DNA of 64,000 bases, from the NCBI GenBank assembly GCA_951406725.2, contig OX597833.1, positions 37,386,001 to 37,450,000 of the forward strand, in the 5' to 3' direction. The notes below the pieces were generated by a model that ran no database searches, was not told the DNA's origin, and worked only from the letters and a program-made list of their open reading frames with translations. Position numbers and translations under genes: made by a program. Shown in pieces: positions 1 to 64,000 of this stretch (position 1 is its first letter; each line of letters opens with the position of its first letter). This DNA is from Octopus vulgaris. Taxonomy: Eukaryota.

Positions 1-19
1 TGAACAAAAAAACAAAGGT

Positions 20-170
20 TAAAATTGTGGTAAAAAGTTTGGCTTCGTAACCACATGGTTTCAGGCTCAATCTCATTGTGTGGAACCTAGGGCAAGTATT
101 TTCTACAATATCCCGGGCTAACCAAAGCTTTGTGAGTGGATTTGGTAGATGGAAAAAGGGAAGCTTGTCA
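20..170 (+). mobile_element. Degenerate tRNA-derived SINE fragment
   Basis: Aligns by eye to the fuller SINE at 28213-28600 (accacatggtt..., gctttgtgagtggatttggtagatggaaa). Confidence 0.7.
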
Positions 171-194
171 CATACACACATATATGTTTGTATC

Positions 195-370
195 TTCATC
201 ATTATTATTATTATTTAATGTCCATTTTCCATGCTGGCTTTGGGTTGGACAGTTTGACAAGAGCTAGGAAGGTGGGAGATTCCAGTGAGATTTGGCATGG
301 TTTCTATCACTGGAAGCTCTTTATAATGCCAACCACTTTATAGAGTGTGCTGGATTCTTTTATATAGAAC
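195..370 (-). mobile_element. Degenerate RTE 3' UTR/tail fragment
   Basis: ttttccatgctggc...gggttggacagttt and atgccaaccacttt resemble the RTE tail at 1192-1350. Confidence 0.6.
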
Positions 371-408
371 CATATATGACAAGTCTAATATATAGACGTG
401 TGTGTATA

Positions 409-490
<82 letters not shown>

Positions 491-1142
491 TGTCTGTCTG
501 TCACTCTCTCTCAGAGGGTAACATGGTACATTTCAATTCTGAAAAACAAAACCCTAGAAATATAGCTTGCAAATGAAAAGCTCAACCATAGTTTCAACTC
601 AGAGGTATACAATCCTATTGGAGAAGTCATTAGAACTGCAATAAGATCAGCTGCCATAGAAACACAATTTCTCATGTCAGCTTTGGTATTCCTCTGTCTC
701 TCTTAGAGTGGTAGCCATTAATGAAACAAAATCCTGCCTTGGTTATAAACTAATTCTTAATACAAAAGGTCACTTGTTAGTCTGAGTGCTTGTGTCAAGT
801 CTTCCATAAAAACTGCCACATATATTGTATAACTGAACTACTGACTGTATTAAATGACATTTGTAACTATCAATAAGACAGTTCTAACATTGAGCCAAAA
901 TATTACAGAGAACGATACCTCACTACATAAGAGTAACATCACTGTCAAGCTCTACTGTTACATATTGTCACCTTGACACCAGATTTACAAACATTTCATT
1001 AAAATTTTAGCAGTAGTGAATACACTGAAACTAGGGACAGTTTGATTTAAGCATTAGGACTCTGCTAAATCATCTTCGATGGATAAATAGGAGCTACTAC
1101 ACAATGAACCTAGTAAGCGTTAAAGAAACTAAAAAAAAAAGT

Positions 1143-1191
1143 TTAACCTTTTAGCATTCAGATTATTCTGTCAACTGTAATGCTTCTTTAT
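1143..1191 (+). mobile_element. Left part of a small piggyBac-like MITE interrupted by the RTE insertion (probably continues at 2926-3088)
   Basis: Starts TTAA-CCTTTTAGCATT. Sequence plausibly resumes (catattgttttgaattaatc...) right after the RTE 5' truncation point. The right terminus is degenerate. Confidence 0.45.
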
Positions 1192-2927
1192 TCATCATCA
1201 TCATTTAGCGTCCGCTTTCCATGCTAGCATGGGTTGGACGGTTCAACTGGGGTCTGGGAAGCCAGAAGGCTGCATCAGGCCCAGTCTGATCTGGCAGTGT
1301 TTCTACGGCTGGTTGCCCTTCCTAACGCCAACCACTCCGTGAGTGTAGTGGATGCTTTTTACGTGCCACCCGCACAGGTGCCAGACGGAGCTGGCAAACG
1401 GCGATGGACGGATGGTGCTTTTTACGTGCCACTGGCACGGGGGCCAGGCGAGGTTGTCAACGGCCACGAACGGATGGTGCTACGTGCCACCGGCACGGGG
1501 GCCAGGCGAGGCTGACAACGGACACGAACGGATGGTGCTTTTACGTGCCACCAGCACAGAGGCCAGTCGGGGCGGCGCTGGCAACGGCCACAATCGGATG
1601 GTTTGCTTACTTGTCACTGGCACTGGTACCACAGCTGCAATTTCCATTGATGTTGATCGACTTCGATTTTGGTTCTGCTTTCTGATATCGGATTTGGTTT
1701 GATTTTGATTTTGATTTTGATTTTCACTTGCCTCAACGGGTCTTCACAAGTGGAGTTTTGTGTCCCAAGAAGGAAAGGTATGTAGGCCACAGGTTATGTT
1801 CTCACTAGTCTTGCCGGGTCTTCTCATGCACAGCATACTTCCATAGGTCTTGGTCTCTAGTCATTTCCTTGGTGAGACCTAAAGTTCGAAGGTCGTGCTT
1901 CACCACCTCGTCCCAAGTTTTCCTGGGTCTACCTCTTCCACAGGTTCCCTCAACTGCTAGGGTGTGGCACTTTTGCACACAACTATCTTCAGCCATTCTC
2001 GTCACATGACCATACGTCTCTCTTGCACACCACAACTGATGCTTCTTAGGTCCAACTTTTCTCTCAAGGTACTTACATTCTGTCGATTATGAACACTGAC
2101 ATTACACATCCATCGGAGCATACTGGCTTCATTTCTTGCGAGCTTACGCATATCCTCAGCAGTCACAGCCCATGTTTCACTACCATGTAGCATGGCTGTA
2201 CGTACACATGCATCATACAGTCTGCCTTTTGCTCTGAGCAAGAGGCCTTTTGTCACCAGCAGGGGTAAGAGCTCTCTAAACTTTGCCCAGGCTATTCTTA
2301 CTCTAGCAGTTACACTTTCAGCACACCCACCCCCGCTACTGACTTGGTCACCTAGGTAGCGGAAGCTATCAACTACTTCTAGTTTTTCTCCCTGGAACGT
2401 GGTAGAAGTTGGTCTCTGCACATTTTCAGTGTTTATTGCTCCTGAGCATCTGCCACAGATAAAAACTATTTTCCTAGTTAGCCTTCCTTTGACATTGCTA
2501 CACCTCTTATGTGTCCATAGCTTACACTTGGTGCACCTTATAGAGTTTCTACCTACGCCTTTTTTACAAATCGAGCAGGGCCATCTACCTGAAGGCGGTT
2601 GTGATTGGTCTACCTTCCTACTTATTAGGACTTTGGTTTTGGTTAGGTTGATTCTAAGGCCCTTCGATCCTAAACCTTGCTTCCACACCTGAAACTTCTC
2701 CTCCAGTTCTGATAGTGACTTAGCAATTAGAGCAAGGTCATCAGCATAGAGGAGCTCCCAGGGGCATCCTGTCTTGAATTCCTCCGTTATTGCCTGGAGG
2801 ACTATGATAAATAGGAGGGGACTGAGGACTGAACCTTGGTGGACCCCAACCTCTACCCAGAATTCTTCACTGTACTCTTTGCCAACCCTCACCTTACTAG
2901 CAGCATCTCTGTACATGGCTCGCACCA
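1192..2927 (-). mobile_element. 5'-truncated RTE-clade LINE: RT C-terminal half with embedded PHD finger, 3' UTR with ~60-bp repeats, (GAT)n tail
   Basis: ORF 2002-2928 has GVHQGSVLSP, LLYADD, FRYLG and LYDACVRTAMLHGSETW. RGRPRKTW follows after a frameshift. The tail is tcatcatca on the plus strand. Confidence 0.93.
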
Positions 2928-4062
2928 TATTGTTTTGAATTAATCATGCATTATCTTGTAGCTTGAGATTTTGATGATGCAACTGTATATTTTTAGACTG
3001 ACATTGTAGGTTAAGTGTGGGAGGCCAGATCTTGCCAGTTTGCACATAAAACAGGTAAAATACTTGGGCCTGATATGGCTTGTTTAAAGTGTGTTCTGTA
3101 AAGATAAAAATTTCTCAACATGTTAAACTCCTAGACTCTTACAATTAATCAATGTAAAATAATTTTAACACTTAACATTTTAATACTTCTTAATATATGC
3201 TACATATCTGGCTGTTTTCTTTTGTTACAGGCATCTAGATCAGAAACAAATTTCAATTTCTGTAGCATTAACTTCTTTGAGACAAACTACAGATCTGTTA
3301 TAACTTTGTTAGCCCCCAAATCTAAAAGTTCTTATGCTTAGCTCCCACCCAATGAGCAACCCAACCCTTATGCCATCTCCTATGTTAGTGCTTCAGATTA
3401 GCTTCTCATCAGTACAGTAGTTAACTTAAGCATGCACAAACTAATCCTTTAAAAACCTCTTTCAAAGCTGTTTTGTCTCTCCTTTTCTTTCCTTTCTTTT
3501 TTTGCAGAAAATCAAACTTGCTTGAGTAAAAATTGGTTTCTGGCTTTGCAGAGTAGACTTCATCCCTTAACACAGTAAGCCTAATCTATCAGATATCACA
3601 AATAGCAGACCCTCTTCACACACAACTCAGTAACCCTCAGCCAGATACATCATCAAACAAACCATTCCTATCACAGTTACTTCTCTCTTTCTCACTCTCA
3701 CATTCGCAGTTCAGCATCCATGGTCCCAGCTATTCGTGGTACGAATAATTGTTTACTGAAACCACTGCATATTCGAGGAATCATAAATATCATCTGCAAT
3801 TTTTTGACTTCTTTCGTGGTAATATCCCTCTCTCATTATTATTATTTATAGCATAGATTACTGTATCTAGTGGTAATACAAACTAAATTTTTCAAAACCA
3901 TGATTATTTTTAATCTCTGCTCAATCTCCCATTGGTGGTATGTGCATTTAGACACAAAGAAAATTTTTTTGTACATATTTTGGGGGAAAACTGCATCCAG
4001 TAGCAATCTCAAGTGTTTCGTTGAATGTTGTGTTTTTTGCAGCATGTTATTAAAGCCCTAAG

Positions 4063-5460
4063 ATGCCAGTCAAATGCCCTACACCTTCTAAGGCTTCTGG
4101 CAGTGAACCTAAACACCAGAAAAAGGTTACGACATTCCATGAGAAGGTACAACTGACAGATATGCTCCGGGAAGGTAAAAGTTATGCTGCAGTGAAAGCA
4201 CTATACGCTACATAAAGAAGAACAAGGTAGTAATCAGGTCTACCTGATTTTCTGTGAAAGTGCCAGGTCTATAAAAAAGCACTTAGTCAGAATGGAATCT
4301 ACCTTGTGGGATCAGTAATTGCAAGAGAAAGCACAGAAATTATACCAGCAGTTTGACAGAGGAGACGGAGCAGAAGGCACTGAAGAACCACAACCAAGAC
4401 CATTGACAATACTGGTGCCTGAAGATTTTCAAGCCAGCAAGAGATGGTTTGACCATTTCCAGGAACAGTTTAAAATAAAGGATGTTTCCCTGCATGGAGA
4501 GACAGCATCAGCTGACAAAGAGGCTGCTGAGAAGTACCTTGAGACCTTCAGGCAGACAAGCCAGAACAGGTTTTCAATATAGATGAGACTGGCTTGTTCT
4601 GGAAGAAGATGCCTTCCAGAATGTACATCATGAAGGGCGAAGCCAGAGCCCCATGATTTAAGGCACAGAAGGACAGAGTGGCAATGTTGGCTTCATGATG
4701 ATACCAGGACTTATCTACAAATCCACGAACCCGAGGGCCTTCAAAAATAAAATTCTGCTGCTTGTCCACTGGATGCTCCCTGCTAACACCACCAACCTCA
4801 TCCAGCCTATGGATCAAGGTGTGATCTGTGCCATCAAGTCACTTTACACTCAGAACTCTCTCCAATGCCTTGTGGACACAATAGATTCGGACAAGAATTT
4901 CAATCCAAATGAATACTAGTGTAACTTAACTATCACAATATGCCTATCAGTCATCCATGCTGCTCTTAAAGAGAAGAAAAAAACCCTCATTGGAAGGTGT
5001 GGCTAGAGTGTGACCAGGACTATGAGGGCTTCTCACTTAAAGATATTCGTCATGAAGTTGTCAACAATGAGGTGAAACTGGAAAAAGTTCTTAGAGGTGA
5101 AGGTTTTGACGACATCATGCAAGATGAGGTCAACTATCTCATCGATGCCCACTTTGAAATCCTGAAAGATGAAGATTTGTTGGAGTTAACTCAGTCTACC
5201 AGTGATGGGGTGGAGGCACTAGATCCAGAGGAAGAGGATAATGAGGTAGGCCTGGCAATCAAATGTCTGCCTCACCTTTTAAGGACAGCAAGAGAGGACA
5301 GAAGCATCCCTATATGGTTCGGTCTCTCCAATTTGAAAATGCCATAGATGCTGCCATGCAGACATATAAAACTCTTCTCACCACCATGAAGAAACATTGA
5401 CAGCAACTTCCCATCAAGAAAGCCTTGCAAGAAGATACGACATCACATGAAGAGCTTTAA
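4063..5460 (+). mobile_element. Degenerate Tigger/pogo-like DNA transposase (CENP-B HTH + DDE)
   Basis: Fragments MPVKCPTPSKASGSEPKHQKKV, FQASKRWFDHF, VSLHGETASAD, VFNIDETGLFWKKMPSR and LPANTTNLIQPMDQGVI, with many frameshifts. Confidence 0.88.
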
Positions 5461-5569
5461 ATATTCTATGCTGTGCAGTCATTAACATCATTATTTTCAT
5501 CATCAATATCATTCATTAATGGTGAATAATCATACATTTTATTCAATTTTCAATTCAATTATTAAATAT

Positions 5570-5806
5570 TATATATATATATATATAATGATATATGAAT
5601 GATATTGATGATGAAAATAATGATGGTAATGACTGCACAGCATAGAATATATAATATATATAATATATGTATAATATATAATATACGTATATATTATATA
5701 ATATATATCATATATATATATATATATATAATATACGTATATATTATATAATATATATCATATATATATAATATATATCATATATATATATATCATATAT
5801 ATATAT

Positions 5807-5843
<37 letters not shown>

Positions 5844-6202
5844 TATATATATATATCATATATATATAATATATATCATATATATATATATCATATCATA
5901 TATATCATATCATATATATATATATATCATATATATATAATATATTTCATATATATATATATCATATATATATATATTTATCATATATATATATATCATA
6001 TATATATATATATATCATATATATATATATATAATATATGTATAATATATAATATACGTATATATTATATAATATATATCATATATATATATATATATAT
6101 ATCATATATATATATATAATATATGTATAATATATAATATACGTATATATTATATAATATATATGATATATATGTATATATATATCATATATATATATAT
6201 AT
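5570..6202. repeat. AT-rich compound micro/minisatellite
   Basis: (TA)n interleaved with units such as tataatatataatatacgtatatattatataatatatatcata. The same unit recurs at 7390-7860 and 10430-10770. Confidence 0.95.
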
Positions 6203-7388
6203 ATGTGGACGCACAAGAGGTGCAGCAACATTAAAGGGAAATTAACAGATAAGATAGCTTTCATGTGCGGCAGATGCACAGGGACAATAGACACCACAGA
6301 CACTCAGAAAGCAGATTCCATCACACTCCAGGGAGAGAAACTAGAAGTAGTTGATAGTTTCCGCTACCTGGGTGACCAAGTTGGTAGCGGAGGTGGATGC
6401 ACAGAGAGTATCACCACTAGAATACGAATAGCCTGGGCAAAGTTCAGAAAGCTCCTACCCCTACTGGCGAAAAAGGGTCTCTCCCTCAGAGCGAAAGGTA
6501 GACTGTATGATGCATGTGTGCGAACTGCCATGCTTCACGGTAATGAAACATGGGCTATGACTGCAGAGGACATGCGTAGACTTGAAAGAAATGAAGCTAG
6601 CATGATCCGCTGGATGTGTAATGTCAGTGTGCACGCATGACAGAGTGTAAGCATCCTGAGAGAAATGCTGGATATAAGAAGCATCAGATGTGGTGTGCAA
6701 GAGCGACGCTTGCGATGGTATGGTCATGTGCTGCGGATGGATGAGGAGAGATGTGTGAAGAAGTGCCACTCCCAAACAGTTGAAGGTATCAGGGGGAGAA
6801 GTAGACCCAGGAAGACATGGGATGAGGCAGTCAAGCTTGACCTCAGAGCGTTGGGCCTCACCGAGGCAATGGCGAAGGACCGAGATCTCTGGAGATATGC
6901 TGTGACTGCAAAGACCCGGGCTGCTTCCTGCATCAGTTCCGCATAGCCCCTGCCCATTCAAAGTACCCCGGATCCCAGATCGTCCCGCTGTGCTTGAGGA
7001 GACCTGTTGAGTCAAGTACATGAACACTCCGAACACCCCCCCCCCCACTGGTGCTCCCCTATATTTCTGCACCCCCCCCCCACATAAAAAGCACCATCCG
7101 AACGTGGCCGATGCCAGCACCGCCCCGACTGGCTTCTGTGCAGGTGGCACATAAAAAGCACCAACCGACCGTGGCCGATGCCAGACCCCTCTGGCACCTG
7201 TGCAGGTGGCACGTAAAAAGCACCCACTACACTCGCGGAGTGGTTGGCGTTAGGAAGGGCATCCAGCTGTAGAAACACTGCCAGACCAGACTGGAGCCTG
7301 GGGCAGCCCCTGGCTCCCCAGACCCCGGTCGAAACCGTCCAACCCGTGCTAGCGCGGAAAACGGACGTTAAACGACGATGATGATGAT
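6203..7388 (+). mobile_element. 5'-truncated RTE LINE inserted into the TA minisatellite
   Basis: WTHKRCS...FRYLGDQ...RLRWYGHVLRM...RPRKTW, then 3' UTR repeats and a gacgatgatgatga tail. The same minisatellite lies on both sides. Confidence 0.93.
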
Positions 7389-7595
7389 ATATATATATAT
7401 ATAATATATGTATAATATATAATATATGTATATATCATATAATATATATCATATATATATATATATATAATATATGTATAATATATAATATACGTATATA
7501 TTATATAATATATATCATATAATATATATCATATATATATATATATATAATATATGTATAATATATAATATACGTATATATTATATAATATATAT

Positions 7596-7629
<34 letters not shown>

Positions 7630-7699
7630 GTATAATATATAATATACGTATATATTATATAATATATATCATATATATAATATATATCATATATATATA

Positions 7700-7756
<57 letters not shown>

Positions 7757-7860
7757 TATCATATATATATATATATATGATATATGTATAATATATAATA
7801 TACGTATATATTATATAATATATATCATATATTTATATATATATATAATATATGTATAAT
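7389..7860. repeat. AT-rich compound minisatellite
   Basis: Same units as 5570-6202. Confidence 0.95.
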
Positions 7861-7904
7861 ACTGTTTAACTTGAGGTTAGTTCTGATTCAGAAAACCTTT
7901 TAAT

Positions 7905-7990
7905 GATATCAATCCAAGCCATCACTGTAGAATTTGAGACTGGCTATCCATGGGAACTTCTATATGTTGATGATCTAGTCTTCGTAGCTA
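7905..7990 (+). mobile_element. Short RTE RT fragment
   Basis: IQAITVEFETGYPWELLYVDDLVFVA matches LQAITEEFKTGCPWELLYADDLALIA of the 1192-2927 copy. Confidence 0.75.
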
Positions 7991-8016
7991 TATATCTATA
8001 TAATATATATATATTT

Positions 8017-9880
8017 CATCATCATCATCGTTTAACGTCTGTTTTCCATGCTAGCATGGGTTGGACAGTTCGACCGGGGTCTGGGAAGCCAGGAGGCTGC
8101 AACAAGCTCCAGTCTGATCTGGCAGTGTTTCTACAGCTGGATGCCCTTCCTAACACAAACTACTCCGTGAGTGTAGTGCATGCTTTTTACGTGCCACCGG
8201 CATGGGCCAGAGGAGCCTGGCAACGCCCACTATTGGTTGGCACTTTTTACATGCCTCCAGCACAGGCATCACAGCTACAATTTCCATTTGATTTTTATTT
8301 TGATGTTGATGTACTTGACTCAATAGGTCTCCTCAAGCACAGCAGGTCGCCCTACGATCCAAGGTAAGCACAGCAGGTTATCCTATGATCCAATGTACTT
8401 TTGAATGGACTGGGGCTGGTAATGCAAAACTGGTGTACCATACAACCGTGAACTTTGCCCAGGTTATTCTTATTCTAGCCGCTACACTCTGAGCAACCAC
8501 CCCACTACAGACTTGGTCGCCTAGGTAGCAGAAGCTATTAATTACCTCTAGTTTCTCCCCTGACATGTGATGGAATCTGTTTTCTGTACATCATCAGTGC
8601 TTATTGCCCCTATGCATCTGCCACACACAAATACAATTTTTTCGGTTATCTTTCCTTTGATATTGCTGTACCTCTTATGTGTCCATAGCTTATAATGGTG
8701 CATTGTATGGACTTTCTACCCATCCCTTTTCTACCTGAAGGGGTTTGTGATTTGACTGCCTTCCTACTTACTAAGACTTTGGCTCTTGCTAGGTTAATCC
8801 TAAGGCCCTTCAATTCTAGACCTTGCTTCCACACCATAAATTTTCTCTAGTTCTGACAGTGACTCGGTTATTAGAACAAGGTCATTAGCATAGAGGAGCT
8901 CCCAGGGGCAGCCTGTTTTGAATTCTTCTGGTTGACTGGAGGGCTATAATGAATAAGAGGGTGCTGAGGACTGATCCTTGGTGAACCCCCTACTTCCACT
9001 CTGAGTTCTTCACTATACTTGTTGCCAACCCTCACCTTACTGACAGCGTCACTGTACAGGGCTTGTACAGCTCTTACCAACCACTCGTCTATCCCCCAGT
9101 TTCCGCATTGATCACCAGATAAGTGATTGGGGCATCCTGGTAAAGGCTTTCTCTAAATCAACAAAAGCCAAGTACAGAGGTTTATCTTTGGCTAGATATT
9201 TCTCCTGCAGTTGCCTTACCAGAAATATAGCTGCAAGGGTTCTTCTGCCTGGCACAAAACCAAACTTCATTTCATCTTGGCTAACTCTTTCCCTAATTGG
9301 GCTATGACCCTCTCTGTAACTTTCATCACCTGATCCAGTAATTTGATTCCCTGTAGTTATTTCTATCTAAAGCATCACCTTTACCCTTATAGCAGTTGTC
9401 TATGGTGCTGCTATACCAGTCATTGGGTATGACTCCATGAACTACCTGATTTACGAGGCGGGTGACAAGACCCGATATCTTAAGCATATCAGCAGTGATT
9501 CCTGATGGGTCAGGTACTTTCCCTGTTTTCATATCCTTACTTGTTTTATCGACCAGGGTACTGTCGATTCAGGTAGCTGGTCCCTCAGTTGGGTCAACCT
9601 TGGCAGACTCTTCTCCCATTCATTCACCACATTCAGCAGTCTTTTATAATGGCATCTCCAAGCCTCTTTCTTTGCAGAATCATTAAACGCAAGGGCACCA
9701 TCATCCATGCAGACACATTTCTCTCTTATGACATCACGGTTTTCTTTCACACACTGTCTTGCAATCCAAAATACTTCAGTTCTTTGGTCCTCATGTTGTT
9801 GAACATTGGCAAACTTCTTTTCTGCTACTTCCTTGGCTATATATACCTGTCTCCTAGCTTCCCTTTTGGCTATCTGATGC
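8017..9880 (-). mobile_element. Degenerate, internally deleted RTE LINE
   Basis: MKTGKVPDPSGITADML, YKGKGDALDRNNYR, AFVDLEKAF, a YADD-like motif and FCYLGDQ. The C-terminus is deleted near 8445. The (GAT)n tail is at 8017-8030. Confidence 0.88.
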
Positions 9881-9907
9881 AAGTATATCTATATATATAT
9901 ATATATA

Positions 9908-10174
9908 AGTTCAGCAAAATTTGGATTCGGATGAATATGGTACTTAAGTTAAAGGCACCAAAATTTTGTATGGTGTTATCCATATAAGTCAGGTGGGGTG
10001 ATTGTAATCAAAATGAGCAACAAGGATATCCAAGGTAGAGTAGTACAATTGTTTCGTGCTACTTCATTTTATTAAACCCTGTAAGTATTACATCAGTTTT
10101 AAAATGTGGAGCAATCTTCAGCCACATATAGAATTTTTCAATTAAACGGACAATGCACATTCTTATACTTATTC
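9908..10174 (-). mobile_element. Short non-coding repeat carrying a hammerhead motif (candidate non-autonomous Penelope-like element/retrozyme)
   Basis: Contains the HHR at 10040-10125. Abuts a (TA)n tract and an RTE 3' UTR. Confidence 0.55.
10040..10125 (-). ncRNA. Type-I hammerhead ribozyme motif
   Basis: Minus strand reads GUGG-CUGAAGA-[uugcuccacauuuu...aaaaugaaguagcac]-GAAAC-AAUU-GUA-CUAC. Helix I is GUGG/CUAC, helix II is long, and helix III is the palindrome ACAAUUGU. Confidence 0.72.
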
Positions 10175-10428
10175 CGTGCAGGTGGCACGTAAAATGCACC
10201 AATCTGACCGTGGCCGATGCCAGCCTTGGCTGACACCAGTGCAGGTGGCACGTAAAAAGCACCCACTACACTCACGGAGTGGTTGGGGTTAGGAAGGGCA
10301 TCCAGCTGTAGAAACATTGCCAGATAAGACCGGAGCCTGGTGCAGCCTTCTGGCTTCCCAGATCCCCGGTCGAACCGTCCAACCCATGCTAGCATGGAGA
10401 ACGGACGTTAAACGATGATGATGATGAT
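10175..10428 (+). mobile_element. Solo RTE 3' UTR (SINE-like) with (GAT)n tail
   Basis: Closely matches 7135-7388. Confidence 0.88.
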
Positions 10429-10584
10429 ACGTATATATTATATAATATATATCATATATATATATATATAATATATGTATAATATATAATATACATATAT
10501 ATTATATAATATATATCATATATATATATATATATAATATATGTATAATATATAATATACGTATATATTATATAATATATATCT

Positions 10585-10615
<31 letters not shown>

Positions 10616-10772
10616 AATATATAATATACGTATATATTATATAATATATATCTTATATATATATATATGTGTGTGTGTGTATTACATAACATATATATAC
10701 ATATGTATATTACATAAATATATAAAATATATGTTATATAATATATTTATTATATAATATTATATATAAATA

Positions 10773-11997
10773 CTGGGTTGTCTGGAAAGTTCATGCCAAT
10801 TTTTACAGGAAAGCAAAAGGTCAATAAATACTTGCCATTACAATTTTAATCAACCAAATATGAACCATTTTGTTGCACAATGTGTCTCCATCTTTCCTTT
10901 AAATTGAAAATACCTTCTTCCCAGAATTGAGGTGGTTTCATGGCAAAGAATTCATCAAGGTATCTTTTTATGTCATCCAAGAATTGAAATTTTTACCATT
11001 AAGACTATTCTGCATAGAACTGAATAAGTGGAAATCTGAAGGAACAATTTCTGGTGAATATGGAGGGTGGGGTAAAACATCCCAGCCAAGCTGCAGCAAT
11101 TTTTGTCTGGTTCCCAAAGAAACATGCAGTCTTGCATTATCAAGTTGGAAAACAACATCCTTCCTGTTGGCCAATTCTGGATGTTTCTCTTGAATTGCTG
11201 CTTTTAACTCATCCAGTTGTGTGCAGTATTTCTCAGAATTGTCTGGTAACTTGAGAGAAGCTCATAGTACAGAATTCCTTTCCAATCCCACCAGACACAA
11301 AGCAAGACTTTTTTAGGGTGAAGACCCGCTTTTGGAGTAGCTAAGGGTGGCTCATGTCGCTTACTTCAGGATCGCTTTCTCTGAACATTTCGGTAGATAA
11401 TCCATTTATCATCACCTGTCACAACTTGCATTTAAAAAGGCGCATTTTCATTTTGTTTATAAAGCGAATCACATATGGAAATGTGATCTGAAAGGTTCTT
11501 CTCACTCAACTCATATGGTACTCAAACATCATAGCGATTTGTGTACCCAAGCTTTACCAGGTGCTCATGAATAACGGATTTTGATAGGTTGAGGCTTTCT
11601 GCTAATTCTCGGATTGTACAATGTGGGTTATTCTCAATTAATGACTTGATTTGGTAATCATCTGTAGTGGATGGTCTACCTGATAGCTCTTTATTAATAA
11701 GGCTACAATCCCCAGCTCGAAACCTTGTGAACCACTTCACAGTAAACTGCACATATTTCTTTGGTTGCTCGTGAGGAAAAAGAAAAGCATCAAAATGAAC
11801 TTTCTTGTCTTCCATTTTAAAGGGTTACAGAATTAACACAGGTTATAGGAACATAAACCTTCTTCCACGAAAAGATAGCTTAAACTGTGCTCTAAATGGA
11901 GGTGTAGTCAAATCCTATTTTATGGACTCAACCATGTTCTAAAATAAGTCGACGGGTAAGCTACTATAAATCAGCACAAACTTTCCGGATGACCCAA
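10773..11997 (-). mobile_element. Near full-length degenerate mariner transposon
   Basis: Imperfect ~30-bp TIRs (ctgggttgtctggaaagttc / aaactttccggatgacccaa) flanked by TA. Peptides KWFTRFRAGD..SGRP, DNARLH and HPPYSPEIVPSDFHLF. Confidence 0.93.
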
Positions 11998-11999
11998 TA

Positions 12000-12470
12000 A
12001 TATATATATTATATAATATATAAATAATATAATATATATATAATATATAAATAATATATATTATATAACATATAAATAATATACATATATATTATATAAA
12101 TAATATATACATATTATATAATATATAAATAATATATACATATCATAAAATATATAAATAATATATACATATCATATAATATATAAATAATATATACATA
12201 TTATATAATAAATAAATAATATATACATATTATATAATAAATATAATATATTATATAATAAATACATATATTATATAATAAATAAATATATATATTATAC
12301 AATAAATAAATAATATATATATATATTATATAATAAATAAATAATATATATATTATATAATAAATATCCATATATATATATTATATAATATATAAATAAT
12401 ATATATTATATAATATATATTATATAATATATAGGTAATATATATGATATAATAAAGATATATTATATAT
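12000..12470. repeat. AT-rich low-complexity tract
   Basis: tataatatataaataatatatacatat-like units. Confidence 0.9.
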
Positions 12471-12474
12471 GTTA

Positions 12475-12885
12475 TGTGTTCATATTGAGTTGTGGAAGAT
12501 ATTTATCAATGAAAGTTGCCTCTTTATTCATTCTTTGTTGTACTGAGGTGTTCTGTGAACATTGATAGAAGGGGAAAATTAGGAAATTAGGATCAAGATT
12601 CCTAGCACACCTATGTGTTCACTAACCTGTATCAGTCTGTATTGTGGGTGGTTCTTTGACAGAGTGAAATTCCTGTTTAGCCAATATAATTATGACCACA
12701 CCCTAAGCATGTAATGGCATAGATAAGATTTTCCAAGGCACAAGTGAAATTTGATTTGATCATAAATATTTCACCTTGTTTAAAGTGGAATTCTGAACCC
12801 TCCAAAAGGTGGGGGCATATACCACAGTTAGGTCGACCACATATTTTCACTTTTGGTTCTCTGTTGTTAATGGATTAGTCTTAAT
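12475..12885 (-). mobile_element. Penelope-like element (Neptune-type) Cys-rich linker plus GIY-YIG endonuclease fragment
   Basis: Minus-strand translation with frameshifts: KICGRPNCGICPHLLEG...SNFTCALENLIYAITCLGCGHNYIG*TG...VSEHI...RMNKEATFIDKYLPQLN. Not in the ORF track. Confidence 0.85.
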
Positions 12886-13306
12886 ATTTCTTTTATCAAG
12901 AGCAAAATGCACCCCAAATCATTGAAAAATATTAACCAGTGCAAGACTATATCCATTAACAACAGAACCAACACACACACACACACAAACAAACATCATT
13001 TTTCTTACTTTTTATTCGTGTGCAAAGGCAGAACATTTTACCTTAACAAGACTTTTGAGACTGGAAGGGAGGAAGGTATCCTTAAGTCAGATGTCTGGCC
13101 TGAATGCTTGCAACAAAGTAGATTCCATTAAAAAAATCTTGGGTGCCTTTAGTGGAGCTGCTATACAGGAATGGATTAAGTTTGCCACAGACACACATAC
13201 ACAAAACAACAAGTGTTGCAAGTAAGAGTTAGTAACAAAGAATGATCAAAAAGCATTATGTATTTTGTTACAAAAAGAAAATTCTGGTCACAATCTTCAA
13301 ACTTAC

Positions 13307-13612
13307 CTTTGACATATATATCCAGAGGTTTTGACTCATTTTTGACATCGCCTTTCCAAATGATACAAACATAAGTGCCATTATCATGACAAGCCAATGG
13401 AGAGATGTCTACTACCAATGAACCAGCATTTTCGGTATGTTTCCAGTGACTCACTGAAGGGTCCACAAATTCTTTGTTAGGATCAGTTTTAATTAATAAC
13501 TTTTGACCTTTTTTTATTATCCAGTGGTCAATAGAGGAAGATTGTGAAGAACACGTCAATTTTAAACTACCTCCTATCTTAAGATCCTGCGAGTCAAGGC
13601 GAAAATCCTGAC
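13307..13612 (-). CDS. Internal exon encoding one immunoglobulin (V/I-set-like) domain of a secreted or cell-surface IgSF protein
   Basis: 306-nt phase 1-1 exon. Acceptor atttcattttttgcag, donor AAG|gtaagt. Translation LKLTC...HW...LVVDISPLACHDNGTYVC (D-x-G-x-Y-x-C). Confidence 0.9.
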
Positions 13613-13716
13613 CTGCAAAAAATGAAATGAACATTTAGAAAAAGGAAATAAAAGAGAAACTGTTTCAACAAAAAATTACGAAATAAATATAAACTATTCA
13701 TTTCTCAGAATCTGAC

Positions 13717-14130
13717 CTCACATGTATATATTGTGTATTTAATAATTACTGCATTAAAAAGGAGGTAGTATATCAATGTATAGTAAGTACACAATATGAT
13801 AGTAAAGTTTATATCAGTGCAACGAAAAACAATATGAAACAAAGGTTTAATTATCACAGCTACACCTTTAGAAACAGAAATAGAAATTCTACAGGGTTAA
13901 GTACCTATATATGGGAATTTAAAGATAAGAAAATTAATTATAATTTACAATGGAAAATATTAATATCAGCACTTGCGTACAATAATAAAAATAAAAAAAA
14001 ATGTTTATTATGCATTAATGAAATTATTTTTTTCTAATTAGGGCTAAAATTCTGCTTATTAACAATTTTAAGGAATGTAATGCTTCCTGTCTTCATAAAA
14101 TTGGGTATACTTTCTCCAAATACAAATAGA
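13717..14130 (+). mobile_element. Penelope-like GIY-YIG endonuclease fragment (second family)
   Basis: CIKKEVVYQCIVST...KVYISATKNNMKQRFNYH...STGLSTYIWEFK...QWKIL...CLLCINE. Confidence 0.85.
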
Positions 14131-14274
14131 ACATACTATTAAATTTACCCCTACTGAATTAACAGTAATTATCTAGAGTGAACAATTATTACTATAATAA
14201 ATTATATTAGTTAAATTGTGATGATTATGCAGATATGTATATGTGCGTGTGTGTGTCTGTATATATATATACGT

Positions 14275-14820
14275 TTTTTCTCTCTCCAGTTTCATCTCAG
14301 AGTTGTGGCCATGCTGATGCACTGCCGTTTTGCTACACTGTTATTACTAAGAGCCTCATCTAGCATGTGACACTTGGTGAAGAATAGAGTTTGATATAGC
14401 TACCCTCATTTGCACCTCTTGTCATGAAGTAGGTTCATCTGGGACTCTCGACAGGAAGAGGTCCAGCTTTGATTTAAAAACCCTTACGTCTACTTTGTGC
14501 AAGTTCCTCAGACTCTTTGGGAGAATATTAAAAAGCTGTGGGCCCTTGAAACCCAGGCTGTTGCAGTAACTGGTCTTGAAGCATGATGGCGTTGCTGGGA
14601 TCTTTGGCACTATGCAGTGTTGTCCCGTTCTGGCATTGGTGTAGCTTTCAATGTCAAAATTTGGCACAATTCCCTCCACGATCTTCCAGATATATATTAC
14701 TGCATACCTCTCCCGTTTTCTTTCCAGGGAGTAGAGTCTTAGCTGTTTCAACCTTTCCTAGTGGCTGAGCTGTTGCAAAGAGATGATCTTCTTTGTGAAT
14801 CTTCTCTGGATTGCTTCAAT
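14275..14820 (-). mobile_element. CR1/L2-group LINE 3' fragment
   Basis: [12 protein letters not shown]...LRLYSLERKRERYAVIYIWKI...GPQLFNILPKSLRN...FKSKLDLFLSRVPDEP, followed by 3' UTR. Confidence 0.9.
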
Positions 14821-14859
14821 ATACATACATATATATATGTATGTATATATATATGTATG

Positions 14860-14915
<56 letters not shown>

Positions 14916-14939
14916 TACATATATATATATACATACATA

Positions 14940-14980
<41 letters not shown>

Positions 14981-15047
14981 ATACATTTATATATACATAT
15001 ACATTTATATATATATACATATACATTTATATATATATACATATACA

Positions 15048-15081
<34 letters not shown>

Positions 15082-15640
15082 CATACATATACATATATAT
15101 ATACATACATATATATATATATACATATACATATACATATATATATACATATATATATATACATACATATATATATACATATACATATATATACATACAT
15201 ATATATATATACATATATATATATATACATACATATATATATACATACATATATATATATACATATATATATATACATACATATATATATATACATACAT
15301 ATATATATATACATACATACATATATATATACATACATACATATATATATATACATACATACATATATATATATACATACATATATATATATACATACAT
15401 ATATATATATACATACATATATATATACATACATATATATATATACATATATATATACATATATATATATATACATACATATATATATATATACATACAT
15501 ACATATATATATACATACATATATATATACATATATATATACATACATATATATATATACATACATATATATATATATACATACATATATATATATACAT
15601 ACATATATATATACATACATATATATATACATACATATAC

Positions 15641-15681
<41 letters not shown>

Positions 15682-15708
15682 CATACATACATACATATAT
15701 ATACATAC

Positions 15709-15771
<63 letters not shown>

Positions 15772-15777
15772 CACATA

Positions 15778-15846
<69 letters not shown>

Positions 15847-15851
15847 ACATA

Positions 15852-15906
<55 letters not shown>

Positions 15907-15922
15907 ACATAGATATATATAC

Positions 15923-15988
<66 letters not shown>

Positions 15989-16155
15989 ACATATATATAT
16001 ACATACATACATATATATATACATACATACATATATATATACATACATATATATATATACATACATATATATATATATACATACATATATACATACATAT
16101 ATATATATACATACATACATATATACATACATATATATATATATACATACATATA

Positions 16156-16233
<78 letters not shown>

Positions 16234-16239
16234 CATATA

Positions 16240-16328
<89 letters not shown>

Positions 16329-16380
16329 ATACATACATATATATATATATACATATATATATATACATATATATGTATAC

Positions 16381-16411
<31 letters not shown>

Positions 16412-16650
16412 CATACATATATATATATACATATATATATATATACATATATATATATACATACATATATATATATACATACATATATATATATACATAC
16501 ATATATATATATACATACATATATATATATACATACATATATATATATATACATACATATATATATATACATACATATATATATATACATACATATATAT
16601 ATATATACATACATATATATATATACATACATATATATATATATACATAC

Positions 16651-16701
<51 letters not shown>

Positions 16702-16702
16702 C

Positions 16703-16735
<33 letters not shown>

Positions 16736-16763
16736 CATACATATATATATATATATACATACA

Positions 16764-16799
<36 letters not shown>

Positions 16800-16928
16800 C
16801 ATACATATATATATATATACATACATATATATATATATACATACATATATATATATATAATATACATACATATATATATATATATAAATACATATATATA
16901 TATATATACATACATATATATATATATA
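14821..16928. repeat. ~2.1-kb (TA)n/(TACA)n compound microsatellite
   Basis: Direct inspection. Confidence 0.98.
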
Positions 16929-17415
16929 CCAACTTGCATCTCCCCTTGCTAATCTGTGGAGAAACTCACTGGATGCTGGCTATATTCAAAAAAACCTTCT
17001 GTCCCAGTCTGTTGTCCCAGTTTTCAAAAAGGGAAACAAGTCCCTTGCAGAGAATTACCGTCCGATCTCACTCACCTCTCATATCATCAAGGTATTTGAG
17101 AGGGTGGTGAGATCTCGAATAACCCAATTTCTGGAAAGCAACAGACGGCTGATCTCCAACCAACATGGGTTCCGTAATGGAAGGGACTGCCTAACGCAGC
17201 TCCTGCATCACTTTGAGGACATTTTGAGAGCTTTGGGAGAGGGCTCCAACACCGATGTCATCTACCTTGATTTCAGTAAGGCCTTCGACAGGGTCGATCA
17301 CAAGATCCTATTGAAAAAACTATCCAACATTGGTGTCTCTGGAAAGTTACTGAAATGGATCAAGTGTTTCCTGACAGACAGATCTCAACATGTAGTTGAA
17401 GGGGTAAAATCAAGG
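16929..17415 (+). mobile_element. CR1-group RT N-terminal fragment
   Basis: [44 protein letters not shown] and YLDFSKAFDRVDH. Confidence 0.92.
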
Positions 17416-17523
17416 ATTAAATCCAATTTTATAGTAAAATATTATAAAATATTATTAGAGACAAAACCACTATTTTGCAAAACAAACAAGGAAAGACTTA
17501 ATCAATACATAAAATTTTAATAA

Positions 17524-22248
<4,725 letters not shown>

Positions 22249-22699
22249 CCGTCAATCATAAATGACTACAGAATATTTGCCTCCAGTTTCGTCGTGTCAA
22301 TGAAGATTGAACAATATTTTTATTAGAGGAAAAGAATTATTTTTTTAAATAATGTTATGCGTGAAGATAAAGGTGCGAGAATGAATGTTACGAAATTAAA
22401 CTGATAATGTTCTTCAGTAAAAGGCGACTAACGTGACAAGCACTCCAAGATTTAACAACCAACCCCCGTAATTAAATTACAAATAAAATTAATAACGTAA
22501 CTAATTCTCACAAGCAAGGATACCCAGTCTTCGTTCAGAATATAATAGAAAATAGCTGGAATTTGGATGACTAATAAGTTAATTCTAGAGAACCGGTTTT
22601 CATTACTTGGATGGGCCACTATTCTGTCATCTGCTTTGTGTACAAGAGTTCGTTGAATTTAAAGTAAGGCTTTGAATTGCTAGGCTTAGTCTCTTTCAA

Positions 22700-22701
22700 G
22701 A

Positions 22702-22760
<59 letters not shown>

Positions 22761-22803
22761 AAATCCATATATACATACATATATAAATAGATAAATAAAT
22801 AAA

Positions 22804-22835
<32 letters not shown>

Positions 22836-22844
22836 GAGAGAGAG

Positions 22845-22891
<47 letters not shown>

Positions 22892-22943
22892 TGTGTGTGT
22901 ATATATATATAGAGAGAGAGAGTGTGTGTGTGTGTGTGTGTGT
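22700..22943. repeat. (GA)n/(GT)n/(TA)n compound microsatellite
   Basis: Direct inspection. Confidence 0.95.
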
Positions 22944-24894
22944 CGGACACACCAACATAGTTAAGAATACGGACAAATAAATGCTATGTGAGAAAGGGAA
23001 AGCTAAGAGTTCAAAATACGAGTAGGAGGATGTGTGCAGTAGACACCAGTATTGTCTGTCACATCATAATAGAAGTTATGCATTTAGATCAATTAGAGTG
23101 ATTTCTAGGAATTCGGAAATAAAAAGTGTTCGTAGAAGGAAATGAGGGTAATTAAAGATTTAGAGATTAAAAATATTTTTTTTTGTATTTGAGGCCAAAA
23201 AAAAAAAAAAGATTAGCGAATGACCTACACATACCAGGCGTATCAATATGAAGACAAACAGATATAGAGAGAAACAGACGAATAGAGACACTATATCCAA
23301 AGAAAGCTACAAAGATAAATGGGTGCAGTGTGGGAGGTGGGCATAAACTTATAGAGACAGAAGAAAGCAAGCACAGAGACCCCAGACAGACAAACGAACA
23401 ACAGAACATTGTAATATTAGTCAGGACAGACTAACAGACAAATGGACAGAAAGAGAGCAAATATAGAAAAGAGATTTATATTCACAAAGGTTCTTTTTAT
23501 AAATAGAAAGAAAAAATGGAGGCAAACATTCGTAATCTATTCCAATCTTTACTGATCAATTTTTATTTATCAAGACACTAATTGCAATATATATATATAT
23601 ATACATAAATATAAGTAGAGCTGATACGAAACTGGCTAATTAGGGGCTGTGACATTAACACGAGTTGACAAAATAAATACCACTAATTATAATTAAGGTC
23701 AGCAATTCAATACATCTACATTCACTTGGTCCTGGTGCATGTACTGGTGTGCGAGGATAATCAATAAACCAATAAATCTATACATTGAAGGAAAACATGA
23801 CTATAGTGCATGGCTTATAGGTTTTTTTTTGGGGGGGGGGGTCCAGCGGTGGATACAGTCTTTTTCTGTTTATTTGAGCTCGACGAAGTGGGAAAACAGC
23901 TGCGATGTTAGTTTTCTAAGTATTGGTAATTGGTGACTAATGAATGAAACGAAATAACAGTTACTAACGAGTTTCGAAACAGGATTGCATAATCGGATTG
24001 TCGACAGCTTTTGTTCTGTGACGCTAGCGCGCGCACATTTGTATGTGTGTGTTATGAGATTTACCTACTATTATTAATGATGAATAAACTTCCTTTCAAA
24101 AGGTTCGAACAAATCTTTATAACACTGTTCTACTGTCTCTCGATCATTCCATACTAGCAATACCCTTTCGTAAAGAGATTCTGAGGTTCAATAATTATAT
24201 ATATCACACCTTTAACAGGCGAATGGAATAGTGAAATTAAAGAGTGTGACAAAGGATGTAGCGAGAAAGACAGAAGAGAAGAGAAAGAAAGAGACAGGAG
24301 AGCGAGACACGGGCAGACAGGGATGGAAAAGGACAGGTAAAAAGTGAGAGAGAGCGAGAGAAAGAAGTGAACAAAAAGAAAATGAGATGAACACAGAGAA
24401 AACATACGTAGACGAAACAGAAAAACGAAGTTGGAAAAAGAAGGGCCAAAAATAGTGAATGTTAGAAATGAATAGAGGAGAGAAAAAAACCCCGGCAGAT
24501 GGAAGGAAGAACAAACAAAATAGTACAGGAAAGGTTTTAATTAAAAGAAACCAGACCAGTCAAATGTCTAGCAATTTGTATGTGTCAAAAAAAAAAAGGG
24601 GGGCTCTGAAACATCAAAACTAAACACACACACACACACATTATCTATCTATCTTCCGTAAGTCTAAACATCATATATGTGAGTGTCTCTAAAGTTCCCT
24701 CAGTTGTTAAAACACCCACTATTAAAACAGGTTTACCTGCAAACTAGGTCAATTTCGAAGAATTTTTAACCTTTCATATTAATTCACAAAAGGCTATGTG
24801 ACATGTACATGAATATATTATACAGGATCGTTTTCTATATACACCCACTATCATATTGCTGTGTGTATATCTGTATTTTGCAATCTGTATTGCA

Positions 24895-24896
24895 TA

Positions 24897-24948
<52 letters not shown>

Positions 24949-25410
24949 TATACACATACATGCATACACATACATATATGAGTACACATACATATACATG
25001 TATGCACATACACACATGCACATTCATATATATATATATACATATATGCACACACACACACATATATATACATACATACATGCATATATATACACATGCA
25101 TATACATATATATACATACAGGAATATACATATATATATATACATACATGCATATACATATACATGCATATACATATATATACATACATACATGCATTTA
25201 CATATACATGCATATACATATATATACATATATATATATACATACATGCATATATATATACATACATGCATATATGTATACATACATGCATATACATATA
25301 CATACATGCATATACATATATGTATACATACATGCATATACATATATGTATACATACATGCATATACATATATGTATACATACATGCATATACAAATATG
25401 TATACATACA
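24895..25410. repeat. TA/TACA/TGCA compound microsatellite
   Basis: Direct inspection. Confidence 0.93.
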
Positions 25411-25959
25411 CTGTGTCCTTGTCATTTTTTCTCACCCCTCCTTAATTCTTCTGTCCCTCTGCTTCTACTTCTCTTTCTTCCCTTCCCATGTGACCGGCGT
25501 TCGGCTAAGCCTGTTCTTTGTTTCCTGGTCTGGTCGGTGTCCGTGCAACATCGATATTTCTCCCTCTGTCTGTGAAGTCTTCTATCCCTGCTGTAAGGCT
25601 TCATTTTCACACACGTCAGCCTAATTTAATTCGTCATAAGTCGAAAGACACTTGTTGTTATTATTTTAATTTTAGTGTAACATTGTCCGTTTTTTTTCCG
25701 TCCTTGTTTTTGTACACATTCACTGCTTTCTTCCAAGGAATCTAATGCTCTTAGCTTAGTTTTTCCTTGGGGCTGGCCAGATTGGAGCAATCTTGAGTAT
25801 AATCAGCCGAAATTGCGAAGATAATCTGGTACTTGACTGAGGAAAGAAAACTTCGAATGACCCGTCATTCTTTTCTTTGTATCGTCTATCTGGATGTTTT
25901 GTTGTCCCATTTTCGTATCACCTAACTGTCTGGATGTTTTGCATTCTTGTCCCATTTTG

Positions 25960-25965
<6 letters not shown>
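25411..25965. mobile_element. Unclassified interspersed repeat bounded by TA-rich tracts
   Basis: Non-coding block sharply bounded by microsatellites, with a terminal internal duplication (tctggatgttttg...ttgtcccatttt twice). Family not assignable. Confidence 0.4.
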
Positions 25966-25989
<24 letters not shown>

Positions 25990-25991
<2 letters not shown>

Positions 25992-27290
25992 ACTTAAAAT
26001 AACTTAGAAAGGTTTCGGCCAGTATTGGCCCAGGCCATGTCTAACTTCAGAGCACCACCTGGCGAAGTCTTTCAATTCAGGATTTGGGCACCAAGGCCCA
26101 TTCGAGAAGAGAGTTATTGTTTGCGGAAACATATTGGGATGTGGGTGGTTTGTCCGGGACTGCTTGGAGGAATTTGTCCAAAGACTTCTTGAATTTTGTG
26201 TGGTCAGTTTCTGTTTTGATGTGTCCTGGTGTAATGTTGAAGAGAGTTGGGTGATGCCAACATCATTTGGACAGTGCTGATGGAATATTTTCCACATTAT
26301 ACAAATAATGTAGTGCTCACGGCATCATTGGAGTGAATAGAGTTTCAGCTTTTCTAATTGACCCCAGCAGTCGAGGTCTGACATGCCATCTATCTTTTTC
26401 ATGATTGCCCTTTGGGGAGCTTCAATTTTCATAATGTTTTGTTTCGTGTAGGGGAACCACAGTGGACAGCAGTATTCAAGGTGGGGGTCGGGCAAAAGTG
26501 GAGGAGAGAAGGATAATGGTGTGGGAATCACTTGACTGGAAGGTTCTGAGAATCCAGGAACACATTCTGCAGGCTATGTCAACTTTGCTGCTTATATGTG
26601 TAGCCCAGCTTATGTTGTTGTCCACAGTTACTCCCAAGTTTCTGATGTTGTTAGATGCCATGAGAATTTCACCAGAAGGAGGGGAGTTTCAGAGCGTCCT
26701 CCCTTCAAAAGTGGATCAGTTCGAATTTGTCTTTGTTTAGCAACATGTTGTTCCTTTCCGCCCGTTGGACAACAGCCAGTAGGTCTGACTGAAGGCTTAT
26801 CCGGTCATCCATACCATTGATGACCTTCTGGAGCTTGGAATCATCAGCGAACATTCTGATGTTACTGTGTTTGATGATATCAGTAATGTCATTAATATAG
26901 ATGAAGAGAAGTGGGCCCAACACAGTGCCTTGTGGGACACCACTACTGACTTTGGCTGGGCTGGATTTGACTCCTTTGACTACAACATGTAGGGTTCTGT
27001 TTAACAAGAAGCACTTGATCCACTGCAGCAGCTTTCCAGTGACACCAATATTGGACAGCTTTCTAAAAAAGGATCTTATGATCAACACTTTCAAAGGCCT
27101 TGCTGAACTCGAACCCTCCCCCAAGGCTCTCAAAATGTCATCAAAATGATGCAGTAGCTGCATCAGGCAATCCCTTCCATTACGGAATCCATGCTGGTTG
27201 GAGTTCAGCATATTATTGCTCTCAAGGAAGTGAGTCATTCGCGATCTCACCACTCACTCAAATACCTTAATGATATGAGAGATGAACACA
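25990..27290 (-). mobile_element. 5'-truncated degenerate CR1-group LINE
   Basis: NQHGFRNGRDC, SGVPQGTVLGPLLF, MFADDSKL, RNLGVTVD and LEYCCPLW. Confidence 0.92.
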
Positions 27291-27293
27291 TAC

Positions 27294-27745
27294 GTCATCA
27301 TCATCATCGTTTAACGTCCGCTTTCCACGCTAGCACGGGTTGGATGGTTCGACCGGGGTCTGGGAAGCCAGGGGCTGCACCAGGCTCCAGTCTGATCTGG
27401 CAGAGTTTCTACAGCTGGATGCCCTTCCTAACGCCAACCACTCCACGAGTGTAGTGGATGCTTTTTACGTGCCACCTGCACAGGTGCCGGGGGGGTCCGG
27501 CATCAGCCACGATCGGTTGGAGCTTTTAACGTGCCACCGGCACGGAAGCCAGCCAAGACGGCGCTGGCCTTGGCCATGTTCGGATGGTGCTTTTTATGTG
27601 CCACCGGCACTGGAGCCAGTCGAAGCAGCGCTGGCATCGGCCACGTTCGGACAGTGCTTTTTATGTGCCACTGGCACAGAAGCCAGTCGAGGTGGCGCTG
27701 GCATCAGCCACGTTCGGATAGTGCTTTTTATGTGCTACCGGCACA

Positions 27746-27747
<2 letters not shown>
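27294..27747 (-). mobile_element. Solo RTE 3' UTR with ~5 internal repeat units
   Basis: catcatcatcatcgtttaacgtccgctttcc tail plus gtgccaccggcac units. Confidence 0.9.
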
Positions 27748-27781
<34 letters not shown>

Positions 27782-27840
27782 CATATACATGTATATATAT
27801 ATATACATACACACATATATATATATACATACACTCATAT

Positions 27841-27871
<31 letters not shown>

Positions 27872-28212
27872 CACGTATATATATATATATATACATACAC
27901 ACACATATATATATATATATACATACACACACATATATATATATATACACACATATATATATATGTGTATATGAGTGTATGTATATATATATATATAAAT
28001 ATGAGTGTATGTATATATATATATGTGTGTATGTATGTATATATATATATACATGTATATGTATATATATACACACACACACACGTGCCGGTAGCACATA
28101 AAAAGCACCATCCGAACGTGGCTGATGCCAGCGCCACCATGTGTATATATATATATATATATATACATATACACGTATATATACACATATATATATATTC
28201 ACATATACATAT

Positions 28213-28600
28213 AGGCACAGAAGTGGCTGTGTGGTAAGTAGCTTGCTAATCAGCCACATGGTTCTGGGTTCGGTCCCACTGCATGGAACTTTGGGCAAGC
28301 GTCGTCTTGTATAGCCTCGTGCTGACCATAGCTTTGTGAGTGGATTTGGTAGATGGAAACTGAAAGAAGCTCGTCGTAAAGATATATAGATATATATGTG
28401 TATGTTTGTGTCTGTGTTTGTCCCCCCACCATCACTTGACAACCGATGCTGGTGTGTTTACATCCCCGTAACTTACTGATTTGGCAAAAGACACCAATAA
28501 ACTACTACGCCAACAAATGGGGTCCAATTACTTGACTAAATGTGGTGCTCTAGCATGGCTGCAGTCAAATGACTGAAACAAATAAAAGAATAAATGAAAT
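28213..28600 (+). mobile_element. tRNA-derived SINE with CR1-like 3' tail
   Basis: A-box-like tggctgtgtgg, B-box-like ggttcggtccc, an internal (TA/TG) tract and tail agcatggctgcagtcaaatgactgaaac. Confidence 0.8.
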
Positions 28601-28639
28601 ATAAACACATATACATATATAATAGAAGAAAATATAGAG

Positions 28640-29286
28640 TGCTCTATTTCTCTTCTGGCTGCAATCATCAGCTGAGTGCCGTGTTTCGACAAGATTTTGG
28701 TCCATCAAGCTCAGTATCTCTCCCCACGGTGGGCCTGCAACAGCTGGACGCATTGTGTTGCAACCAGACTCATGACAATTCTCTGGTCTTATCCGCATTC
28801 ATAAACCTCCTGGTAATGTAAGCACTACCTTCAACTGCTTCCTCCCCACATTCCTTGATGATCTTCCTCTCAGTAGACACACCAGCCACCTTCAGAAACC
28901 TCCTGGGAGAAGCTGCTGGTAATCCCCTGCAGCCGATCTCAAATGCAACCAGCTCGCAGATGTAACCCTTCACCCGAATCTCAACTACCAGCTCTTCATA
29001 GCGCAACAGCTTCTGCTCATGGGCCTCCCATGGCACAGTAAGCTTCCCATGGACCACATGTCTCTGACACTCATCTGCCAAAACCAGGAGTGCTGACACA
29101 ATGATGCTTTCATGCAATGGCTTGTTCATGAACACCTCCCATTTTCTGTCTTCAGCCTGCCGAGATTACTGTCTCTTTGGCCTCATACCTTGCTTCACAA
29201 ACGCTGTCTTGAGCAAACTCGGTTCAGGCACTTAGACCCTCTCTTGCAGCTGAAGCAATAACGTTTAGCACTAAATTATGTCTAAA
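28640..29286 (-). mobile_element. 3' fragment of an RLE-type non-LTR retrotransposon (HERO/NeSL/R2 group)
   Basis: [11 protein letters not shown]...KLTVPWEAHEQKLLRYEEL...FEIGCRG fits the RHN and E-L-T-V-P-W-E...K..KY..L...EVGCRG restriction-like endonuclease pattern. Confidence 0.82.
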
Positions 29287-29352
<66 letters not shown>

Positions 29353-30189
29353 TATATACATACACGCACATACATATATATATATACGCACACACACACG
29401 TACACATCTATATACATATATACACACACGTACACATCTATATATACACACACACATCTCTATATACACACACACATCTCTATATACACACACACATCTC
29501 TATATATACACACACACATCTATATATATACACACACACATCTATATATATATACACACACACATCTATATATATACACACATACATATATATATACACA
29601 CATACATATATATATACACACATACATATATATATATACACACATACATATATATATACACACATACATATATACACACACATATATATATACACACACA
29701 CATATATATATACACACACATATATATATATACACACACATACATATATACACACATACATATATATATACACACACATATATATATACACACACATATA
29801 TATATACACATATATATACACATACATATATATATACACACATATATATATACACACATATATATATACACACACATATATATATACACACACATATATA
29901 TATATACACACATATATATATATACACACACATATATATATACACACACATATATATATATACACATACATATATACACACATACATATATACACACACA
30001 CATACATATATACACACACACATACATATATACACACATACATATATATATACACACATACATATATATATATATATATACACACATACATATATATATA
30101 TATATACACACATACATATATATATATATATATACACACATACATATATATATATATATATACACACATACATATATATATATATATAT

Positions 30190-30220
<31 letters not shown>

Positions 30221-30731
30221 CACACATACATATATATATATATATACACACATACATATATATATATATACACACATACATATATATATATATATACACA
30301 CATACATATATATATATATACACACATACATATATATATATATATACACACATACATATATATATATATACACACATACATATATATATATATACACACA
30401 TACATATATATATATATACACACATACATATATATATATACACACATACATATATATATATACACACATACATATATATATATACACACATACATATATA
30501 TATACACACATACATATATATATATATACACACATACATATATATATATATACACACATACATATATATATATATACACACATACATATATATATATATA
30601 CACACATACATATATATATATATACACACATACATATATATATATATACACATACATATATATATATACACACATACATATATATATATATACACACATA
30701 TATATATATACACACATATATATATATATAT

Positions 30732-30804
<73 letters not shown>

Positions 30805-30875
30805 CACACATACATATATATATATATATACACACATACATATATATATATACACACATACATATATATATATAT

Positions 30876-30917
<42 letters not shown>

Positions 30918-31486
30918 ATATATATATATATACACACATACATATATATATATATACACACATACATATATATATATATACACACATACATATATATATA
31001 TATATACACACACATACATATATATATATATACACACATACATATATATATATATACACACATACATATATATATATACACACATACATATATATATATA
31101 CACACATACATATATATATATACACACATACATATATATATATATACACACATACATATATATATATATACACACATACATATATATATATATACACACA
31201 TACATATATATATATATATACACACATACATATATATATATATATACACACATACATATATATATATATACACACATACATATATATATATATATACACA
31301 CATACATATATATATACACATACATATATATATATATATACACATATACATATATATATATATACACATATACATATATATATATATATATATATACACA
31401 TACATATATATATACACATACATATATATATATACACACATATATACACATACATACACGTGTATATATATATATATATATATATA
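29287..31486. repeat. ~2.2-kb (TA)n-CACACATACA compound microsatellite
   Basis: Direct inspection. Confidence 0.98.
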
Positions 31487-31826
31487 ATGGGTCATTGTTC
31501 AAATCCTTCAGCTCTAATATATGTAAATGTAACACACTCTACTGAATTCATATTTTGTATTGAGCTCTTAAATGTTTATCGTATATTTGTTGTTATATTA
31601 TCAATGATCTAGCAAACCAATATTAAGAGGAGTTCCAAGCATGACCATCCGTATTTTATTCAGTCTACCTTAGTCTACATTAGTGTCCTATATTTAAGAA
31701 AAAGAGTAAAAACAAAAGTAGTTGGGTGTGATTTGTCGATTTATCTAGTATTTTTTGCAGATCTAGTCGAGGAACTACGTAGGGTTCTCTGAATAAACTC
31801 AATATTGAGTTCTCTTCCTACAGTTC

Positions 31827-31888
<62 letters not shown>

Positions 31889-33166
31889 TGTGTGTGTGTG
31901 TGTTCGCGGCGTATGTGTATATATGTGATCTAAGAGTCTTCACACACAAGACATACAATCAAACAGTACTTAAACCAAAGGCTGATTTCAAGCTACCCAC
32001 TCAGAAAATATGATTGAATTTTGATATCTAGTAACTTAACGCGGTTGTGAGAGAATACTCGCCTCTCGGAACAGTTCTTTCAAATTATCTGCAGGGTAGG
32101 GAAACCCAAAGAAGGTTCATACGACGGTTTTTAAAATACAAAAAGAGGGAACACACACACACACATTTATTTGTGTAGGTGTTTGTGTGATACATGATTT
32201 CGTTGTTTAGGAAATTATCATTTGAATGAGAGAGAGAGAGAGAAGGGGGAAGACCAATAACAATAGATTCACAAAAACATAACATTAAAAGAAATAAAAG
32301 GTCAATGACGTTAATAACCATATGAGACATAAGGCACACAGTCTTCTAAAACATATTTTTTAATCTTGTTTCAGGGTTTAGACTGCGGCCATGCTGGAGC
32401 ACTGCCTCGAAGAAATTTAGTCGAACTAATCGACCACAGTACTTATTTCCTTTTTAAGCATGGTACTTAATGCGTGACACACGCACATTATATATATAAT
32501 ATATATATATATATATATGGATCTATACAGGCGGGGAAGTAAAAGTGACAAATGCAAACAAAGAATTATAATAATAATAATAAATAAAAATTTTCTCATT
32601 CGAGAAATTATACGAAGCCTAACACGTGCAAAGGGCCGACGGAGAAAGCCTTTTGTTGTCGTAATCCCTACTTCCACGCAATCCCTTCTTCCATATCACA
32701 TACACCCTTATATCTACACTACTCTTCTGCACGCGCGCTCTTTAAAACAGTACACGCACTTACAGCTAGTATATATTTAGTCGTTTACGTTATATAAACA
32801 TATTTTCATGCATATATGAGTATGTATTCTCCTTCTAATTTCTTCTATGGTTGGTTGGATCGTCTATCTGGTTGATTCGTATACGTATTTTAATTATATG
32901 TGGTGGAGTGTGTGCGTGTGTAGATAAAACATGTGTATGACAATCGGTCTACTAGTACAGTATTTAAAGAATTTGGAGTTGTTAGGTATGCACCAGCACA
33001 GATCTATACAGGGGTGTGTACATTATATACACAAGTATGTATTATTCCCGTGTGGTATATGAGTTTATATATAAATCAGATACTAGAGACGTACAGATGA
33101 AAGAGAATAGCAGATATTACTAGGTGATTAATATGACCTTTGTTTATAGACCTCTCTCTCTCTCTC

Positions 33167-33203
<37 letters not shown>

Positions 33204-33458
33204 GTACTAGTATCGTAGACTGGTCCCCATATATATATATATAGTGTGTGTGTATTGGATGTCGGTTTCGTGTATTTGTATGTACATACTCAAACCTTGT
33301 TTGGAAAATATTTAAATATTTGTGCATACCTTTCTTGCATATAAACGTTAGTTAACATGTAAGAATGTTTCATACAAATATGTATGTTTGTGAAAATCAC
33401 ATATATATATATTTAAATCAAACAAATAAAAAGGTAGTAAATGACAATGAATGCTAAC

Positions 33459-33522
33459 CTTTTACCATAACATAATTTTCCAGTAAAAGCAGGCAGAGAA
33501 CGAGCAGTATTCCATTCGCCAT
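33459..33522 (-). CDS. First coding exon (signal peptide) of the Ig-domain gene
   Basis: gcagccATGg Kozak context. Translation MANGILLVLCLLLLENYVMVK+G. Phase-1 donor AAAG|gttagc joins the phase-1 Ig exon to give ...VKG/QDFRLD, a plausible signal-peptidase site. Confidence 0.75.
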
Positions 33523-33599
33523 GGCTGCAAGATGTGAAATGCGAGCGGGGAGAGAGAGAGTGTATATATATATGAGCGACGGTTGTGTCAATTTTTATT

Positions 33600-33860
33600 A
33601 TTGTTGTACTAATTGTTGTTGCTGATGGTAGTCATTGTGGTTGCAGTGATAGGTGTGGTGATGAATGCAGTGGTGGTGGTGGTGGTAGCGGTGGTGGTAA
33701 CAGTGGCCTTCGTAGTGATAATGGTGGTGGTGGAGGAGGTGGTCATGTGCTGGTGGTGGTGGTGGTAGTGGTGGTAATGATGACGGTGGCGATGATAATG
33801 ATTGTGAGTGATAAGTAGTGGTAGTGACGGTGACAGAGACAGTCGTGGTGGTGGCTATTT
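33600..33860. repeat. (GGT)n-rich low-complexity tract
   Basis: Direct inspection. Confidence 0.85.
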
Positions 33861-34746
33861 TGCTAATGTATTTTTTTAAACTTTATTATATTTTAAAACT
33901 ATTTTTATGTTTATTTTTATTTTTTTTAAGGCATCCGCTTGTTACAATTGGTAAAAAAAAATGTAGTCAGAGTTAAATAAAATGAAAACCTCCACCACCA
34001 CCTATTGTTGTAAGGTGTGAATAAGAGTGAAAGTGGGAGACTTAGAGAGAGAAAGACTATTAGTTGTAGTGGTAGTAGAAATAGAGATATGCAGTGGATT
34101 TAAAAAAGAGTGGGGGGACAGACAAGAGAGGACAAAAAAAAGGAATAATAAAAATATATAGAGGTGATTGTAGAGATAGAGAGAGTGATAGAAAGAGAGA
34201 GAGAAAATAGAAATAGTAGCAAAAAAAGGTGGGGGTAAACAGAATGAAAGATTAAAAACAGGACGAAGGGAAAAGGAGAAGAAAATGAACGATGTTTATA
34301 CACAAGGGAAAATAAAAGGTAAAAACATAGAGGGAAATGGAGAGGAGAGAGAGTGCGTATGGGTATATGAGACAGAGAGAAACATAAAAAGCACAGATAG
34401 AAAATAGAGGAGTGCTATAGAGAATGGTGGTGGTAGCTGTAATCTTTATGGGAGTGGTGACAGGAGAAGAAAAAGGAGAGTATAGCGCAACATAGAAGGG
34501 GAAAGAAGGTAATGCAAGCGTAACGGGTTTTCATTTTACAACAGTAACACAGGTCAGATGAGTGATTGTTAGTGCTTAAGGTTTAAAACCGGCTCAATAA
34601 GACATAAGCTCACATATTAAATGAGCAGACGACCTCTTTGATGGAAGTTAATGGGCAGACTTTTCGATTTGGCAATGAAAATTGAAATAATAAAATATTA
34701 ACAAGAAGCCGTTTTTCAGTTGAACCTACTCTAATGATTGGACATT

Positions 34747-34803
<57 letters not shown>

Positions 34804-34959
34804 TTATGATTAGGCTAAACAACTATTCATTGATTCTTAATTCCAAAGAAATCATAATTAGATAAAGAAATCATTAAACGCACACAAAAATCATTATTAA
34901 TACTATTAGCTTCAAATGCCAAGTAGTATTTAATTGTGGCTATTTACATTTTAATTTCG

Positions 34960-36235
34960 AAGCCCTCCGAGATTAGCTTGCCTTTCATCATACCGCAATC
35001 GATAAAATAAACACCAGTCAAGTCCTCAGTCAATACAATCGACTACATCCCACAAAATGCATGACCCTATGCCTACACTAAAAATCAACCTCAAACGGCG
35101 TAAATTGTAAGAAACGTTAGAACACTAAGTAAAATGACTAACTGTATCATACAAATAAAAGGAGCTTCTTACACTGTCGTTTGATCTGCTAGAAGTAGCA
35201 GTCAAAATCTCTCTCAAATCATACACTATCGTTTTAAAATAGAACATGTTAGATAAAGTAGACCTGTGATCCCTGTAAAAAGAAAAAAGACAGGATGGCC
35301 ACAGCTAGAGAACCTTCGTGGGAAGGTTGTTTTGGGATTTATAAGTAAATTGCGGTGTGCACGTTTTCAGGCAGCTGTGGTTAGATTTGTCATCGTTATT
35401 TGGAGCAGTGTCAATTGGCTGAATACTAGGGACAATTTAATCCCCTCTACCCTCCTTCCGCGAGACTTTGTGCAAATATTAGAAATCAATATTTTTAGAT
35501 TCAAATCCCGTCAAGTTGAACTTTGGTTTTCATCCTTCCTGAGGTGATAAAATAAAGTACCAATCAAATCCTGAAGTCGATTTATTCAACTAAGCCTCCC
35601 ATTAAATTTTGGACCTTGTGCCTATGTTAGAAACAATCATTATTATGACAGTAAGCTGGCACAATCGTCAGCAAGCCGACAAAATGCTTCGCTGCATTTC
35701 TTCCAGCTATGCGTTCTGATTTCAAAAGTCAACTTTGCATTTCGTTCTTTCGGGGTCGATAAAATAAGTACCAGTTGGACACTGGGGTAGATGTAATTGA
35801 TTCATCCTCCCCTAAAATTGCTGGCCTTATACCAAAATTTGAACCCGTTATTATAATTATTATTATTGTTGTTGTTATTGTAAAGGAGAACCGGTAGAAC
35901 GTCAGATAAAATGTTGCAATATTTGTTCCGATAAAAACGGCCAGCTGGCAGAGTCGTTAAAGTTCCGTCGAAGTCGACTCTGCCCTTCATCCTTTGGGGA
36001 TCGATAAAATAAGTACAATCTGAACACTGAAGTCGATGTAATCGACTTACCCCATTCCCCGAACTTGCTGGATTAGTGCCAAAATTTGAAACCGATACTT
36101 GTTTCGGTTCTTCACACTCTGAGTTCAAATCCTGTTGACATCAAACTTTTGCCTTTCCTTCTTTCAGAGTCGATAAAATTCCAGTCAAGTATTGCCCCTC
36201 AAAATTGCTGGCCTTGAGCCGATATTAGAAATAAT
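34960..36235 (+). mobile_element. Cluster of about 5-6 SINE fragments in the same orientation
   Basis: Repeated core gcctttcatcctttcggggtcgataaaataagtaccag...aaattgctggccttgtgccaaaatttgaaac. Confidence 0.8.
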
Positions 36236-36605
36236 AATTATCATTGCGACTGGTTAGTTATATTCGCGTGTGGCTGCGTGAAAATGATAAAACAATACCA
36301 AGCAATCGTTTAACAGTAACTTTCATTTCATCGCACGAGTGATTTATTTAAGTTGGTCATGAATTATGAAGTTTCAACATCAGGTCAACACAATTGAAGA
36401 AAGAATTCTGGAGTATTCGCAATTAACTGATTAGAAAAAGCTCTTTACTGAAGTTTGCCAAAAAGAGGAGGAATTATACAAAGGATTGCTCTTATGCGCT
36501 TCGATAATTTCTCTTGGCACCCATCGCGCACAGACTTTACGGAAGCGATTTTATAGAAAGTACCAATCAAATCCTACAGTCGATGATTTCGTATGCAGAA
36601 CCATG

Positions 36606-38892
36606 CAGTGGCGAATCTACAATATTGGAGCCCTGAAGCTTAAAATGTTATGTGGGTCCCCTTTTAACATCCGGCTTGATACTGTTCTCATCAAATTCTG
36701 AATTGTTCATCAATTCTGAGAGAAACTTGAACCTTTTCGCAATCTGCTCACATGGGTCCATCCTCACGCTTAACTGGATTATCAAGCAGCCATAGACTTG
36801 ATTTAGAACACCTATCCTAAATTTTTCAGCTCCTTTCAAAGAAACCCTATCGCTTGTTCTATCTGCAAATTTATTTGTAACAACACGTTTGGAAACATCA
36901 GAATAATTTGAAGTGATATATTCACGTAAACTTTTTGCTACTGATTCATAGTGTGCAATCCTGTCGGCTGAATTTTACCGTAGTTCTTGAACAAATGAAA
37001 GCAAAGATGCGAGCAGAAGGTAGCCTTCAAATACATCAAAACCAGGGATTTGGAGTTTCTTACTTGTTTTCTTAAAACGCTCCATAACTTCTTCCCAAAC
37101 AACTGTTAAAACAGCATATTCCAATTTTTACCAACTTGTGGTATAAATTCTTTGATCACGCTTTGATTCAGACATCTCTTCTGAGTCTTTATACATGTTT
37201 GAGAGCTTGTAAAATATCCCTACATCCATTTTTAATTGCCTAGACTGCTTCATTAGTATGCAGACCATCTAGTTACACTTAAGCTCTTTAGAGAAAAAGC
37301 TAGATTGGTCTGTGTGTTCAAAATTCTCCGTATTCGAAGAGATCCAGAAAAGAAAACATACAGCTGCTGCAAGATGCCAAAATAGTCAATAACTTCAGGC
37401 ACAGTAGACACTGCCTTTTACCAAACAAGGTGAGTGAATGGCTTCCACATGGCACATAGTCTACATAGCTGTTAATGTTTTTAAGAAGTGCTTGCAGCCC
37501 TTTCTCCGAGCCCTTCATGTTGGAAGCATTATCGTACGACTGACCACGGATATTGCTATTTTGTTGAACAAGGTCGTGGATGAATGGTTTTCTTTTGGCA
37601 AAAATGTAAAAAATCTCAGACACAGGGTTTTCCATTATAACAGTATCGAATCACAATTACCAGCTGGTCAACATGCGTTATATCAGGTGTAAAGCCAACA
37701 ATAATTGAGTAGTATTTGATGTCTAGGTTGTTGATCTGCTTCACCACTTCATCTTTCACATGTTTTCCCATGATTTCTATCCATTATGCATACACAGATT
37801 TAGATAGGTACGTAATATTTACTTTTTCATTTTTACATTTCTCTAAATGTTCATGAAAATGGGTCAAACTCCGCAATAAGCTGAATGGCCCTCGTGAAAT
37901 TTCCATTGTTTGGGGAGCCCCACTTTTCCTAATGACCTCTAAATGCTAAGCCTCTTTCACTTAAAAACTTTATAACTGCTACAATTCTTTTTTAGTAATT
38001 CAAAATAGAACTGCATGTTTTTTCTCAACTGTTCCTAAAGTTGCTGATCCACAGTGTTTTTATTTGACTTTCGTGTTAGCCAACTCACCATCGCCATTAT
38101 GTTCCATGCTGTTTTCATGATTTTCTAGAGTTCTAAGTATATACATCCAACCAGAAAACCCACCCGTTATAAGTGATATTTGTCATTTAGAAAAGAGTTT
38201 GCTCTTTGAATAAACTAACCAGGATCTCATCACAGTCTGACAATTTTTCAAACTTTCTTTCAAAGTACTTGTTTGAGAAACTTTGATTTTACTGTTTGTA
38301 AATCTTGTTGGATTCAGTATACATTATCAGGGTTTTTTTTTTATTTTATAAAAATTCATGTCTCGCATTAAACAGTTTTGTATGAAATCATTATCAATTG
38401 TCACGGGCCAGTTTGCCAGGACACTGTATTCTTTGAAATCACTAAATTTGGTTCCTGTTTCCTGTTTCTGCTCTCTCTTTTCTCGAAGTTCTTGACCACC
38501 TTGATCATCATCTGCACCAAAAGTGTCACCAGTAGGTTGAATATTGCTAAACAGAGCACTCATGGTTTGCGCACTATCATTGACTTCACTGGTGCTTGCA
38601 TGGCTAGTTTCAGCTGCAGGCGATAACAAACTTTTACTTGACATTGTAAAATAATTTGATAGTTTTTGTCATTTAGATTGCTTTTCCTTGAGTTAGCGTT
38701 AAGTACTTTCTTGAATTAAGTACTTTCTTGAAGACATTGCTATTCATCTTGGGGTAATAGCAATATGCATAGCAAAATAAAAAAACAAAAAAATTGATAG
38801 AATGAAAAAATTAAGTTGCTTCAGAGGGGCCCTTCCGGGATTAGTGGCCCTGAAGCTTAAGCTTCATTAGTTTTATGGTAGATCCACCACTG
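36606..38892 (-). mobile_element. hAT DNA transposon with degenerate ZMYM/DUF4371-type transposase
   Basis: 15-bp TIRs CAGTGGCGAATCTAC / GTAGATCCACCACTG. Perfect 8-bp TSD GAACCATG (36598-36605, 38893-38900). Peptides GLAFRGH, RGQSYDNASNMKG and YVPCGSHSL. Confidence 0.95.
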
Positions 38893-39251
38893 GAACCATG
38901 ATTAATTTTCAGAGAATATGCAACCTCATCGCTGGTCACTTGTCAGTTCGTCAGAACCTTCTCTCGTCCTTGTTGAATCTTCCCGTCAGTGGTTCACGCT
39001 TATCCGGCCATTTTGAACCTTCTCCAGCCTCTTATATACACTTCTACGCGATAGAGCGCTGTCTTCGTATTGTACTGAAAGTCTGCAATGAATTTCAGCG
39101 TCTGACACGCCTTCAGCGAAGCAACCAAGACAGAAAACTGGAGTGATTCCGGTCAAACCATGGTCACATAACTACAAGAGTACCACCTTTTGGCACACAA
39201 ACACTGAAGGCAGTGTGTGATTGTGTGTATCTGCGTGTGTGCGTGTGTGCG

Positions 39252-39412
<161 letters not shown>

Positions 39413-39931
39413 GTGTAGAAAATAGTACTTGAATTTCAAAGGAAGAGCAAAATATTGCGTCCTGGTGAAGCTGAAAAACTTCACAAAGTGTTTACTCTAT
39501 ACTTTACGAAACTATTCTTACGAATCATTAGATAGAAACGAACTTTTGGAACATTATATTGGTTGTTCAAAAAGTGTAGTAAGGATCAGTTGGCAAATAA
39601 TCAAATAAAGATTTAAAAGCAGACTGGACAGGAGTGAGGCTTTCAAAAGTAATGGAATTTGTTCGATAACACAACTGATCGTTCACGAAGAGCAATATGT
39701 CATATAAATTCGACAGAAATGACAATAAATACAAGCGTTGAAGGAAACACTTAGTATTGGTATCGGGAACTAGTTACTGCCAAAGAAAACTTCCAGGCTG
39801 GGACCGCTTTAAAATTGAAGAAACATAGACGGAGCAAATCGACAATAAAATTAAAAGGGAAAAATAAGTAATAAAAATGAGGGCAAATGAATTTTTAGGT
39901 AAATAAATAGATGAATAATAGATTGGGAAAT

Positions 39932-41527
39932 TGTGGTGTTATGAGCCAGGCTGTGTTATAGGAAAGGATCGGAAGTGAGGGGGTAGGCAATGACCTGTTG
40001 GAAGTGGGGCCTGTGGATTCCACCGGAAGTGCCGCGGTGGACATGCGGCATCAGCGAAGCTCGTGGGGTCAGTCGACGGCGAACAGCACATCAGAGCGGA
40101 TGTGTGAGACTGTACAGCGACGGATAGGTCACGTGGATGTGGGGTGAACTTCGGAGATTGAGACAGCACGTGGATGTTGAAAGTGACCCTTTTTCTGGAC
40201 GACAGGTAAGACTTCCGTAATTCTCTCTTCGCTTCCGTCTTTTTCGTCCGTTACATCACAAGCTATTTCGGCTAAAAAAAAAATTATAGGTATGGTCCGT
40301 GTTTCGAATGAGACGGTTAGGCCATTTTGTGACGAGGGAGATGTGACCGCTTGCCTGCAAAAAATTAAGTTGGTGGCAAGACTCCAAAGTATAGATAATC
40401 TAGCGAGTTTAATACTGTTGTACCTCGATGGATCGGCGTTGGCGCTATACCTGGAAATGGAAGAGAAGGACCAGTTGAGCGTAGAAAAAATAGAAGGCTG
40501 ATGGAGGCTTTCACAGGCATATGGTTGACCGGGGAAAGCAAAGTGGATGGGCGAACAGGTCGATGTGTTTACCAACGAAATCAGGAGATTGGCTAGAGTC
40601 GTGTGATATAGAGATGGCGCATTAGAACAAACCGTAAAATTAGCCTTTGTGACAGGATTTCCTAACCACGTTTCGGTCGAGCTGCAAAAGCTGCCGAACA
40701 TTCACTCTATGGCAATGTGAAAAGGCATCATTGTACCATCAAGACCATAGCAGAGAGGGGCCACATCTCACCGGTCGAGGCCGTTTTTTTCTTTTTGGTA
40801 TAATATGCCGTCCAGGACGGGACAAGCTGAGGAGTCAGTGTCACACAGGGCAATATTCAAGTACGAGTGAAGGCATCCATGTACTGCATCGCCGCATCCC
40901 GCAGAAGAGAAAGAGCATGCCTTTGTGCAGGTCGGGAAAGAAGTCTGGGTTAAACCCCCAAATGCGCGGTGCACATCAAAGTGGGGAAAGGTGACAATAA
41001 CCTCTGTGAATTCGAGGAACAATGTATCCGTAGATGGCATGCCACGACATGTCTTGGTTGTGCGCAGGATCATCGCTGCGACGGAGGATGGGGCCAACAG
41101 TAATGGACAAGAGGACGAAGCCGGCAGGAACATGCCAGGAACTGAGGCCAGTCCTGAAGTCCCACGGCGGTCACAGAGGGAGCGGTGCCCTCCTCGCTTG
41201 TTGGCTGATTACGAGACAAGTTAAGGCGTGTGGTCGGGGTTGAGAAGAGGGCGTGGGCAGGCTGGTTGAATAATCTTCAGATGAGTGGGGGGCGTGTGTT
41301 GTTATGAGCCTGGCTGTGTTGTAGGGAAGGATCGAAAGTGAGGGAGTAGGTATGTCCTGTCGGAAGTGGGGCCTGTGGATTCCACCGGAAGTGCCGCGGT
41401 GGACATGCGGCATCAGCGAAGCACGAGGGGCCAGTCGACGGCGAACAGTACATCAGACCGGACGTGTGAGACTGTACAGCGACGGATAGAGCACGTGGAC
41501 GTGGAGTGAATCTTGGAGATCGAGACA
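39932..41527 (+). mobile_element. Internally deleted Ty3/Gypsy LTR retrotransposon
   Basis: 5' LTR 39932-40260 (TG...CA, tgtggtgtta/ttacatcaca). 3' LTR 41295-41527 is truncated and preceded by a G-rich PPT. Gag-like fragment (PFCDEGDV...LYLDGSALALY) and integrase-tail-like fragment (VWVKPP...PRRSQRERCPPRLLADY). Confidence 0.9.
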
Positions 41528-41701
41528 TTTAAGCGGCACTGTATGGAAGTAGATGGCATTTTTCTTTCTTAGAAATATAACATACGTTTCGTGGCTGGCC
41601 GCCGACAGATTTTTCTGCAAAATATGGGTAGTTTATCTTGTTCAAGCTATATTATTAGCATTATTAGCATTATTCGGCGTTTGAGAGTAAAATTATTTCC
41701 T

Positions 41702-41775
<74 letters not shown>

Positions 41776-41780
41776 ACTCT

Positions 41781-41875
<95 letters not shown>
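41702..41875. repeat. (TATC)n/(CT)n/(TA)n microsatellite
   Basis: Direct inspection. Confidence 0.97.
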
Positions 41876-41878
<3 letters not shown>

Positions 41879-42736
41879 GGTAAATCATTTTACCTTTGCC
41901 CATATAATACAGTAAGTGAATTGATTGCATCGCAATCCTTAACATTTATGTATTAACTTTGTTGGGTACTTCACTAGCAGTATATTGGATATATGTTATC
42001 CCATGGAGGGTTGCATTTACAACCCCTATCTCAATTTTTATATATATATATATATAATAAAAATAGGGTTCAGTAAAATAATTTACTTTACCACTCACCG
42101 AACTTTTTAGAAATAGCAGCCAAAAATTTTAGCTATTTCTTCTACTGTAAGAAAAATCTCCCAGACAATGCAAACTCAAAAATAACTCACACAGGTATAG
42201 AGGGAAAAATAACGAAAGAACACACCTATATAAGATTACCTGAGAACAGGCCCGTTTCTGATACGTTTTCGACTTAACAGTTGTTCCCGCAGAGTAAATT
42301 AAATAAAATTTGGGATTTTGCGGAGGGTCAAAGCTGGTAACAAAAACAAGACAGTGAAAACAGACAAGAAGGGCTGCTAAGCCTAGACGAGTTGAGTTGG
42401 TGAACGCGAAGAAACAAGCTCTGACAGGAGACAGACAAGAATGCGTCCAATCCCTGTGACTAATCAGAGAGAAAGAAGGAAATTCAAGTTAGGAGAAAAA
42501 AGATGGCCGACGGTCACGTGCGAGCTATGTATGTATGTATGTATGTATGGTCACAATGAGGATATTTAAACCTTTTATAGGTTTTATCCAAGAAACACTG
42601 GTTTAATATTGTATTATGAAGAGATATTTCTTCAATGAATATATTATATAAAATATCGTAAAATATCAAATATTATCGAGTTTGAAGCAGAAAGATCTAC
42701 TGGATACAAATTAATTTATTAATTAATTAACATATT

Positions 42737-42836
42737 CACCTACAATTGTTTCATTTCTCAACCCAAATTAAAACTACAAAACAAAAATATATAATTTTGC
42801 ATTTTAAAATACCTTGGAGGGAAAATCATCCGGGTG
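42737..42836 (-). ncRNA. Type-I hammerhead motif, outer unit, core-mutated copy
   Basis: CACC-CGGAUGA (U4>G)-long helix II-GAAAC-AAUU-GUA-GGUG. Confidence 0.55.
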
Positions 42837-42913
42837 CACAAAGGACAATATAAGGATTACATTATGATCCGTTGAGATATTCAGAATATATATAGTCCTG
42901 TTTATTATGTGCG

Positions 42914-42954
<41 letters not shown>

Positions 42955-42983
42955 CAAAAGAAAAACATGATGCAAAGGATTTA

Positions 42984-43071
42984 GCGGTACATATGTTTCT
43001 GGCTTTTATTAGACGGTTTATATCAATGCATAATTGATGTAATATGTATGTCAATAGCCTTCTTCAGCCGC
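42984..43071 (-). ncRNA. Type-I hammerhead ribozyme motif, inner unit, intact core
   Basis: GCGG-CUGAAGA-[aggcu...agcca]-GAAAC-AUAU-GUA-CCGC. Helix I is perfect and helix III is the palindrome ACAUAUGU. Confidence 0.75.
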
Positions 43072-43281
43072 GCACAATTACTGCTTCAAGGACATGTATT
43101 ACATTATAAGTTTGGGAATGGAAATCTTCGTAGTCGTCGAGTGAAAAACGGGACGGACGCTTTGTTTTTGTTTTGGTGCCTCGCTCTGTTGTACACGACT
43201 ATGAGGATTTGCATCCCCAACGTAAATCGTCTTTTTCCCAAACTTATAATGTAATACATGTCCTTGAAGTAGTAATTGTGC

Positions 43282-43369
43282 GCGGCTGAAGAAGGCTTTT
43301 GACATACATATTACATCAATTACGCATTGATATAAACCGTCTAATAAAAGCTAGAAACATATGTATCGC
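43282..43369 (+). ncRNA. Type-I hammerhead ribozyme motif, inner unit, second copy
   Basis: GCGG-CUGAAGA-[aggcuuuu...aaaagcua]-GAAAC-AUAU-GUA-UCGC, with a G-U wobble in helix I. Confidence 0.72.
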
Positions 43370-43471
43370 TAAATCCTTTGCATCATGTTTTTCTTTTGAT
43401 AAATATACTCTATCACCTACACCACTAACTGGCATATACAGGTGCTTACAATTATCAAGTATTCACCGTGA

Positions 43472-43514
<43 letters not shown>

Positions 43515-43622
43515 TGTGTGTGCGTGTGTGCGCGTGTGTGTATACGCTTACATATACATACACACATATATATTCTGAATATCTCAACGGATCATAATGT
43601 AATCCTTATATTCTCCCTTGTG

Positions 43623-43726
43623 TACACTGATGATTTTCCATCCAAGGTATCTTAAAATACAAAATTATATATTTATATATGTTTTGTAGTTTTAATTTTA
43701 GTTGAGAAATGAAACAATTGTTGGTG
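43623..43726 (+). ncRNA. Type-I hammerhead motif, outer unit, helix-I-damaged copy
   Basis: CUGAUGA-long helix II (uaaaauacaaaa/uuuuguaguuuua)-GAAAC-AAUU-GUU-GGUG. The 5' strand of helix I carries a small deletion. Confidence 0.55.
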
Positions 43727-43785
43727 AATATGTTAATTAATTAATAAAATTAATCTGTATCCATTAGATCTCTCTGTTTTCAAAC

Positions 43786-43837
<52 letters not shown>

Positions 43838-43871
43838 GAGAGGGGAGAGACAGACAGACAAACAAACAAGC

Positions 43872-43955
<84 letters not shown>

Positions 43956-44289
43956 CATAAGTGTTTTGTAAACTTTCGAGACAAGCTGAAACAAATTTTT
44001 TAATATCTCGAAGCACACACATAAAGCTATAAATATTAACATATGACTATTGGGTTCAAGAACCCTTTGGATGGAAAAAGTTGGTCTTTAGTATTAGGTA
44101 CATATTTGAAGAACTTCATTTTCTGAAGTTATTATGATCACATCTTAAAAAAAAAAAAGAAAGACAAAAAAAACAAACAATTCTAACGCAAGTGAATATA
44201 TTTTAAAGAAAAACTCATTTCGAAAACTTAACAGTGAAAACGAGTATGTCAATGCTTAAAAGTCACTTATTTAAGGGTCATTTTTACAA

Positions 44290-45740
44290 CTTCGAATTCC
44301 GCCGAAGTCGACTTTGCTTTTTATCATTTTGAGGTCTATAAAATAAGTACCAGTATAGCACTCACTGTGGAGGCGCAATGGTCCAGTGGTTAGGGCAGCG
44401 GACTCGTATTCGGAGGATCGCGGTTTCGATTCCCAGACCGGGCGTTGTGTGTGTTTATTGAGCGAAAACACTTAAAAGTTCCGCGAGGCTCCGGCAGGGA
44501 GTGATGGCGACCCCTGTTGTACTCTTTCGCTACAACTTTCTCTCACTCTCTCTTCCTGTTTCTTGAGTAACGCTGCGATAGATTGGCGTCACGTCCAGCT
44601 GGGGGGGACAAATATGCCACAGAAACCGGGAAACCGGGCCCATGAGACTGGCTAGGCTTGAAAAGGGGCGAGTTTTTTTTTTTATAGCACTCACTGGGGT
44701 CAATGTAATCAACTTACCCCCTACTCCGAAACTGCTGGCCTTCTGCAAAAATTTGAAACCATTATTACAACTTTAACTTTCATGCCTCTGGGATCGATAA
44801 AATAAAGTACCAGTCAAGTACTGAATCAATATAATGGACTTAGCGCTCTCTCTCTCTAAATTTGCTGGCTTTGGGCCAAAATTTGAAACAGTTGTAACGG
44901 ATTTCACTTTCTTTCTTTTTCTTCTTTTTTTTTTTACTAACTAACCTAATTTTCTGAAGTTTATGATACGATCGTAGAAAACATTTGTTATAAGACAAAA
45001 TTTTGAAAGTAATTTGTATATTTTTAATGTTTTCTTTCTTCCGATGCTAGCGTAATATAATTTCAAGAATTTGGCTGTTCAACAACATAAAGATAATTCA
45101 GCAATAATTCTTTCAGATTTTGGCAGAACGCCAGAAATATTATGCGTAAGGTATTTATCTTTTACATCGACCCCAGTGCTCGACTAAAATTCATTTTATC
45201 GACTGAAAATATAAAAGGTAAACTCTATTTTGGCGACATTCGAACTCAGAACGTAAAACCGGAAGAAATACCGCCAAATATTTTGTTTGGTGTGCAAACA
45301 ATTCCGCCATATCACCGCTTTGGAGAAAGGTTAAATCATCCCTTCTACTAGAGGTATAAATCCTGAAATTTTGTTAGGGAAGGGGATTAGTTGGTTACTG
45401 GTACTTCTTTTATCGACTCCGAAAGGATGAAAGACAAAATCGATCTCTGTGGAATTTGAACTCAGAACGTAAAACCGAAGCATTTTATTCGGCGTGCTAA
45501 CGGTTCTGCCAACACGGCACCTTAGAGAAAGCAGTAATATTAGTTTTAAATGTTGGTACTAGGCCAGCAGTTTCGGAGAAGGGAATAAGTCGATTATATC
45601 GACTCCAGTGTTCAACTGGTACGCAATTTACCGACTCTGAAAGGATGACAGTCAAGTTCTGCGGAATTTGAATTTGGAACGGAAAGGCGGACGAAATATC
45701 GCTAGGCTTTTTGCTCACCGTGCTAACGATTCTGCCAACT
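44290..45740. mobile_element. Cluster of SINE fragments on both strands
   Basis: Same core as 34960-36235; plus strand to ~44890, minus strand ~45160-45740. Confidence 0.75.
44368..44682 (+). mobile_element. Full-length tRNA-derived SINE with V-domain-like segment and T-rich tail, nested in another SINE
   Basis: A box tggtccagtgg, B box ggtttcgattccc, and gctgcgatagattggcgtcacgtccag resembling the V-SINE core. 14-bp TSD tatagcactcactg (44354-44367, 44683-44696). Confidence 0.88.
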
Positions 45741-45845
45741 TATTAGAGAAAATGATAATAAAATTTGGTAAGTAAATTTTAAGCATCTACACTTACACGA
45801 GCACCGAAGATCATTTTTGGGTGTTATTTGATTCTTTCACCCGTA

Positions 45846-46257
45846 CGATTTTCACTAAGAAAAAAATAAAGAACCCGGATTTTTTAGTGTGGAATCAGGT
45901 ACTCTGACTTCCTAATATGCTGCAAACTCCTTATTTTTGTTCGGAGAAAAAGAGGTGCCCCCTCCCCCACACACCGGAATCATTGGAAATGTTTTTGTCG
46001 TGAATGAATTCCGGTGACTTCCTAATATACTACAAATCCCTCTTTTGAGGTTCCAGAAAACGGGGTGGGGTGGGGTGAGGTGGAAGCCTCGGAAATTTCA
46101 CCTCCATCGATCTTTTCACTAAGAAAAAAAAAGAAACTTGGAATTTTTGCATGGAATCAAGTACCCTGACCTAATATGCAGCAAACCCCTTATTTTTGCT
46201 CGGAAAAAAGGTGGAGTGGGAAAACCAGACCCCACCCCATATCCCAGAATCATTGCC
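45846..46257. repeat. Degenerate tandem repeat (~260-bp period, ~130-bp sub-period)
   Basis: ttttcactaagaaaaaa...tggaatcargtacyctgac...cctaatatgc.gcaaac occurs twice; tgacttcctaatat recurs in between. Confidence 0.7.
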
Positions 46258-46510
46258 AGTGCCGACGGCACGTAAAAAGAACCATTCGAGCGTGATCGGT
46301 GCTAGTGCCATCTGACTGAACCCTGTGCCAGTCACACTTGAAAAGCACTCACTACACTCTCGGAGTGGTTGGCATTAGGAAGGGCATCCAGCTATAGAAA
46401 CCTTACCAGAACAGACTGCATTCTCATTGCAGCCTCCTGGCTTGCCAGTCCTCAGTCAAACCGTCCAACCCATGCCAGCTTGGAACGCAGACGTTAAACG
46501 ATGATGATAA
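46255..46510 (+). mobile_element. Solo RTE 3' UTR
   Basis: ggagtggttggcattaggaagggcatccagct...gacgttaaacgatgatgat. Confidence 0.85.
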
Positions 46511-47079
46511 TGTATAATGATATATATAATTATGATAGATTGTTACCCATTCAATGTTTAGGCAAACTTCATCACCTACTCACAATCTTTCTCTTACTCG
46601 CTCGTTCTCTCTCACTCATTCCCCCCCCCCCCAAAATGAAACACATTTCGGCGCCAAAAATTGTAAAGGAAAAAAATCTATATTCGGGATTATTATATAT
46701 ATTATATCCAGTGATTTTAAAAGGTATGAAAAAGATATTGTTGTTTTAATATACTTTTACTTGTTTCATACACATACACAAACTAACGAGTTTTTATTTT
46801 TAGAATAATTATTTATCATTCGTTATCTCTCCACTGACTTCGGTACCACTAACTTCTATAACCTCTGCATTTTCACTTATTCATTTCAAACTTCTTTGAA
46901 TTTTCAATTTAATGTAATCCACACTCTCTCGAAAACGTATTTCTGCAAAATGCTATCTAAAATTATGGGTAAAGAAAGAAATGGCAAAAAAATATTTGAA
47001 AATGGGGGTGGGGGTGAAATTGCTGAGGGTTCGACCGTTAGTGAGGTCCTGTACCCATATATGCATGTATATATATATA

Positions 47080-47634
47080 CAGGGTCAGGCAAAATGATCT
47101 GACACATTTGTAGGTTAAATAAAATGCATTGTTTTTCGTTTCTTTTTCAGTTGCTGCCATGAATTTGACTGGTGAGCATCGCGCTTTCATTGTGGAAACG
47201 TTTATCAAAACAAACGATTCTGTAACTGCAACACAAAGAGCGTTCCGTTTGCACTTCAATCTTGGTAGACATGATCCCGTACCAGCTCGAAACACGATCT
47301 TGTTATGGGTTACCAACTTCAGAGCTACTGGATCTGCATTGAAACGAAAATCAACCGGCTGACCTCGCACCGCCAGAACTTAAAGATGCAATTCATCAAG
47401 AAATTACTGCCATTCCACATGAAATGACCCGCCGAGTTATTGACAACTTTCGTGAACGCCTTCGACAGTGTGTGGGCAATAATGGATCCCATTTGACTGA
47501 TTTAATTTTTAAAACATAATGAAACAAAATGGCATTATATGTACTTTTCAAAAATAAAAACACTTTTTTGTTTCTTTACTTCATTTGCCTTTTATTTAAC
47601 CTACAAATGTGTCAGATCATTTTGCCTGACCCTG
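47080..47634 (+). mobile_element. Internally deleted Tc1/mariner-superfamily element (DUF4817-type N-terminus)
   Basis: Perfect 45-bp TIRs with TA flanks. MNLTGEHRAFIVETF...TQRAFR...WVTNFRATGS is fused to C-terminal LKDAIHQEITAIP...RLRQCVGNNGSH. Confidence 0.95.
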
Positions 47635-47989
47635 TATATCATGAAGTATGTTTGCCACCTAAATGTGGATGACTCATATGGGACGATATAGTCCCAAGAA
47701 GACATCTCCTCCAGTTGGCTAATGACACACTGTCTGTGCTCGATCAGTATTTGCGAAAGGGAAATCATTGTTCCCATCTCTAGCCTTACGTGATACACAC
47801 GGACCCGGGTTTCTGAATAGTAACCCGTCATCAGCGTGTGACAATCACCAGCTAGGGATTGATTCTTTATTATGATCACGTGAATCGAACATAGAAGGGA
47901 CAGCACAGGGTGTTTCAAAGCATAAAAATTGTGAGTTCGTTTGCAATAAGCGAATGATGTATTTACAATGAATGTATTTACAATTTTAA

Positions 47990-49722
47990 TGAAAATTTTT
48001 TTAACATTTTGGCCGGGGTGTCCACCGGCTACACCGTATAGATTTACTATGTATTTAAGCAGGGTCTCTCACACCCAACTTCTTCACCACATTTTTCCAT
48101 CTTTTCTCGTATATACTTCGCGACAGGCGTCCTCTCTCCAGCCCTATCTTGCTCTTCAGATGATATCTGAAATAGTAGGGCAAACCAGGCCCGGAGATAA
48201 AGGTTCTCGTCGCGACTCCTTTCACCCTCGTTTTCCATATGCACTCATTCAGAGTGGCAACTGGCCTCCCTTTCCTTTGACAGTCCGGGTGGCGGTACAA
48301 TCTTAGTCATACACTCAGCTGATAGCTTTACTCTTCCTAAATGCGACAGCATGTGTTCCACGTAAACTATCAGGCTTGAAATCTTCGGATAATGAACAAG
48401 GGCGTGCGGGACAGTTTCTCGTCCCGCCTGCACCTTGGGCAAGCCGATGGTACGGACATGCCGTGTCTGGACAGTCTATCATGAAAAGTTAAAGCGTTCC
48501 TATAGTACTGCCAAGTCAGTGATTTCTGGTAGTTATCCAGGTAACCCGACCCGAAAGTTGTTTTAAACAGGTTGGCCAGCTGGTCCTCATCGAGTCCCAG
48601 AGCTTCTCCCAGGACGTCATCCCTCTTGGACTCTACCAGCCCGCTATAGAGTACCGAGGTGGTATTCTTGCTCTTGGTCTTGCCCGCCTTGTGGATTAGC
48701 ACGAGAACCTGTCGGCACTCTTTTTGCCACTCGGTCAAATTGCGTCTTTTCACGGAACAAGGTTTAAATTCCTCCAAGGAGGCCAGTCGCGGAAAGAACG
48801 TCTCCGCCAGCGAATTCCATACCTGGTCACCGTCCAGGTAGAGCGAGAGGTGCCTCAGCGCATGATCAGCCACGGCATCCCTAACCCATCCTTTAGCGGG
48901 TTTTGGCAGCAAGCAGAGCGCCTCACAAGCGGTTTTCCTCCCTTCCACAAAAAGCGAAAGAGGAGGCGCTCCAACTTGGTTAGCCACGAATCGGGGCAAG
49001 GGACAACGGTCAGACGGTAGGTTATAACATATGCGATATACACCTGCACCACCTCCGCCCTCCCTTTCAAGGACTGCGCCCTTCCGGACAAGAGCCTCCA
49101 CCTTGCCTGCCACTTCACTCCAATTCTTCTCTGTTTGGGAGTCCGGTCCAAACCAAACTCCAAGCAACTTAACAGGACCTTCCGTCCAGTGTCCCACGAC
49201 ACTGGACATTATCGTTTTGCCACTTGCCGAACTGCAAGCCGATGGACTTGTCCTTGTTAATTTTTACCCCTTCCACCGACTCGTAACATTTGATTGCCTC
49301 CTCTACACGGGGTAGCTGAGTTTCATCAGCTACGGTGATGGTGACGTCATCCGCATAAGCAGAAACGCACTTACCACATCCCAGTCCGTTGGGGATGCAC
49401 TCCCAAATTCTCCAGCTTGCATAGCAATGGCTCCAGAGCCAGTACATAGAGAAGCGGAGACAGAACGGAGCACTCGATCTTAAACGGCACGGGCAGCTAT
49501 CCGTTTTTCTGAACCGTAGATTTGATGTCACCATAAATGGCGGTGATCCAGCCGCGGACGTCAAGGCCCAGCCCAGCCGCCTTGAGGACCGCCGCTAGAT
49601 ACTGGTGGTCTACCCTGTCAAATGCTTTACTTTGGTCTAAATGGACCACTGCTCCACTTTTACCGGATAAATTAGCCACCCTGTCTAAGGTGAAGCGCAG
49701 GAGATGGAGATTGTCCTGGATC
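47990..49722 (-). mobile_element. Degenerate 5'-truncated Tx1/L1-clade LINE
   Basis: HLDQSKAFDRVDH, SAYADDVT, KLLGVWFG, LFRFLWKG, GLGMP and a zinc knuckle CPRC...ETVPHAL. Confidence 0.88.
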
Positions 49723-50656
49723 AGTTACCAGCTAGGAATGAGAAGTGATTCCGAACGCAAAATACGATATGCTTTTTCCAGTGACAAACCGTCGCTGATC
49801 TCGAAAAAAGTGAAACAAGCAATAATAAATCTCTGAGCGAGATGTGGACAGTAGTAGCACGACATCGTGAAGTATGTTTGCCACTGCTTATTTCTCCTTT
49901 TTCGAGATCATGTGTCTGGCGCTGTTGTGGGTAATTACTGAGATCAGCAAGGACGACAGTGTAGCATGCTGGAGTGATGCGCGAGACAGGTAATTTTCTC
50001 CATTCATTACATGACCAAACTGGTCTAACAGAGGGAAATTATTTCTAACATGAGCGCAGAGCGTGTGAACATCCGACGTGTAACGAGTCGGGAAAAGAGT
50101 TGAGCTGGCATAGACGTGTTGAAAAACAAGGCAGTAGAGGTATAATAGAGGTGCGTGAGTGTGTGTACAAAATAGTTTGTAAGGCTGAGGCAGTAATGCT
50201 GGTGCATTGATTACAAATACAGTGTACAGTGTTGCATATGCCAGTGATTAAGGCACTTCAGAATATGTCAGCCAATGCATGAGGTATTAAATGCTTTGAA
50301 ATGTGCAGGAGCAAAAGTGTGGCATGCTGGCGCGTTGTAAGGGACAAACAACTTTCTCTATGTATACCTGACCGACCTAGGGTCTTAAAGAGGCAAGTTG
50401 TGTCTACAAGGGCGCGGGGGGCATAAAAAACAAGCGAGAAAGGCATGTGTGATGCATGAATGTGAGAGTGTTAACATGTATGTGTGCATGAACAATGTGT
50501 GCAGATGCGTACACAAGGCCAGACGCCGAGGAAAGGTATATGCGTGTGTGTATGTAACAATACAAACATTTTCAAAGTGAACGAAAAAAATGTACATGCA
50601 AAATATGAATAACACTATAGAATATCCAAAAAGATATGCACATGAATTTAGTTGTC

Positions 50657-50848
50657 GCGGAATATGTGCATTGCGGAATATGCGCATCACGGAATATGTG
50701 CATCGTGGAATATGTGCATCGCGGAATATGTGCATCGCGGAATATGTGCATCGCGGAATATGTGCATCGCAGAATATGTGCATCGCGGAATATGTGCATC
50801 GTGGAATATGTGCATCGTGGAATATGTGCTTCGCAATATATTTGCATC
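50657..50848. repeat. 16-bp minisatellite, about 12 copies (GCGGAATATGTGCATC)
   Basis: Direct inspection. Confidence 0.95.
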
Positions 50849-51616
50849 ACGTAATGTGTGTAACTCGTAGACAATTGAAAGTGTGCAGTACAAACAGAAG
50901 AGAATAAAATAAGCAAAATGACAAACTTCTCTGAAAATAGTGTCCTTTATTTAAAGTCTACTGCTGATAGTGAAAAGATGTGCATGCAGAAAAAGAAAAA
51001 TAAGATTTGTTGAAAGTCTATGTGGAAATCTTATACACGTGCAAAAGTTCGTAGACAATGCAGGGTCTGTACGTCAGGATGAGACGAAAAGCGTGTGCGT
51101 GCCGAAAAGGTTGCATGTGCGGGCTTCCGTATTTTCTTCCAGCTAGTTTCAGGGGTGGCAAACTTAGCTGTCAATATGTTGCGCTTATAGGCTTTCATGA
51201 TCGGCGAATTCCTTGTGCGTCGGCAGTTTTGCATTGTTGTGAAGTGCATCGCAGTATAGTGCTTTCTGTTACGCGTATTGTAACAAGTGGAACGAGGGTG
51301 CATCTTGGTGGTGACAAAGGTTGTCATTCTTTAGCTCGGGGATCAGCAAAATGTAGCATTAGAAAGTAGCAATTGTTTTTAGACGGGGGCAACAGTGTAA
51401 TCGATGGATGTGACAACTGTTCATGCGAAGGTGAAGGCTGCAGTTCTTTAACTCGGGGTCAGCAATTGTAAAGGTAATGTTTTTCGTTGAAGTCGAGGAC
51501 CACCAATTATAACGGTTAAATAATAATTGATAAACAATAGGATGAAACGTCGGTGTCGTCAACAATTGTAACGGTTGTGTTGTTAAGGTGCTGGTTGCCA
51601 GTATGCAGGATGGAAG

Positions 51617-51925
51617 AAATAATAATGAAATTATTGTATACAGTGCTCAGGTGCACCACAACTTGTCAGAGTATATGCAGTAATGTACAAATGTCTGGAA
51701 AGCGAACAATGCATGAGTCAGATACTTGCTTGAGTGTGTATGGAGGGGAGAAAATCAGGTGTAGTGTTGGCGAATTTCAGGAAGCATAGAAGTTTTGAAG
51801 GATGCAGTGCTCCGACAACTAACAACTGATGCCGGCAGTTTGTTCCATGCTTCAGCAACTCTCAGCGTGAAAAAATGTTTCCTGAAGTCATGGGAGCTGT
51901 GCTGTTTTCTGACTTTGTAAATATG
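51617..51925 (-). mobile_element. CR1/L2-group 3' end fragment
   Basis: Reverse complement matches 58725-59040. Confidence 0.88.
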
Positions 51926-52833
51926 CGATCGAAATTTTAAAGAAATATTTATTTACCGTTACCTTGTATAATGCCTTGCCTCGACGGGCAGGTGATAAAA
52001 TCGTAAAGCATGCGAAGTAAAGGTAAATGTCGTAGATTTTCCGAGTATAGTTTGTATTTGTGTTCTCGTCATTAGAGATGGAGTAAAGTTCTAGAGAAAA
52101 GAAAGTGAGCTTGTGAGAGTGAGAAAGTCGAGGGAAGTTGTCTCGCTTAGTCGCTGATTGTAACTTTCTTTTTCCCCTCTGGCCGTTTGGTCTCTAGTGG
52201 CTGCCTGCTTGTGGTCATGACTCTAGTTGTCCGTTCACTAACTGATTTTGCCTTACCAAATTCTAGTATTTGTAACTATCCAAAACTAGTTAGAAAGATG
52301 GACATATTATTGAGAACACTAGATTTCGTTGGCGGTCTGTTATCTCTATTCTAGCTTTTGGTGAAATAGAAGAGGTTAGAGGGGTCAAGTGACAAAAACA
52401 TTATTCTGCTTAGCAAAGGCATCTGGCAAATGTTACTTACTAAATTTACGTGTCCGAAAATGTAAATTCTATCAGCTCTTGAAAGTCATCTATAAAATTA
52501 AGATTTAGTTGTTGAAGATTATCGTCTTGGAATCGTTACAAAAGACAAATCAAGTTTGCTTGGGTGCATATTTAGTACAACAGGTACCTCAAGCTGATTA
52601 AGCAAACTTATGCTCAAATGCGCAAGAAAACTAAAAAAAAAAAAAACACCTACTATACAGTGAAACACGCAATGTTGATATAAAATACAAATAATGACAA
52701 CACTAATATGTCTCATCGTGTTTCATGCTTATCATAAGGCTACTGTGAACCAATAAACGTAGACTCAAGTCATATGAATACTCACTTAAGCAGCGAAATT
52801 TCAGTTCATACTTAATTTTCTTCGTTTTATTAA

Positions 52834-53285
52834 AGGCAGTGAGCTGGCAGAATCGTTAAGCACATCGGGCAAAATGCTCGGCGACATTTCGTCCGTCTTC
52901 AAGTTCTGAGTTCAAATTCCGTTGAGGTCGACTTTGGATAAAATAAGTACCAGTTGAGCACTGGGTCGATGTAATTTCAGATCTTGTGCCTATAGTAGAA
53001 AGGCTTATTAAAGCAGCGAGTTGGCAAAGTCATTCACAAGCTTTAAGCTTTGTGAGTGACAGAAATAGAAAGAAGACCATGTGTGTGTGTGTGTGAGACC
53101 ACCGCTTGACGACTGGTATTGGTTTGTTTACGTTCCTGTAAATTAGCGGTTCGGCAAAAGACACTGATAGAATAAGTACCAGGCTTAAAAGATAGTTCTG
53201 GGGTCGATTTGTTCGACTAAATACTTCAAGGCGGTGTCCCAGCATGGCCGCAGTCCAATGAGTGAAACAAATAAAAGATTAAAGA
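52834..53285 (+). mobile_element. Adjacent SINE fragments
   Basis: ggcagtgagctggcagaatcgtt...gttctgagttcaaattcc, and tail ggcggtgtcccagcatggccgcagtc...tgaaac. Confidence 0.78.
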
Positions 53286-54766
53286 TATCTAAAATAATAA
53301 ACCAGTTTATTTACTCAGAGACGTCATCAACATGAAAATCAGTAGTTAAGTTGATAATAAATTGAATGTAATTGGGAACATCAAATACCTAATTAGAAAT
53401 ACATCAGATCAATATCATTGTATTTGTTTCAGCAGGTACGGGGTGAGGAAACAATGTTCTGGTCTCATTAAACCTCCAGGCTCAACCCCACTAGCCGAAA
53501 TTATAATGAGGAACCTAAACAGAGAATCAATAGAGGTGCGAAAAATTAGCATATGTTACAAAATGAACCACTGAGGTAGACTAATCGCTCGGAGATGCTT
53601 AATATTATGTTAATCCTTTTGGTAAGTAGAAAAATATTAATATTGGACATGCTTCAGTATTATTAAAACTCCTCAGTAAATTATACATTGCCTTTGTCAC
53701 GAGGGTGTGAGTAATACATATTATTATGTAGGTCATAGAATGAAAGATAGATGCTGGTGGTTGAACTGGGTTTTGTTCTGGCTGCGTATAAATGATGCAC
53801 AACACTAGGGAACAATTTTACAGTAACTTTATTCACAAAATATCTTTTACGTTGGTTTTGAATTAATAATACAACAAAGCATACAAACTGAAAAAGATGA
53901 TTCTGTAGGACCTGTTAATATGTTATCACGTTGGAAGAAAAACAAGTAAAAGAATATTCTCAAGATCTCCTTAAAAATCTGAAGATTTTTAATCCAGTTA
54001 AATCCAATCATAAGTGAGTCATAAAATATCTCAGGAAAATATGGCGTCTGAGAAAGCTAAGAGCAGATGGGCAGACAGAAAATGACTTGTCTGTTCCCAG
54101 ACACATTTATGGTCATCAGCCATTGGAATAGACGAATGAGGAAAACATATTTATTTCTAATTAGATTTTTGATGCTCACTATATTAAATCTGCTAAAACT
54201 TAAGCTAAAATGAGGGTTAGTTTAATTAAAGATTGTTTAAAAAGAATATTTATAATCTTTGGCGCAGCAGTTTAACTACTCGTGAGCCAATTATTAATGA
54301 GAATGTATCAAGATCAGAAATGTTTACCAGACCGCTCAGGCAATGGATGCAGTGACCCAACTCAAGCTAATATAGAAAAATAGTAACAAAATTATGAGGA
54401 TCAAAATCAGATTCTTGTATGCACCGGAACTCTCCGTCTTCATGTTCGTATACCTGGCGTGGGTTCTCTCTACAAAGATACAGAGAATGACACAGGCACT
54501 GAAAATGAGACGTCACGAAGCTATCCAACATCACACTGACCGCCATGAAGATCTTACACTGATAAAGGGAAGAAAGCTAGTATGCCATGGCTATGCAAGT
54601 AATCATCTTCATTAAAAAAAATTCGGTTTCACCTTGAAAACCTTCATGCGTCCGCGCAGGCGCACTGTTGTGAGGGAACATTGGACACATTGAAACAACC
54701 CGGGTAACGTTGAAAATATAATATTCGATGGAAATAACGAGTAACTGCAGCGTACGACTCCGTCAG

Positions 54767-55172
54767 GGATCTAGCGGTGTTATATGAAATTGTCACCCTA
54801 TAAACGAAAGATTGCCGTCACCCATACTTATGACCCTAGTATCGATCTATTTCATTTCAATCTGTTTTAGGGTTAGGGTTAGGGGTGGGGGGAAGGGTAT
54901 CTTTTTTCTTCAGAAATGTAAATAAACCCAATCTGTTTCTTAAACGAGGGACATATTCATACGGCACAGAATGTCTTCACCTCAATAGACGTCATTGATT
55001 GGTTGAAATTGAACAAAAAAAACAATAATTATCTTACAAACTATAGAATTTTCTCAATAAAGCCATGAGAAAAAGATGTTTTATAAACACATTCTACCAG
55101 TATACGAAGTTTAAAAGTGTTTAGTTACGTGGAAATTATTTTTAAAAACTGCCGTTCAAACCGAAAAGATCC
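54767..55172. mobile_element. MITE with short TIRs, 9-bp TSD and internal TTAGGG repeats (Mutator-like by TSD)
   Basis: Ends GGATCT/AGATCC. TSD CTCCGTCAG at 54758-54766 and 55173-55181. (TTAGGG)3 at ~54867-54884. Confidence 0.8.
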
Positions 55173-55442
55173 CTCCGTCAGGAACGCCACGTCATATCTT
55201 AAAAATTATATTACGCAATCTTGACTCCAATGTGTGTGTGTATGTGTGTACGCGCGCGCGCGTGTACATGTGCATATGTGTATTTATATGTGCTCAACAC
55301 CACCTTTAGGTTGCTGCACTGAAGAAATGGGCCTATGCCTTGATCGAAATATGACGAAATTATATTATTCATGGGCCTACGGTCCTCCGGCTGTAGTTCT
55401 CATAACGCCTATCTTAAGATGAATTACATATCCGTGTGTTTG

Positions 55443-55473
<31 letters not shown>

Positions 55474-55673
55474 TGTATGTATGTATGTATGTATGTATGT
55501 ATGTATGTATGTATGCATGCATGCATGCATGCATGCATGCATGTATGTATGTATGTATGTATGTATGTATGTATGTATGTATGTATGTATGTGTGTGTGT
55601 GTGTATGTGTATGTATGTATGTATGTATGTATGTATGTATGTATGTATGTACGTACGTACGTATGTACGTATG
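55443..55673. repeat. (TATG)n/(CATG)n microsatellite
   Basis: Direct inspection. Confidence 0.97.
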
Positions 55674-56703
55674 CAAAGGGAGATTTGGCTACTATTTCTT
55701 GCAAGTCAATCGACTATGTAGAAACTTTGTTGTCATTGTTTGTGCCTCAGGTTAACTCTGGTCTCGCAGACGTACAAGTGGTTGGTTAAATAGCTAGGTG
55801 CAACCCAGAGATTCATTGCTTCAGTTACGCTACTCCACTACTCGGAGGCTCCAAGAACAATTTTTGTAGGGTGAAACATAACTGCTTTTGGACTCATTGG
55901 TAGCGGGAGGGAGTCTTCTTGAAATTCAAGGAACCTGTGAAGATTTTTTTAAAGAAAGGAACCGATCAGATATCCATGGTCCCGTCTTTGATTCTCCCAT
56001 CCTTCACTTGCAGGCATTGTCACATACGGTGATTTATGATGTTATGTGTCAGTCCAAATATGTTACTTTTTACGTTACTGTCCTGTTTGATTTTATACGT
56101 GAGTCCGTTGTTGTTGCCCAGTTGTAACTTGGATAAATGATTAATTGGATATTTTGGTGATTTTGTTGTATGTTTTCCCCTTACAAAACCAAGTCCATTT
56201 TCGATGAGACCATTTATTTATGCATAAACATTACAATTATTACAAAAGTTATTCGCTGGAGGTTGTAGCACTGGCTACCGGTGGATAGTCATGTATGCAT
56301 GCTGTGCTTGGCCAAGAACTGGCTATTATATTCATATGGTGAAAAGTAGAAAATTTCGCATTCATCATTGACAAATGATCCTTTTTAATCTGAGGTCAAG
56401 CAACGATCAAGAATCCTATCCTCTGAGACACCCCTGAAACCACAACATTGACTTCCCACGCGTCTATATTTAGAGATATGTGTTGGCGGGAAGTCATGGA
56501 AATTTTAACTCGAAATCGTGCGATTAAATATTCGCTGCTGAAATTACCACTGGCTGACAATTCAGCTAACTTCGCCTGATATGCTGTACCCTATTTCTTG
56601 TTACTAAACTAACGCGATTTCAATTCTAAACCGCGTTACACTATAATCGAAAGTATTTTAGCCGTGACATTACCGTTTTTTATTCAATCATAGTATAATA
56701 TAG

Positions 56704-56986
56704 CAGCGGTTCCCAACTTTTTTTGCACCACAGACCGATTTTATGCACAGATCAGAGAATCACTCACAAAACAAAGCACAAATGAAGTGCATAATACATA
56801 ATTTAGCTATACATACATACATGTATATTACACATACATACATACATACATACATACATACATACATACATAATGCAAAAACACTTGCAGATTGCAACAG
56901 TCAGAATATGAATAAAATTTTTATTTATTCTTTCAAATAATCCTCGCTCTGGTACTAGTCCGTGACCCGATGGATGGGGTTCCCTG
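56704..56986. mobile_element. Small hAT (Charlie-like) MITE
   Basis: Ends CAGCGGTTCCCAAC / GGATGGGGTTCCCTG form an imperfect TIR; TSD is degenerate. Confidence 0.6.
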
Positions 56987-58120
56987 CTATATAAGACTAC
57001 GTAATTGAATGTGCCCTTCCGTTTATAAAGCTGTAAATTGCAATATTAGGTGGGATTTAGCTATTATTTCTAGCAAGCCAAGTGACCATATAGAAGCTCC
57101 CTAAATGACCAGATTTCTGACTTGTCGTTTGGCCTCAAATCAGCCCTGATCTAGCAGACCAATTGTGAAAGACGATCTAGTGGTAATCGTTCCGTCTCTT
57201 ATTCTCTCATAAGATATCTACGACTACATGAACACATGTATCTTCCTCTTTTTAAAAATCGTTTGAGGGCAATTGGTTACTTTATTGTTGTCATCTGCCT
57301 TTACACTCCACCTGTCAATCCTGTTTGGCGATAGTTTCAGCATAGAGAAGGTGTATAGTAAAGAAACTCACAAAGAAATACAATTGATGTATATAGATTT
57401 TGAAAACAAGGTGGGCTGAATTTTGTTATGATAGAATCTATATTTCTATTTTCATTTAATGTTGACTTCGTTCCGTGATGAAAATGTAAACACAATGAGC
57501 AATTGTAACATGGAAATTATTGTTTATTCTATCTTCCTCACTTTTACACACACACTTTCTTTCTCCCCCCTCTCTCTTTCTCTCTTTCCCTCTTTCATTT
57601 AACCCTGACCCACCACTTCCTCTTTGCTCTTTGTAACATTATTATTGTATTGTTAGTAGTCAAGTACTGGGATGGATGTAATGACTTGCTCCCACTTCTC
57701 AAATTGCTGTCCTTATGCCAAAATTAGTAAGAATTGTATTGTAGTAGTCACTTCAAAGTTATTTGGATTAGTTGTGATCGGAAGTGAAGTAGCTTCATTC
57801 ATCATCAAAAATGTCGATTAAGAGTGAATTTCTTTAAATCATTGTGTTTTTGTCCTCAGTTTCTGTCTTGACAATCAAGTTACATGGGAGTGGGAAGAAA
57901 GTACATATTAAGTCAACAACAGTTCAAGCTCATATCATGGTCCACATTTATGTTGCCCAAATCTCCATATTGTGATTTATATATACCTAGCTGTTCTTTC
58001 TAGCTTGTTGAATCCCACGAGTGGATTCCTTATGTGTTTAAATGTACACTGTATTTTATGACTAATACATAGTCTTTGGACTAAATTTTTACACGCTAGG
58101 CCACTGGAAGTGAAAATTTC

Positions 58121-58450
58121 GGATCTTTTCCTTTTGAACGGCAGACAATTTCTAGTTAACTAAACACTTTAAAACTTCGTATACTGGTAGAATGTCTCAA
58201 AATAAAAGATTTTTTTCTCTTGGCTTTCTTGAGAAAATTGTAATTTGTTTGTTTCACGTAGTTTAATTTTTCGAATTTTAACCAATCCTATGCTCTCTTT
58301 TGAGCTAAAATCATTTGCTGCGTCTAAAACTGAGACAACATCCTGTCACTAACCCTAACCCTAAATTTTTTTTTCTTAATTGTTAAATTAATTTAATTGT
58401 TACACGTGTAAAAAAAACGAAAGCAATGGAAAATAATTTAAACAATTAAA
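58121..58450. mobile_element. Partial relative of the TTAGGG-containing MITE, opposite orientation
   Basis: ggatcttttccttttgaacggcag...aaacttcgtatactggtagaatg matches the reverse complement of 55060-55172; ctaaccctaaccctaa near 58350. Confidence 0.75.
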
Positions 58451-58469
58451 TTAATTTAACAATTTGCAT

Positions 58470-59042
58470 CACCGGTCTGGAACCCCTATCTTGCCCAGGA
58501 TATTAATTGTCTGGAAACCGTTCAGCGATGTGCAACCAAGAGAATACCCTCCATCAGGCATTTGTCATATTCTGAATGCCTTACTTTCCTGGGCATGGAT
58601 ACATTGATACTCCAACGTCTGGCAGCTGACTTGGCAGACACCTATAAAATTATTAACCATCTTACAAACAATAACTCTGAGCACCTTTTCAAACTCCACC
58701 TGTCTAACACCCGTGGACATGTTTACAAAATCAGAAAACAGCACAGCTCCCATGACTTTCAGAAACATTTTTTCACACTAAGAGTTGCTGAAGCATGGAA
58801 CAGACTGCCGGCATCAGTTGTTAGTTGTCGGAGCACTGCATCCTTCAAAACTTCCATGCTTCCTGAGATTCGCCAACACTACACCTGATTTTCTCCCCTC
58901 CATACACACGCAAGTATCTGACTCATACACTGTTCGCTTTCCAGTCATTTGTTCAGTACTGCATATACTTTATATGCACTGTTTGACAAGTTGTATTGCA
59001 CCTGAGCACTGTATACAATAATTCATTATTATTATTATTATA
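58470..59042 (+). mobile_element. CR1/L2-group LINE 3' fragment with (ATT)n tail
   Basis: LETVQRCATKRI...DLADTYKII...TRGH..K...FFTLRVAEAWNRLP. Confidence 0.9.
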
Positions 59043-59117
59043 CATACATACATACACACTCACACACACACACACACAAATGCACGTGCACACACACACA
59101 CACACACAAATATATAT

Positions 59118-60558
59118 AGTCTTCCAAGTAATAATATAGGAATTCAAGACAGGCTGGCCTTAAGAGCTCCTCTATGCTGATGACTTTGCGCTTATACCTG
59201 AATCACTTCCTGAGCTAGAGAAGAAGTTCCAGGTATGGAATCAGGGTCTAGAATCAAAGGGCCTTAGAGTTAACCTAGCAAAAACCAAAGTCATAGTAAG
59301 TAGGAAGGCAGACAAATCACAAACCCCCTCAGGTAGATGGCTCTGCTCAATCCGTAGAAACTCCATTAGATGCACCCAGTGTAAGGTTTGGCTACACATC
59401 AAAGGAAGGTTAACAGAGAAATTAACTTTTGTATGTGGAAGGTGCACAGGCATAATAAATGCTGAACATGTGTGGAAAATAGACTCCATCAACTGCCGGG
59501 GGGGGGGGGGCAAGCTAGAGGTAGTTGATAGCTTCCAGTATCTAGGCAACCAGGTTAGTAGTAGAAGTAGTTGTTCCAAAAGCATAGCTATGAGAATAAG
59601 ATTAAGCTGGACAAGGTTCAGAGAGATTCCTGCCCCTGCTGGCAACAAAGATCTCTCCCTCAAAGTGAAAGGCAGATTGTTTGATGCCATACTGGGTGGT
59701 AGTGAAACATTGACTATGACAGCCAAGGACATGCATAGGCATGAGAGAAATGAAGCCAGTATGCTTCGCTGGATGTGCAATGTCAGTGTGCATCTACAAC
59801 AGAATGTAAGCATCTTGAGAGAAAAGTTAGGCATAAGAGGAATCAGATGTGGTATGCAAGAGAGACAACTGTGCTGATATGTTCATGTGATGCATATGGA
59901 TGAGGACTGTTGTGTAAAGAAGTGCCACGCTCTAACTGTGAAGGGAATCTGTGGTAGAGGTAGTCCCAGGGAAACATGGGACAATTTGGTGAAGCATGAT
60001 CTTTGAACTTTGAACTTCACAGAGACAATGACTAGTGATTGAGACCTTTAGTGATGTTCTCTGCTTAAGAGGACCCGTCAAGTCAAGTGCACCCATGCTG
60101 GTGGCACGTAAAAAAAAAAATCAACCTTTGAACATTGGGCCTCATGGAGGCAAAGTGGCTGAGTACCTTTCGAGTGTTGAGCCTCATGGTGGCAAGGTGG
60201 CTGAGTTCCTTTTGAGCAGGCCTCACAGAGGCGAAGTGACTGAGTTCCTTTCGAGTGTTGGGCTTCATGGAGGCAATGACCAAGACCTTTGGCATTATGT
60301 CGTTCTTGAGAAGAAGACCCATCAAGCTGAGCAAAATTGCAGTTGTGGCAGATATCGGTGTCACACAAATGGCACCTGTGCAGGTGGCACATAAAATCAC
60401 CCATTACGCTCTCGGAATGGTTGGGGTTAGGAAGAGCATCCAGCCATAGAAAATCATACCAAATCAGACTGGAGTCTGGTGCAGCCTTCCAGTGTGCCAG
60501 CCCAGTCAAACCAGCTAACCCATGCCAGCATGGACAACAGACATTAAATGATGATGAT
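59118..60558 (+). mobile_element. Degenerate RTE LINE 3' part with long repeat-containing 3' UTR
   Basis: LLYADD, eroded PHD, FQYLGNQ, EASMLRWMC and (GAT)n tail. Confidence 0.88.
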
Positions 60559-60624
60559 AATATATATATATATGTATACACACTTAAATCATGCTTAACA
60601 TGGCATGCATATATAGATTTAGAT

Positions 60625-60690
<66 letters not shown>

Positions 60691-62172
60691 GTATGTATAT
60701 GAATATGTATATATATGCATGCCATATTAAGCATGATTTAAGTATGCAGCAGCAAAAGCTGATTAAGTGCAACGATTATTGAGTTGCTGCTCAGAAAGTC
60801 AGAGTCCTTAAAGTAAATGTTCCATACCTGTGTCATTAAATATATATCTTCGTCATCGTTTTATATTCACTGTCTACACAGGAATACATTTGGATGTTGT
60901 CATTGCTTCTTTCTTAGATAAATAAGAGGATCACTTTCAGTCAGAAGTTTCATTTTCGATTTTTTATGTGGTTTCTCTGGCTGGTTGTCCTTCCTAATAC
61001 CAATCACTTTACTTAGTGTACTGAGTATATTTTTTCATCTTGGGAGGTTGCTATGTCTTCAACAAGACTAAAGACCCCTCTCAACTCCACTCCTAACAGA
61101 ATGTACTGGGTGTAATTTATTGTGGTAAGAGTTATAGGGAAGACAGAAGTAAAAGAGAGCTAAACAGCAAGAGGTGGACAAAAGGCGAGTATGAATAATA
61201 GATATTGATAGCAAATGAATAGGGGGTCGCAACATGAGTAGAACATATGTACATGCATACATGATGGGTCCCTTAAGTTTATATCTCATGATGGGCAAGA
61301 AAGTGATAAAGGTAAGAGAGAGCATTACAAGGTGAACAGTAAAAAAAATCTACTGCCATCCTTGAGTCTGAGCTTATATTTACTGGTGTAATGGGTGTGT
61401 TGAATTTTGTTCCTTTATGACAAGAGGGCAACTTAGTCATTGGCTTGATCTGCTAGAAATAACAGCAAGCAAATCCTTCAAATCTTGTTATCTTAAAAGA
61501 GCACATTGAATAATGAGACCTACGTGCATGCCTTGTGCAATGGAAAAAGCGGTTATGAATGGGATAGGCATGGATGGGTTGGATTGTCCTTGATCATTTA
61601 TTTGCTTGATCGGTTTCATTTGGAGTCTAAACAACAACAAAAAGCTTGTGATTTAATCATGATCATCATCATTCTCATCATGTAATAATTATTACTACTT
61701 CCACCACCACCACCACCACTACCATCCCCATCATCGTTTTAATATAGCTGCCACCCTTCCCACCACCACTACCACTGTCACTATCATCAGTATCTTCGCT
61801 ACTATCAAAATCATCAACTTTACCATCACCACCCGCTCCCATTGATATAATAAGTAGAAGATTGATAACAGGCCAGAGTGAAGAAAGATAGAGAGAAAAA
61901 TGAGAGAGAACAGAAACAAAGAAGTTATCAGTGTGAGAAGAAAAATATTAATGGCCTTTTGTAAAGTTATTTGCACAGTAAATTAAAAGTATTTATGTTC
62001 TTGATATTTCAGCTGTTTCTGAATATTCTTTGCTTCTGTGTTACAGTTTATATAAACAGCAAAATACATTCACATTACTTTTTGTACTTCCTCTGTCAGG
62101 GAATATAACTTGGTTTTAGCTTTAATGTAACACCTGACTACTAGGAACAATGCACACACACACACACACACA

Positions 62173-62231
<59 letters not shown>

Positions 62232-62232
<1 letters not shown>

Positions 62233-62703
62233 TCAAAATCAAAATCAAACCAAATCAAATCAGATATCAGAAAGCAGAACCAAAATCGAAGTCGATCAAC
62301 ATCAATGGAAATTGCAGCTGTGGTACCAGTGCTGGTGACAAGTAAGCGAATCATCCGTTCGTGTCCGTTGCCAGCCTGGCCTGGCCCCCGTGCCAGTGGC
62401 ATGTAGCACCTTCCATTCATGGCCGTTGCCAGCCTCGCCTGGCCCCCGTGCCGGTGGCATGTAAAAGCACCATCCGTTCATGGCCGTTTGCCAGCTCCGT
62501 CTGGCACCTGTGCGGGTGTCACATAAAAAGCACCCACTACACTCACGGAGTGGTTGGCATTAGGAAGGGCATCCAGCTGTAGAAACACTGCCAGATCAGA
62601 CTGGGTCTGATGCAGCCTTCTGGCTTCACAGACCCCAGTTGAACCGTCCAACCCATGCTAGCATGGAAAGCAGACGCTAAATGATGATGATGATGATGAT
62701 GAT
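62232..62703 (+). mobile_element. Solo RTE 3' UTR, same subfamily as 1192-1725
   Basis: Near-identical reverse complement of 1192-1720, including the aaaatc repeats. Confidence 0.92.
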
Positions 62704-63124
62704 ATATATGGAAAAAAAGTCAAGATAGAAAATGCTAAAATAATTTTATAAAAAACATTTCAGTTTCATCTGTAAGTATGGAAAACAAATTTAGAAAAAT
62801 TAAAAGAAAAGTTTTTTTTAAAGAATATTTGTATAGTGTTCAAATACAAGTGGCATTTTCCTTGTTTCTGCCTGTCTCTGTCTCTCTTGTTTACTCTTGT
62901 GGGTTCGAAGTCGTTATATATATATGTTATTTTGAGGATATAGATATCTAAGGGATGTTAACATCCAAGTTACCCTGGTTTAAACTTATATATCGATGAA
63001 ATACTCCATGCGGTTGGAAAGCAAATTTCTTACCACTCAGCCATGCTTGCGATGTTTGATGAGTTGATCGACAATCCTTTCAGAAGAAGACTACGGTGGG
63101 GGGTGGGGCGCTAAGTGATAAGGG

Positions 63125-63463
63125 AAATTGCAATGCTATTATGAGTTTGAATATTCTTGATGCACGTTCGAACTGGGGAACAAGCATTTTGTCATGGAGA
63201 ATATGTCTTGCTTGTTCTTGTTGACAAATGGTGTGTATACACCTAGATCAGCTCACAGCACCACCTACCTAGACTGTGAGATGTTAACATTTCGGAGTAG
63301 TTGTCTCTTCATTGGTCACAGACACTAAGCAGACGCTGTGAGCTGATCTAGGTGTATACACACCATTTGTCAACAAGCAAGATATATTCTCAGTGACAAA
63401 ACACTTGTCCCCCAGTTTGGACATGCATCAAGCATATTCGGTCTGATAATAACATTGCAATTT
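63125..63463. repeat. ~340-bp foldback (MITE-like hairpin)
   Basis: Arms ~63125-63259 / 63335-63463, with a perfectly complementary inner stretch cttgttgacaaatggtgtgtatacacctagatcagctcacagc. Confidence 0.9.
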
Positions 63464-63694
63464 AAAAAGAAGCTCATTCACAGTGCCAAAATTCATGCGA
63501 TGGAACTGGTTAAGTCTATCACGTTTTTTGTAGACTTTGTAAAGTTTGTCAGCATCTTTTATTGGGGTTTGGAGATATGCATGGCTTTAAGTCAAGCCTA
63601 CTTCGACTAACCTTTTTGACACCATTACTGATGTTCAGTGGAGAATATATGTCTAGTATGGTGAAAGGATTTATTGTTTAGAAACAATGAATTA

Positions 63695-64000
63695 TTAGTT
63701 AGTTAGTTAGTTAGTTAGTTAATTTTTTGGCTCAAAAAGCAAAAATCGAGGCCATGTAGGGGGACATGGAGTTATGTACAGGGTGGTGTTCATGTAAAAA
63801 GTTCAGGCCACTTGTGGTCAAGGGAGACTTTGAACCGAGCGGTCGTCGGCATCTTTACCATCTCATTCGGCAGCTTATTCCACGGATCCGCAACCCGGAC
63901 GGAGAAAGCCCCTCTCCTTGAGTGAGATGAAATCATCGCAGATAGAGCTTTTCGGAATGACCCTGCAGCCAATGCTCTGGAGCAGGAGTGAAGAACAGCT
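63695..64000 (-). mobile_element. CR1-group LINE 3' end with (TAAC)n tail
   Basis: RRGAFSVRVADPWNKLP...FKVSLDHKW, with (ttag)n on the plus strand at 63696-63720. Confidence 0.85.

Follow-up and report, generated by a model that had tools for sequence, protein, structure and literature searches.

Four hammerhead motifs in an Octopus vulgaris palindrome: probable nesting of head-to-head copies from two Hydra-type Penelope-like element families

Minimal type-I hammerhead ribozymes (HHRs) have been described in Penelope-like elements (PLEs), where the catalytic core is combined with a short helix I, a palindromic helix III suited to dimers and a highly conserved G10.1-C11.1 pair, and where hammerhead pairs on opposite strands have been reported 100-700 bp apart (Cervera and de la Pena 2014, PMC4209133). 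Among PLEs, the Hydra clade was defined by motifs that include DKT, with an octopus member listed (Craig et al. 2021, PMC8557442). Elements of this clade, such as Hydra-1_Obim of Octopus bimaculoides and Penelope-13_HM, encode a reverse transcriptase (RT) with a GIY-YIG endonuclease at the C-terminus, a CxCx5C linker and CxxC/CxH motifs, target (TA)n, carry a 3' hammerhead and are generally shorter than 3 kb (PMC8557442). The supplementary HHR table of that source gives a loop 2 of 3-10 nt in 21 Hydra-clade rows, with U.U at the base of helix II among 13 of the 21, and it also lists a Selaginella PLE with a 35-nt loop, so that long loops are not unprecedented. A U.U at the position of the G10.1-C11.1 pair is also seen in an axolotl HHR (PMC7229834). 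An inverted, 5'-truncated copy together with a tail is a published PLE structure (PMC8557442; PMC3846280), and in Penelope-13_HM such a copy is accompanied by two opposite-strand HHRs (PMC8557442).

Two further systems are relevant for comparison. Non-LTR retrozymes, which have PLE ancestry, are low-GC sequences of a few hundred nt with a type-I HHR, organised as a fixed non-coding unit in head-to-tail tandems (PMC7229834; bioRxiv 10.64898/2026.07.22.740005). PAc, a Poseidon-clade element of Anolis, inserts into AT-rich targets, has two fixed 3' ends that define a tail, and carries an HHR that overlaps the start of the ORF; the anole PLE protein cleaves both DNA strands, begins reverse transcription from the two tail-defining sites in the RNA, and helps the hammerhead (Frangieh et al. 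2024, PMC11167929).

The locus analysed here lies in a 64,000-nt stretch of the O. vulgaris genome (assembly GCA_951406725.2, contig OX597833.1, positions 37,386,001 to 37,450,000), referred to as the window, in which all positions without a locus name are given. Hammerhead positions are numbered according to the customary convention. This numbering is consistent with PMC4209133.

An earlier note on this DNA had described four CUGANGA...GAAAC-palindrome-GUH motifs of PLE-type minimal type I in two nested inverted pairs, all reading outward from the centre, and these motifs were indeed present, starting at 42832 (-), 43067 (-), 43286 (+) and 43627 (+) (Table 1). Its remark that such hammerheads occur in PLEs, copies of which are often inverted, agrees with both the motifs and the published PLE structure. 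The inner arms (42946-43118 and 43235-43407) are identical at 168 of 173 positions, and the outer arms (42674-42893 and 43566-43791) at 205 of 220 aligned positions, with 6 gap columns. The inner helix I sequences (GCGG/CCGC and GCGG/UCGC) and both inner cut positions were as claimed, and three of the four motifs possess an intact core. The inner motif on the (+) strand exhibits three private changes (43298, 43352 and 43366), with pairing kept or gained. Regarding the outer lesions, the U4>G change of the left motif was confirmed, with the family letter at this position being seen in contigs of other runs, whereas the right helix I was found to be altered by two substitutions (CACC>TACA in an ungapped alignment) rather than by a deletion. 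The extent of 42674..43791 likewise stood for the arms, but not for the left outer unit, the family-conserved tail of which reaches 42550. No central spacer was found: the sequence in question belongs to the element designated here as A, the direct copy of which begins at 43137, right next to the inverted copy, which extends leftward from this position to 42946 and lacks a short internal stretch. Two more repeat fragments (42061-42260 and 42276-42455), with relatives in several of the fetched loci, are located immediately to the left of the palindrome.

Table 1. Parts of the palindrome in left-to-right order (positions within the window; assignments to elements are putative)
Feature	Position	Strand	Remarks
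Main copy of family B: the older Hydra-type PLE's 3' end (pLTR), including tail 42550-42673	42550..42893	-	Ends at (TATG)n/(TA)n tract
Outer hammerhead of family B with CACC/GGUG as helix I and ACAAUUGU as palindrome; cut predicted at 42741/42740	42737..42836	-	U4>G core lesion at 42831
Part of the upstream microsatellite-rich 3'UTR of family B itself, ending in the (TA)n that took the A insertion	42894..42945	-	Like upstream sequence of other B copies
Family A inverted copy, 5'-truncated, without tail	42946..43137	-	Arm alignment
Inner hammerhead, family A, core intact, predicted cut 42988/42987	42984..43071	-	Hammerhead fold is the one of lowest free energy
Family A direct copy, 5'-truncated 3'UTR/pLTR of the younger Hydra-type PLE	43137..43407	+	Comparison with other A loci
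Inner hammerhead, family A, core intact, with a 61-nt extended domain II and ACAUAUGU as palindrome, predicted to be cut after 43365	43282..43369	+	Sequence, folding
Tail of family A, with which the 5'UTR of the next unit begins, then (TA)n	43408..43477	+	Runs on into 5'UTR in L084 and L251
(TA)n and remainder of the family B microsatellite tract, split by the A insertion	43478..43565	-	Assigned by likeness to tracts found upstream in other B copies
Family B inverted copy, without tail, ends at (TA)n	43566..43791	+	Arm alignment
Outer hammerhead, family B; core intact, helix I broken beside the core (A.G), GUU triplet, 77-nt domain II	43623..43726	+	Sequence, copy alignment

The two units were shown to be separate multicopy PLE families, and their description as one composite element is wrong. 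A first look at the genome yielded at least 1,486 candidates for A and at least 735 for B, of which 40 were scored for each family. No B copy was found at 29 other A loci or at 30 loci sampled by the A 3' end (these sets overlap in part), and no A copy at 28 other B loci or at 29 other B-tail loci; in a relaxed motif scan of 180 fetched loci, the four-motif nest was observed at the window site only. Family identity amounts to 92-97% for A and 81-93% for B, and both families end at (TA)n. When A copies were sampled by their 3' ends, their 5' truncations formed a continuum from 32 to 1,523 nt upstream of the cut. An apparently fixed 5' end of A near 43137 was a query selection effect, which vanished with this sampling.

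These observations bear on the composite non-autonomous PLE/retrozyme proposed in the earlier note, which would move as one A+B unit and set free a ~350-nt RNA reaching from the inner ribozyme to the outer one. The outward orientation of all four motifs and the intact cores of both (+) strand motifs are in its favour, but the lack of a second A+B locus in the samples described above argues against it, as does the asymmetry of the pairs, which bear their tails on opposite sides (A right, B left) and are associated with different microsatellite pieces. Furthermore, the helix-III duplex of an A/B heterodimer, which contains two central mismatches, has a computed energy of just -1.2 kcal/mol (A/A, -7.0; B/B, -6.4), and the right outer helix I is broken. 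Type-I HHR, low GC content, a size of a few hundred nt and PLE ancestry are shared with retrozymes; however, the window copies are arranged head-to-head instead of in head-to-tail tandem, and the variable 5' extents of A and its continuity with an ORF (see below) differ from a fixed-length, ORF-independent unit. A composite element is thus highly improbable.

Head-to-head pairs are a recurrent feature of both families. For A, such pairs were identified in 10 of 26 insertions (14 of 30 loci), a count from which three of 17 'inverted' calls (L228, L233 and L235), representing (TA)n-only matches, were excluded; of 28 B loci, 13 had an inverted B copy no more than 1.5 kb away. The 3' ends of A fall into two equally frequent classes (15 of 30 each), located ~40 nt and ~112 nt or more past the cut, reminiscent of the two fixed 3' ends of PAc, which likewise has AT-rich targets and belongs to a different clade. 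In all ten A pairs, the tail is present on exactly one arm, and both pairs in the window obey this one-tail rule. The recurrence of this pair structure throughout the genome also makes it extremely unlikely that the palindrome is an assembly fold-back artefact. Palindromes amid microsatellites are error-prone, and none of the contigs from independent runs spans the whole stretch, but these contigs show 0 differences at 42556-42646 and 43577-43681, and the arms differ from each other (5 of 173 and 15 of 220 positions, plus gaps) and are asymmetric in a family-typical manner.

The arms of the A pair are 97% identical, as compared with 93% for the B pair, and this lower divergence of the A arms, and of the A family as a whole, indicates that A arrived later. 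In addition, B carries microsatellite sequence including (TA)n within its own 3'UTR, and the A pair sits within that tract. As target-site duplications are unreadable in (TA)n, nesting and divergence are the grounds for this insertion order. The palindrome is consequently best explained as head-to-head pairs of two separate Hydra-type PLE families, with the younger A pair likely having retrotransposed into the (TA)n inside the older B pair (estimated probability of roughly 0.9).

The route to such pairs is inferred by analogy, from a two-primer model borrowed from the Poseidon-clade element. The endonuclease would cut both strands of a (TA)n tract, following which the RT would prime once per strand, from two fixed RNA start sites that lie ~40 and ~112 nt beyond the ribozyme cut. 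Head-to-head joining of the resulting truncated cDNAs would then complete the pair. Since the 3'UTR of B contains (TA)n, a later A event would land there, thereby doubling the palindrome. Fold-back self-priming (PMC3846280) is a possible alternative to double priming.

The parent elements of both families were sought by extending copies beyond the palindrome unit. Locus L061, 97% identical to the window A copy, continues through a 2.45 kb UTR into an endonuclease (EN) domain, and L084 contains, in order, an inverted copy, a 5' pLTR, an ORF, a 2.3-kb UTR and an A copy (83%). The same order of ORF, UTR and A was observed in L085-L087 (72-78%), and the pLTRs of L084 form a partial tandem, as in PLEs in general. 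The A tail runs into the 5'UTR and ATG in L084, the ATG being located ~175 nt past the cut, unlike in PAc, where the HHR overlaps the ORF start; L251 (94-99% to the window A) similarly runs through the tail into the same 5'UTR as that seen in L084. The A parent ORF, broken but colinear in L084-L087, comprises an RT and, at the C-terminus, a GIY-YIG domain, and its translations include ADKTG, RRIRW, YRDDA, CxCx5C, YIG, CxxC and CxH, with the linker and EN cysteines reading CNCISASEC, CQLC and CIH and with CCHH absent as judged by eye. L084:4301-4972 (-) and L085:3719-5095 hold an asparagine-rich insert between the RT thumb and the endonuclease, which recalls the N-rich inserts of rotifer Penelope ORFs (PMC3846280).

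For family B, walking upstream (L144 and L220) led to a second, decayed RT plus GIY-YIG ORF, with SDKTG and CHLC in L144 and CDCRIKEKC in L215. Among ten fetched loci with this second EN, B was located downstream on the same strand in five, inverted upstream in one and absent in four; when six loci were chosen by EN score alone, B was downstream in three. The distance between B and EN ranges from 0.5 to 5.7 kb, in old copies, and in none of L144-L150 was a same-strand B seen downstream of an ORF where a 3' end would plausibly lie. L144:1238-7175 (G000:C6:30563000-30572900) is a B element whose ORF and upstream UTR run in the opposite orientation to its 3' end, resembling a twin-priming inversion, and L145 and L149 have a similar look.

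It is conceivable, but quite improbable, that B is now a non-autonomous, solo-pLTR-like family mobilised in trans, with a merely historical ORF link; the nesting described above would be unchanged. In favour of this, short copies predominate among the B copies sampled, none of the 30 copies selected by their tail extends beyond it, and the B-parent ORFs are heavily decayed. However, the 5' ends of B vary widely when copies are sampled by tail, and longer copies extend into the shared UTR and EN.

Based on these motifs, and not on a tree, the parents of A and B are both assigned to the Hydra clade, the link of B to its parent ORF being weaker than that of A. The domain order, DKT, CxCx5C, CxxC/CxH, (TA)n targets and 3' hammerhead are shared with Hydra-1_Obim and Penelope-13_HM, and the inverted, truncated copy with opposite-strand HHRs of the latter resembles the window pairs. 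A Neptune label, considered for these elements, was dropped, as their motifs match the Hydra definition (PMC8557442). Differences from described members of the clade include the length of L084 (~5.6 kb, with a 3'UTR of 2.3 kb or more, versus generally <3 kb), the HHR sequences, as compared by eye with those of Hydra-1_oBim, and the N-terminal RWK motif, which in the A parent reads RRIRWAA, with RW kept and K replaced; an RWK counterpart was not located in the decayed B parent. All ORFs found in the A and B parents are broken. Homologs of the RT derive from cephalopods and corals, with Argonauta and Octopus providing the closest named protein relatives, and carry PF26215. Matches in the ESM Atlas score 0.96, including one cluster with 17% RVT_1 members, and a homolog search with a longer protein returned two unnamed matches. 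Direct Pfam scans of the ORF pieces returned no RT or GIY-YIG family, and a PDB sequence search returned nothing meaningful. A decayed Hydra-type GIY-YIG fragment, 39% identical to the A parent, was also detected at 13732-14126 (+) of the window, just upstream of a satellite at 14.8-22.2 kb.

To place the hammerhead motifs in a genomic context, exact matches to the pattern CTGANGA-N(52-80)-GAAACAWWTGTA were counted in the 2.8-Gb assembly, with the reversed pattern and a pattern with two core letters swapped as controls. The long-spacing core was found 5,956 times, compared with 22 and 44 times for the respective controls, and a short-spacing version (10-40 nt) gave 2,344 further matches versus 12 for its control. 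The core motif is thus present far above chance genome-wide. Taken in genome order, the first 30 matches of the long type represent ten families, the arms of which are unrelated in sequence. Covariation was assessed using one representative per family (n=10) and 5,000 partner swaps, helices I and II being absent from the search pattern. Helix I exhibited 36 of 40 Watson-Crick pairs (partner-swapped mean 14.3, maximum 27) and helix II 30 of 40 (mean 9.4, maximum 22), supporting both helices across the ten families.

All 13 core nucleotides are intact in 28 of 32 A copies, which were picked for likeness to the window, and in 18 of 32 B copies. The right outer motif has GUU as its triplet, as against GUA in 29 of the 32 other B copies. 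At the base of helix II, all 32 A copies have A.A and B has U.U (30 of 32 copies with U on one side, 32 of 32 on the other), rather than the G10.1-C11.1 pair of type-I hammerheads, and the B arrangement is the one known from Hydra-clade and axolotl HHRs. Core, short helix I and palindromic helix III otherwise resemble those of minimal type-I PLE hammerheads; domain II, at 61 nt in A and 77 nt in B, is much longer than in these and than the loop 2 of the Hydra-clade HHRs cited above. An Rfam scan of positions 40000-47000 returned no hammerhead family even at E<=10, the matches consisting of microsatellite-driven miRNA hits. Whole-motif folds were no stabler than those of shuffled sequences (z=0.69, 0.65, -1.16 and 0.16), and domain II alone gave z values of -0.01 to -3.5, being below -1.3 in 11 of 15 sequences, which supports an extended (bulged) helix in most families, though not in all.

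Other hammerheads were noted during this analysis. The window contains an intact long-domain-II hammerhead of a third family (10040-10127 (-); helix I GUGG/CUAC), followed by a short tail and (TA)n, as well as a compact type-I hammerhead (47797-47840 (-)) with a short loop II, a CCGG palindrome and a 6-bp helix I, situated ~500 nt beyond a LINE-like ORF fragment (49263-48373 (-)). Elsewhere, L056:1760-2930 (G000:C2:43804038-43807254) consists of at least three ~533-nt units in head-to-tail tandem, each with a near-identical type-I hammerhead (GUC triplet), which, unlike the palindrome, looks like a true non-LTR retrozyme array.

With regard to the RNA level, the claim that read-through would generate long dsRNA holds in silico: in the predicted fold of a transcript covering 42546-43800, the far arm pairs with 86 of the 88 nucleotides of the inner hammerhead and with 92 of the 104 of the outer one. 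Given this hairpin and the weak A/B duplex, together with the damaged outer motif, a long hairpin is expected and the ~350-nt inner-to-outer product is unlikely. In the parent elements, which the window hammerheads likely served, the ribozymes would trim a tandem precursor RNA as homodimers or with the help of the element protein. In the dead, promoter-less remnant they are likely inert, and any read-through RNA would hide them within its long hairpin. Family copies are covered by contigs of two runs presumed to be RNA, which show neither ends nor strand.

The window as a whole is rich in repeats, among them LINE fragments, microsatellites and a 7.4-kb satellite, and also contains one probable Ig-domain exon. 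The satellite (14819-22246) is of (TA/CA)n type with extreme GC skew and is interrupted by a LINE RT fragment (16888-17517), and the open frame at 13179-13634 (-) encodes an immunoglobulin (V-set/ig) domain and is probably a host exon; the palindrome may be situated within one of the upstream introns of the gene concerned.

A and B are new families of a known clade, and nothing about them is unusual apart from the great length of the predicted ribozymes' second arm. A literature search, with subscription papers and Repbase/Dfam outside its reach, found no description of long-domain-II cephalopod hammerheads, and the two families may already be catalogued in those resources. We tentatively put forward a joint reading, which we consider possible rather than probable, whereby cephalopod Hydra-type PLEs would carry undescribed, protein-switched long-arm hammerheads, and the one-tail rule would record double priming. 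According to this proposal, the ~6,000 exact copies, in at least ten families, would have kept a bulged-helix domain II of 52-80 nt despite unrelated sequence, the long arm might be a docking site for the element's protein or a substitute for the loop I-loop II contact, and descriptors built on short loops would miss such ribozymes.

In itself, the locus is a commonplace case of layered repeats, with one (TA)n-targeting retroelement lodged in another. The at least 5,956 long- and 2,344 short-domain-II exact cores, with many families and rich covariation, are of genome-wide relevance and, if the tentative reading is true, the origin of PLE inverted repeats would be testable from one genome alone. 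Many of these hammerheads represent built-in hairpins, which, if transcribed, could feed dsRNA pathways.
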